Below are positions 1 through 40,467 of a stretch of DNA of 40,467 bases, piece after piece. The position numbers and the translations under genes are program-made. The first letter of the stretch is position 1. Each line of letters starts with the position of its first letter. Origin of the DNA: a virus. Lineage: Duplodnaviria; Caudoviricetes. The notes under the pieces were generated by a model. The model was given only the letters and a program-made list of their open reading frames with translations. It was not told where the DNA came from and did no database searches. Where the stretch lies: positions 1 to 40,467 of IMG/VR virus record IMGVR_UViG_3300037307_000179; one strand, given 5' to 3'.

Positions 1-101
1 CAGAAGAAAGATTCAAGCAATGGTTTAACTTAAAGGGTTGCAACTGTCAAGAAAGAAAAAAATGGCTCAACAATTTATTCTCTTGGAAAAGGAACGGGTG
101 A
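1..101 (+). CDS. 3' end of a small phage protein (partial) with a GCNCQERKKWLN motif
   Basis: Open frame from base 3, EERFKQWFNLKGCNCQERKKWLNNLFSWKRNG*, TGA at 99-101. Confidence 0.55.
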   Translation, partial: EERFKQWFNLKGCNCQERKKWLNNLFSWKRNG

Positions 102-138
102 TCAATGACAACGCCACAGTACATCAACACAGGGATAA

Positions 139-471
139 GTGATGGAAGAATATATTTTATTTGTGTTTTTATTATTTGGTGTAAATGCACCAGAGAATAA
201 ACAAGCAGACCGATTAGATCCAGCACCAATGGTATCAGAACTTAGAAAACTAATCAGCAATTCGCGTGAAGCGTGGATTGAAGCAAAAAGAAAACCGGCA
301 GACAAAATTGAAAACGGAACAAGGGCGGGTTATTGGAAGAAACACGAAGAGGCAAACCTTAAAATATATTCTATGATTGGCTGGGATTCTCGCGTTGAAA
401 AATATACAAAGACACATTGGGGTTGGACGTTTTTACAAGCATCAAACCTTGTAGAAGCTGTGTTAAAATAA
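139..471 (+). CDS. hypothetical protein with hydrophobic N-terminus
   Basis: 110-aa ORF on the coding strand, N-terminal YILFVFLLFGV. Confidence 0.6.
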   Translation: MMEEYILFVFLLFGVNAPENKQADRLDPAPMVSELRKLISNSREAWIEAKRKPADKIENGTRAGYWKKHEEANLKIYSMIGWDSRVEKYTKTHWGWTFLQASNLVEAVLK

Positions 472-499
472 AAATTTTGAGAAACAAACTCAAAAACAG

Positions 500-527
500 T
501 TGACAAACAGTTTTGGTCTGGTAAAAT
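500..527 (+). promoter_or_regulatory. sigma70-type promoter
   Basis: TTGACA-16nt-TAAAAT in an intergenic gap. Confidence 0.6.
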
Positions 528-571
528 AGGGTCAAGTCAAGACGGTTTGTATTACTCAAAGGAAACTGATC

Positions 572-772
572 GTGCCTCAAAGCATAGCCAAAGATTTGAT
601 TGAAGGAAAGAACGTTGAAGTAAACGATGTAAAATTCTTGTTGTGGGTAACGCTTTGCAGGCTACAGGAATTTACCAACACTGTCGATTTAGATGGACAC
701 AGAGTGTTTGATTGTGACGCTATGCTTGACAGTCTTGATGAACGGCAAACAGACAGTACAATTTGGGCATAA
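572..772 (+). CDS. hypothetical protein
   Basis: 66-aa ORF, GTG start with AAGGA upstream, follows the promoter. Confidence 0.6.
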   Translation: MPQSIAKDLIEGKNVEVNDVKFLLWVTLCRLQEFTNTVDLDGHRVFDCDAMLDSLDERQTDSTIWA

Positions 773-803
773 TCAACCACAAACCTTTGATTGGAAAGCA
801 AAA

Positions 804-2732
804 ATGAAGTTGGAAACACCAGAACAAGACGTAAAAGTTGTTGGAAACTTTGTCACAACCGATTATGCGATCGGAGATATCGCGTTCGTTGTCGATATGT
901 TCGCTGACAAGGTATACACGCACAAGGAGCGTGCCGTAATTCGCGAGTTGGCTTGCAACGCCTACGATTCCCACGTAGAAGCCAACAACCAGGAAACGAA
1001 CTTTGACGTTCATCTTCCAACACATCTTGAGCCGTGGTTTTCGATTCGTGATTATGGTGTTGGTCTTGACGACAACCAAGTAAGAAATATTTTTGCTGGT
1101 ATCGGTATTTCTACAAAGCGTAACAACAACAATACTATTGGTTGTTTTGGTATTGGAAGCCTAAGTCCATACTCTCTGTGTGATAGTTTTACAGTAAAGA
1201 GTTGGAAGGATGGCAAGGAACGAATTTATACTTGCTATCGCGACGTTGACCGCAGACCAGTTGTGGCTATGCTTTCTGAGCAAGATAGCGACGAACCAAA
1301 CGGTCTAGAAGTCTATCTTAGTATCGATGGACGAATAACAAGATTTGAAGAGGAAGCAGTAACGGTATTCCGTTGGTGGGATCGTATTCCAAACATCAAC
1401 AACAAATTTGTTGAAGAACAATGCAAATTGTGGCAGTCAAATTATGGTTTGGTTGGCGAAAACTATGCAATAAGAACAAATTGGGGCAACATGGTTGCTA
1501 TCATGGGCAACGTTGCATATAATATTCCATCAGAATTAGACGAAATCAATCGTCAAGGTTATATTCGTTTTGAGTTGGGCGAAATTAGCTTTGATACTGC
1601 TCGCGAAAACTTGTCGCTCGACGACAAAACACGCAACGCGATCAAAGAAAAGTTTTCAAACATTCATAAGGATGTTATTGAAGATGCTGTCAAAGAGATT
1701 GAAAAACTTGACACGCAATTCAAGCGGGCAAAAGCTGTTCATAATCTATTGAACAATACGCTGGCTGGTATTGCTAATATGGGTAGTGTGCGGAACGCTA
1801 TCAGGTCTGCACTAAGCAGCAAGTTTGAATTACCAGAAACTACAACCCCTATTAAATTTTGGAAAAAGTGTTATAGAAGCATTGAAGAACGTATTACGAA
1901 GAATCTTCCTTTGGATGATTCTTGCGAATACTATGTCCACAAGGACCGTATGCAAGTTCGTGTTAAAAATTATCTAAAGGAAAATCCCAATGTAACGCTT
2001 GTTGTTCTGACAGAGGATCAGATCAAGGAAACAAGTATTGATCTTGACGTTTTAAAGAACCTTGATGATCTTCCGTTGCCAGCAAAGCATACCTATGTTA
2101 GAGGTACAACGGTAAAAACCTTTGCGTTTAATACCAATTACACCGGATGGAAAAATGAGAAATTTTACAAAGAGATTGAATTTCAAGACGATGGAAGCGA
2201 AAAGGTTTATGTGGAAATTTGCAGATCAAAGCCTGTTGGATCTGATTTTGCCTCATCAAACGGACGCATTCGAGAAATTGCTAATAGTTTGCGTGATTTT
2301 ATTCCAATTCCAATTATTTTGGGACTGAAAACAGCATTTTTGGACACAAAAGCGTTCAGAACCGGCAAATTCATTCGTTTTGATGATTATATCAAGCGAG
2401 AACTTGCAAAAGTTGCACCAACAAAGTATCATAAGTACGATGGCGATATGGCCCAATCTTTGCGTCAAATCGTTGAGTTGATGCACAACGAAGAATTGCG
2501 GGAGTTTATTGATTTGTATGGCAAACAAGCCCCTCACGCACTTGTAAATACTTGTAAGCAATACCAAATCGAAAAACATATTCCTGTGGTTGAAGATACT
2601 TCTATTCAGGAGTTTATGGACAAATTTTTCAAAAAGTATGAAATGTTAACGATTCTTTCTGATTGGGAAATCAGAGAAAATCAAGAAAAAGTTGCAAATT
2701 ATATTGGTGCAACTCTAAATAAGAGGAAATAA
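804..2732 (+). CDS. rIIA: rIIA-like protein (N-terminal GHKL/HATPase domain)
   Basis: Motifs VYTHKERAVIRELACNAYDSH, SIRDYGVGL, STKR, IGCFGIGS. rIIB-like gene downstream. Start moved to the ATG at 804. Confidence 0.85.
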   Translation: MKLETPEQDVKVVGNFVTTDYAIGDIAFVVDMFADKVYTHKERAVIRELACNAYDSHVEANNQETNFDVHLPTHLEPWFSIRDYGVGLDDNQVRNIFAGIGISTKRNNNNTIGCFGIGSLSPYSLCDSFTVKSWKDGKERIYTCYRDVDRRPVVAMLSEQDSDEPNGLEVYLSIDGRITRFEEEAVTVFRWWDRIPNINNKFVEEQCKLWQSNYGLVGENYAIRTNWGNMVAIMGNVAYNIPSELDEINRQGYIRFELGEISFDTARENLSLDDKTRNAIKEKFSNIHKDVIEDAVKEIEKLDTQFKRAKAVHNLLNNTLAGIANMGSVRNAIRSALSSKFELPETTTPIKFWKKCYRSIEERITKNLPLDDSCEYYVHKDRMQVRVKNYLKENPNVTLVVLTEDQIKETSIDLDVLKNLDDLPLPAKHTYVRGTTVKTFAFNTNYTGWKNEKFYKEIEFQDDGSEKVYVEICRSKPVGSDFASSNGRIREIANSLRDFIPIPIILGLKTAFLDTKAFRTGKFIRFDDYIKRELAKVAPTKYHKYDGDMAQSLRQIVELMHNEELREFIDLYGKQAPHALVNTCKQYQIEKHIPVVEDTSIQEFMDKFFKKYEMLTILSDWEIRENQEKVANYIGATLNKRK

Positions 2733-2733
2733 A

Positions 2734-3024
2734 ATGGCAAACGAAACGGGTGAGAGCAATCAGAAGCCAACAATTCCAACCGAAACGCTTGAAAAATTTC
2801 TGTTGGAAAAAATTAAAACACCAAGAAGCAAAATAAACAATATCCACGTTGGATTTTTGTGGGAGGTTGATGGTGTGGAAAGATACAGGATAAACATATG
2901 GACAAAGGAAAAGTCAGAAGATAGTTTATCTTTGAAGGATATGATTGCAGATTCTTTTTTCGTTCATTACAATAGAAAGTCTGATTCAATCGTTGATTTC
3001 ACCAAACTGAACAACAAAGTCTAG
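2734..3024 (+). CDS. hypothetical protein
   Basis: 96-aa ORF, GAGG RBS, abuts rIIA. Confidence 0.7.
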   Translation: MANETGESNQKPTIPTETLEKFLLEKIKTPRSKINNIHVGFLWEVDGVERYRINIWTKEKSEDSLSLKDMIADSFFVHYNRKSDSIVDFTKLNNKV

Positions 3025-3054
3025 AAAAAAAATAAAAAAAACTAGATTTTGGTG

Positions 3055-3082
3055 TTGACAAACGACGATAACAGACTATAAT
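3055..3082 (+). promoter_or_regulatory. sigma70-type promoter
   Basis: TTGACA-16nt-TATAAT with an A-rich UP element. Confidence 0.75.
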
Positions 3083-3124
3083 AGATGGAAACGTTTCACT
3101 TTTTTCTTTGTTAGGGGAATAGCA

Positions 3125-4015
3125 ATGGCTTTGGCACACATCAAGGACAACAAGAATTTCTGGACGGTCGTTTTGAACGGCAAACCACACCAGTTTGATA
3201 GCACACACCCAGAATATACAAGTCTGGTAGAATGTGTAAAGGTTGGTGATCAAGATGAATTTTTGCGGTTGTTTGAAACTGGAACTGTAATTGAAAATTG
3301 GAGTGAAGGTAACTTTGAATTTCGAGACGGTTTCTTGTTTTTCGATGGAGAACAAATTGCTAGTCAACCAACAGAAAGAATCATCGAATTGATCAAGCAG
3401 GGTTGGGATTATCGCCCAATGTTGCGTTACCTGGAAAACTTGTATAGCAACGTAAGCAAGCGTGCTGTTCAAGAATCATATTCATGGTGTATGCACAAGG
3501 GGCTACCAATCACAGACGACGGATATTTGGTTGGTTACAAGGGCGTTGTGACTTACAACGGTGAAGAAAAAACTGACAAGCTGGGACGCCAACTAAAAAG
3601 CGGTGACTTGGTTGACAAGTACACGCAAACGTTTCGAAACAATGTTGGTGACATAAACCACATGCCGCGTCGTCAGGTTTGTGACGATCACACCAAGGGT
3701 TGTGACTCTGGTTTGCACGTTGGTACCTATGAATATGCTTCGGATTGGATCAGCGGCATGACTGGTGCGGTCGTTTTGGTAAAGTTTCATCCTGGCGACA
3801 TTGTTAGTGTTCCAAGCGATTGTGAATTTCAAAAGATGCGAGTTTCTCAGTATGAAGTAATTGCAATTGCAAGCGAACGGTTGGAAGAAGCCGTCTATTC
3901 TTCTGAATCAGAAGAGGATGAAGATGAAGATGAAGATGAAGATATGGACTGGGAGGCTTATGACGACGATTATGGTTATGACGATGACGATGACGACGAT
4001 GACGATGATGAATGA
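3125..4015 (+). CDS. rIIB: rIIB-like protein with long Asp/Glu C-terminal tail
   Basis: Motifs LPITDDGYLVGYKGV, MPRRQVCDD...CDSGLHVG, VKFHPGDIVSVPSD, KMRVSQYEV. Confidence 0.85.
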   Translation: MALAHIKDNKNFWTVVLNGKPHQFDSTHPEYTSLVECVKVGDQDEFLRLFETGTVIENWSEGNFEFRDGFLFFDGEQIASQPTERIIELIKQGWDYRPMLRYLENLYSNVSKRAVQESYSWCMHKGLPITDDGYLVGYKGVVTYNGEEKTDKLGRQLKSGDLVDKYTQTFRNNVGDINHMPRRQVCDDHTKGCDSGLHVGTYEYASDWISGMTGAVVLVKFHPGDIVSVPSDCEFQKMRVSQYEVIAIASERLEEAVYSSESEEDEDEDEDEDMDWEAYDDDYGYDDDDDDDDDDE

Positions 4016-4036
4016 TTAACGTTTGATCAGAATACG

Positions 4037-4081
4037 GGGTGGGTATTTGTGCTCACACAGTATCCACCCATCCTTTCTTTT
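4037..4081 (+). terminator. probable intrinsic terminator
   Basis: GGGTGGGTA...TATCCACCC stem followed by a pyrimidine/T run. Confidence 0.5.
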
Positions 4082-4093
4082 GGGGGAATAGAA

Positions 4094-4303
4094 ATGCAAA
4101 TTGTAAAGTACCCTTACCACGATATTGATTGGGAAATTCAACAGGTTCTTATGGCAATTGATTATTTTCAAGACGCCATGTATTCGGTTGAAACGCCCCG
4201 TCGAGAAAAATATAAAGAAAGTCTGGACAGATTAAATAGGCAACTAAAAGAATTAGAAAGGTGTAAAAATGAACGATCAAACAATGACGAACAATCTTAT
4301 TGA
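4094..4303 (+). CDS. hypothetical protein
   Basis: ATG at 4094 with GGGGGA RBS, coiled-coil-like C-terminus. Confidence 0.6.
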   Translation: MQIVKYPYHDIDWEIQQVLMAIDYFQDAMYSVETPRREKYKESLDRLNRQLKELERCKNERSNNDEQSY

Positions 4304-4421
4304 ATGGTGTGAAGAAATCGTAGAGCGATCCCAAGAGGATTATGACCCATACGATTACGTTTACGAAGGGCCTGTTGACGACGATTCTGATGACCTAGAA
4401 GGTTGGGATTGGGAGGATTAA
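4269..4421 (+). CDS. 50-aa very acidic microprotein
   Basis: MNDQTMTNNLIEWCEEIVERSQEDYDPYDYVYEGPVDDDSDDLEGWDWED*, AAGGTG upstream. Below the ORF-track cutoff. Confidence 0.55.
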   Translation: MNDQTMTNNLIEWCEEIVERSQEDYDPYDYVYEGPVDDDSDDLEGWDWED

Positions 4422-4424
4422 ACA

Positions 4425-4511
4425 ATGCCTGTATCATTCGAACCATCAGCATCTATTTTGACTTGCCCTACCATTGAATCGTTTATATCGAGACAATCTG
4501 AAAGTCTATAG
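4425..4511 (+). CDS. 28-aa small ORF
   Basis: MPVSFEPSASILTCPTIESFISRQSESL*, preceded by GGAGGA. Confidence 0.4.
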   Translation: MPVSFEPSASILTCPTIESFISRQSESL

Positions 4512-4559
4512 ACAGGAAGATCTCTTTATTACGTTATTTTTTACATTCTCTTCCTGTCT

Positions 4560-4594
4560 GCTAGGGAGTCCTTTGTGGCTTCCTAGCTTTTTTT
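4560..4594 (+). terminator. intrinsic terminator
   Basis: GCTAGGGAGTC/GGCTTCCTAGC stem plus T7. Confidence 0.7.
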
Positions 4595-4596
4595 AC

Positions 4597-4671
4597 GCGG
4601 TATGGTGATCCTGGTGGGGTCGGGGATTCTTATAAAGTCCTGCTTTTAGGGTTCGATTCCCTAATACCGCA
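4597..4671 (+). tRNA. trnI: tRNA-Ile(UAU)
   Basis: Acceptor GCGGTAT/ATACCGC, anticodon arm GGATT-CTTATAA-AGTCC, T loop TTCGATT. Confidence 0.8.
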
Positions 4672-4677
4672 CTTGAT

Positions 4678-4750
4678 GCCTCTATCGTCTAACGGAAAAA
4701 GACATATGCCTTCTAAGCATAGAATCTGGGTTCGATTCCTAGTAGAGGTA
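4678..4750 (+). tRNA. trnR: tRNA-Arg(UCU)
   Basis: Acceptor GCCTCTA/TAGAGGT, arm TATGC-CTTCTAA-GCATA. Confidence 0.9.
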
Positions 4751-4771
4751 CTTGAAACTTGAAAAAAGTAG

Positions 4772-4800
4772 TTGACAATGAGTTGTGTGTACTGTATAAT
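4772..4800 (+). promoter_or_regulatory. sigma70-type promoter (consensus, extended -10)
   Basis: TTGACA-17nt-TATAAT. Confidence 0.85.
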
Positions 4801-4845
4801 GGTATCAAAGAACGTGTGTTAAATAGGTTTAGAAGGAGAGCAGAA

Positions 4846-5100
4846 ATGAAGTTTAAGCATTTGCGGGATGATTGTGGGCAACCTTTTGCAACGGTTGCTA
4901 TTGATGGAGAACGCTACGGTGTTGCCATGTGCGGCGAACGAGACCAATTCAGCCGAAGGAAGGGCCGATTGATTGCAAGTGGCCGACTGGAAAAGGGTCA
5001 TTGTTATACGCCAGAAAACAATCGTACTGTTGTTTGTCGCGGAGAACCAATGTCTGCAATGGAAGCTGTAAATTTGTATCTCTTGAGGGTTGGCGTTTAG
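4846..5100 (+). CDS. hypothetical phage protein (C-x3-D-x-F-x3-KGR-x-IA-x-GR type)
   Basis: ATG at 4846 with AAGGAG RBS. The longer ORF-track start overlaps the promoter. Confidence 0.7.
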   Translation: MKFKHLRDDCGQPFATVAIDGERYGVAMCGERDQFSRRKGRLIASGRLEKGHCYTPENNRTVVCRGEPMSAMEAVNLYLLRVGV

Positions 5101-5182
5101 GTTAAAAATATGAAACAAAGAAATACGTGCGATATCGAAGTAGCTGAAACATCAACCATTTAGATTTATTTAGGATAAAATT

Positions 5183-5488
5183 ATGCCAACCGGATATACT
5201 GCCCCAGTTCAAAGTGGTGAAATTGTAGAACTTGAAGATTTTATATTGCTTTGTGCAAGGGCTTTTGGTGCTTGTGTTATGCAGCGTGATGAGCCAATGA
5301 AAAGCCTACCAAAGATTGAAGAGTGGCAGAAAAAGACTTTCGACCAATGGTGCAAAGAAAAAATGGATTATATTTGTAAAACCATTGAGTACCACAAAGA
5401 TGAACACAAAAAGGAAGTCGAACGTGTGACCATGAGAAATAAATGGAAAATAGATTTATATACGAATCTGGGATTAAACCATCCATGA
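5183..5488 (+). CDS. hypothetical phage protein (MPTGYT...CARAFGA motif)
   Basis: 101-aa ORF with AGGA RBS. Confidence 0.75.
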   Translation: MPTGYTAPVQSGEIVELEDFILLCARAFGACVMQRDEPMKSLPKIEEWQKKTFDQWCKEKMDYICKTIEYHKDEHKKEVERVTMRNKWKIDLYTNLGLNHP

Positions 5489-6174
5489 AAATATGGCACA
5501 TATCAGACACTCATGGGTTTCACGATCAGCTTACCGTACCAACGGATGTTGATGTGATTATTCACAGTGGAGACACCACCAACAGCAGAAACATGGTTCA
5601 AAACAGCATTGAACTGTGGCCCTTTGTGGATTGGTTCAAATCGTTGCCTATCAAGCATAAGGTTCTTGTTGCTGGCAATCACGACTCTGCAATCGAGGGT
5701 CGAATGATCAGACAAGAAGATTTCTTGGAAATTGGAATCACGTATCTAGAGAATGAGTCATGTGAGATTGAAGGATTAAAAATTTGGGGTAGCCCCATAA
5801 CACCATCGTTCATGAACTGGTGTTTTATGGTTGGCCGCCACAAAATCCACAGAGTGTGGGACACTATTCCAGACGATACAGACATTGTGGTAACACACGG
5901 TCCTCCGTTCGGAATACTTGATCTTACAGAAAATCGTGACAGACAATTGGAGCAGGTAGGGTGTTTTAATCTTGCCAAAAGATTATTAAATATAAAACCA
6001 AAACTACACTGTTTTGGTCATGTACATAATCATAAAGAAATTAGAAATTCTGGTTTGTTAAAACTTGCAAGTGGAGATACTATATATAGCAATGGAGCGG
6101 TTGTTGCCGACGGCAAACCAAACATTATAAACAATGGTAACTTTATTAATTTAACAAAGACTCAAAATGTTTAA
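5485..6174 (+). CDS. calcineurin-like metallophosphoesterase
   Basis: ISDTHG, HSGD, AGNHD, VTHGPP and FGHVH motifs. ATGA overlap with the upstream stop. Confidence 0.9.
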   Translation: MKIWHISDTHGFHDQLTVPTDVDVIIHSGDTTNSRNMVQNSIELWPFVDWFKSLPIKHKVLVAGNHDSAIEGRMIRQEDFLEIGITYLENESCEIEGLKIWGSPITPSFMNWCFMVGRHKIHRVWDTIPDDTDIVVTHGPPFGILDLTENRDRQLEQVGCFNLAKRLLNIKPKLHCFGHVHNHKEIRNSGLLKLASGDTIYSNGAVVADGKPNIINNGNFINLTKTQNV

Positions 6175-6379
6175 ACGACTGGTAGATATAAACGGATTTC
6201 TTATCAACGAACCACAGCACTATCATGAAAGCCTAAAATGGGCAGAAGCAATGATTGAAAGCATGGAAGATGAAAAGATAGACCGTAGCGATATGAATGT
6301 AGTCATAAATAGACTTACAGAAGAAATTCGTTTTCGGCTTATGATGTTAAAAAACAGAGAAACAGACGAGGCCACTTGA
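6167..6379 (+). CDS. hypothetical protein
   Basis: 70-aa ORF coupled to the upstream gene. Confidence 0.6.
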   Translation: MFKRLVDINGFLINEPQHYHESLKWAEAMIESMEDEKIDRSDMNVVINRLTEEIRFRLMMLKNRETDEAT

Positions 6380-6384
6380 CACAC

Positions 6385-6418
6385 AGACCCAACATCCGCA
6401 TAGGATGAGGGGTCTTTT
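6385..6418 (+). terminator. intrinsic terminator between convergent genes
   Basis: AGACCC-aa-CATCC/GGATG-ag-GGGTCT plus T run. Confidence 0.55.
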
Positions 6419-6614
6419 ACTTTTTACCTTTTTGTTTTCTGCTTTCAGGTTCATGCAGAAAACCCCATTCACTTGAAACGTCATGAGAGTCTTTCGTTAT
6501 TCGCATTTTATTGCACCGCCAACACAACTGTCTTACTTGACATTTGTAAGGAAGGGGCCATAAAAATTCTCCAGACCAATCATGAATTCCAAAAAAGCAT
6601 AAAATTTTAAACAT
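6417..6614 (-). CDS. small Zn-binding phage protein (DUF1660-like LCFFGIHDW...CWRC)
   Basis: LC-x2-G-x-H-x-W and CxRC motifs, AGAGG RBS on the minus strand. The only convincing minus-strand gene. Confidence 0.6.
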   Translation of the reverse strand: MFKILCFFGIHDWSGEFLWPLPYKCQVRQLCWRCNKMRITKDSHDVSSEWGFLHEPESRKQKGKK

Positions 6615-6666
6615 TTAGCCTCTTTGAACGAGAAAAAAGTACACAAGATAATATACACAAATTCTA

Positions 6667-6963
6667 GTCGGTGATGGTAGAATAGCACCGGCGTCCACGA
6701 AAACATTGTATAAACCCGTTAAACCGGAGTGATGTTAGTTGGGTAACACCAGCAAGGCGGTCATACTCCATCGTGGAAGTGGGTTAAGGCGGGGTGAACG
6801 AGCATCCCAGGGTATCGAAATAAATAAAGTCGGGCAATGTCTTACCATTGACAACCCGCACCCGTGAAGAGCACCTAGCACTAGCATTGAGAATCTGTTG
6901 GCTTGTAAGATACCGCCCACTAACTCTACCAATTATGCCCGAACGAAGATGTTCTTCACGGGT
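6667..6963 (+). ncRNA. candidate large structured ncRNA (class unassigned)
   Basis: GC-rich intergenic segment with more than 10 complementary segments including a 14-bp stem 6860-6873/6950-6963. G-U pairs favour the + strand. Possible promoter TTGAAC-17-GATAAT at 6624-6652. Confidence 0.65.
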
Positions 6964-7012
6964 ATAAAATGGTCTCGGTCTGTACCCACAGAGAAAAAAA
7001 TAAATATTTGTA

Positions 7013-7041
7013 TTGACAAAGACGCTGTTGTAGAATATAAT
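7013..7041 (+). promoter_or_regulatory. sigma70-type promoter
   Basis: TTGACA-17nt-TATAAT. Confidence 0.85.
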
Positions 7042-7070
7042 AAGGTAGTCTCAAAAACCGAAAGAAAAAA

Positions 7071-8033
7071 ATGCAATACAATCTCTGCTGTATTAGTGAA
7101 GAATTAAAAGACGGCGGTCTTAACTTCCAAACAATGACATGGAAGCGTTTTACACTTCTACGCAAACAGTTTGGTGAACACATTGCACTAGAACAGCTTG
7201 GAAACAGGTGGCTCAATAATTTAAATGTTACAATTGCTACAATAAGACATTGTGCAAAAAATTGTTGGGGCTATCGCATGTCAAGCAATATGTTTCCACT
7301 GTTGACACATCCAGATTTTTGTTATAAATTTCATGACGTTCCTCAAGCACAAACAATGGACAGAATGTTTCTGGATGTTTCAACAAACAACGCTTGGCGT
7401 GTCAGATTGTCAATGCACCCAGATCAATTCAATGTTTTGGCCAGCGACAACGAAAGCAGCGTAAATAGAACCATTCGCGAACTAAATTACCACGGTTGGA
7501 TCATGGATAAAATGGGCTGTCAAAAAAATCATTGGAACCCAATCAATATTCATGTGAATTGCTCCAGGGGTAATCCAAACGAAATTGCAAAACGTTTTTA
7601 CAAAAATTTTGATAGATGCGATAATAGCGTAAAAACCAGACTGGTTATTGAAAATGAAGATAAGGGTCTGTGGAATGTTGAAAATTTACTTTTGCATTTT
7701 CGTGGAAACCTTAAGACTCGCTTGCAATTACCAATAACGTTTGATATACTGCACCACAAGTGCAACCCGTCTCCAAATCTAACAACAGATTTTGGCGAGG
7801 ATATGGCAATTGAACTTTGTGACAAGACCTGGGACACCCGACCAATTTTTCACTACAGCGAGTCTCATCCAATGAATAAGAATCAACGTTGCCATGCCGA
7901 CGACCCAAGCGATCTACCACCACCCATTCCTGTAGACTGGGACGTTGAGCTAAAAAATAAAGACAAAGCAATCCGAATGTTGTATTGTATCGAATTGACA
8001 CGCGAAGCAGAAAAAATGGGACTATATGACTGA
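7071..8033 (+). CDS. uvsE: UV-damage endonuclease (UvdE/UvsE family)
   Basis: YRMSS-x-MFP, RLSMHPDQFNVLAS, INIH, RLVIENEDK, PITFDILHH, FHYSE, HAD, DVELKNKD motifs. Confidence 0.92.
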   Translation: MQYNLCCISEELKDGGLNFQTMTWKRFTLLRKQFGEHIALEQLGNRWLNNLNVTIATIRHCAKNCWGYRMSSNMFPLLTHPDFCYKFHDVPQAQTMDRMFLDVSTNNAWRVRLSMHPDQFNVLASDNESSVNRTIRELNYHGWIMDKMGCQKNHWNPINIHVNCSRGNPNEIAKRFYKNFDRCDNSVKTRLVIENEDKGLWNVENLLLHFRGNLKTRLQLPITFDILHHKCNPSPNLTTDFGEDMAIELCDKTWDTRPIFHYSESHPMNKNQRCHADDPSDLPPPIPVDWDVELKNKDKAIRMLYCIELTREAEKMGLYD

Positions 8034-8280
8034 CCTTGATAAACAAGTAAGATTTGTTAAAATGTTTGACAAAATTCGCGAGTGTGAAGTTACGCTCACA
8101 GAATTGGCTATGACGAAACCAAAGGACTATGTTTTTGAAGGAGAAGAACTGTTCTGGGTTGAACGCGGTGAAGATGATTATGGGTGGGCACACTACAAGA
8201 AAAGCGTAGCAGCAAAGATCGTGAGAGCCAACTGGTTAAAAGGAAAGCAAAAAGATGACCATGCTCAAGAAAAAGGTTGA
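8026..8280 (+). CDS. hypothetical protein
   Basis: 84-aa ORF overlapping the uvsE stop. Confidence 0.65.
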   Translation: MTDLDKQVRFVKMFDKIRECEVTLTELAMTKPKDYVFEGEELFWVERGEDDYGWAHYKKSVAAKIVRANWLKGKQKDDHAQEKG

Positions 8281-8410
8281 AATACTACTTGTTGGTTGGC
8301 ACAATTACAAAGAATTAAATTTAAATCGTGGAGAATGGGTTGTAACCACCGTGTATTTTTTGGGTGTTCCAATTTATAGAAACTACAAACAATTAACTTA
8401 TTTTAAATAA
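8261..8410 (+). CDS. 49-aa hypothetical protein
   Basis: MLKKKVEILLVGW...VYFLGVPIYRNYKQLTYFK*, fills the gap between genes. Confidence 0.5.
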   Translation: MLKKKVEILLVGWHNYKELNLNRGEWVVTTVYFLGVPIYRNYKQLTYFK

Positions 8411-8422
8411 AATGAACAAAGA

Positions 8423-8773
8423 GTGTTTATGCAATCGACTACGGTTTATTCTGTGAATCATATTTCATATGATGAATCTTATGAATTTCAAACCGTTGTG
8501 GGCATTGTAGAAAATACTTGGGAGGCAGTTGAACTAGCATCAGAATGGATCTTATCAAAACATATAGAAAATGAAATCGTGATGTGGAACGAATCATCGA
8601 AAAAAGACGACTGTGAAAATAGGCATGTTGAATTAAAAGAACAACAAGTTCCACACGTTTTCATTGAAAAAAAAGAAATTGATTTTACGACACACATGAT
8701 TATGTTACAGATTCTATTACTAGAACAACTATCAAAAGCACAAAATAAAAAGAGCAAAGGAAAAAGAAAATGA
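8423..8773 (+). CDS. hypothetical protein
   Basis: 116-aa ORF in a gene-dense run. Confidence 0.6.
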   Translation: MFMQSTTVYSVNHISYDESYEFQTVVGIVENTWEAVELASEWILSKHIENEIVMWNESSKKDDCENRHVELKEQQVPHVFIEKKEIDFTTHMIMLQILLLEQLSKAQNKKSKGKRK

Positions 8774-8851
8774 AAATCGAATATGGACCCGGAAAAACGG
8801 AGTGGTATATATACTGAGTCTATTTATAGATTTAAAGGATAAGCCTATACA

Positions 8852-9253
8852 ATGGAAGAATACTACATCAAACGTGGACGAAGGTACGTAAAGGCCGGTT
8901 GGTCAATGCCAAGTATGGCAGAGGGGTTGTACTGGCGGCAAAAGACCGAATATGGCACACGTACAACGTCTGTTATGCACTGGGCTGGTTCTACGCCACC
9001 ACAACCATTAGATGTGCAGAAATTGATTTCTGTAATGTCTAACGACGACAAACTGGCGAATTACATCGTAGCACTTACCGACGAAACTTCTGAGCAATAC
9101 AAAAAAGCTAAAGAGGATCAAGGAGGTTATATCAATAAACCATTGCGGTTTTACAATTGGTCAGCACAAGATTTAGCCACCTGTATTTTAAGATTTGTCT
9201 TTGAACAAATGGCAAAAGACAAAAATATTCTCGAATCTTACAAATCCGATTGA
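8852..9253 (+). CDS. hypothetical protein
   Basis: 133-aa ORF, AAGGA RBS. Confidence 0.7.
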   Translation: MEEYYIKRGRRYVKAGWSMPSMAEGLYWRQKTEYGTRTTSVMHWAGSTPPQPLDVQKLISVMSNDDKLANYIVALTDETSEQYKKAKEDQGGYINKPLRFYNWSAQDLATCILRFVFEQMAKDKNILESYKSD

Positions 9254-9278
9254 CTTTTAGCGTGTGATAGTATATAAT
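9250..9278 (+). promoter_or_regulatory. sigma70-type promoter
   Basis: TTGACT-17nt-TATAAT. Confidence 0.75.
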
Positions 9279-9292
9279 AAGGAAGCCGGAAG

Positions 9293-9493
9293 ATGGGAAG
9301 TGTGACAAATCTTTGGGACCGCGATCCTGAAAAATGGAAAGCGATGGAACTTAAAGATAAATTAGAGTACCTGCGTAAGTATTATTGCACCGGCCCTTGC
9401 GGTCAATCTAGTGCTGTGCTTGGTGCCCGATCTGCTCTAGATAAAACATTGAGAGAAGCGATTCAGATAATTGACGAGAGGAATGTTAGATGA
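9293..9493 (+). CDS. hypothetical protein (frame stays open past the TGA to 9622)
   Basis: 66-aa ORF with AAGGA RBS. Confidence 0.6.
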   Translation: MGSVTNLWDRDPEKWKAMELKDKLEYLRKYYCTGPCGQSSAVLGARSALDKTLREAIQIIDERNVR

Positions 9494-9614
9494 GCCACTG
9501 TTAAAGAAACTCTTTCAGATGTTGTTGAAAAGGTAAAAAGCGGTGGTGGAAACCGAAGGTTTTGGAAAAAATGGGAACTAGAAGTTTTAGAATTATGTGG
9601 TGAACACACCAAAG

Positions 9615-9830
9615 ATGTTTAGAAAAAAAGTTAAAACCTATAGTGATAAAAATGTAGAAGAGCTAAAGGCTTTGATTCAAGAGCAATTTGCTAAAATAGG
9701 ATGCGACACACCAGAGAAAAGAGAACTGTGGTGGAAGCAACAGGGCTTGGAGCCAAAAAACGACGGGACGTTTTTGTATATATCGCCAGAATGTCTAGAA
9801 AAAATTTCAACACAGGAAAAAGGTAAATGA
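9615..9830 (+). CDS. hypothetical protein
   Basis: ATG at 9615 within ORF 9597..9830. Confidence 0.6.
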   Translation: MFRKKVKTYSDKNVEELKALIQEQFAKIGCDTPEKRELWWKQQGLEPKNDGTFLYISPECLEKISTQEKGK

Positions 9831-10081
9831 GCAACGCAAATTTAAATAGCTATTTTGGACAAAATGATTTTCAAAAGTTCTTTGAACAAACAATGTCTGA
9901 TTCTATTGGTACCTTCGAATTTCTTCTAGAAAGCGAATCATATAAAAATCTTATAAAGATTCAAGGAAAGCTACTAAAATCTGTTTTAGAAACATACAAG
10001 TCTGTTGGTTTTAATGAAAGTCAAGCGTTTGAAATTCTTTCTAAACAAATTCAAAGCGGTGCTTATCAGGTTAAATGGTGA
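9827..10081 (+). CDS. hypothetical protein
   Basis: ATGA overlap, 84 aa. Confidence 0.65.
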   Translation: MSNANLNSYFGQNDFQKFFEQTMSDSIGTFEFLLESESYKNLIKIQGKLLKSVLETYKSVGFNESQAFEILSKQIQSGAYQVKW

Positions 10082-10302
10082 TAGAAATGATTGGGCGTGA
10101 TTCTGGAATGTCTGATGACGATTTTGCGAATTATCAAAAGATGATACAGCAAAAAAATAAAAATGATATTGAAGAACTAGAAAGGGCCGCAAGGTCTTTG
10201 CTAGAAGAATATAGAAACAAACCTCCGCAAACAATGTGGAATAAAATAAAAATCTTTTTAAGCAAACAGACGCAAAAATTTAGGGGTTTTATTGGTGTCT
10301 AA
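10075..10302 (+). CDS. hypothetical protein
   Basis: 75-aa ORF, start uncertain. Confidence 0.55.
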   Translation: MVIEMIGRDSGMSDDDFANYQKMIQQKNKNDIEELERAARSLLEEYRNKPPQTMWNKIKIFLSKQTQKFRGFIGV

Positions 10303-10894
10303 AAGATTCGATTATCGTAATAAAGAAACTTTTAAAAAGGATATATTTTTTGGTACGATGCTCGAAAAATATTGGTGGGAGTCTTGGCTAAAGCTAACTG
10401 ATCAGCGTTCAGATATAAATGTAACCAACGCAAAAGATAACGGTTGCGACAACAATGGTGAGTTTATAGAGGATGGTAGCACTTTTGGTGCAGATTTCAT
10501 GGCCGATATATCCTATGATAACAGAGATTATAAAAATTGCCCGCTTGAAATGAAATGGGTTCCAACTGCCGGAAAATTTACCCTAAAAGAAAATGACCTT
10601 AAGGCATACATACGTGAAGGTGCTGGCATTTTATTTATCTATAATTCTGTAAGTTGTGGTACAGATTTTAGAAAGCCAGAACACTATGATCTTGAAAAAC
10701 ATATTGCTTTGATAGAATCAAAGATAGATCAGGTAAAATGGGGTTTGATGTGGCCAGAAAAAGTAAAAGAATTTTACGAATACGCTCAAGACAACAATCT
10801 AATCAAACCGATATATTACATGGGCAATAAACCGGCGGTTGTATTGCAGCAACAATATTTTTCAAGATGGTTTAAACAGGAGAATTGGAAATGA
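10292..10894 (+). CDS. hypothetical protein, possible PD-(D/E)xK nuclease fold
   Basis: E...GADF...PLEMK spacing resembles restriction-like nuclease catalytic residues. Confidence 0.55.
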   Translation: MVSKRFDYRNKETFKKDIFFGTMLEKYWWESWLKLTDQRSDINVTNAKDNGCDNNGEFIEDGSTFGADFMADISYDNRDYKNCPLEMKWVPTAGKFTLKENDLKAYIREGAGILFIYNSVSCGTDFRKPEHYDLEKHIALIESKIDQVKWGLMWPEKVKEFYEYAQDNNLIKPIYYMGNKPAVVLQQQYFSRWFKQENWK

Positions 10895-11238
10895 ATACAA
10901 TGGAAAAAATCCAATGGTTAATTGAAAATGAGGGGTGCGAACTTGCCGATGGTTATAACGGACTGCAAACTTTTTTTGCTTATTGTTGCGAGCGTGAAGA
11001 ACAGCAAAAAATTCTAAGGATCATTAAAGATCAAGTCAACGAAGCGTATGATCTTGCTAAAGAGGAATACGACCACGAACAAGAGCGATCCGCACCTAAA
11101 GATGCTAAGATAAGAGATGCTATTGATTTGATTTTGAGCGATCTTGGAAATAATGGTTTTGATACCAGTATTCTAGATGCAAACGCTCAAAACGATATAA
11201 AAAAGAGGTTGGCGAGGACACTAAAAAATGTCTTGTAA
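10891..11238 (+). CDS. hypothetical protein
   Basis: ATGA overlap, AGGAG RBS. Confidence 0.7.
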   Translation: MNTMEKIQWLIENEGCELADGYNGLQTFFAYCCEREEQQKILRIIKDQVNEAYDLAKEEYDHEQERSAPKDAKIRDAIDLILSDLGNNGFDTSILDANAQNDIKKRLARTLKNVL

Positions 11239-11680
11239 CAAAACATATACAGGTTTTATTACAGAATTGCCAGATAACGGTATTTTTGTTTATGGTGCCA
11301 ATACCGATGGCATACATGGTGCTGGTGCTGCAAAAACAGCAAGACAATACTTTGGTGCTTTGTATGGAAAAGTTGGTTTCTGTGGAAAATCTTATGGTAT
11401 TGTGACCAAAGATTTAAAAGCTAAAAACCACCCATCCGTTTCTCGCGAAGAAATTGTAAGACAAATTGGAGAACTCTATCAATTTGCTAGATTGTCTAAA
11501 CCAGATTATGAGTTTTATATTGCTTACAGTGGCACAGGTCAGAATTTAAACCATTACACCAACGAAGAAATGGCAGAAATGTTTTCTGCTTTTGATATTC
11601 CAACAAACATTGTGTTTGAACAGGATTTTGCACGACTCGTAGAGGAAAAAAATGTCGCACGTAGATTTGAGCTATCTTAA
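11228..11680 (+). CDS. conserved phage protein of the IFVFGSN-x2-G-x-HGAGAA type (A1S_2505-like)
   Basis: ITELPDNGIFVYGANTDGIHGAGAA...G-x-SYGI-x-T motif. Confidence 0.75.
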   Translation: MSCNKTYTGFITELPDNGIFVYGANTDGIHGAGAAKTARQYFGALYGKVGFCGKSYGIVTKDLKAKNHPSVSREEIVRQIGELYQFARLSKPDYEFYIAYSGTGQNLNHYTNEEMAEMFSAFDIPTNIVFEQDFARLVEEKNVARRFELS

Positions 11681-12671
11681 AATAGTTGATCATGTACTGA
11701 ACAATGGTGAGTGGAAATCGCCAGTAAGAAAAAATTTAAGCACAGGAAAATGGGAACCTGTGGATGGTGGCGTGCGTACATTAGCGTGTGCAAACATGTT
11801 GTTTAGCCACGAAATGTCTGATGGGTTTCCATTGTTAACCACTAAGAAAATGGCTTTCAAAACTCTTTGTGTTGAGCTAGAGGGGTTCATCAAGGGCGTT
11901 ACTGACAAGCGGTGGTATCAAGAGCGAAACTGTAAAATTTGGGACGAGTGGGCCAATCCAGAAGCGGTAAGTCAGCACACGTATGTTCAAGATTTCGAGT
12001 ACGACGAATCACTTCCGCGAGAAGAAATTTGGTCGGAGTTGAATAGCCGTAGAAAGGCGGCACAAAAAGAAATTTCTGATCTTGGTCCAATCTACGGATA
12101 TCAGTGGCGTCACTTCGCAGAAGATTATCCTCTTGAAAAGCAACATTTTACCAAATGGTGTTACGAACAACACAGCGGGGTTTATCAAGGAGTGGATCAA
12201 CTAAAAAATATTGTTGATGCCTTGACAAACAATCCAATGGACCGTAGAATGGTTTGTAGTGCCTGGAATCCAAACCAGATGCACATGATGGCTTTGCCAC
12301 CGTGTCATTATGCGTGGAATGTTACAGTAATTGGAAACAAGTTACATTTGTTTTGGGCACAACGTTCGTGCGATTTGATGCTTGGTGTACCGTTCAACAT
12401 TGCTTCCTATGCTCTGCTTCTTTGTCTTTTGGCGGAAGTTGGCGGTTTTGAACGTGGAAATTTGAGCGGAATGTTGGTTGATTGTCATATTTATGAAAAT
12501 CATATTCCAGCCGCACGCGAACAAATCAAGCGTGAACCGAGACAAATGCCGGAACTACAGGTCGTGTACAACGAAAATAAGTTTGATATTTTTCAATGGA
12601 CACACGAAAATGTTCTTCTAAAAGGCTATAATCCACATCCAAAGTTGGATTTTGGCGGTGTAGCGGTATAA
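11652..12671 (+). CDS. thyA: thymidylate synthase
   Basis: FPLLTTKK, IWDEWA, LGPIYGYQWR, MALPPCH, QRSCD, LGVPFNIASY, HIYENH. Confidence 0.97.
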   Translation: MSHVDLSYLKIVDHVLNNGEWKSPVRKNLSTGKWEPVDGGVRTLACANMLFSHEMSDGFPLLTTKKMAFKTLCVELEGFIKGVTDKRWYQERNCKIWDEWANPEAVSQHTYVQDFEYDESLPREEIWSELNSRRKAAQKEISDLGPIYGYQWRHFAEDYPLEKQHFTKWCYEQHSGVYQGVDQLKNIVDALTNNPMDRRMVCSAWNPNQMHMMALPPCHYAWNVTVIGNKLHLFWAQRSCDLMLGVPFNIASYALLLCLLAEVGGFERGNLSGMLVDCHIYENHIPAAREQIKREPRQMPELQVVYNENKFDIFQWTHENVLLKGYNPHPKLDFGGVAV

Positions 12672-12695
12672 TTTTTAAAATTTTATACAACCAAC

Positions 12696-12724
12696 TTGAC
12701 AAATTCGATACTTTTGTGTATAAT
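12696..12724 (+). promoter_or_regulatory. sigma70-type promoter
   Basis: TTGACA-17nt-TATAAT. Confidence 0.85.
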
Positions 12725-12741
12725 ACACACAGGAAAATAAA

Positions 12742-13170
12742 ATGGCTAAAAGAATAAACACTAAAAATAGACACGATTCAGGAAGAGAAATCACCACTCC
12801 AAGTTTTTTTGGTTCTCACAGGGTGATGGTGGTTGATCCACTGAACTATGTTTTTGCGTCTAATCGAGAGAATACCGTTTCTCTTGAATCTGGACAAGTG
12901 TTGTGCAAAGATGATGTTGGTTTTTATATTACTTGTGAAAAGCGTTTGGATTCTGGTTTAGCAGATCCCAACCGCTATTCTGGTGTTCGTCCAGATTTGA
13001 TAGAAAAGCCAAATGAATATCAAGCGGGTGAAATCATTGATCCATATCCACCCGTAGTTGATGCTTGCATTGCGTGTGGATGTTTTAAACCTATAGTTTA
13101 TATTTCAGGCGAACCAATTTGCGATAGTTGCCTAAAAGAGACTGAAAATGACAGCCTACATTTTAATTAA
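12742..13170 (+). CDS. hypothetical protein with C-terminal CxxC...CxxC zinc ribbon
   Basis: CIACG...CDSC, AGGA RBS. Confidence 0.7.
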   Translation: MAKRINTKNRHDSGREITTPSFFGSHRVMVVDPLNYVFASNRENTVSLESGQVLCKDDVGFYITCEKRLDSGLADPNRYSGVRPDLIEKPNEYQAGEIIDPYPPVVDACIACGCFKPIVYISGEPICDSCLKETENDSLHFN

Positions 13171-13546
13171 ACTCCAAGAAGTTTTTGGTTCTTACACAAT
13201 AGAACCCGTTGGGGTATACTCCGACTCAAACGACGCGTTGAATTGGATTGATAAGCTGGAGAAACTCAATACAGATCGTTTAAATGTTGTTTTTGATGTT
13301 TTAGAATTTGAAATGGACAATGAGCCAATTGTTTTACAATCAATGATAAAGGATCGAGAACAACTAATTGACGCGATAAATGGCACACTTTTATCACTGA
13401 TGAAGAAGGAACTTATTGAGCAGTATGTCGGTGAAGATGGCAATTTCTATTATGAGTTGACAGACAAAGGGAAAAGGGTTTCAAGCGGTGTTCCTGGTCA
13501 AATTCTCCGTAGATTCATCGACGCACAGCGACAATCAAACGATTAA
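13148..13546 (+). CDS. hypothetical protein, possible winged-helix C-terminus
   Basis: L-x2-LMKKELIE...YYELTDKG pattern. Confidence 0.65.
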   Translation: MTAYILIKLQEVFGSYTIEPVGVYSDSNDALNWIDKLEKLNTDRLNVVFDVLEFEMDNEPIVLQSMIKDREQLIDAINGTLLSLMKKELIEQYVGEDGNFYYELTDKGKRVSSGVPGQILRRFIDAQRQSND

Positions 13547-13590
13547 AATTTGCTAGTTGCGTTATCTTAAAGACTGTCTGTTTTTTACAA

Positions 13591-13663
13591 GGTGCCTTGA
13601 CTCAATTGGTAGAGTACCGGTTTTGTAAACCGGCTGTTGTGGGTTCGACTCCCACAGGTACCT
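13591..13663 (+). tRNA. trnT: tRNA-Thr(UGU)
   Basis: GGTGCCT/AGGTACC, arm CCGGT-TTTGTAA-ACCGG. Confidence 0.92.
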
Positions 13664-13668
13664 CTTAC

Positions 13669-13755
13669 GGAAGGACAAGCCAATTGGCGGTGGCCGCTGT
13701 TTTGAAAACAGTTAGGAGCTAACGACTCGTGTGGGTTCGACTCCCTCTCCTTCCG
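13669..13755 (+). tRNA. trnS: tRNA-Ser(UGA)
   Basis: GGAAGGA/TCCTTCC, arm GCTGT-TTTGAAA-ACAGT, long variable arm, G73. Confidence 0.88.
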
Positions 13756-13820
13756 CTTAAATTTTTTAAAAACCACTTGGTAAACAAGCAATAAAAGACT
13801 ATAACAAAGAAACAAATTAC

Positions 13821-13892
13821 TGTGTGGTAGCTCAGAGGTAGAGCGGGAAACTGTTAATTTCTTGGTCGCAGGTTCGATCCCTGCCTGCACAG
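13821..13892 (+). tRNA. trnN: tRNA-Asn(GUU)
   Basis: TGTGTGG/CTGCACA, arm GGAAA-CTGTTAA-TTTCT, G73. Confidence 0.9.
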
Positions 13893-13901
13893 CTTGACTT
13901 T

Positions 13902-13992
13902 GGGAGTGAGGACTACTGTTGGTTGTGTAGCACCAGACTGTAAATCTGTTCCCACTGGGTAAACATCGGGGGTTCGAGTCCCTCCGCTCCCA
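13902..13992 (+). tRNA. trnY: tRNA-Tyr(GUA)
   Basis: GGGAGTG/CGCTCCC, loop CTGTAAA, long variable arm, atypical D arm. Confidence 0.82.
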
Positions 13993-13997
13993 CTTAT

Positions 13998-14210
13998 ATG
14001 AATACTGAAAAACCATATATCATTCGTGAAGTTGTCACGCACGTAAGACTTTACAACCCAAATTTTGGGAATGACAGAATTTGTGAGTGCGGCCATCCGT
14101 ACTATCGTCACTTTGACCCACTTGAAGATGAAGAACATCAAGCTGTTGGGTGTAAATATTGCTGCTGCTACAATTTTAAGGAAAAAGAAAACGATTCAAT
14201 TGAAACGTAA
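13998..14210 (+). CDS. small Cys/His-rich protein (CECGH...H...CKYCCC)
   Basis: 70-aa ORF filling a tRNA spacer. Confidence 0.7.
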   Translation: MNTEKPYIIREVVTHVRLYNPNFGNDRICECGHPYYRHFDPLEDEEHQAVGCKYCCCYNFKEKENDSIET

Positions 14211-14215
14211 ACAAC

Positions 14216-14290
14216 TGCGGGTTGGACTGGAGTTGGTTCCAGCTTGGTCTCATAAGCCAAATTACGTGGGTTCGAATCCCACACCCGCAA
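14216..14290 (+). tRNA. tRNA with CAU anticodon (Met, or Ile2; lacks the initiator GGG/CCC)
   Basis: TGCGGGT/ACCCGCA, arm TTGGT-CTCATAA-GCCAA. Confidence 0.85.
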
Positions 14291-14323
14291 CTCAAGATTT
14301 AAAAATAAATAAGGAAAAATAAA

Positions 14324-14353
14324 ATGATTCAGTTCAAACGTCGCCCCTATTAA
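14324..14353 (+). other. candidate minigene MIQFKRRPY*
   Basis: AAGGA and A-rich spacer before the ATG, fills a tRNA spacer. Confidence 0.3.
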
Positions 14354-14357
14354 ACAT

Positions 14358-14429
14358 GGGGGTAAGACCTAGATAGCGAGGTAATAGGCTTTTAACCTAT
14401 AAAGCAGAGTGCAAGTCTCTGTGCCCCTA
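14358..14429 (+). tRNA. trnK: tRNA-Lys(UUU), divergent D/T loops
   Basis: GGGGGTA/TGCCCCT, arm ATAGG-CTTTTAA-CCTAT, T loop TGCAAGT. Confidence 0.75.
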
Positions 14430-14433
14430 CTGG

Positions 14434-14505
14434 GGGATTGAAGCATTAACGGTGATGCAGTCGGCTCTTAACCGATAGAACTCGGATCATTACCGAGCGG
14501 TCCCA
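14434..14505 (+). tRNA. trnK: tRNA-Lys(CUU), divergent T loop
   Basis: GGGATTG/CGGTCCC, arm GTCGG-CTCTTAA-CCGAT, T loop ATCATTA. Confidence 0.78.
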
Positions 14506-14526
14506 CTTGACTTTCATCATCGCGTT

Positions 14527-14548
14527 GGTTCGATTCCCTTGGCCTCCA
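14527..14548 (+). pseudogene. orphan 3' fragment of a tRNA-Ala (or tmRNA)-like gene
   Basis: GGTTCGATTCCCTT-GGCCTCC-A: T loop, U70 and A73, no matching 5' half nearby. Confidence 0.45.
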
Positions 14549-14584
14549 CTGTATTACACACATTTTATTTAAAAGGAAAGAATC

Positions 14585-14824
14585 GTGGCAAAAATTGGAC
14601 AAGATTTGGTTTGTGTTTTAAATGAAGAAGAAGTTAACCAGTGGGTTGATAGAGTAAATGCTTGTTTGCTTACAATTGCTATGGATTTTCTCAAACGTTC
14701 TGGTGTGGATATTTCCAAAGTAACCAGCATTGAGCCTATTGAAATTGGTGAAGAAGTAGACGATGAACCATACACGTTCCGTATAGTTAAAGATGTAAAA
14801 ATTGAGTTCTTTCAAGAAGAATAA
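14585..14824 (+). CDS. hypothetical protein
   Basis: GTG start with AAGGA RBS, 79 aa. Confidence 0.65.
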   Translation: MAKIGQDLVCVLNEEEVNQWVDRVNACLLTIAMDFLKRSGVDISKVTSIEPIEIGEEVDDEPYTFRIVKDVKIEFFQEE

Positions 14825-14894
14825 ATAGAAGGATTTAAAAATGAATTATTTGAGTGGTGAATTTCTCTGAGGCTATTAACACAAGGAGAAATCT

Positions 14895-15470
14895 ATGCGA
14901 AAACGTTATAGACACCATGGTAAGCCACGGGTAATGCAAGAGTTGCGTGAATCCCAAAACCGTGAATTTTCTAGACCAAAACGAACAAAGAAACTCAAAG
15001 AGTATACTTGGTCGAGCGGTTCTTTCCACAAAACTAAAAGTTGGAAAGATTGTCGCAAGAAACAGTATCGAAACGAAAAGCGTGGCGAGCGTCACGAATT
15101 AAATTTTAATATTTGTTGCTGGCGTCAACAATGGAATCTTGAACTTTATCTCAAGAATCACAATATTCCTTATCGCGTCGAGCACATTCGAGAAATCGAG
15201 CGTAGAAAAAGAACAATAACAACACGTATAATAAAAGATCGTCAGGTTCCAGTTTATAACTTTAAGTACGAATGGTTGCGTCGTTCAGATGGCACAAAAT
15301 ATTGTGCAAAAGTCCTGAAACATCAAGTCGGATATTCTTGGGTTTATCGTGATGTACCACTTGACAAACCGGTGGTCAAATGGTATTATGTGAGTCGTCT
15401 GACTGGATACAAAGTTGTGTGGTGGTCAGACAAAAATATTGGCATTGAATACGTTTTGAACAAACAATAA
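14895..15470 (+). CDS. basic hypothetical protein (KSWK-x2-RKKQY motif)
   Basis: 191 aa, AAGGAG RBS, Arg/Lys-rich. Confidence 0.75.
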   Translation: MRKRYRHHGKPRVMQELRESQNREFSRPKRTKKLKEYTWSSGSFHKTKSWKDCRKKQYRNEKRGERHELNFNICCWRQQWNLELYLKNHNIPYRVEHIREIERRKRTITTRIIKDRQVPVYNFKYEWLRRSDGTKYCAKVLKHQVGYSWVYRDVPLDKPVVKWYYVSRLTGYKVVWWSDKNIGIEYVLNKQ

Positions 15471-15474
15471 AATC

Positions 15475-15569
15475 GAGTGGGAAGTCGGAAACAGCCAGCC
15501 AATAACTGGGCCTAGTGATTAGACAGATCGACAAGACTAGATTCGCGGGTGAAAATCCCGCCCCACTTT
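15475..15569 (+). ncRNA. tRNA-like RNA with a 19-nt anticodon-position loop
   Basis: Acceptor GAGTGGG/CCCACTT, T arm GCGGG-TGAAAAT-CCCGC, stems CCAG/CTGG and CTAGT/ACTAG. Confidence 0.6.
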
Positions 15570-15573
15570 GTAT

Positions 15574-15647
15574 TGAAGCGTAGCTCACTTGGTTAGAGCA
15601 TCGGTCTGATACACCGAAGGTAGTAGGTTCGAGTCCTGCCGCTTCAA
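15574..15647 (+). tRNA. trnI: tRNA-Ile(GAU)
   Basis: TGAAGCG/CGCTTCA, arm TCGGT-CTGATAC-ACCGA. Confidence 0.92.
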
Positions 15648-15658
15648 CTTGAAAATTT

Positions 15659-15733
15659 GGCTCTTGAGCTAGTGTGGTCATTCAGCGACGGTTTGAAGCA
15701 CCGTAGAATCTGGTTCGATTCCAGGGGGAGCCA
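15659..15733 (+). tRNA. trnF: tRNA-Phe(GAA)
   Basis: GGCTCTT/GGGAGCC, arm ACGGT-TTGAAGC-ACCGT. Confidence 0.85.
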
Positions 15734-15748
15734 CTTGACAATATACAT

Positions 15749-15821
15749 GGGCGAGTAGCTCAATGGATAGAGTTTCGGACTACGAATCCGAAGGTTGAAG
15801 GTTCAAGTCCTTCCTCGTCTG
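15749..15821 (+). tRNA. trnR: tRNA-Arg(ACG)
   Basis: GGGCGAG/CTCGTCT, arm TCGGA-CTACGAA-TCCGA. Confidence 0.92.
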
Positions 15822-15844
15822 CTTTTAAAAAAGAGAACTTACAA

Positions 15845-15883
15845 ATGAACTTTGAACAAGAACAACAACAGGAACGCGAGTAA
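15845..15883 (+). other. candidate minigene MNFEQEQQQERE*
   Basis: Short ORF after AGAGA, followed by a GCGGC/GCCGC hairpin. Confidence 0.3.
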
Positions 15884-15914
15884 CACGGCGGCTAGTCATT
15901 AGGGCCGCTAATAT

Positions 15915-15987
15915 GTCGCGGTCGTCTAATGGCTTAGGACACTACCCTTTCAAGGTAGTAATCGGAGTTCGATTCTCCGTCGCGATA
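15915..15987 (+). tRNA. trnE: tRNA-Glu(UUC)
   Basis: GTCGCGG/TCGCGAT, arm CTACC-CTTTCAA-GGTAG. Confidence 0.9.
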
Positions 15988-15988
15988 C

Positions 15989-16060
15989 TCCGCTATGGTG
16001 TAATTGGCAACACACGACACTTTGACTGTTGTATTCTGGGTTCAAATCCTAGTGGCGGTA
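15989..16060 (+). tRNA. trnQ: tRNA-Gln(UUG)
   Basis: TCCGCTA/TGGCGGT (1-72 mismatch), arm CGACA-CTTTGAC-TGTTG. Confidence 0.88.
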
Positions 16061-16074
16061 CTTGACAAAATAAT

Positions 16075-16145
16075 GCGAGTATAGTATAATGGTATTACAT
16101 ATCGTTGCCAACGATGAAAAGCGGGTTCAATTCCTGCTACTCGCA
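16075..16145 (+). tRNA. trnG: tRNA-Gly(GCC)
   Basis: GCGAGTA/TACTCGC, arm TATCG-TTGCCAA-CGATG. Confidence 0.92.
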
Positions 16146-16233
16146 CTCACCAATAGGTGAGATATAAACTTGGGATAAGGCTGGCAGAACTAAACCGACC
16201 CATAAAGGGCGAGCAGGCAAACTCCCAAAACAA

Positions 16234-16304
16234 GGTCTGTAGGTGTTGTGGCGGCACTCGTCTGTGGTATGGACGCAGCGTGGGTTCGACTCCCACACGG
16301 ACCT
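16234..16304 (+). tRNA. trnT: tRNA-Thr(GGU)
   Basis: GGTCTGT/ACGGACC, arm CGTCT-GTGGTAT-GGACG. Confidence 0.78.
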
Positions 16305-16309
16305 CTTAT

Positions 16310-16382
16310 ACGGGACTGATGTAGATAGGTAACATGACAGATTTCCAATCTGTTCTCAAGAGTTCGATTCTCTTGTCCCGTA
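16310..16382 (+). tRNA. trnG: tRNA-Gly(UCC)
   Basis: ACGGGAC/GTCCCGT, arm ACAGA-TTTCCAA-TCTGT. Confidence 0.88.
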
Positions 16383-16417
16383 CTATGAATGAGAGTTTTA
16401 TTTTTTAGGAGAACAAA

Positions 16418-16609
16418 ATGTTAAAGACTTTTAATGCTTTCCAAATTGTAGCAGCTTTTGTTGCTTGGCCCTTCTTGATTTCGTGGTTGGATGGGGCAAG
16501 TTTTCGTGGGGCACCTGTTGCGTTTTGGTCTGCGATTGCGTTATATGTTGTAGCCTTTTTTGCTATGGTAGGATGCGTTTATCATTCGCTTGATAAGGAA
16601 TGGTTATAA
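16418..16609 (+). CDS. small membrane protein (2 TM)
   Basis: AGGAG RBS, two hydrophobic stretches. Confidence 0.75.
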   Translation: MLKTFNAFQIVAAFVAWPFLISWLDGASFRGAPVAFWSAIALYVVAFFAMVGCVYHSLDKEWL

Positions 16610-16615
16610 TTATAC

Positions 16616-16690
16616 GGCCCATTGGTCCAGCTTGGAGTGGACGCCACCTTGTCACGGTGGAGACCACCGATTCAAGTCCGGTATGGGTCG
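16616..16690 (+). tRNA. trnD: tRNA-Asp(GUC)
   Basis: GGCCCAT/ATGGGTC, arm CCACC-TTGTCAC-GGTGG, G73. Confidence 0.9.
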
Positions 16691-16744
16691 CTCCCTTCGG
16701 GGATTCCCAAGAGTAGAGTGATTGATATTTCAACACGAAACTCA

Positions 16745-16841
16745 GCAGCTATGTGGGACATGACGGACGGTTCGCAACCGGATGCGGTGTGTGGTGCAGT
16801 AGAGAGACAAAACCACAGTCCGAACACACAAACATAGTTGC
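16745..16841 (+). ncRNA. candidate structured ncRNA in a tRNA spacer
   Basis: 10-bp closing stem GCAGCTATGT/ACATAGTTGC around a multi-way junction. Confidence 0.5.
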
Positions 16842-16846
16842 AACAT

Positions 16847-16920
16847 GGTCGGGTAGGCGAATTGGTATAGCCGCCAGTCTTAGGAACTGGTTTTTGTGGG
16901 TTCGAATCCCACCCTGACTA
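16847..16920 (+). tRNA. trnL: tRNA-Leu(UAG), short variable loop
   Basis: GGTCGGG/CCTGACT, arm CCAGT-CTTAGGA-ACTGG. Confidence 0.9.
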
Positions 16921-16922
16921 CT

Positions 16923-17186
16923 ATGAACATAAAAATATACTATCGACGAAACCTAAAAATGTCTGAGGGTAAACTTGCAGCACAAGTTGCACATTGTGTT
17001 GCCAACATTACTCTTGTGGCGATGGAGATTCCTCATAAAATCATTGTTCTTGAAGCCAGTGATGCTAAATTCAATGAATTAAAAAAGGAAGCTAATCACA
17101 TCCAAGTTGATCTTGGTTATACAGAATTAGAACCAAACACTGAAACTTGTCTTGGTATTATTGAGTGGGAGACAACGTTCCCGTAG
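16923..17186 (+). CDS. peptidyl-tRNA hydrolase, Pth2 family (compact, 87 aa)
   Basis: YRRNLKMSEGKLAAQVAH, KIIVL and DLGYTELEPNTETCLGI motifs. ATG at 16923 (the ORF-track start lies inside the tRNA). Confidence 0.85.
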   Translation: MNIKIYYRRNLKMSEGKLAAQVAHCVANITLVAMEIPHKIIVLEASDAKFNELKKEANHIQVDLGYTELEPNTETCLGIIEWETTFP

Positions 17187-17212
17187 ACCAATTGGCAGCA
17201 GTCAGCAGACTT

Positions 17213-17918
17213 AATTAAATTTGAGTGCATTTAAAGGAAACTTTTTGTGTAGAATCCCTTAAATTCGGTAAAGGCTTAACAGGTAATGCTGATGCTAATG
17301 CCGAGCTAAATTTAATTTAACACATTTTTCATGCTTTTGATGTATATATTCATATAACTGTTATATGAATACACATAGGGGGTAAAAATGACAAATGAAG
17401 AATTGTGTTATTTAGCTGGATTTATTGATGGTGAAGGTGCTTTTATTATCAATAAAAGATAACATATAGGATATAAAGGAAAAAGATATACAACTTATTC
17501 TGCTTACATAGATATAGGAAATACAAATTTAGAAGTATTACAATGGATTCATAATCTTATTGGTGTTACTGCTAAAATATATTCTAATCAGATGGAAGGT
17601 AACAGAAAGTTGGCATATAGAATTCGTATATGCTATAAACAAGCTGAACCTTTAACGAAAAAATTAATTCCATTTCTAATAGTTAAAAAAAATCAAGCTG
17701 AATTGTTTTTGCAATATAAAGACTCTCAGTTGAACACAAAAGAAACTATTTGGAATCAAATGAGAATATTAAACCGTAGAGGAATTAAAGAAGTGTAGAG
17801 ACTTGACAGGGGATGCCTAAAGTGGTATAATACCAACATGGCAAAGGCAAAGTCCAGACCACAAATGGCTGTGCTATATTAATATACACAACCAGCAACG
17901 AAAGTTGTAGAAGGTAAG
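17213..17918 (+). mobile_element. group I self-splicing intron (trnL-UAA/IC3-like core) with homing endonuclease ORF
   Basis: P1 ACTT|AA/TTGAGT with U-G at the 5' splice site, P AAATTCGGTAAA (17261), Q AATGCCGAGC (17297), R GTGTAGAGACTTGAC (17793), S AAGGCAAAGTCC (17844), terminal G at 17918. Confidence 0.92.
17388..17798 (+). pseudogene. single-motif LAGLIDADG homing endonuclease with in-frame TAA at codon 25
   Basis: MTNEELCYLAGFIDGEGAF..KR*HIGYKGKRY...PFLIVKKNQAELFLQY. Stop at 17460-17462, the frame continues into ORF 17592..17798. Confidence 0.85.
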
Positions 17919-17965
17919 AAAATCTGCGTAGTGTGGGTTCGAATCCCACCGGGAGCACTTGTTAT

Positions 17966-18040
17966 GGTCGGGTGACGGGAATTGGCATACCTGTTTGCCT
18001 CAAAATCAAATGTCTGTGGGTTCGAATCCCACTCCGACCA
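17966..18040 (+). tRNA. trnL: tRNA-Leu(CAA), short variable loop
   Basis: GGTCGGG/TCCGACC, loop CTCAAAA. Confidence 0.85.
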
Positions 18041-18077
18041 CCGATTACACGAGTGTCAATTAGTTAAAGGAAACAAC

Positions 18078-18779
18078 ATGAGATTTTTTACTTTGATTTT
18101 TTTTATTATGTTCGGATGTGTTGCTACAGAAAATGTCCAAGGCCAACTATTTAGACCCAATGCTGGATCTAGTAGTTATCAAAAGACTGAAAACGGATAC
18201 ATTTACCAGGGCAAAGAGTATATTCGCGGGAGAGATTTACCACCAAACCCAAATTGTCCTTGTCCAATGTGCAGAGATTTAGTGGCGGCTTATAATGCAG
18301 CAAAGAACGGAACTCTTTCACAAAGAATAGAAAGTGCGTCAACAAAACTGATTAGCACACCAGAAGAAGCGATTCCAAGATTGATTGAAGTATTTGAAAA
18401 AGACTTTTTAGAAAAATCAAACTTTAGACTTTGTGATCCTGGCTGTGGTGATGCTAGGATTTTAATTTATGCAGCAAAAACCTATGGCATAAGAGGCGTT
18501 GGTATAGAAATAAATCCAGAAACTTATATACTAGCAAAGAAAAATGTTAAAGATGCTGGATTAGAAGGTCGAATTGAAATAAGGTTGGGCGATTCAAGAA
18601 AATTTAACTATGACAAGGTTGACGGAATTGTGATGTTTTTGTTTCCAGAACTGATTTCTGACTTGACAAAGAAGTTTGATATGTTACAATCAGGTGTAAA
18701 GGTTGTAAGTTACAGCCATGAAATTCCCATCGACGGAGCCGTTCAGTCAGAGGATATTTTTGTTTGGAGAAAAGAATAA
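18078..18779 (+). CDS. class I SAM-dependent methyltransferase with N-terminal signal-like segment and CPCPMC motif
   Basis: DPGCGDARI, GVGIEIN, IRLGD, VVSYSH motifs. ATG at 18078 with AAGGA RBS. Confidence 0.85.
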   Translation: MRFFTLIFFIMFGCVATENVQGQLFRPNAGSSSYQKTENGYIYQGKEYIRGRDLPPNPNCPCPMCRDLVAAYNAAKNGTLSQRIESASTKLISTPEEAIPRLIEVFEKDFLEKSNFRLCDPGCGDARILIYAAKTYGIRGVGIEINPETYILAKKNVKDAGLEGRIEIRLGDSRKFNYDKVDGIVMFLFPELISDLTKKFDMLQSGVKVVSYSHEIPIDGAVQSEDIFVWRKE

Positions 18780-18789
18780 AATTCATTAT

Positions 18790-18860
18790 AGCCCCTTAGT
18801 TTAATGGAAAAATATCTGTTTTACACACAGAAGTAGATAGTTCGATTCTATCAGGGGCTA
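18790..18860 (+). tRNA. trnV: tRNA-Val(UAC)
   Basis: AGCCCCT/AGGGGCT, arm TCTGT-TTTACAC-ACAGA. Confidence 0.88.
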
Positions 18861-18867
18861 CTTTTAT

Positions 18868-18943
18868 CTGGGTGTTGGGCAATCTGGTCGCCCGCCTGCT
18901 TTGGGAGCAGGACATAGTGTAGGTTCGAATCCTATCATCCAGA
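18868..18943 (+). tRNA. trnP: tRNA-Pro(UGG)
   Basis: CTGGGTG/CATCCAG, arm CCTGC-TTTGGGA-GCAGG. Confidence 0.9.
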
Positions 18944-18964
18944 CTGAAAAATTTCAGATTCGAC

Positions 18965-18993
18965 TTGACAAAATGGTTTTTGGAGACTATAAT
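18965..18993 (+). promoter_or_regulatory. consensus sigma70 promoter driving the GUUCCUA-RNA array
   Basis: TTGACA-17nt-TATAAT. Predicted start near 18999-19000 coincides with the first RNA module. Confidence 0.88.
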
Positions 18994-18998
18994 ACATT

Positions 18999-19048
18999 GT
19001 GGGCAAAGAGGGTTCCTATACAAAACATTAAAATTACCCTTAGCTCAT
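18999..19048 (+). ncRNA. GUUCCUA stem-bulge-stem RNA module, copy 1
   Basis: GTGGGC-AAA-GAGGGT-TCCTA...TT-ACCCTT-A-GCTCAT. Confidence 0.7.
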
Positions 19049-19054
19049 TTTTAT

Positions 19055-19167
19055 GGCGAGTGTAGCTCAACGGTAGAGCAACAGGCTGTTTACTTGACGC
19101 TATTGGCACATCAAGTTCCTAGAACTTGTTAAACTGTGGGTAGTGGGTTCGACTCCCACCCTCGCCG
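19055..19167 (+). ncRNA. tRNA-Asn-like RNA with a 40-nt anticodon-loop insert (permuted GUUCCUA module, copy 2)
   Basis: Canonical D arm GCTC-AACGGTA-GAGC, T arm GTGGG-TTCGACT-CCCAC, acceptor GGCGAG/CTCGCC. Insert at 19091-19130. Confidence 0.8.
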
Positions 19168-19170
19168 CTT

Positions 19171-19227
19171 GTGGACACAAGAAGTTCCTATTAATACTAT
19201 GTTGAAGTAAAATTACTTCTCGTCCGC
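19171..19227 (+). ncRNA. GUUCCUA stem-bulge-stem RNA module, copy 3
   Basis: GTGGAC-ACA-AGAAGT-TCCTA...TT-ACTTCT-C-GTCCGC. Confidence 0.72.
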
Positions 19228-19237
19228 ACAATACAAT

Positions 19238-19305
19238 AAGCGGTAAAGAAAGTTCCTAACTTATTTTTTAGGAAGGACTGACGAATGAAAACTTTGGAAT
19301 TGTTT
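19238..19305 (+). promoter_or_regulatory. GUUCCUA module copy 4 overlapping the RBS/start of the 591-aa gene (candidate translational operator)
   Basis: AAGCGGT-AAA-GAAAGT-TCCTA 5' half. TTCCTAA can also pair with TTAGGAA of the RBS. Confidence 0.55.
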
Positions 19306-21060
19306 AATGCCGTTGTTGCGAAGCCAAGCAAGGGGACTGCTCCACTTGTTTCGGAACAGGGTTTTATCATTGAACCAAACGCTACGTGGGCAAAGGATCG
19401 AATACTAAAGTTTTACGCCAAACAAAAGCTGAGTGGAAAAGATCTAAACAAGACGTTTCACAAGAGTTTTGAAAAGGTACGTAATAGCTCTCGATTTGAG
19501 CTATTGATGGAGCAAATCCGTCACTACATTTCTACCTATGGTTCTAACTTTAGCGACGAAGTATATATTCCAGAAGAAGTTTTGGAAGTACCAGATTTGA
19601 AGTTGACTTTCAAAGTCGTAAAGGCTTTGGACAAGTCTGAATTGATTGAAAAGTGCTTGAACATGCTTCGTTCGGGTATCGCCATGACCGAAGAAACCGT
19701 CAACATTTTACTTTCGGTTCTTGTTGATGAACTGGATTATACCTTCACCGGCAAGGAGGGTATCAAGAACAAGGAAGCGATCATCAAGATTGCTGACACC
19801 CATGGTGTTGTTCCTGATAATACGATGGAATTTTTCCGATATGTGATGTATCGTGCTACCGGAGAAACTTTGCTGATCAAGAATAATGTTGCTATTGCAA
19901 AAATCAAGACGTCGTCATTCAATCCATCTGCACAGTTCCGTACTCACGGTTTAGAACGACTTGCCGCCATCTTTAATCGTTTCAAGCCTTTGTTCTTGGC
20001 TTTCAAGAGCAAGTGCCCATCGACGATCAACAAGATTGCTAAGTTGTCAAAGACTCATCACAAGGCAATTCCTCAAAATGCTTTGAATCAAGCTACACAA
20101 CGTCTACTCAACAAGGACGACGTTCATTGGTTTGACAACGCGACACCGTTCGCATTTTTCAAGGCCATGACCGCTGTATACAACCGTATGCAAGGTCAAA
20201 ACACCTTCTGTTACCGTGTTCGCAACGGTAAGAGTTGGTGCAAGGCAAACCCATACGAGCTGAAAGATCATAATAAAACTCTTCGTTTTTCCGGCATGGT
20301 TCAGAACTTCACGTTCTTGAACGAGTATGCAAAGCGGCGATGGAGTTTGATTGGTACCAAGATTTACTTGCCAGAAAATGTGGAGTATGCTGTGCCTACA
20401 TCGGAAAAGATGTATATCGGCAACATTCCTACCGGAACAAAGTTCTATGGTGAGAAACTTGCTGTAGGTATGTATTGGGAAAATAGTTGGGGTGCCTACG
20501 ATCTTGACTTGTCTGCTATCGTATTAGATGGCTCAAAGATTGGTTGGAACGGTAGATATTCCAATGATGGTCTGACATATAGCGGAGATATGACAAACGC
20601 AAAAAACGGTGCTGTTGAGTATCTACATTGTGAGAAAGATATGCTACCTTGTATTGTTAAAATCAACGTGTTCCACGGAAACGAACAAGGCTCTGGCTAT
20701 AAGATCATTGTTGGCAAGGGCGATGACGTTTCTCGTGCATACATGATGAACCCAAACAATTTGTTTGCAGAAGTCAAGACCAAAAGTGTTCAACGACAAA
20801 TGGTTCTTGGTTTGTTTCTTCCAGAAACGATGGGTGTACAATCATTTGTACTATTGAACTTTGGTAATGGTAAGGCACAAATTAGTGGTGCTGGCGGTTT
20901 GGGATTGAAGGCTCTGTATGAAGAATACAAGAACCCATTCAGCTTCAAAACGTTAGTAACAGAACTTGGTGCCGAAATAGTTGATAACCCAGAAGATGCA
21001 GATGTTGATTTGTCTCTTGGTTCACTAGACAAGGACAGCTTTACGAAGCTGTTCGAGTAA
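19285..21060 (+). CDS. 591-aa protein, helical N-terminal region plus TerD-like C-terminal domain
   Basis: GMYW...YDLDLSA...IGWN...YSGDMTNAKNGAVEYL resembles TerD-family DLDLS/SGD motifs. AGGAAGGA RBS. Confidence 0.75.
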   Translation: MKTLELFNAVVAKPSKGTAPLVSEQGFIIEPNATWAKDRILKFYAKQKLSGKDLNKTFHKSFEKVRNSSRFELLMEQIRHYISTYGSNFSDEVYIPEEVLEVPDLKLTFKVVKALDKSELIEKCLNMLRSGIAMTEETVNILLSVLVDELDYTFTGKEGIKNKEAIIKIADTHGVVPDNTMEFFRYVMYRATGETLLIKNNVAIAKIKTSSFNPSAQFRTHGLERLAAIFNRFKPLFLAFKSKCPSTINKIAKLSKTHHKAIPQNALNQATQRLLNKDDVHWFDNATPFAFFKAMTAVYNRMQGQNTFCYRVRNGKSWCKANPYELKDHNKTLRFSGMVQNFTFLNEYAKRRWSLIGTKIYLPENVEYAVPTSEKMYIGNIPTGTKFYGEKLAVGMYWENSWGAYDLDLSAIVLDGSKIGWNGRYSNDGLTYSGDMTNAKNGAVEYLHCEKDMLPCIVKINVFHGNEQGSGYKIIVGKGDDVSRAYMMNPNNLFAEVKTKSVQRQMVLGLFLPETMGVQSFVLLNFGNGKAQISGAGGLGLKALYEEYKNPFSFKTLVTELGAEIVDNPEDADVDLSLGSLDKDSFTKLFE

Positions 21061-21356
21061 GCATGTAGACGTTATTGTTGATGCTTCACGGGACGGGGGT
21101 GCAATTCCCCCCGCCTCCACCAAGAATACACTACCGATTATCTATTTCGTTCGCAGCGTGATATGGCGAATTTAGTAGTGTATTTTTGATGGGGGCGATC
21201 AGATTCGACCGGTGGTTTGATTCAATAACTGCATGTCGTGGTTGATCGGCGGGACACGTAAAAAGCTGATCAAAAGTTTGAGTGGCGTAGAGAATTACGC
21301 TTTGGCAGCTTAGTCTGTCACGGGGGGTTGCCCGCCCCTGTTGCCAAAACGGGCAC
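21034..21356 (+). ncRNA. ssrA: circularly permuted (two-piece) tmRNA: acceptor piece ending CCA at 21122, intervening hairpin 21123-21190, coding piece from 21191
   Basis: TAAGCATGTAG...GGAC-GGGGG-TGCAATT-CCCCC-CGCCTCC-ACCA precedes GGGGGCG..ATTCGAC. G3-U70 pair, PK1, tag frame GVENYALAA* at 21284-21313. Confidence 0.92.
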
Positions 21357-21359
21357 TAT

Positions 21360-21430
21360 AAGCCTCTGGTGTAATGGTAGCACAAGTGATTCCAAACCAC
21401 TTTGTCAGGGTTCAAATCCTTGGGGGTTTG
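21360..21430 (+). tRNA. trnW: tRNA-Trp(CCA)
   Basis: AAGCCTC/GGGGTTT, loop TTCCAAA, T loop TTCAAAT. Confidence 0.85.
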
Positions 21431-21462
21431 TTGGGAAAGTTTTATTTTTTATGGAGGATTTT

Positions 21463-21714
21463 ATGAAGAATGTTTTGTTTGCTTGTGTTATTATTTGTGG
21501 TCTTATGATTCAAACTGCTTCGGCTGATTGTCCGGGTGGATCTTGTGGTTCTCGAACCCCGCTTCGGACGCTAGCAAAGAGTGTCTTTGCTGCACAGCCA
21601 TATGACGTTGCAAGCCATAGCGTTGTGTCACATAGACCTGTTCGTAATTTTGTTGGACGCGTTTGGTCTTGGAGGCCGCTAGCTAGAGTTCGTGCTTGTA
21701 GCAATTGTCGATGA
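21463..21714 (+). CDS. small secreted Cys/Arg-rich protein
   Basis: GGAGG RBS, signal peptide ending ASA, CPGGSC...RPVRNFV...CSNCR. Confidence 0.75.
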   Translation: MKNVLFACVIICGLMIQTASADCPGGSCGSRTPLRTLAKSVFAAQPYDVASHSVVSHRPVRNFVGRVWSWRPLARVRACSNCR

Positions 21715-21722
21715 TTTCTTGT

Positions 21723-21749
21723 GCCGGTTTTAATGAACCGGCTATTTTT
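21723..21749 (+). terminator. intrinsic terminator
   Basis: GCCGGTT/AACCGGC plus T-rich run. Confidence 0.65.
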
Positions 21750-21821
21750 ATTCTGACTTTGTATAACCCAAACCATCAAGATTGTTTTTGGTGAATTTTT
21801 TGATTTTTAAGAAAAATATAT

Positions 21822-21850
21822 TTGAAATTTGAATAGTATAAGACTATTAT
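21822..21850 (+). promoter_or_regulatory. sigma70-type promoter
   Basis: TTGAAA-17nt-TATTAT. Confidence 0.5.
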
Positions 21851-21892
21851 ATACTATCCAAAACATCGAACTGGTTGTAAAGGAGAAAATGA

Positions 21893-22111
21893 ATGGCGTC
21901 GGTTCTAGAAATGGCAGAAGCACATCTTCTAAATGTTCAACGTGAAATAAATAGTTTATTGGAGAGAAGGTCGGTCATTGAAAACGATATCAATAGACTA
22001 ACCTCTTATTTAAAGGAAGGTCAGGCTATTCTTTTAGAAGAAAAGGGGGCGTTATCACAACAGCGTAATGTTGGTGGTACTACAGTTTTTAATCCAAATC
22101 TTGGTCTTTAA
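21893..22111 (+). CDS. coiled-coil hypothetical protein
   Basis: AAGGAG RBS, heptad pattern. Confidence 0.75.
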   Translation: MASVLEMAEAHLLNVQREINSLLERRSVIENDINRLTSYLKEGQAILLEEKGALSQQRNVGGTTVFNPNLGL

Positions 22112-22123
22112 GAGGAGAGTTTA

Positions 22124-22444
22124 ATGGAACGTAATGAATTTTATTCTAGTTTGGCTAGCCTTCCAGCTAGCTACAATTTTACCATTAGGGACAATAATAC
22201 TATTGTTGGAACCACAAACCGTGGACCTGTTCGTGGTGCGGTTTTTAACCCAATCACAGCGGTTGCTTATGTAAAGACTGGAAATTTGTACGGAACAAAC
22301 AAGCGAGAAACACTCAAGGCTGCTCGCGATCTTGGTTTGAACCGTGAGTTTACCAATCATGTTTACGAAGCAACCACGGGCATAAACAACCGTGGAAATA
22401 CTCAAGTAGTTCGTGGAAAGATTCGATCAGCATTGGGAGTTTAA
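22124..22444 (+). CDS. hypothetical protein
   Basis: GAGGAG RBS, 106 aa. Confidence 0.8.
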   Translation: MERNEFYSSLASLPASYNFTIRDNNTIVGTTNRGPVRGAVFNPITAVAYVKTGNLYGTNKRETLKAARDLGLNREFTNHVYEATTGINNRGNTQVVRGKIRSALGV

Positions 22445-22445
22445 T

Positions 22446-22787
22446 ATGAACCAGAATTGTTGGAATGGGGCAGGTAGACTAACAAAGGATGCAGAGTTTA
22501 CTACAACCCAAAAGGGTACGCCAATGAGCAAGTTTAGATTGGCGGTAAATGATCGTCGCAACGACGAAACCCTTTTTGTCAATGTTCTTTGTTTTGGAAA
22601 GATGGCGGAAAATCTTAATCCTTTGCTTGTTAAGGGTCGTCTTGTTTCGATCACCGGCAAGCTAAAGATTGATGAATACGAAGATGAAAGTAAGAATAAG
22701 AAGAATTCTGTCTGCATTATGGCCGACGAAATTTCTCTTGGTCCTGACCCATCAACAATTACTTCAAGGCAAAGTTCTGCCGAATAA
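22446..22787 (+). CDS. ssb: single-stranded DNA-binding protein
   Basis: GRLTKDAE, FRLAVN, FGKMAE, LVKGRLVSITGKL OB-fold motifs. ATG at 22446. Confidence 0.9.
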   Translation: MNQNCWNGAGRLTKDAEFTTTQKGTPMSKFRLAVNDRRNDETLFVNVLCFGKMAENLNPLLVKGRLVSITGKLKIDEYEDESKNKKNSVCIMADEISLGPDPSTITSRQSSAE

Positions 22788-22873
22788 TAATCGACAGACC
22801 AAACAAAGTGGTGGACCTTCTTTAAATATTTGCGTTACAACTCAAGGAAAGAGAAAACGCCGTCCACTAAACA

Positions 22874-22910
22874 GCCTCGTCAGGCGGGATGCTTGACGAG
22901 GTTTTTTTTT
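22874..22910 (+). terminator. intrinsic terminator
   Basis: GCCTCGTCAGGC/GCTTGACGAGGT plus T run. Confidence 0.85.
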
Positions 22911-22929
22911 AAATTTTACGAAACACCGC

Positions 22930-22957
22930 TTGACAATTGGTCGATACATGATACAAT
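22930..22957 (+). promoter_or_regulatory. sigma70-type promoter
   Basis: TTGACA-16nt-TACAAT. Confidence 0.6.
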
Positions 22958-22992
22958 AGGCTGTCGTCGAACAAAAAGTGTGGTTATTTGCT

Positions 22993-23412
22993 ATGAGAAA
23001 TCCAGAAACAGTTTATTTGCTTGTAAAATTGTTTGGTGTCATCGTTGGTGTGTTTTGGTTTCTGTGTTTTTGTAACGGGTTGATGAACAACAATGTAAAA
23101 CCCTTAAAAATTCCAGAACGATTTGATATTGGTTACATTGATGCACCAAAGCAGAATGTTACAATCATTAAAAACAAACCAAGAACAAAACAAAAGACTG
23201 TAAAGAAAAAGCAAAAACAGAAAAAGAAAAAAGAAGAAATAATCACAAAGCAAGTAGACACCAATTTACTGAACGACTGTGTTGGTGCCCTGATTAGCCT
23301 TGGTACCAGACGTAGCGAAGCACAGCGTGCAACAATAGATTTTCTATCAAAGAATCCTAACGTCACAAACGTTGAACAATTTTTAAGAGATATTTTTAAG
23401 AGAAATGTTTAA
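22993..23412 (+). CDS. membrane-anchored protein with Lys-rich linker and RuvA-C-terminal-like helical domain
   Basis: N-terminal TM segment, DCVGALISLGTRRSEAQRA pattern. Confidence 0.6.
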   Translation: MRNPETVYLLVKLFGVIVGVFWFLCFCNGLMNNNVKPLKIPERFDIGYIDAPKQNVTIIKNKPRTKQKTVKKKQKQKKKKEEIITKQVDTNLLNDCVGALISLGTRRSEAQRATIDFLSKNPNVTNVEQFLRDIFKRNV

Positions 23413-23929
23413 TATTCCAGATCTAGGAAGTTCTCAAATTACTTGGGACAATTTTTTTATTGGAATGTGTCTCTATGTGTCACAAAAGTCTAAAGATAAA
23501 AGCACCAAACTTGGTGCTGTTATAGTTAATGACGACTATGATATTTTGGCTATCGGCTGGAATGGATTCCCGCGAGGCATAGATGATACAAATGAAGAAT
23601 TTCATCAGCGACCAGAAAAGTATTATATCACAGAACACGCTGAACGCAACGCAATAATCAATGCTGGTAGGGTTGGCAGACCATTGAAGGGTGGCACTTT
23701 GTACATCCCATTTCAACCAACCCCGTGTGCCGATTGCACAAGAGCGGCCATTCAGGCTGGTATAACTAAAATAGTTGGAACAGATTTCAAATTTACTGGC
23801 AAAGGAAAGCATTGGGATGAAAATCTTGAGTTTGCCAATAGAATGTTGAATGAAGCTGGAATTATTCAACGTATTGTGTCTGTACCACCAGAACTAGATA
23901 TTCGCAAATTTTACGGAGCAGAAAAATGA
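23405..23929 (+). CDS. dCMP deaminase
   Basis: SKDKSTKLGAVIV, GWNGFPRG, HAERNAI, PCADC. Confidence 0.93.
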   Translation: MFNIPDLGSSQITWDNFFIGMCLYVSQKSKDKSTKLGAVIVNDDYDILAIGWNGFPRGIDDTNEEFHQRPEKYYITEHAERNAIINAGRVGRPLKGGTLYIPFQPTPCADCTRAAIQAGITKIVGTDFKFTGKGKHWDENLEFANRMLNEAGIIQRIVSVPPELDIRKFYGAEK

Positions 23930-25011
23930 AAATCAATCTTACCGCACCTATCAATCAATTAGGATATGGCGTTGCCGGATTAAACATTTTAAAAGCGTTA
24001 TGGGAAGAAGGTGTTGAAGTATCATTATTTCCCATTGGTGGTAGACAAAACATTCAGGTTACGACTCAGGATGACGCAACCTTAGTTCATCGCTCTATTC
24101 GTCTAGCTGACAACGCATTTGATCGTAACGCCCCATCTGTTCGTCTTTGGCATCAGAATGATCTGGCACAACACGTTGGGCGGGGGCCTCATATTGGCTT
24201 CCCAATCTTTGAACTAGACACTTTTACACAACAAGAGAAGCATCATCTATCTTCTTGTGACAAACTGTTCGTATGCTCACATTGGGCCAAAAAAGTCATT
24301 GTTGATCAAGTTGAGAAGATCAAGGGTGGTACGGCCTGGGCAGAAGCCTATACACACGTTGTGCCTCTTGGAGTAGATGATAAAATTTTTAAACCCACCA
24401 ATCCTATAAAAAAAGACAATGTGATATTTTTTAATTGTGGCAAGTGGGAAATCCGTAAGGGTCATGATATTCTCATAAAAGCGTTTAAAGAGGCGTATTC
24501 TCACAACAATAATATAAGACTGTGGATGATGTGTAGCAATCCGTTTAACACACCAGAAGAAGAACGACAGTGGCAACTATTATATAATCACCCTGGTGTA
24601 AAAATTATTCCAAGGGCTAATACACAACAAGAAGTGTATGATATTATGGCTCAAGTAGATTGTGGTGTATTCCCGTCGCGTGCAGAGGGGTGGAATCTCG
24701 AACTTCTTGAAATAATGTCAGTTGGAAGAAGCACAATTGCCACCAATTATTCTGCCCATACTGAGTTTTGTAACGATAGAAATTGTCACCTTATTGAAAT
24801 AAAAGAAAAGGAATTGGCCTATGATAATAAGTGGTTCTTTGGACAGGGAAGGTGGGCGAATATAGATGAAAATACTATATCAAATTTATCTTTTGCTATA
24901 CAAAATTTTGCGAACACCTACAAACATTCTATCAACGAAGCCTCTGTTGAAACAGCAAGACGGTTTAGTTGGAGAAATACAGCAAGATCAATCATTAACA
25001 ACGTCGCTTGA
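23926..25011 (+). CDS. glycosyltransferase family 4 (GT-B)
   Basis: GKWEIRKGHDILIKAF, VFPSRAEGWNLELLE, IATNYSAH, FSW. Confidence 0.9.
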   Translation: MKINLTAPINQLGYGVAGLNILKALWEEGVEVSLFPIGGRQNIQVTTQDDATLVHRSIRLADNAFDRNAPSVRLWHQNDLAQHVGRGPHIGFPIFELDTFTQQEKHHLSSCDKLFVCSHWAKKVIVDQVEKIKGGTAWAEAYTHVVPLGVDDKIFKPTNPIKKDNVIFFNCGKWEIRKGHDILIKAFKEAYSHNNNIRLWMMCSNPFNTPEEERQWQLLYNHPGVKIIPRANTQQEVYDIMAQVDCGVFPSRAEGWNLELLEIMSVGRSTIATNYSAHTEFCNDRNCHLIEIKEKELAYDNKWFFGQGRWANIDENTISNLSFAIQNFANTYKHSINEASVETARRFSWRNTARSIINNVA

Positions 25012-25348
25012 AACCCCATTAAAACAGGTGGCTAGTATTTCTTATAGCATAGATGCAAACGGTGAAATTTCAATTGATGTTCAAATAGAAGATTATAGTT
25101 TGGATACAATAGAAAAATTTTCACTATTGTTTGCTTCAATTCCGTCTAAACAGTTTCAATTGCAAGCAATGGACATTTTAAGGACAGCGTTTCACAACGA
25201 TGAAAGATACGAAGAGTTCGTACAATTTGCGGGGTGGGTAGTCGTAAAAACAACGCTTATGAACAATGAATTTAAAAATAATTTGAACAAAGGACAAAAA
25301 AATGGAAAATCAGATGAACCAATAATTAAACCTACTGACCTTTTATAA
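24866..25348 (+). CDS. hypothetical protein (true start probably later, e.g. GTG at 25028)
   Basis: ORF fills the gap 25012-25348, the listed start overlaps the GT gene. Confidence 0.6.
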   Translation: MKILYQIYLLLYKILRTPTNILSTKPLLKQQDGLVGEIQQDQSLTTSLETPLKQVASISYSIDANGEISIDVQIEDYSLDTIEKFSLLFASIPSKQFQLQAMDILRTAFHNDERYEEFVQFAGWVVVKTTLMNNEFKNNLNKGQKNGKSDEPIIKPTDLL

Positions 25349-25358
25349 GGGGGCTAGT

Positions 25359-25814
25359 ATGAATTTTAAAAAAAAGATAGGTTGGCAAAAATATGAAGAT
25401 TTGCTACAAAACCAATTGGAGTCACCCTTCTTAGACAGCCTTTATAATAAAATAAGCGGCAATATAGATGACGAAGAAGATGATGATGATGGGTTTAATC
25501 CATATAAAGATGGGGTTGAAAATTTAAAGGGGCACTTTATCATTCCAATCAACGAAAGAATGATGGAGAATATTTCTTTAACAACCAATTTCGATTGCTG
25601 GGTTGGTCATACAAATTTTAACATAACAGAAGAAGTAAGAGACAAACTAAGCGATATGGACGGTGTAGAAATTTTAAAAATTTGTAGTAGATATAGATTT
25701 TTTGTTGGTATTGGACGAATGTTTGACTTCTCAGAAGTCAGGAAAAACATTGAAAAGATTATAGCTGAACAAGGAGAAAAAATTGAACAAGAAAATCGAG
25801 AAGTATCTGAATGA
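25359..25814 (+). CDS. hypothetical protein
   Basis: 151 aa, AAGGGGG RBS. Confidence 0.8.
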   Translation: MNFKKKIGWQKYEDLLQNQLESPFLDSLYNKISGNIDDEEDDDDGFNPYKDGVENLKGHFIIPINERMMENISLTTNFDCWVGHTNFNITEEVRDKLSDMDGVEILKICSRYRFFVGIGRMFDFSEVRKNIEKIIAEQGEKIEQENREVSE

Positions 25815-26256
25815 TTCTGATGTAATGCGAGTTGCTTATGGTGCTGCATCCTCATTCTCTCACAGTCTTTCAAAGGATGAAATTCAAAGTTGTATTTTAA
25901 ACGCTCTATGGAGAGCGACAAACAAGTACAATAAAAGAAATAAAACTAAATTTACATCATATCTTCACCAGGGTGTAGTGTACGAATGTTTAAGTCAAAA
26001 GAAGTTTAACAAATCCAAACGGTCTCAGGTGCTGCATGAAAATATACAGGATTTTTACGACCCAACAATAGCGGTCGATATGCTAGATACTATAAACACC
26101 AAGTGTGAAGATCCTTCATTGGTAATTGATAGGTTCTATAACAATATGACAATTGGTGAATTGGCTAAAGCAAGGGGTGTTTGTGGTGAAACAATCAGAA
26201 TCAGACTCAAAAAAAATCTAGAAAAATTAAGATTGTCACTAACAAAAAGTGTATAA
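25783..26256 (+). CDS. phage sigma70/ECF-like RNA polymerase sigma factor
   Basis: Region-2-like ALWRATNKY...KFTSYL and region-4 HTH RFYNNMTIGELAKARGVCGETIRIRLKK. TTG start with AAGGAG. Confidence 0.8.
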   Translation: MNKKIEKYLNDSDVMRVAYGAASSFSHSLSKDEIQSCILNALWRATNKYNKRNKTKFTSYLHQGVVYECLSQKKFNKSKRSQVLHENIQDFYDPTIAVDMLDTINTKCEDPSLVIDRFYNNMTIGELAKARGVCGETIRIRLKKNLEKLRLSLTKSV

Positions 26257-26333
26257 TATCTTAGGAACTGGAACTACAAAAGGACATGTGGACAATTTAT
26301 TTTTTTTCATTATTTTCCTAGAGGAGAATTTAC

Positions 26334-27002
26334 ATGCCCACTGTAGCTCCAACGGGTGCTGGCAATCAACCTGCCGCACCCAAACAAGATGGTGGAACCG
26401 TTGTACACGGCGGAGGTTTGTCGAGTGAAAGCCCAATGACAAAAAATCTTGCCATATCTGAACTGGCAGACGATTTTGGTCAATCTTATGGGTCAAAAGT
26501 TATTGCTCAGGTTGGTACCGGCTCTCAATACACTGATAGGGTTGGTGTTTCTGGTGCTGTTGCTAGAGCAATTGTTGATGGTACGACAGAATTGGGTTAT
26601 AACGCTAACGCAACTGAATGGGTTGTCAAGGGTGGTAATGTAACACGAACACTTGCTGGAAACGCTTATACTGGCTTGATTGGTGGTGCTGCCGGACCCA
26701 ACCCAACACGCGACCACGTTAACGAAATTGAAAGCACAAGACTTTACGGTAATGTTGATGTTGACGTACTTGCTGCACCGGCTTCTGGCATCAATTCGTT
26801 TGTAACAAAGAGTTCTGGCCCAGGTGGTGCTGGTGGCACTTTGACCAACTTTATTGATCCGGCTGTTGCTGGTGGAGCAACCGCTTCTAACGATTCTGCT
26901 GGAAACGCTACTCGTGCGGTGCCAGGAGAATTGACATATATGTTTGGTGGAAAACTACCAAAATTAGACAGTTACAAGGCTCGTGACTCTGCTGAATCCT
27001 AA
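26334..27002 (+). CDS. Gly/Ala/Thr-rich protein, probable virion structural protein
   Basis: GAGGAG RBS, composition typical of virion proteins. Confidence 0.65.
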   Translation: MPTVAPTGAGNQPAAPKQDGGTVVHGGGLSSESPMTKNLAISELADDFGQSYGSKVIAQVGTGSQYTDRVGVSGAVARAIVDGTTELGYNANATEWVVKGGNVTRTLAGNAYTGLIGGAAGPNPTRDHVNEIESTRLYGNVDVDVLAAPASGINSFVTKSSGPGGAGGTLTNFIDPAVAGGATASNDSAGNATRAVPGELTYMFGGKLPKLDSYKARDSAES

Positions 27003-27028
27003 ACTTTTTATGTAAAGGGTTTTGCAGT

Positions 27029-27610
27029 ATGCGAATAACCATTGAAGAAGCAGTAGCCTTGGTATCCTTTTTGGGTGCCATTGGCTCTGCTGTTCTTTTC
27101 TTGTGGCGTATATTTAGTGCTATAACAAGAGCAGAACTTAAACAACAAGAGTTGCAAGATTCTATCGAAACTATTAAAAAAGAAGTAACCCGCAACGGTG
27201 GGGGGTCTATCAAGGATTTGGTATTGAAACTTGACAAGACCTGTGAGAGAATGGAAATACGCCAAAGGATTATTGACCAACGATCCAAGGCTGCACTACA
27301 CTATCAAGAACGCTGCTTGTTTGAAACAGACAAACGAGGAAACATGGTGTGGGCAAATGACCGCTTTTATCAAAATACAATAGATTATGGAGATATAAGT
27401 GGTGGCCTGGATTGGGTCGCGGTTGTTCACGAAGAGCAAAGGGAAGAATTTCTCATAGAGTTCAATTCATGCATCAAGATGGGGAGGAGAATTGATATTG
27501 AAACCGTGTCGGTGGATAGTAGGAAACTTCATTTTATTGGATACCCCTATCGTGTTGGTAGGGGTAATCACGAAGGATTTCTTATACACATGCAGATACG
27601 GGAGAATTAA
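27029..27610 (+). CDS. TM + coiled-coil + PAS-like domain protein
   Basis: N-terminal TM, NGGGSIKD, FETDKRGNMVWAN...GLDWVAVVHEEQRE (PAS pattern). Confidence 0.75.
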   Translation: MRITIEEAVALVSFLGAIGSAVLFLWRIFSAITRAELKQQELQDSIETIKKEVTRNGGGSIKDLVLKLDKTCERMEIRQRIIDQRSKAALHYQERCLFETDKRGNMVWANDRFYQNTIDYGDISGGLDWVAVVHEEQREEFLIEFNSCIKMGRRIDIETVSVDSRKLHFIGYPYRVGRGNHEGFLIHMQIREN

Positions 27611-27612
27611 AA

Positions 27613-27837
27613 ATGGGTTCAAAGAGATTCACACTTAATTTGGCCGACTTTGTTGGTCTAGCTAGAGACGCCGTGTGGGTTGGTGCTGCTGCGGCAATCA
27701 CATACGTCATTCAACACCTTGGTACACTTGATTTTGGGGACATGGGTGCTTTTGTTGTGCCCCTGATTGCAATTGGTCTAGACGCCGTTGTAAAGTGGCT
27801 GAAAGACGGAACAAAAGAAGTAGAAACCAAGGAGTAA
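27613..27837 (+). CDS. small 2-TM membrane protein, holin-like
   Basis: Two hydrophobic helices, charged C-terminus, GGAG RBS. Confidence 0.6.
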   Translation: MGSKRFTLNLADFVGLARDAVWVGAAAAITYVIQHLGTLDFGDMGAFVVPLIAIGLDAVVKWLKDGTKEVETKE

Positions 27838-27843
27838 AACACC

Positions 27844-28770
27844 ATGCTGGAGTTTAAAACGCCTCGCGATTTGCTCAACGCTTATAGCAACGGTTTTCAG
27901 GGTAGCATATGCGATCCAGAAGAAACCGCTGAGCTACTTGCTAAGTTAAAAACTCCTTTATTTGGTGCAACAGCATATAAACTTCATGGATCTGGGGAGG
28001 GAAAACTTTCTCTCCCCTTTCTTTCTTTATTGAAGTTTGATTCTACGTTTGGTCCTTCTGAAAGACAAACAACGGGTGATTGTGTTTCTCATTCTACGAG
28101 AAATGCTATAGATTTGACTCGTGCTGTTGAAATTGATATAAAGGGAGAATTAGAATCTTTTGAAGCACGTAGTGCTACAGAGGGTATATATCAGTCAAGA
28201 CCTTGGGCTGGTGAAGGAATGACCTGCTCTGGTGCCGCAAAATATGTCCACGAACAAGGTGGTATTTTATTACGTAAAAATTATGGGGCAGTAGATCTAT
28301 CTGTATATAATTCTAGCCTTGGCTCACAAAAACGCATACCACGATCAATTTGGATTGATGAAGCAAAAAAACATCAAGTCAAAACGATCAGTATGATTAC
28401 AACGATTGAGGAAGCCAGAGACGCAATTGCTAATGGTTATTCTGTTTCGGTGTGCTCTATGTTTGGTTTTTCTTCTAGAAGAGACGCCAAGGGTATTGCA
28501 AAAAGGTCTGGCGAATGGGCACACGCTATGGCTTGGATAGCCTGTGACGACACCCGTGAAAGATACAACGAAACATTGTTCCTGGTTCAAAATAGTTGGG
28601 GCATTTGGAACAATGGACCAAAGGTTTATGGACAACCAGATGGAAGTTTTTGGATTCGTGAGCATGATGCTAGAGGTATGCTAGCAAGTCAAGGCTCTTG
28701 GGTGTTCAGCAATGTAGACGGTTTTCCTGCAAGGGATTTACCAGACTATGGTACAGCTTCCTATCTGTGA
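27844..28770 (+). CDS. papain-like (C1) cysteine peptidase
   Basis: Q-TTGDCVSH (catalytic Cys), WAHAM (His), QNSWG (Asn). Confidence 0.85.
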   Translation: MLEFKTPRDLLNAYSNGFQGSICDPEETAELLAKLKTPLFGATAYKLHGSGEGKLSLPFLSLLKFDSTFGPSERQTTGDCVSHSTRNAIDLTRAVEIDIKGELESFEARSATEGIYQSRPWAGEGMTCSGAAKYVHEQGGILLRKNYGAVDLSVYNSSLGSQKRIPRSIWIDEAKKHQVKTISMITTIEEARDAIANGYSVSVCSMFGFSSRRDAKGIAKRSGEWAHAMAWIACDDTRERYNETLFLVQNSWGIWNNGPKVYGQPDGSFWIREHDARGMLASQGSWVFSNVDGFPARDLPDYGTASYL

Positions 28771-28777
28771 GGTTAAT

Positions 28778-29560
28778 ATGTTTCGTAAATCAATGGTATT
28801 AATGTTTGTTTTTTTTGCTGGAACAGTTTTTGCACAAGAAAACTTCCGTCCGTATATAGCAGTACACTTGGCTAAAGCTATCATGATGGGCGAAGGGGTT
28901 TTACCAGACAATGATGTAAAAAAACTTTGTGATGGATCTGGTTGGATTGCTCATGGAGACGGCCATAGAACACGCTGTCCTGGTTGTTCAGCTTGTGAAA
29001 AAAATGGAACACAGGCTAAAGAATGCTCGTGTGGTTGCGGCGAAGTTGATTGTGATTGTGCAAACGGATCTTGTAAAAAGCAAGAAATCGCACAAGAAAA
29101 ACCAAAAGAACAATCACCAATTTTGGTTGTTATTGTAAAACAGTATCAATTACCAGCTAATAATCCAACCGCACCAGAACCAAAAGTAGAACAACAGACA
29201 GAACCTGTTGTAGATCCTGTATTATTGGAACCAGAAGGATCAAAAACACCAGAACCGTCAGACATTATTGTATATCACTTTGGTGCTGAGTGGTGCAATC
29301 CGTGTAGAAAAATGAAAAGTGAAACATGGAGCAATGAAGATCTAAAAAATTTTATGAAAGATAGGGGTATACAGATCAATTATTTTGATTACGACACTCC
29401 AGAACACAGAAAATACTTTTCATATTATGGAATAAAATCTTTTCCTACGGTTTTGTTTGTTGATCGCAACGATCTTAATAATCCGAAAGAAATACTTTCT
29501 GGATTTACTGATTCAGCTTCAATGTTATCTAATCTTAAAGAAGAATTAAATGAACAATAA
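28778..29560 (+). CDS. secreted thioredoxin-domain protein with Cys-rich N-terminus
   Basis: Signal peptide, CDGSGW..GDGH..CPGC and C-rich cluster, FGAEWCNPCRKMK, IKSFPT. Confidence 0.85.
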   Translation: MFRKSMVLMFVFFAGTVFAQENFRPYIAVHLAKAIMMGEGVLPDNDVKKLCDGSGWIAHGDGHRTRCPGCSACEKNGTQAKECSCGCGEVDCDCANGSCKKQEIAQEKPKEQSPILVVIVKQYQLPANNPTAPEPKVEQQTEPVVDPVLLEPEGSKTPEPSDIIVYHFGAEWCNPCRKMKSETWSNEDLKNFMKDRGIQINYFDYDTPEHRKYFSYYGIKSFPTVLFVDRNDLNNPKEILSGFTDSASMLSNLKEELNEQ

Positions 29561-29900
29561 CTCTCTGAAAGAAATTGCTAACAGGGTTGGGGTTTATGCG
29601 AATGCAGAGAACGAAAAATTTACAATTGACCCTTTTACCATACTAGCAATCATCAATATGATATTGACACTCATTCGTATAATCTATGAGTGTAGAAACA
29701 ATAGAGATTCTGCAAAAAAAATTATCAAGTCACCCGGACCTATATCAAAGTTTTTTTTACGCAGACAAGTAAACAGGAATTTTTCAGGAGAAGAACGAAA
29801 AGCCGTGTACAACGCAATGTTAACGGTTTCTGGTCAATTATCAGATATAGAAATTGACAACCTATTGGACCTTTTTGATGAATTGGAGGAAAATAAATGA
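29550..29900 (+). CDS. hypothetical membrane-associated protein
   Basis: IDPFTILAIINMILTLI hydrophobic segment, coupled to the upstream gene. Confidence 0.7.
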   Translation: MNNNSLKEIANRVGVYANAENEKFTIDPFTILAIINMILTLIRIIYECRNNRDSAKKIIKSPGPISKFFLRRQVNRNFSGEERKAVYNAMLTVSGQLSDIEIDNLLDLFDELEENK

Positions 29901-30163
29901 GCACATTTCAACTTGTAATGTTGGGCTTGGGAGTGCTTCTTGGGGTTGGTGCATTTTGGGATACCATCAAGTCTTGGAAGTCAAAACAATCCGTCGATGT
30001 GGAAAATCACAAACACGACTCAGACAAAGACTCTTTGTGTGATGTTATTATTTGTTGGGAGAATCTTAATAAAGAATTAAAAAGCAGGGGCTTGAAAAAG
30101 GCTTCTGATGAGCTACAAAAGATTTTTCCGCTTCTAGTAGTAAAAGATTCGGAGCTTAAATAA
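29897..30163 (+). CDS. hypothetical membrane protein
   Basis: N-terminal TM, GGAGGA RBS. Confidence 0.75.
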   Translation: MSTFQLVMLGLGVLLGVGAFWDTIKSWKSKQSVDVENHKHDSDKDSLCDVIICWENLNKELKSRGLKKASDELQKIFPLLVVKDSELK

Positions 30164-30639
30164 TGAATAAAAATGTTCAATTTTTGTTGGCTATAGTTCT
30201 TGTGGTGGCTGGTTTGTTTGGAAAACAAGCGTTAGAACTTTTAAATAGTGTTGACGTTGTTCTTCCAAATCCAGTTCCGGTTGTTGTTGTGGATGAACCA
30301 ACCGATACGTATAAAAACATGGTGAAGGATATTGTTAGTATCGACATAAAAAAAGATCACGCAAAACTTATTTCTGATTTCTTCTTGGAAGTTGCGTCTG
30401 TTATTGAAGATGATCCTGGCTTCCTAAAAACAACTGAGCAGTTTCGTAATTTTAATACCATGGCTGGACAATTGAACTTTTCTGGAACAGATATGAAGGG
30501 TCTATATCCAAACCTTGGACAAAAAATAGACGATGCATTTATGATGGCTGTTGGTAAAGAGAATTCTAAATTAGAGGGCGAAAAAAGAGCGGGTCTTGTG
30601 TCTGTTCTTAAGGCTATAGCCTGGGGTGTAAATCAATGA
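30163..30639 (+). CDS. hypothetical membrane-anchored protein
   Basis: N-terminal TM, Pro/Val linker, TAATG overlap. Confidence 0.75.
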   Translation: MNKNVQFLLAIVLVVAGLFGKQALELLNSVDVVLPNPVPVVVVDEPTDTYKNMVKDIVSIDIKKDHAKLISDFFLEVASVIEDDPGFLKTTEQFRNFNTMAGQLNFSGTDMKGLYPNLGQKIDDAFMMAVGKENSKLEGEKRAGLVSVLKAIAWGVNQ

Positions 30640-30818
30640 TCAACCGAATAATTGATGCCATAATTAAGCACTATGGGATCAAGGAAGATCAGGTTGAAAA
30701 AATAAAATCTATCATTGATATGGTTGAATTCAAAGAAGAAAACGACCAGAAGTTTCTTTTTATTCGTCTTGGTGATGGTGTTGAGTTAAAAATAAAACAA
30801 GACGTTAAGGAAGATTGA
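30636..30818 (+). CDS. hypothetical protein
   Basis: ATGA overlap, 60 aa. Confidence 0.65.
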   Translation: MINRIIDAIIKHYGIKEDQVEKIKSIIDMVEFKEENDQKFLFIRLGDGVELKIKQDVKED

Positions 30819-30863
30819 ATTATGTTTAAGCACGGCGGTTTAAAATAAATAAAGTTTAAATTT

Positions 30864-30904
30864 AAAGTCCTTTCGTTACATTTGTACGCGAGAGGACTTT
30901 TTTT
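30864..30904 (+). terminator. intrinsic terminator
   Basis: AAAGTCCTTTCG/CGAGAGGACTTT plus T run. Confidence 0.8.
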
Positions 30905-30915
30905 ATACTTTTAGG

Positions 30916-30944
30916 TTGACATTAAGGTGTTTTTAGGATATTAT
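30916..30944 (+). promoter_or_regulatory. sigma70-type promoter upstream of nrdA
   Basis: TTGACA-17nt-TATTAT. Confidence 0.7.
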
Positions 30945-31001
30945 ATGGTATCTGTTTAGTGCAGTTAAAGATAAGGAGTGTTATTCTATGAGGGAAGTTA
31001 G

Positions 31002-33254
31002 ATGCAGGTAACAAAAAGAACGGGTAGTACAGAAAATTTTTCAGTAGAAAAGATACACAAGGTTGTAGAGTGGGCAACAAGCGGAATCAACGGCGTCAAT
31101 CTGTCTGACATTGAAATGAACGCCAATCTTTCTATTTATGATAAAATTCCGACAAAAGAAATTCACAAAATTCTAATAAAAAGTGCCAACGATCTTATAT
31201 CTACATCTTCACCAAACTATCAATATGTTGCTGCTAGACTTTTAAATATGGAATTGAGAAAAGAGGTTTGGGGCTGTGGCAATAAACCAACAGATTTTTT
31301 GTTGTTTTTAGAAAGAAATGTAGATAACGGAATCTATGATTCTAATTTTTTAGACAAGTGGATTGATAAAAGCACTCCTAACGACCCATATCACAAGATA
31401 AATCATCTTGGAAAGTATATAAATCATTCTCGTGATGATTTGTTTACATATGCTGGTTTGCAACAATTGATTGATAAATATCTTGTAAAAAATAGAAGCA
31501 CAGGGGCGATATATGAAACGCCTCAGTTTGCTTATATGTGTATTGCTATGTGTTTGTTTGACAGCGTTGATAGTGTTAAGTCTGCTTATGATTGTTATTC
31601 TACCTTTAAAATCAATCTACCCACACCCATCATGGCCGGTGTTAGAACAAACATTAGACAATTTGCGTCTTGTGTTTTAGTTGATATCGGTGATAACTTG
31701 GATGCTATTTTCAGTTCCATACACGCTGTCGGAAAATACACGGCTAGACGGGCTGGAATAGGAATCAATATTGGCAGGATGCGACCAATCAATTCGCCAA
31801 TCAGGGGTGGTGAAGTTATTCACACGGGCTTGATTCCGTATCTAAAAAACTTTGAGAGTGCGGTAAAGTCTACAAGTCAAAACGGTTTGCGTGGCGGTTC
31901 TGCAACCGTCCATATTCCGTTCTGGCACTATGAGATTGAAGATATCATGGTACTAAAAAATAATGCTGGTACTGATGATAACCGTGTTCGCAAACTAGAC
32001 TATAGTGTTCAATTCTGCAAACTGTTTTATGACCGTTTGATTGCAAACGAAGATGTTACTTTATTTAGTCCGCACGAGGCCAAGGGTTTATATGAATCGT
32101 TTGGCAACAACGAAAAGTTTGAAGAATTGTATTTAAAATATGAAAATGTTCGCTCTATGAAATTTAGAAAGAAAGTTCCTGCTCGCAAAATAGCAGAAAT
32201 TTTTGCCCGCGAAAGATTAGAAACTGGCCGCATTTACAGTATGAATATTGATAATGCCAACGAGCATGGATCGTGGAATGTTCCAGTTTATATGTCTAAT
32301 TTGTGCCAAGAAATTATTCATCCAACAAAACCAATTCAATCAATTGATGACAAGAACGGTGAAATTGGCATATGTATTTTGTCGGCATTAAATTTACTAG
32401 AATTGAACAACGAAAAGGACATTGAAAATGCTTGTCGTATAGCTGTTCGCACACTAGAATCTGTTATTGATTATCAAGATTATCCAGTGGTTGCCGGTGA
32501 AAACTTTACAAAAAATCGACGCTCCCTGGGTATTGGTATTACAAATTTGGCCGGTTTTTTGGCAAAACACAAACTAAAGTATGGAGAACCAGCGGCCCTA
32601 CAATTGATTCATGAAATAATGGAACAAATTCAATGGAATCTCATTAGTTCAAGTTGTGAATTGGCACAAGAAAAGGGTCCGTGTGCTAAATTTTCAGAAA
32701 CAAAATATGCTGACGGACTACTTCCGATTGATTGGTACAAAAAGAGTGTTGATAAATTAGTTGAACCAGTATATAATATGAACTGGGAAGAACTCAGAGA
32801 ACGCGTCAAAAAATATGGCCTGCGACACTCTACGCTATCAGCTATCATGCCCTGCGAATCGTCTAGTGTTATTCAAAATAGTACGAATGGCATAGAGCCT
32901 GTTCGTAGCCTTTTGATGCACAAGAAAGCTAAAAACGGTGTTCTAAAACAGCTTGTGCCAAATTTCCATATGCGTAAAAATTTTTATACTTTGGCTTGGG
33001 AAATGCGTAGCAACAAAGCTATATTAGATACATCGGCCGTAATTCAAAAGTTTACAGATATGAGCATCAGTACAAACTTGTACTACAATTATGCTCATTA
33101 TGAGGACGGTAATATACCGTTAAGTATTCTGATAAAAGATCAAATTTATGGCTATTCTTTGGGCTTAAAGAATTTCTATTACGCCAACACGCCAGATGGT
33201 GACGGTGAAACAGAAAAAGACATGAACTGTGAATCTGGGGCGTGTGCTATATGA
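31002..33254 (+). CDS. nrdA: class Ia ribonucleotide reductase alpha subunit with ATP cone
   Basis: VTKRTG ATP cone, PTPIMAG, QFASCVL, SNLCQEI, MPCESSS, NSTNGIEP, C-terminal CESGAC. Confidence 0.97.
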   Translation: MQVTKRTGSTENFSVEKIHKVVEWATSGINGVNLSDIEMNANLSIYDKIPTKEIHKILIKSANDLISTSSPNYQYVAARLLNMELRKEVWGCGNKPTDFLLFLERNVDNGIYDSNFLDKWIDKSTPNDPYHKINHLGKYINHSRDDLFTYAGLQQLIDKYLVKNRSTGAIYETPQFAYMCIAMCLFDSVDSVKSAYDCYSTFKINLPTPIMAGVRTNIRQFASCVLVDIGDNLDAIFSSIHAVGKYTARRAGIGINIGRMRPINSPIRGGEVIHTGLIPYLKNFESAVKSTSQNGLRGGSATVHIPFWHYEIEDIMVLKNNAGTDDNRVRKLDYSVQFCKLFYDRLIANEDVTLFSPHEAKGLYESFGNNEKFEELYLKYENVRSMKFRKKVPARKIAEIFARERLETGRIYSMNIDNANEHGSWNVPVYMSNLCQEIIHPTKPIQSIDDKNGEIGICILSALNLLELNNEKDIENACRIAVRTLESVIDYQDYPVVAGENFTKNRRSLGIGITNLAGFLAKHKLKYGEPAALQLIHEIMEQIQWNLISSSCELAQEKGPCAKFSETKYADGLLPIDWYKKSVDKLVEPVYNMNWEELRERVKKYGLRHSTLSAIMPCESSSVIQNSTNGIEPVRSLLMHKKAKNGVLKQLVPNFHMRKNFYTLAWEMRSNKAILDTSAVIQKFTDMSISTNLYYNYAHYEDGNIPLSILIKDQIYGYSLGLKNFYYANTPDGDGETEKDMNCESGACAI

Positions 33255-33327
33255 CACGTTTAGTTCCGACCGCCACAACGACTTGTTTACCACTTACCTA
33301 AGACCACGTTAAATATTGTACAGAAAA

Positions 33328-34401
33328 ATGAAAACAATTTTCAATCTAAAAAATGTTGACCCAATGACCCAGCCGCTTTTTCTCGGAAAAGATTTGGGGG
33401 TACAACGATATGATGTTCTCAAGTATCCTGTTTTTAAGGAACTTGATAGCAAACAAATGATGAACTTTTGGCGTCCAGAAGAAATCGAACTCAAGAAAGA
33501 TAGGGGCGATTTCAAAGAAATGTCAGATAATGAAAAGTTCATATTCACATCAAACCTAAAGTATCAAACAATGCTCGATAGCGTTATTTGCCGTGGAGTA
33601 CCCACACTTTTAGAGTTTGTTACCAACACTGAACTGGAAGCGTGTTTGATGACATGGCAATTCTTTGAAAAAATCCACTCTCAAAGTTATTCCTATATAA
33701 TACAAAATGTTTATGCCGATTCAAAAGAGGTTTTTGAAGGAATTTATGAAGATCAGGAAATAATCAAGCGTGCAAGAAACGCTATTGAAGATTATAATAA
33801 CCTGATGGGTATGCATTGTGATTCTAATAGTATAGAAGATTTGAAACGTCAAATCTATATGACCATCATAAGTATTAATATTTTAGAAGCTGTTAGATTC
33901 TATGTAAGTTTTGTTTGCAGTTTTGCTTTTGCCGAAAATAAAAAGATGGTTGGCAATGCAGATATTATAAAATTAATCAAACGAGACGAGGCTTTACACC
34001 TAACTAATACTCAAGAAATTCTTAAAATTCTTCAAAAAGAAGAAAGCGAGGGTTTTACTAAAATTGCAGAACAATGCCGCGACGACGCGGTGGAAATGTT
34101 TGTTAGGGCCGCACAAGAGGAAAAGGAGTGGGCATCATATCTATTTAAAGATGGGTCTATCATCGGTTTAAATGAGCAAGTTCTTCACCGATATATTGAC
34201 TGGTTGTGCATGACACGAAGAAAGACTCTGGGTCTACCATACGAGCACACAGGAAAAAATCCTATTGCCGGATGGACAGAACATTGGATGAAAAGTAGTT
34301 CTGTACAAGTTGCTCCACAAGAACATGAAATAACAAGCTATAAAATTGGGGCTAGTAAAAACGATCTTGACAATATGGACTTTGGAGATATGAAGCTATG
34401 A
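33328..34401 (+). CDS. nrdB: class Ia ribonucleotide reductase beta subunit
   Basis: FWRPEEI, YQTMLDS, EKIHSQSY, LEAVRFYVSF, IKRDEALH, QVAPQE. Confidence 0.97.
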   Translation: MKTIFNLKNVDPMTQPLFLGKDLGVQRYDVLKYPVFKELDSKQMMNFWRPEEIELKKDRGDFKEMSDNEKFIFTSNLKYQTMLDSVICRGVPTLLEFVTNTELEACLMTWQFFEKIHSQSYSYIIQNVYADSKEVFEGIYEDQEIIKRARNAIEDYNNLMGMHCDSNSIEDLKRQIYMTIISINILEAVRFYVSFVCSFAFAENKKMVGNADIIKLIKRDEALHLTNTQEILKILQKEESEGFTKIAEQCRDDAVEMFVRAAQEEKEWASYLFKDGSIIGLNEQVLHRYIDWLCMTRRKTLGLPYEHTGKNPIAGWTEHWMKSSSVQVAPQEHEITSYKIGASKNDLDNMDFGDMKL

Positions 34402-34802
34402 AAAATAACAACGATTGTTATCATGATCAACTAGCTAGAATGAAGATGCTGGAAGAACTAAATAATACATCCACGGATTTTGAATCTGATATTTATAGTC
34501 CAACAGAAAGTTATTTTATTGATAAGATTAGAAGATGGCATCACGATAGAAATCTTATCAAAGGTTCTTCGGATAAGGATCAGTTTTGTAAGTTAATGCA
34601 AGAAGCCGGAGAATTGTCTGACAGTATTTGTAAAGGAAAAAGCGTTGCTGACGATATTGGTGATATGATTGTTGTCTTAATTAATATAGCAGAGCGTAAT
34701 AATTTAACACTAACCCAATGTTTAGAGCAGGCGTGGAATGAAATTAAAGATAGAAGGGGTAGGATGGTTGACGGCGTTTTCGTCAAGGAGTCTGATACAT
34801 AA
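34398..34802 (+). CDS. MazG-like nucleotide pyrophosphohydrolase
   Basis: KLMQEAGEL...DDIGD...AWNEIKDRRG. Confidence 0.85.
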   Translation: MKNNNDCYHDQLARMKMLEELNNTSTDFESDIYSPTESYFIDKIRRWHHDRNLIKGSSDKDQFCKLMQEAGELSDSICKGKSVADDIGDMIVVLINIAERNNLTLTQCLEQAWNEIKDRRGRMVDGVFVKESDT

Positions 34803-34829
34803 TATTCTTTCTACCATACAAGGTTTTAT

Positions 34830-35492
34830 ATGAGAAAAACTAGAAACGCTAAAGACGCTGAAAAAAGCAAACTTGTTCCACTAGAAGCAAAAACGCACAA
34901 CCAAAAAGAATATATTCGTGCAATTATTGAAAACGATGTTATAATTTGTTCTGGACCTTCTGGTTCTGGTAAATCTTTTATTGCTGCCGGTGTAGCTGCT
35001 CATAAATTGTATCGCGGCGAAATAGATAATATTATTGTTACTCGTCCTCTAGTGTGTACCGGTAAAGATCTTGGTTCGTTGCCAGGAGAAATAAACGAAA
35101 AAATTGCCCCATACTTATTGCCAATGAAAGAGAATTTAAAGTTCTTTTTAACGCAAGCGTATTATGGTCATTTTGAAAACAACGGTGATATTCAGTATCG
35201 CCCACTAGAAGTGATGCGTGGTTCCACCTTTCATAACTCTTATATGATACTGGATGAAGCACAGAACTGTACAGTAGATCAAATAAAAATGTTCATATCT
35301 AGAATGGGACAAAATTCAAAGGTTTTGATAAATGGAGACGTTCAACAGAACGATCTTCATGGTAGAAGCGGTTTAGAACTTGTTATGAACAAACTTTCTA
35401 GGGTTCAGGGTTGTGCTGTTTGTCGCCTAAATTATGAAGATATCCAACGTCACGACTTGATTGGAAAAATATTAAACGCACTGGAGAATTAA
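34830..35492 (+). CDS. phoH: PhoH-family ATPase
   Basis: GPSGSGKS, TRP, LPGEINEK, MRGSTF, ILDEAQN, GDVQQND, DIQRH. Confidence 0.95.
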   Translation: MRKTRNAKDAEKSKLVPLEAKTHNQKEYIRAIIENDVIICSGPSGSGKSFIAAGVAAHKLYRGEIDNIIVTRPLVCTGKDLGSLPGEINEKIAPYLLPMKENLKFFLTQAYYGHFENNGDIQYRPLEVMRGSTFHNSYMILDEAQNCTVDQIKMFISRMGQNSKVLINGDVQQNDLHGRSGLELVMNKLSRVQGCAVCRLNYEDIQRHDLIGKILNALEN

Positions 35493-35497
35493 CGAAG

Positions 35498-35863
35498 ATG
35501 CCAACCTATGATTATGAATGTTCAAACTGTGAACATTTGGTACCAGATATTTATCAAAAGATTGATGATAAGCCGCTAAAAAAATGCCCATCGTGCGGAA
35601 AAAACAAATTATTTAAAGTGGTTACTGGAGGTTTGCACGCATCTGTTAAGAATATTAAAACGGTTGGTCAGTTAGCCGACGCGAACGCAAAGAAAAATAA
35701 AAATAAACTTAACGAAATTGCTTCTAAAAAGAAAGAAGAAACACAACAGGAACCTAAGCCATGGTATCATGACCCTAAATATGGTGAAAACGCCAGCAAC
35801 AAAGAAATTAATAAAATGACAAAAGAACAAAAAATTAGATATGTAATGGAGGGGAAAAAGTGA
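35498..35863 (+). CDS. FmdB-family zinc-ribbon protein
   Basis: MPTYDYECSNC...KCPSCG. Confidence 0.85.
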   Translation: MPTYDYECSNCEHLVPDIYQKIDDKPLKKCPSCGKNKLFKVVTGGLHASVKNIKTVGQLADANAKKNKNKLNEIASKKKEETQQEPKPWYHDPKYGENASNKEINKMTKEQKIRYVMEGKK

Positions 35864-36222
35864 CAAACGAAAGAAAAATAAAGTATATAGACAAAGACTC
35901 TTTCTTAGAAAAAAACACTAAAGAAATTTTATTTGACCGCACGGGCACACCACTTGACGCCGAAAGCAAACACAGAGTTCCTCATTACGCAAAAAGCATT
36001 GAAAGTATAAGTGGAGACAGTGGAACAAATTTAACCTATTATATTCGTATTTATCAGGGTACTCCGCTAGATCCAATGGGTCCGTATGCACGTAGAGAAA
36101 GAAATCTTGACACAAAACTACAGCGTGTTTCAAAAAATACGTTTGATCTTTATTTGACATATTTAAAAACCAATAATTCTATTTATTTAACAAAAGCACA
36201 GAGGGGTTTATTAAATGACTAA
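35860..36222 (+). CDS. hypothetical protein
   Basis: GTGA overlap, GGAGG RBS. Confidence 0.75.
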   Translation: MTNERKIKYIDKDSFLEKNTKEILFDRTGTPLDAESKHRVPHYAKSIESISGDSGTNLTYYIRIYQGTPLDPMGPYARRERNLDTKLQRVSKNTFDLYLTYLKTNNSIYLTKAQRGLLND

Positions 36223-36550
36223 AAAGGGACCACTAAGCAAAGCCGAAAAGTTTTACATTAAAAGTCATCCAGATCTAGATATAGAACAACTTTGCAAAGA
36301 TCTAGATCGTGCAAAGGCAACTGTAAATGAATTTATTAAAACGTTGCCAAAGATACCAAACACTTCAAAGCCACAGCCGGTGGAAAAAAAAGAAACCCCC
36401 TTATCAAAACAGTTTGCTAGAAATGATAAGGGTGGTGCAACCATAATGACACCAAACGCTTCTATTATGTCAGATGATAAGCGGTCAGAATTTCGCGGTG
36501 GAACCACAAAAAGATCGGAGCGTTGTATTACTAAAATACATAGGGATTAA
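36215..36550 (+). CDS. hypothetical protein, possible N-terminal HTH
   Basis: LSKAEKFYI...IEQLCKDLDRAKATV. Confidence 0.7.
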   Translation: MTKKGPLSKAEKFYIKSHPDLDIEQLCKDLDRAKATVNEFIKTLPKIPNTSKPQPVEKKETPLSKQFARNDKGGATIMTPNASIMSDDKRSEFRGGTTKRSERCITKIHRD

Positions 36551-36551
36551 T

Positions 36552-36998
36552 ATGGACAATCAAAAATGGGCAGACTTTTATCGTAGTGATCGTTCGAACA
36601 CCAAACATGTGTTCATTAAAGTAATGACCACGGATGGCGAACACTTCTTTTTTCACGACTATAATAAATGGTTTGAAATAAAAGAATATTGCGAAAAAAA
36701 TTCTGTCTTTATTAAAGATTTACATTTGCAATTTAGGTCCAACCGATGTATTATAGATATAGAGAATTCTGATGCGGTCTATCTTGTTCGTGCCGTTCTT
36801 GGTGCTTTAGGACAAGAAACAAGACACTATTTTACTGTTGGCACTTTACGTAATGGTAAAATGTTAAAACAAATGTACGTCGTTCCAGAGCTAGTAAAAG
36901 AAAAAGAGTATGAAGATGCTTTAAACAACTGTTTTGATGAGGCTTTGATATACGATGAAAAAAAGAAAACGAACAGAAAAAAGCAAGTACAAACATGA
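36552..36998 (+). CDS. hypothetical protein
   Basis: ATG at 36552 with AGGGA RBS. Confidence 0.7.
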   Translation: MDNQKWADFYRSDRSNTKHVFIKVMTTDGEHFFFHDYNKWFEIKEYCEKNSVFIKDLHLQFRSNRCIIDIENSDAVYLVRAVLGALGQETRHYFTVGTLRNGKMLKQMYVVPELVKEKEYEDALNNCFDEALIYDEKKKTNRKKQVQT

Positions 36999-37419
36999 GT
37001 CAACCGGAGATTATTGTACTTGTGCTGCATACGTTGCTGAAATTATGTGTCGTAAAAACGCTGAAAATAAAAACGAGGGTTCACTTCCATATAAATTCTG
37101 GAATAAAAAACCTTGGGACTGGACATTCAAACGTCAACTTTACGCAGCCAATAAACTTATAAAAGAATTTGGCGAACACGCGGTGGTTAAGGCGATAAAT
37201 TCAGACGAATTTAATGGTATATTTTCTTTAAATCACCCAAAAGCAAAATCTATTATAAAGAAATATCACATTATAGTTTCTGAACAAGAATCAAAGCCGA
37301 AACAAAAAATTGACTATGTAGAGGACGCAAAAACTAGAAGCAATTCTTATAGTTCTAAAAAAAGCATACTACAAAGACTGAGGAAAATTGAGAATGCCGA
37401 AGAAAAAGAGTTCGAATAA
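36955..37419 (+). CDS. hypothetical protein
   Basis: 154 aa, GAGG RBS, upstream of recA. Confidence 0.75.
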   Translation: MKKRKRTEKSKYKHESTGDYCTCAAYVAEIMCRKNAENKNEGSLPYKFWNKKPWDWTFKRQLYAANKLIKEFGEHAVVKAINSDEFNGIFSLNHPKAKSIIKKYHIIVSEQESKPKQKIDYVEDAKTRSNSYSSKKSILQRLRKIENAEEKEFE

Positions 37420-38512
37420 ACCAGAATCAACGGGCGATTTATTGGTTGATGGTATCAATAAAAAATATGGTGCTATTATTGAGTCTGGAAGCAGAGTTTT
37501 AGAAACGTTGGAAACTTATGATGTTATCAGCATTTCGCCAGCACTTGATATAGCTTTGGGCGGCGGTATCAGAGAGGGTCAATGTGTTGGTATGACCGGC
37601 GATCCAAAAACCGGAAAAACGACCACAGCACTTTATTTTGCGGCAAAGGCTCAAAAACTTGGCAAGCGTGTTTTTTATATCAATACCGAGGGGCGTCTTA
37701 CAAAAGAAAATTTTAAAGGAATAAAAGGTCTTGATATTGAAGCAATTCAAATCGTGCAAGCAACAGACGAAGAACCAAAAGTTTCTGCTGAAAAATACCT
37801 AAACACCCTTGAAACACTTATTAAACAAGAGCCTGGAATTGTCTGTATTGTTGATTCTGCCTCTAATATGGTTCCAGAAGAAGAACTAGACGGAGAAATA
37901 AGAACCGGGGTTCGAAACGCACTACCAAGATTGTTGTCAATGTTCTTTAAAAGAATAAGTGGCGATGTTTCAAGGATGAGGTCTATAGTTATTTTTATAA
38001 CACATAATATTGCAAACACAAGCGGCAGCCGTTATGCACCATCCAAAATGTCAGATTGCGGAAACATGTTGCAATATCAAGTTAGTACAAACATGGTAAT
38101 AACGCACCGTGGAAAGTGGGAAGTTCCAAAAGAATCTGGAAATCATGTTGGTCAAGTTGCTAATTGGAAAATTTTAACCTCTGCTGCTGGTGGACGCCCA
38201 AATAGCCTTGCAGAAAGCTGGATTAGATATGGGATTGGTATAGATGAAGCACAAGAAATTTGTCATATAGCAACTCAATTTGCGTTAATTTCACCAAAAG
38301 GTGCTTGGTATACTATTTCGTCTTTTGTAGACAACAAAGACGATCCAACAATTCAGGCATATCTTCGAAAGAACGAGATAGATCCAAACAATCAAGAAGA
38401 AGTTGAACGTGCTTTTAAGTTCAATGGAATGGATAATCTATCTTCATTTATTACGGAAAACGAAGAGTTACAACAGTTTTTGGTTCAACAGGTAAAAGAT
38501 CTTTTACTATGA
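37394..38512 (+). CDS. recA: RecA/UvsX-like recombinase
   Basis: LDIALGGGIREG, Walker A GDPKTGKTT, YINTEGR, Walker B IVDS, IRYGIGID, KGAWY. Confidence 0.88.
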   Translation: MPKKKSSNKPESTGDLLVDGINKKYGAIIESGSRVLETLETYDVISISPALDIALGGGIREGQCVGMTGDPKTGKTTTALYFAAKAQKLGKRVFYINTEGRLTKENFKGIKGLDIEAIQIVQATDEEPKVSAEKYLNTLETLIKQEPGIVCIVDSASNMVPEEELDGEIRTGVRNALPRLLSMFFKRISGDVSRMRSIVIFITHNIANTSGSRYAPSKMSDCGNMLQYQVSTNMVITHRGKWEVPKESGNHVGQVANWKILTSAAGGRPNSLAESWIRYGIGIDEAQEICHIATQFALISPKGAWYTISSFVDNKDDPTIQAYLRKNEIDPNNQEEVERAFKFNGMDNLSSFITENEELQQFLVQQVKDLLL

Positions 38513-38925
38513 AGGTGCTTGGTCTTAACGGTAAAGAATACAATTTAGACTTAAAAAGATATTCAAAGGAACGTTCAAATTGTTCTAAGTATCATGTTCG
38601 TGCAAGACAGGTCTTATTAGAAAAATTCAATGGATATTCTGTCTACGAAGAAGTGAAGTTGCCAGGAACGGTAAATCCAGCAAAAAAATCCGTTTTGTAT
38701 CTTGACTTTTTTATTCCAAATGCTAAACTGGGGGTTGAGGTTCACGGCGAACAACACTATAAATTTATACCATATTTTCATAAAACAAAAGCTGGTTGGT
38801 TATATTCTCAGATGCGTGATAGACAAAAGCTACAATGGTGCGAATTAAACAACTTAGAATTGATTGTTTTTAGATTTGATACGTCCGAAGATTTTTGGAG
38901 AAAACAAATTGAGCATTGCTGCTGA
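38509..38925 (+). CDS. PD-(D/E)xK-type endonuclease (Vsr/DUF559-like)
   Basis: LYLDFFIP...GVEVHGEQHY...RDRQK..WCELNNL. Confidence 0.8.
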   Translation: MKVLGLNGKEYNLDLKRYSKERSNCSKYHVRARQVLLEKFNGYSVYEEVKLPGTVNPAKKSVLYLDFFIPNAKLGVEVHGEQHYKFIPYFHKTKAGWLYSQMRDRQKLQWCELNNLELIVFRFDTSEDFWRKQIEHCC

Positions 38926-39367
38926 TAGATTACAGGAATTTTTAGACAAGATAGATAATTATATTTCTTGTCAAAATATTTCGTCTCCACGATTTAACGA
39001 AGAATTTGCTGTTGCAGAAACTTTTGATACAGAAACGCTATCATTATTGACGCAAGATGAATGTTTTAATTACGCATACATGCTGTATCAATATGCAGAC
39101 CATGTAGCTAGCGAACGATCAAAACAAGAAAATGTGGTCAGATGGTGTGAATCTAGCTTAAATAGTATTCTAGCACAGGAAATGGACAATCAAGAAATTG
39201 CAAAATACGAAATTAAAGTCGCAAGAGTCTTGTTTGAGAACGAATTGGCAAAAAAAATAGACGAATGGAAAAAACATGCAGAGTCTAGGCTTGCAAAATT
39301 GGTGAGTCGAGAATATAATATACGTAGGAAGGCCGATATACTAATAGAAAAGGGGAAACGTAAATGA
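38909..39367 (+). CDS. helical/coiled-coil hypothetical protein (possible recombination mediator)
   Basis: TTG at 38909 with GGAG RBS, lies between recA and the helicase. Confidence 0.65.
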   Translation: MSIAADRLQEFLDKIDNYISCQNISSPRFNEEFAVAETFDTETLSLLTQDECFNYAYMLYQYADHVASERSKQENVVRWCESSLNSILAQEMDNQEIAKYEIKVARVLFENELAKKIDEWKKHAESRLAKLVSREYNIRRKADILIEKGKRK

Positions 39368-39780
39368 ACGATAGCGACCCGGTAAAAATATTGCTTGAAT
39401 CTTTGACACCAGAACAAAGACAGCAACTTATCCGTGGGCTTATGGCTTCTAACGCACCCAAGGGCCTGACCAGTGAAGAAAAAATTCTTAATGAAGAAAA
39501 GGTGATTGTAAATGAAGATTTTACGGTTAGTCGTGTTAATGAACCTACAAATAGGAAGGTACCAGTGAGGGCTAAAAAGAATCGTTGGGTAGATGAGGGT
39601 TTTGATCGTGATCCAGATTTTGATCCGGTAAAATTTGAAAAGATGGGCCGCACCGCAAGGTCTAGATCTAAACCAGAAAAGGTAGATGTGACTTGTCATA
39701 TCTGCGGTCGCTCGTTTAACATGAATCCAAATCTAATCTATGGTGAAAATATTAGATGTAATCGTTGTACGGGGCGATAA
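39364..39780 (+). CDS. hypothetical protein with C-terminal zinc ribbon
   Basis: CHICG...CNRC. Confidence 0.75.
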   Translation: MNDSDPVKILLESLTPEQRQQLIRGLMASNAPKGLTSEEKILNEEKVIVNEDFTVSRVNEPTNRKVPVRAKKNRWVDEGFDRDPDFDPVKFEKMGRTARSRSKPEKVDVTCHICGRSFNMNPNLIYGENIRCNRCTGR

Positions 39781-39783
39781 ACC

Positions 39784-40467
39784 GTGGACAAACTTTGTGA
39801 TCTTGGTTCAGAAAGAGCTGTTCTAGCAGGTCTTTTCAATCATGGATTTGATGCCTATGTTGAAATAAACGACCTAATCACTCACAACAGCTTTGTACAC
39901 CAAAACAATCAGATTCTATACAAGTGTATAGAAAAGATACTTCAAGGTGGTGCTACTATAGACCTAGCGTCTATATTATCTGCTGCTAATCAACTTAATT
40001 TTTCTAATGTTATAAACACAGAGCAAGAATTAGAATACATTCGTTCTTTGATGGATTTTCCCGTCAAACAGGACAACGTACCGTTTTTTGCTGCACAAAT
40101 CAGAAAACTTGAGTTTGCAAGAAACGCAAAAAAAATAGCGAAAAGAATCGAACATAATATTGATGAAATCAATGGTGATGAATCCATTGATGATATCATT
40201 AGTATGATTGAAACCCCGCTCATTGATTTTTTGCGTGACGATAATACTGGTCAAAAACCCGAACAGTTGGGAGACGACATTGAGAACTATTTAGAGTTCT
40301 TGATAGAAAATAAATGTGATCAGATTGGGTTATCAACGGGTTTTCCAAGGTTTGACGCGGTTATTGGTGGTGGATTACGCCGCAAGTGTGTTGATCTTGT
40401 GTCTGCACGCCCAGGCGTTGGTAAATCTGTTTTTGCTGATAACGTAGCTTTACACAACGCACGCAAG
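39784..40467 (+). CDS. dnaB: DnaB-like replicative helicase (5' part, runs off the window)
   Basis: GTG start, SERAVLAGL N-terminal motif, GLSTGFPRFDAVIGGGLRR, Walker A SARPGVGKS. Absent from the ORF track because there is no stop. Confidence 0.92.
   Translation, partial: MDKLCDLGSERAVLAGLFNHGFDAYVEINDLITHNSFVHQNNQILYKCIEKILQGGATIDLASILSAANQLNFSNVINTEQELEYIRSLMDFPVKQDNVPFFAAQIRKLEFARNAKKIAKRIEHNIDEINGDESIDDIISMIETPLIDFLRDDNTGQKPEQLGDDIENYLEFLIENKCDQIGLSTGFPRFDAVIGGGLRRKCVDLVSARPGVGKSVFADNVALHNARK

What the first reader, a model, noticed from the sequence alone, without database searches (positions are those of the whole stretch)
6667..6963. ~300-nt highly pseudoknotted ncRNA candidate
Seen: a GC-rich non-coding island with helices 6667-73/6686-92, 6694-6700/6771-77, 6713-18/6780-85 (crossing), 6726-34/6762-69, 6789-93/6855-59, 6835-39/6846-50 and a 14-bp stem 6860-73/6950-63. 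The strand 6905-6941 inside the last stem's loop is a concatenation of complements to five separate upstream segments: GTAAGA to loop TCTTAC (6840-45), ACCGCC to GGCGGT (6756-61), ACTAAC to GTTAGT (6734-39), TCTACCA to loop TGGTAGA (6675-81), and TGCCCG to CGGGCA (6831-36). A plausible own promoter lies at 6624-6652. I recognise no RNase P, SRP, 6S, intron or riboswitch signature. Inference: a complex large RNA, possibly a ribozyme or scaffold. Some helices may be mutually exclusive.
Basis: partly seen in the sequence, partly recalled or inferred. Interest (0 to 1): 0.75.

Follow-up and report, generated by a model that had tools for sequence, protein, structure and literature searches.

The report
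Six-pseudoknot phage RNA with shared core
This gap between phage genes holds a conserved gene for a roughly 310-base knotted non-coding RNA that matches no catalogued RNA family, whose 3' core recurs in dozens of otherwise different phage RNAs, and which likely works on its own as a stable folded decoy or scaffold, though neither its expression nor its job has been tested.

Summary
Real, and larger than flagged: window 6667-6979 (+) is one of 54 distinct full-length homologues (50-99% identity) in large uncultured phages, with no Rfam match. Compensatory changes support six nested stems and six pseudoknots. The strand 6909-6931 instead zips to three other upstream segments, and the 3' tail (6968-6977) is locked by two further pseudoknots. 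A conserved alternative helix (6933-6949 competing with 6860-6873 for 6950-6967) points to a two-state fold. The RNA follows its own sigma-70-like promoter or a tRNA, and the next gene has its own promoter, so it is stand-alone. Its 3' core (C-loop-like hairpin, long-range helix, A-rich linker, loop-tail pairing) recurs in about 30 sequence-distinct phage RNA groups, with no shared neighbouring gene. Best guess (0.4): a nuclease-resistant trans-acting decoy or scaffold; ribozyme and RNA-only assembly are live rivals. Expression and function untested.

The parts
6624..6652 (+). sigma-70-like promoter candidate for the RNA
   Evidence: 9 of 12 consensus matches; 28 of 54 members have such a site ending within 12 nt of the model start, the window's ends 14 nt before
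6667..6979 (+). the non-coding RNA gene (313 nt)
   Evidence: covariance model R1 match 6664-6981, 192 bits; conservation ends at the CGGU tail
6667..6692 (+). P1 hairpin; its loop 6675-6681 pairs with 6925-6931 (pk4)
   Evidence: (pair 6681-6925 E 0.03; 6679-6927 E 0.07)
6694..6777 (+). P2 (6694-6700/6771-6777) enclosing an A-rich strand, P3 (6726-34/6762-69) and pk1 (6716-18/6758-60); predicted U.A-U / C.G-C base triple; extra hairpin 6738-6753 in this copy
   Evidence: (pk1 cognate 4.3 bp vs 3.1 non-cognate; canonical triple letters in 42 of 54)
6778..6784 (+). 5' strand of pk2, pairs with 6915-6921
   Evidence: 99% paired in 53 homologues; 6781-6918 E 0.03
6791..6808 (+). P5 hairpin; loop 6799-6802 pairs with tail 6974-6977 (pk6)
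   Evidence: 212 of 212 cells paired; CGAC/GUCG, CGAG/CUCG and CAAG/CUUG variants
6811..6816 (+). 5' strand of pk3, pairs with 6909-6914
   Evidence: 99% paired; 6814-6911 E 0.03
6831..6858 (+). P6 hairpin with a C-loop-like internal loop (6835-37 opposite 6854); loop 6844-49 pairs with tail 6968-73 (pk5); centre of the shared core
   Evidence: stems 100% paired; CAA/CUC/CUA/CAC opposite A in 53 of 54; pk5 cognate 3.9 bp vs 2.9 non-cognate
6860..6873 (+). X strand of long-range helix P7, pairs with Z (6950-6963)
   Evidence: 477 of 477 cells paired; 6866-6957 E 0.07
6883..6903 (+). P8, short and weakly supported
   Evidence: two pairs, one-sided changes only
6909..6931 (+). woven 3' strand carrying the partners of pk3, pk2 and pk4 in nested order
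6933..6949 (+). Y strand, an imperfect copy of X that can pair with 6953-6967 in place of X
   Evidence: mean 6.7 bp vs 4.6 for shuffled Y; hairpin more stable than shuffled mean in 54 of 54
6950..6979 (+). Z strand, A-rich linker and doubly paired 3' tail
7013..7041 (+). perfect sigma-70-like promoter of the next gene (not part of the RNA)
   Evidence: 12 of 12; 39 of 54 members have a 10-of-12 or better site downstream
7071..8033 (+). UV-damage endonuclease gene (neighbour in 20 of 54 members only)
   Evidence: Pfam PF03851

Best explanation
Window 6667-6979 is a conserved stand-alone phage gene whose sequence keeps six stems and six pseudoknots across 54 homologues, and it is likely transcribed by the host polymerase into a compact, nuclease-resistant RNA that likely acts in trans as a decoy or docking scaffold for a host protein or complex. 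Shown by calls: the family, the pairings, the + strand, the promoter-like sites on both sides, the changing neighbours and the recurrence of the 3' core in other phage RNAs. Inferred: the 5' hairpin loop and the 3' tail are both tied into the fold, which would block exonucleases without a terminator hairpin; the newly made 3' end would first fold as the local Y-Z hairpin and then exchange to X-Z, freeing the tail to dock on loops L6 and L5 as a last maturation step; the C-loop-like helix with A-rich strands on both sides would be the conserved surface that a widely conserved host partner binds, with the 5' domain tuning stability or specificity.
For: 54 full-length members, median identity 63%. 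47 of 78 pairs change on both sides on alignment A5, 96% of cells paired, slid controls 34-46% (the structure was derived from these sequences). In a tree-aware test of my own, 27 of the 30 top pairs (E up to 0.43) are model pairs, including pk2, pk3, pk4 at E 0.03 and pk6 at E 0.07; the alignment was fitted to nested stems only. Divergent second copies change otherwise invariant pseudoknot pairs on both sides. G-U outnumbers A-C 196 to 13 and no conserved ORF (median longest 18 aa). Promoter directly upstream in 28, tRNA within 30 nt in 15, separate downstream promoter in 39, uvsE next in only 20 of 54. No terminator-like site found. Core: 88 of 119 pattern hits pair at two free positions, about 7 expected; 30 of 52 clusters have helix, A-rich linker and loop-tail pairing against 6.4 with shuffled downstream sequence; neighbours are unrelated and sometimes on the other strand. 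C-loops serve as protein-binding surfaces in viroids and a bacterial mRNA (passages of 10.1101/2021.12.02.470923).
Against: No transcript, partner or activity was shown. No gene follows the RNA's distribution beyond clade markers. Complete or near-complete relatives lack the family (G004 complete, G005 86%, G021 88%), so it is dispensable. Nearly all conserved bases are explained by pairing or A-rich docking, so nothing singles out a binding face. The Y-Z alternative is not general to the wider core (5.2 vs 4.8 bp) and the upstream pk3-like pairing is only modestly above chance there (7.75 vs 6.7 bp; 7 of 28 at p up to 0.05). The C-loop is assigned by sequence pattern, not by a structure.
Confidence: 0.4

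Rival explanations
1. It is a new large ribozyme: a conserved core with variable periphery, in which X and Y dock in turn on the guide strand Z (as P1 and P10 do in group I introns, recalled) to cut or join RNA, perhaps maturing the tRNA transcript it often follows.
For: Core-plus-periphery organisation across about 30 groups; dense pseudoknots; an almost invariant U-G pair at the pk2/pk3 junction (36 of 37); start 2-4 nt behind a tRNA in 9 of 54; conserved alternative helix.
Against: 28 of 54 start right behind a promoter with no tRNA within 30 nt; no Rfam ribozyme match at E up to 10; Y-Z is family-specific; no joints or deletions in four DNA runs.
Confidence: 0.2
2. It builds an RNA-only oligomer or cage like ROOL, GOLLD or manA: some of the covarying loop pairings, or an X-Z strand swap, form between copies.
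For: ROOL and GOLLD are multi-pseudoknot phage RNAs near tRNA islands with no known protein partner that form cages (passages of PMC12286853); manA and EGFOA under 200 nt form cages and a strand-exchanged dimer (first part of 10.64898/2026.07.01.735769). The two paralogue types carry different loop codes, which would keep assemblies apart. GNRA or UUCG tetraloops cap the variable hairpin in 29 of 54.
Against: Every covarying loop has a partner in the same molecule; raiA, of similar size and complexity, is a monomer; no match to those families.
Confidence: 0.2
3. The shared core is only a portable 3'-end cap against exonucleases, and the functional part is the variable upstream domain.
For: The core lies at the 3' end of this family and of the groups inspected, and joins different upstream sequences; no terminator-like site.
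Against: The core's long helix encloses strands that pair far upstream (pk2-pk4), so core and 5' domain are interwoven, not separable.
Confidence: 0.1
4. It is a guide, template or mobile-element RNA served by a nuclease or reverse transcriptase (HEARO/omega-RNA, TnpB reRNA, DRT-type RNA).
For: Two copies in G002 and G018; a 3'-only fragment in L194; repeats X and Y flank a 70-nt stretch; HEARO RNAs carry a similar internal-loop helix (read by eye).
Against: No RVT_1 or TnpB zinc-ribbon match in five carrier records, two near-complete, with controls ringing; no shared adjacent gene; in HEARO the helix is oriented the other way round; each locus keeps its synteny rather than moving.
Confidence: 0.06
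5. It is a cis-acting leader or riboswitch for the UV-damage endonuclease gene, with X/Y-Z as the switch.
For: uvsE follows in 20 of 54; a two-state helix lies at the 3' end.
Against: A near-perfect promoter separates RNA and gene in 39 of 54; the next gene differs in 34 of 54; Y-Z has no U run behind it and does not cover a ribosome-binding site.
Confidence: 0.03

Closest known systems
ROOL (RF03087, accession recalled) and GOLLD (RF02032, accession recalled)
   Same: Phage-encoded, near tRNA islands, many pseudoknots, no known protein partner; GOLLD has a conserved 3' region and variable 5' region (passages of PMC12286853).
   Different: 550-830 nt against 287-358 nt here; no model match at E up to 10; multimer state untested here.
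raiA motif RNA
   Same: Compact ornate RNA (205 nt) that folds alone as a monomer (passages).
   Different: Bacterial and not phage-borne (recalled); no Rfam match.
manA RNA (RF01745) and EGFOA (RF02955)
   Same: Structured RNAs, manA also in phages, that form RNA-only cages or a strand-exchanged dimer.
   Different: Under 200 nt; manA model finds nothing in five carrier records (the control genomes did not ring either) and nothing in the window region.
HEARO / omega-RNA (RF02033)
   Same: A similar 3-against-1 internal loop flanked by the same kind of pairs (10 loci fetched, read by eye).
   Different: The short strand comes first and the hairpin closes the other end; HEARO sits directly before its nuclease gene, this RNA has none.
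Same family noted earlier in this scan (e1-5653163)
   Same: About 300-nt multi-pseudoknot RNA, two copies, large phages; shares 9 of 89 words with the paralogue L225.

Membership tests
Any Rfam 15 family | covariance-model match | tested here: not met
   none over 6400-7100 at E up to 10; none over the core in 60 other loci at E up to 0.5
ROOL / GOLLD | sequence-structure match to the family model | tested here: not met
ROOL / GOLLD | length 550-830 nt | tested here: not met
   287-358 nt against lengths in table 1 of PMC12990946
ROOL / GOLLD | phage location near tRNA genes | tested here: met
   tRNA within 30 nt in 15 of 54; 22 tRNA calls in the window; the second locus is not near tRNAs in the flanks read
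ROOL / GOLLD / manA | RNA-only multimer | not testable with these tools
   needs mass photometry or cryo-EM
manA | match to RF01745 | tested here: not met
   one search also blank but its controls did not ring
HEARO / omega-RNA | match to RF02033 and same helix order | tested here: not met
HEARO / omega-RNA | adjacent IscB/IsrB gene | tested here: not met
   next genes are uvsE or unrelated; genome-wide PF14239 search blank but its controls did not ring
TnpB reRNA or RT-linked RNA (retron, DRT, UG27) | linked TnpB or reverse transcriptase gene | tested here: not met
   0 of 5 records, two near-complete, controls rang
Group I / group II intron | interrupts a gene and matches the intron core | tested here: not met
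   lies between a promoter or complete tRNA and another promoter; no Rfam match
RNase P RNA, SRP RNA, 6S, tmRNA | family model match | tested here: not met
   the phage's tmRNA lies elsewhere, 21061-21313
Self-cleaving ribozyme (any class) | site-specific self-cleavage | not testable with these tools
   needs in vitro transcription
Riboswitch / cis leader | same transcript as a consistent downstream gene, with terminator or RBS control | tested here: not met
C-loop motif | asymmetric internal loop, longer strand starting with C, in a hairpin stem | tested here: met
   against the description
C-loop motif | two base triads of non-Watson-Crick pairs | not testable with these tools
   needs a structure

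The most novel reading that the evidence does not exclude
This RNA is the most elaborate member of a widespread, undescribed superfamily of stand-alone phage RNAs built on one core (C-loop-like hairpin, long-range helix, A-rich linker, loop-tail pseudoknot), and that core is a new large ribozyme or a universal RNA weapon against a conserved host machine, used by dozens of unrelated phage lineages.
Probability: 0.3. Interest if true: 0.93.

Novelty: categorically new. Interest (0 to 1): 0.78.

Why it matters
Large protein-free RNA folds are rare, and the few known phage ones (ROOL, GOLLD, manA) gave unexpected structures. This one packs six covarying pseudoknots, a predicted triple and a conserved two-state helix into about 300 nt, a ready target for probing and cryo-EM. 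The larger point is the core shared by about 30 sequence-distinct phage RNA groups that Rfam misses: one fold kept by many phages with no protein partner next to it makes the open question of what phage ornate RNAs do testable with short natural variants (some span only 54-60 nt across the long helix). 'Categorically new' refers to the fold and family; in kind it joins the ornate phage RNAs of unknown function, and the family itself was noted once before in this scan.

Tried and rejected
Expression: the look-up of sequencing runs listed 4 holders, all DNA; no RNA holder listed, which says nothing either way. Contigs of those four runs showed no other letters in the RNA (one run may be the source). 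blastn of the RNA or of core members against cultured phages and plasmids gave nothing or chance hits. One looser pattern gave 100 loci of which only known members matched the profile. The one genome-contig hit lies on a phage-like contig in a SAR202 bin and scores the same as L017's copy, so it is no host evidence; the core pattern hit 3 of 401 genomes of that phylum, one being this contig and two unpaired at the free positions. Host not established (uninformative). The upstream gap 6380-6660 has no homologue among 46 loci, and a suspected second RNA upstream in L009 is the end of a dCMP-deaminase-like gene. A tRNA-CCA-binding role for the UGGU loop was considered: it has a covarying partner inside the RNA and varies in 2 of 54. 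Gene content of two carriers against three non-carriers gave 27 shared ORFs, none an evident RNA partner (G014 only its first 100 kb). A descriptor scan of those genomes found no convincing core in non-carriers and missed G001's own copy, so it is not sensitive. Of 57 loci searched, 14 matched strongly; the rest are core-only or chance. L013's record was not held. Literature: nine answered full-text searches plus one on C-loops showed no paper on this RNA; most subscription papers are not in the library. Fremin et al. 2023 (PMC10690425; passages) list candidates of at most 151 nt; a motif search of its supplements found nothing, but three held files and three large files were not searched, so fragments may be listed there. 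PMC10085705 and 10.64898/2026.09.22.753630 (abstract and passages) describe other RNAs.

Full report
Setting. The window is a 40-kb fragment (24% complete) of a large phage: rIIB-like gene, thymidylate synthase, ribonucleotide reductase, PhoH, RecA, 22 tRNA calls and a permuted tmRNA. The flagged stretch lies between a 70-codon ORF and a UV-damage endonuclease gene. The four runs that hold it are labelled freshwater or groundwater metagenomes.

Observation. All twelve complementarities exist. Alone they are weak evidence: 54 of 2000 shuffles match the concatenation statistic and the fold z-score is -2.19. Rfam gives nothing at gathering level or at E up to 10.

Homologues. Loci fetched through the neighbouring endonuclease (45 loci) gave 15 hits among 46 loci searched. 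A pattern from their alignment gave 14 viral and 41 metagenome loci; all 41 matched the profile. A covariance model built from 37 sequences found divergent second copies in G002 and G018, one more member through a tail pattern and 14 strong hits among 57 further loci. After removing duplicates and fragments, 54 full-length members remain, 287-358 nt, identity 50-99%, median 63%, the window at most 67% identical to any.

Structure. On the 37-sequence alignment a 78-pair model is 96% paired with 47 pairs changed on both sides; slid controls give 34-46% (structure derived from these sequences). I ran a tree-aware covariation test of my own (G-test with average-product correction, 30 null alignments, modelled on R-scape, not R-scape itself) on the 54: 27 of the 30 best pairs are model pairs, the other three involve the badly aligned loop L6. 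The model in window coordinates (checked): P1 6667-73/6686-92; P2 6694-6700/6771-77; P3 6726-34/6762-69; P5 6791-96/6803-08; P6 6831-34/6855-58 and 6838-41/6850-53; P7 6860-73/6950-63; pk1 6716-18/6758-60; pk2 6778-84/6915-21; pk3 6811-16/6909-14; pk4 6675-81/6925-31; pk5 6844-49/6968-73; pk6 6799-6802/6974-77. pk2, pk3 and pk4 have pairs at E 0.03 and pk6 at 0.07; pk1 and pk5 shift in register between subgroups and rest on cognate against non-cognate pairing (4.3 vs 3.1 and 3.9 vs 2.9 bp), with pk1 down to 2-3 pairs in 5 of 54. The second-locus copies change pseudoknot pairs that are invariant in the first group, on both sides. Three columns around pk1 read A/U/U in 32 and G/C/C in 10 of 54, as a major-groove triple would (inference; the window itself does not fit). 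G-U pairs outnumber A-C 196 to 13, which fixes the + strand and RNA, and no ORF is conserved.

An alternative helix. Segment Y (6933-6949) is an imperfect copy of X and pairs with Z plus the first linker bases: mean 6.7 bp against 4.6 for shuffled Y, and a hairpin of -10.7 against -3.8 kcal/mol, stronger than the shuffled mean in 54 of 54; the X-Z duplex averages -17.7 (duplex and hairpin energies are not strictly comparable). Non-cognate Y-Z pairing is almost as good (6.5 bp) because Z barely varies, but where Z changes Y mostly follows, as in the window, L173, L203, L211, L206 and L306; L213, L174 and L238 follow poorly. Y-Z and X-Z exclude each other, so I infer two states, most simply a local hairpin formed first and displaced later.

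Gene context. 28 of 54 members have a sigma-70-like site ending within 12 nt of the model start, 15 follow a tRNA within 30 nt (9 of them within 4 nt), 11 fit neither rule, among them the window, whose site ends 14 nt before; 39 have a separate strong promoter downstream; uvsE follows in 20. The second locus faces away from a sigma-factor-like gene cluster and has varied downstream genes. No terminator-like site was found in the window. A complete relative (G004) and two near-complete ones lack the family. No reverse transcriptase or TnpB domain was found in five carrier records.

A shared core. The pattern for P6 also hit intergenic RNAs whose other parts differ. Pooling both scans, 140 loci fall in 53 sequence clusters; 30 of the 52 testable clusters, one being this family, show the long helix directly after P6, an A-rich linker and a strand complementary to the loop, against 6.4 with shuffled downstream sequence (threshold set by me after seeing the data). 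Loops and partners change together between clusters. Sixty of these loci gave no Rfam match over the core. Their neighbours are terminases, DNA methylases, recombinases, helicases and others, some on the opposite strand. The Y-Z alternative is not general among 28 cluster representatives; an upstream strand pairing into the P7 loop is clear in 7 of 28.

Mechanism. Shown: a conserved stand-alone non-coding gene with a woven fold and both ends paired into it. Inferred: transcription by host polymerase, exonuclease resistance, a last strand-exchange step, and a role in trans. Because the core is kept by phages of very different gene content with no linked protein, its function is either self-contained (catalysis, self-assembly) or aimed at a widely conserved host component. 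I put most weight (0.4) on a decoy or scaffold, since C-loops are known protein-binding surfaces and no catalytic-looking unpaired core stands out, with ribozyme (0.2) and RNA-only assembly (0.2) next.

Known systems. It resembles ROOL, GOLLD, raiA and manA in kind but meets none of their models. HEARO has a similar internal-loop helix in the reverse orientation. The paper searches listed under Tried and rejected found no description. An earlier agent of this scan reported the family from another genome; searches by sequence with two core-only RNAs and by words found no note of the shared core.

Verdict. Observation partly confirmed, interpretation partly supported; a new RNA class by fold, probably one member of a wider superfamily; interest 0.78.

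Noticed in passing
L247, L250, L266, L268, L275, L277, L278, L285, L286, L288, L295, L301, L355, L357, L361, L362, L368, L377, L392, L399, L403, L405, L411, L427, L448, L455, L461 (motif at about 1200 or 1500 of each locus): Other uncatalogued phage intergenic RNAs that share the 3' core but differ elsewhere; each needs its own alignment. L301, L250 and L266 also show a hairpin with a loop like L5 upstream.
   Followed up: partly
L206:1501-1796 (-), L225:1501-1817 (+): Second, divergent copy of the RNA about 22 kb from the first in the same phage, at a syntenic site beside a sigma-factor-like gene cluster, with different loop codes.
   Followed up: yes
L194:4905-4991: A 3'-only 85-nt piece of the RNA (woven strand, Y, Z, tail, then a promoter) 1.7 kb behind a full copy; recombination relic or separately used strand.
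   Followed up: partly
window 21061-21313 (+): Permuted (two-piece) tmRNA, Rfam RF04321, 80 bits; also in L002, L006, L009 and L361, while L011 has a one-piece tmRNA.
   Followed up: no
window 16896-17186 (+): Peptidyl-tRNA hydrolase PTH2-like gene inside the tRNA cluster (PF01981).
   Followed up: partly
window 19285-21060 (+): 591-codon ORF directly before the tmRNA with no Pfam or PHROG family and no match in five related genomes.
   Followed up: no
L357:465-586 (-): Y-RNA-like (YrlA) match below the gathering score about 600 nt from a core RNA; the adjoining partial ORF looks like the start of a Ro60-type protein by recall but had no Pfam hit.
   Followed up: partly
L202 (genome contigs record, 152 kb): A contig binned in a SAR202 genome carries rIIA/rIIB-like and uvsE genes and an RNA copy scoring the same as L017's; probably a mis-binned phage.
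   Followed up: partly
window 14216-14291 and 19056-19166: Odd tRNA-like calls: one with an unreadable anticodon, one 111-nt weak Rfam tRNA match not called by ARAGORN.
   Followed up: no
window 6380-6620: 240-nt non-coding stretch upstream of the promoter with no homologue among 46 loci.
   Followed up: partly
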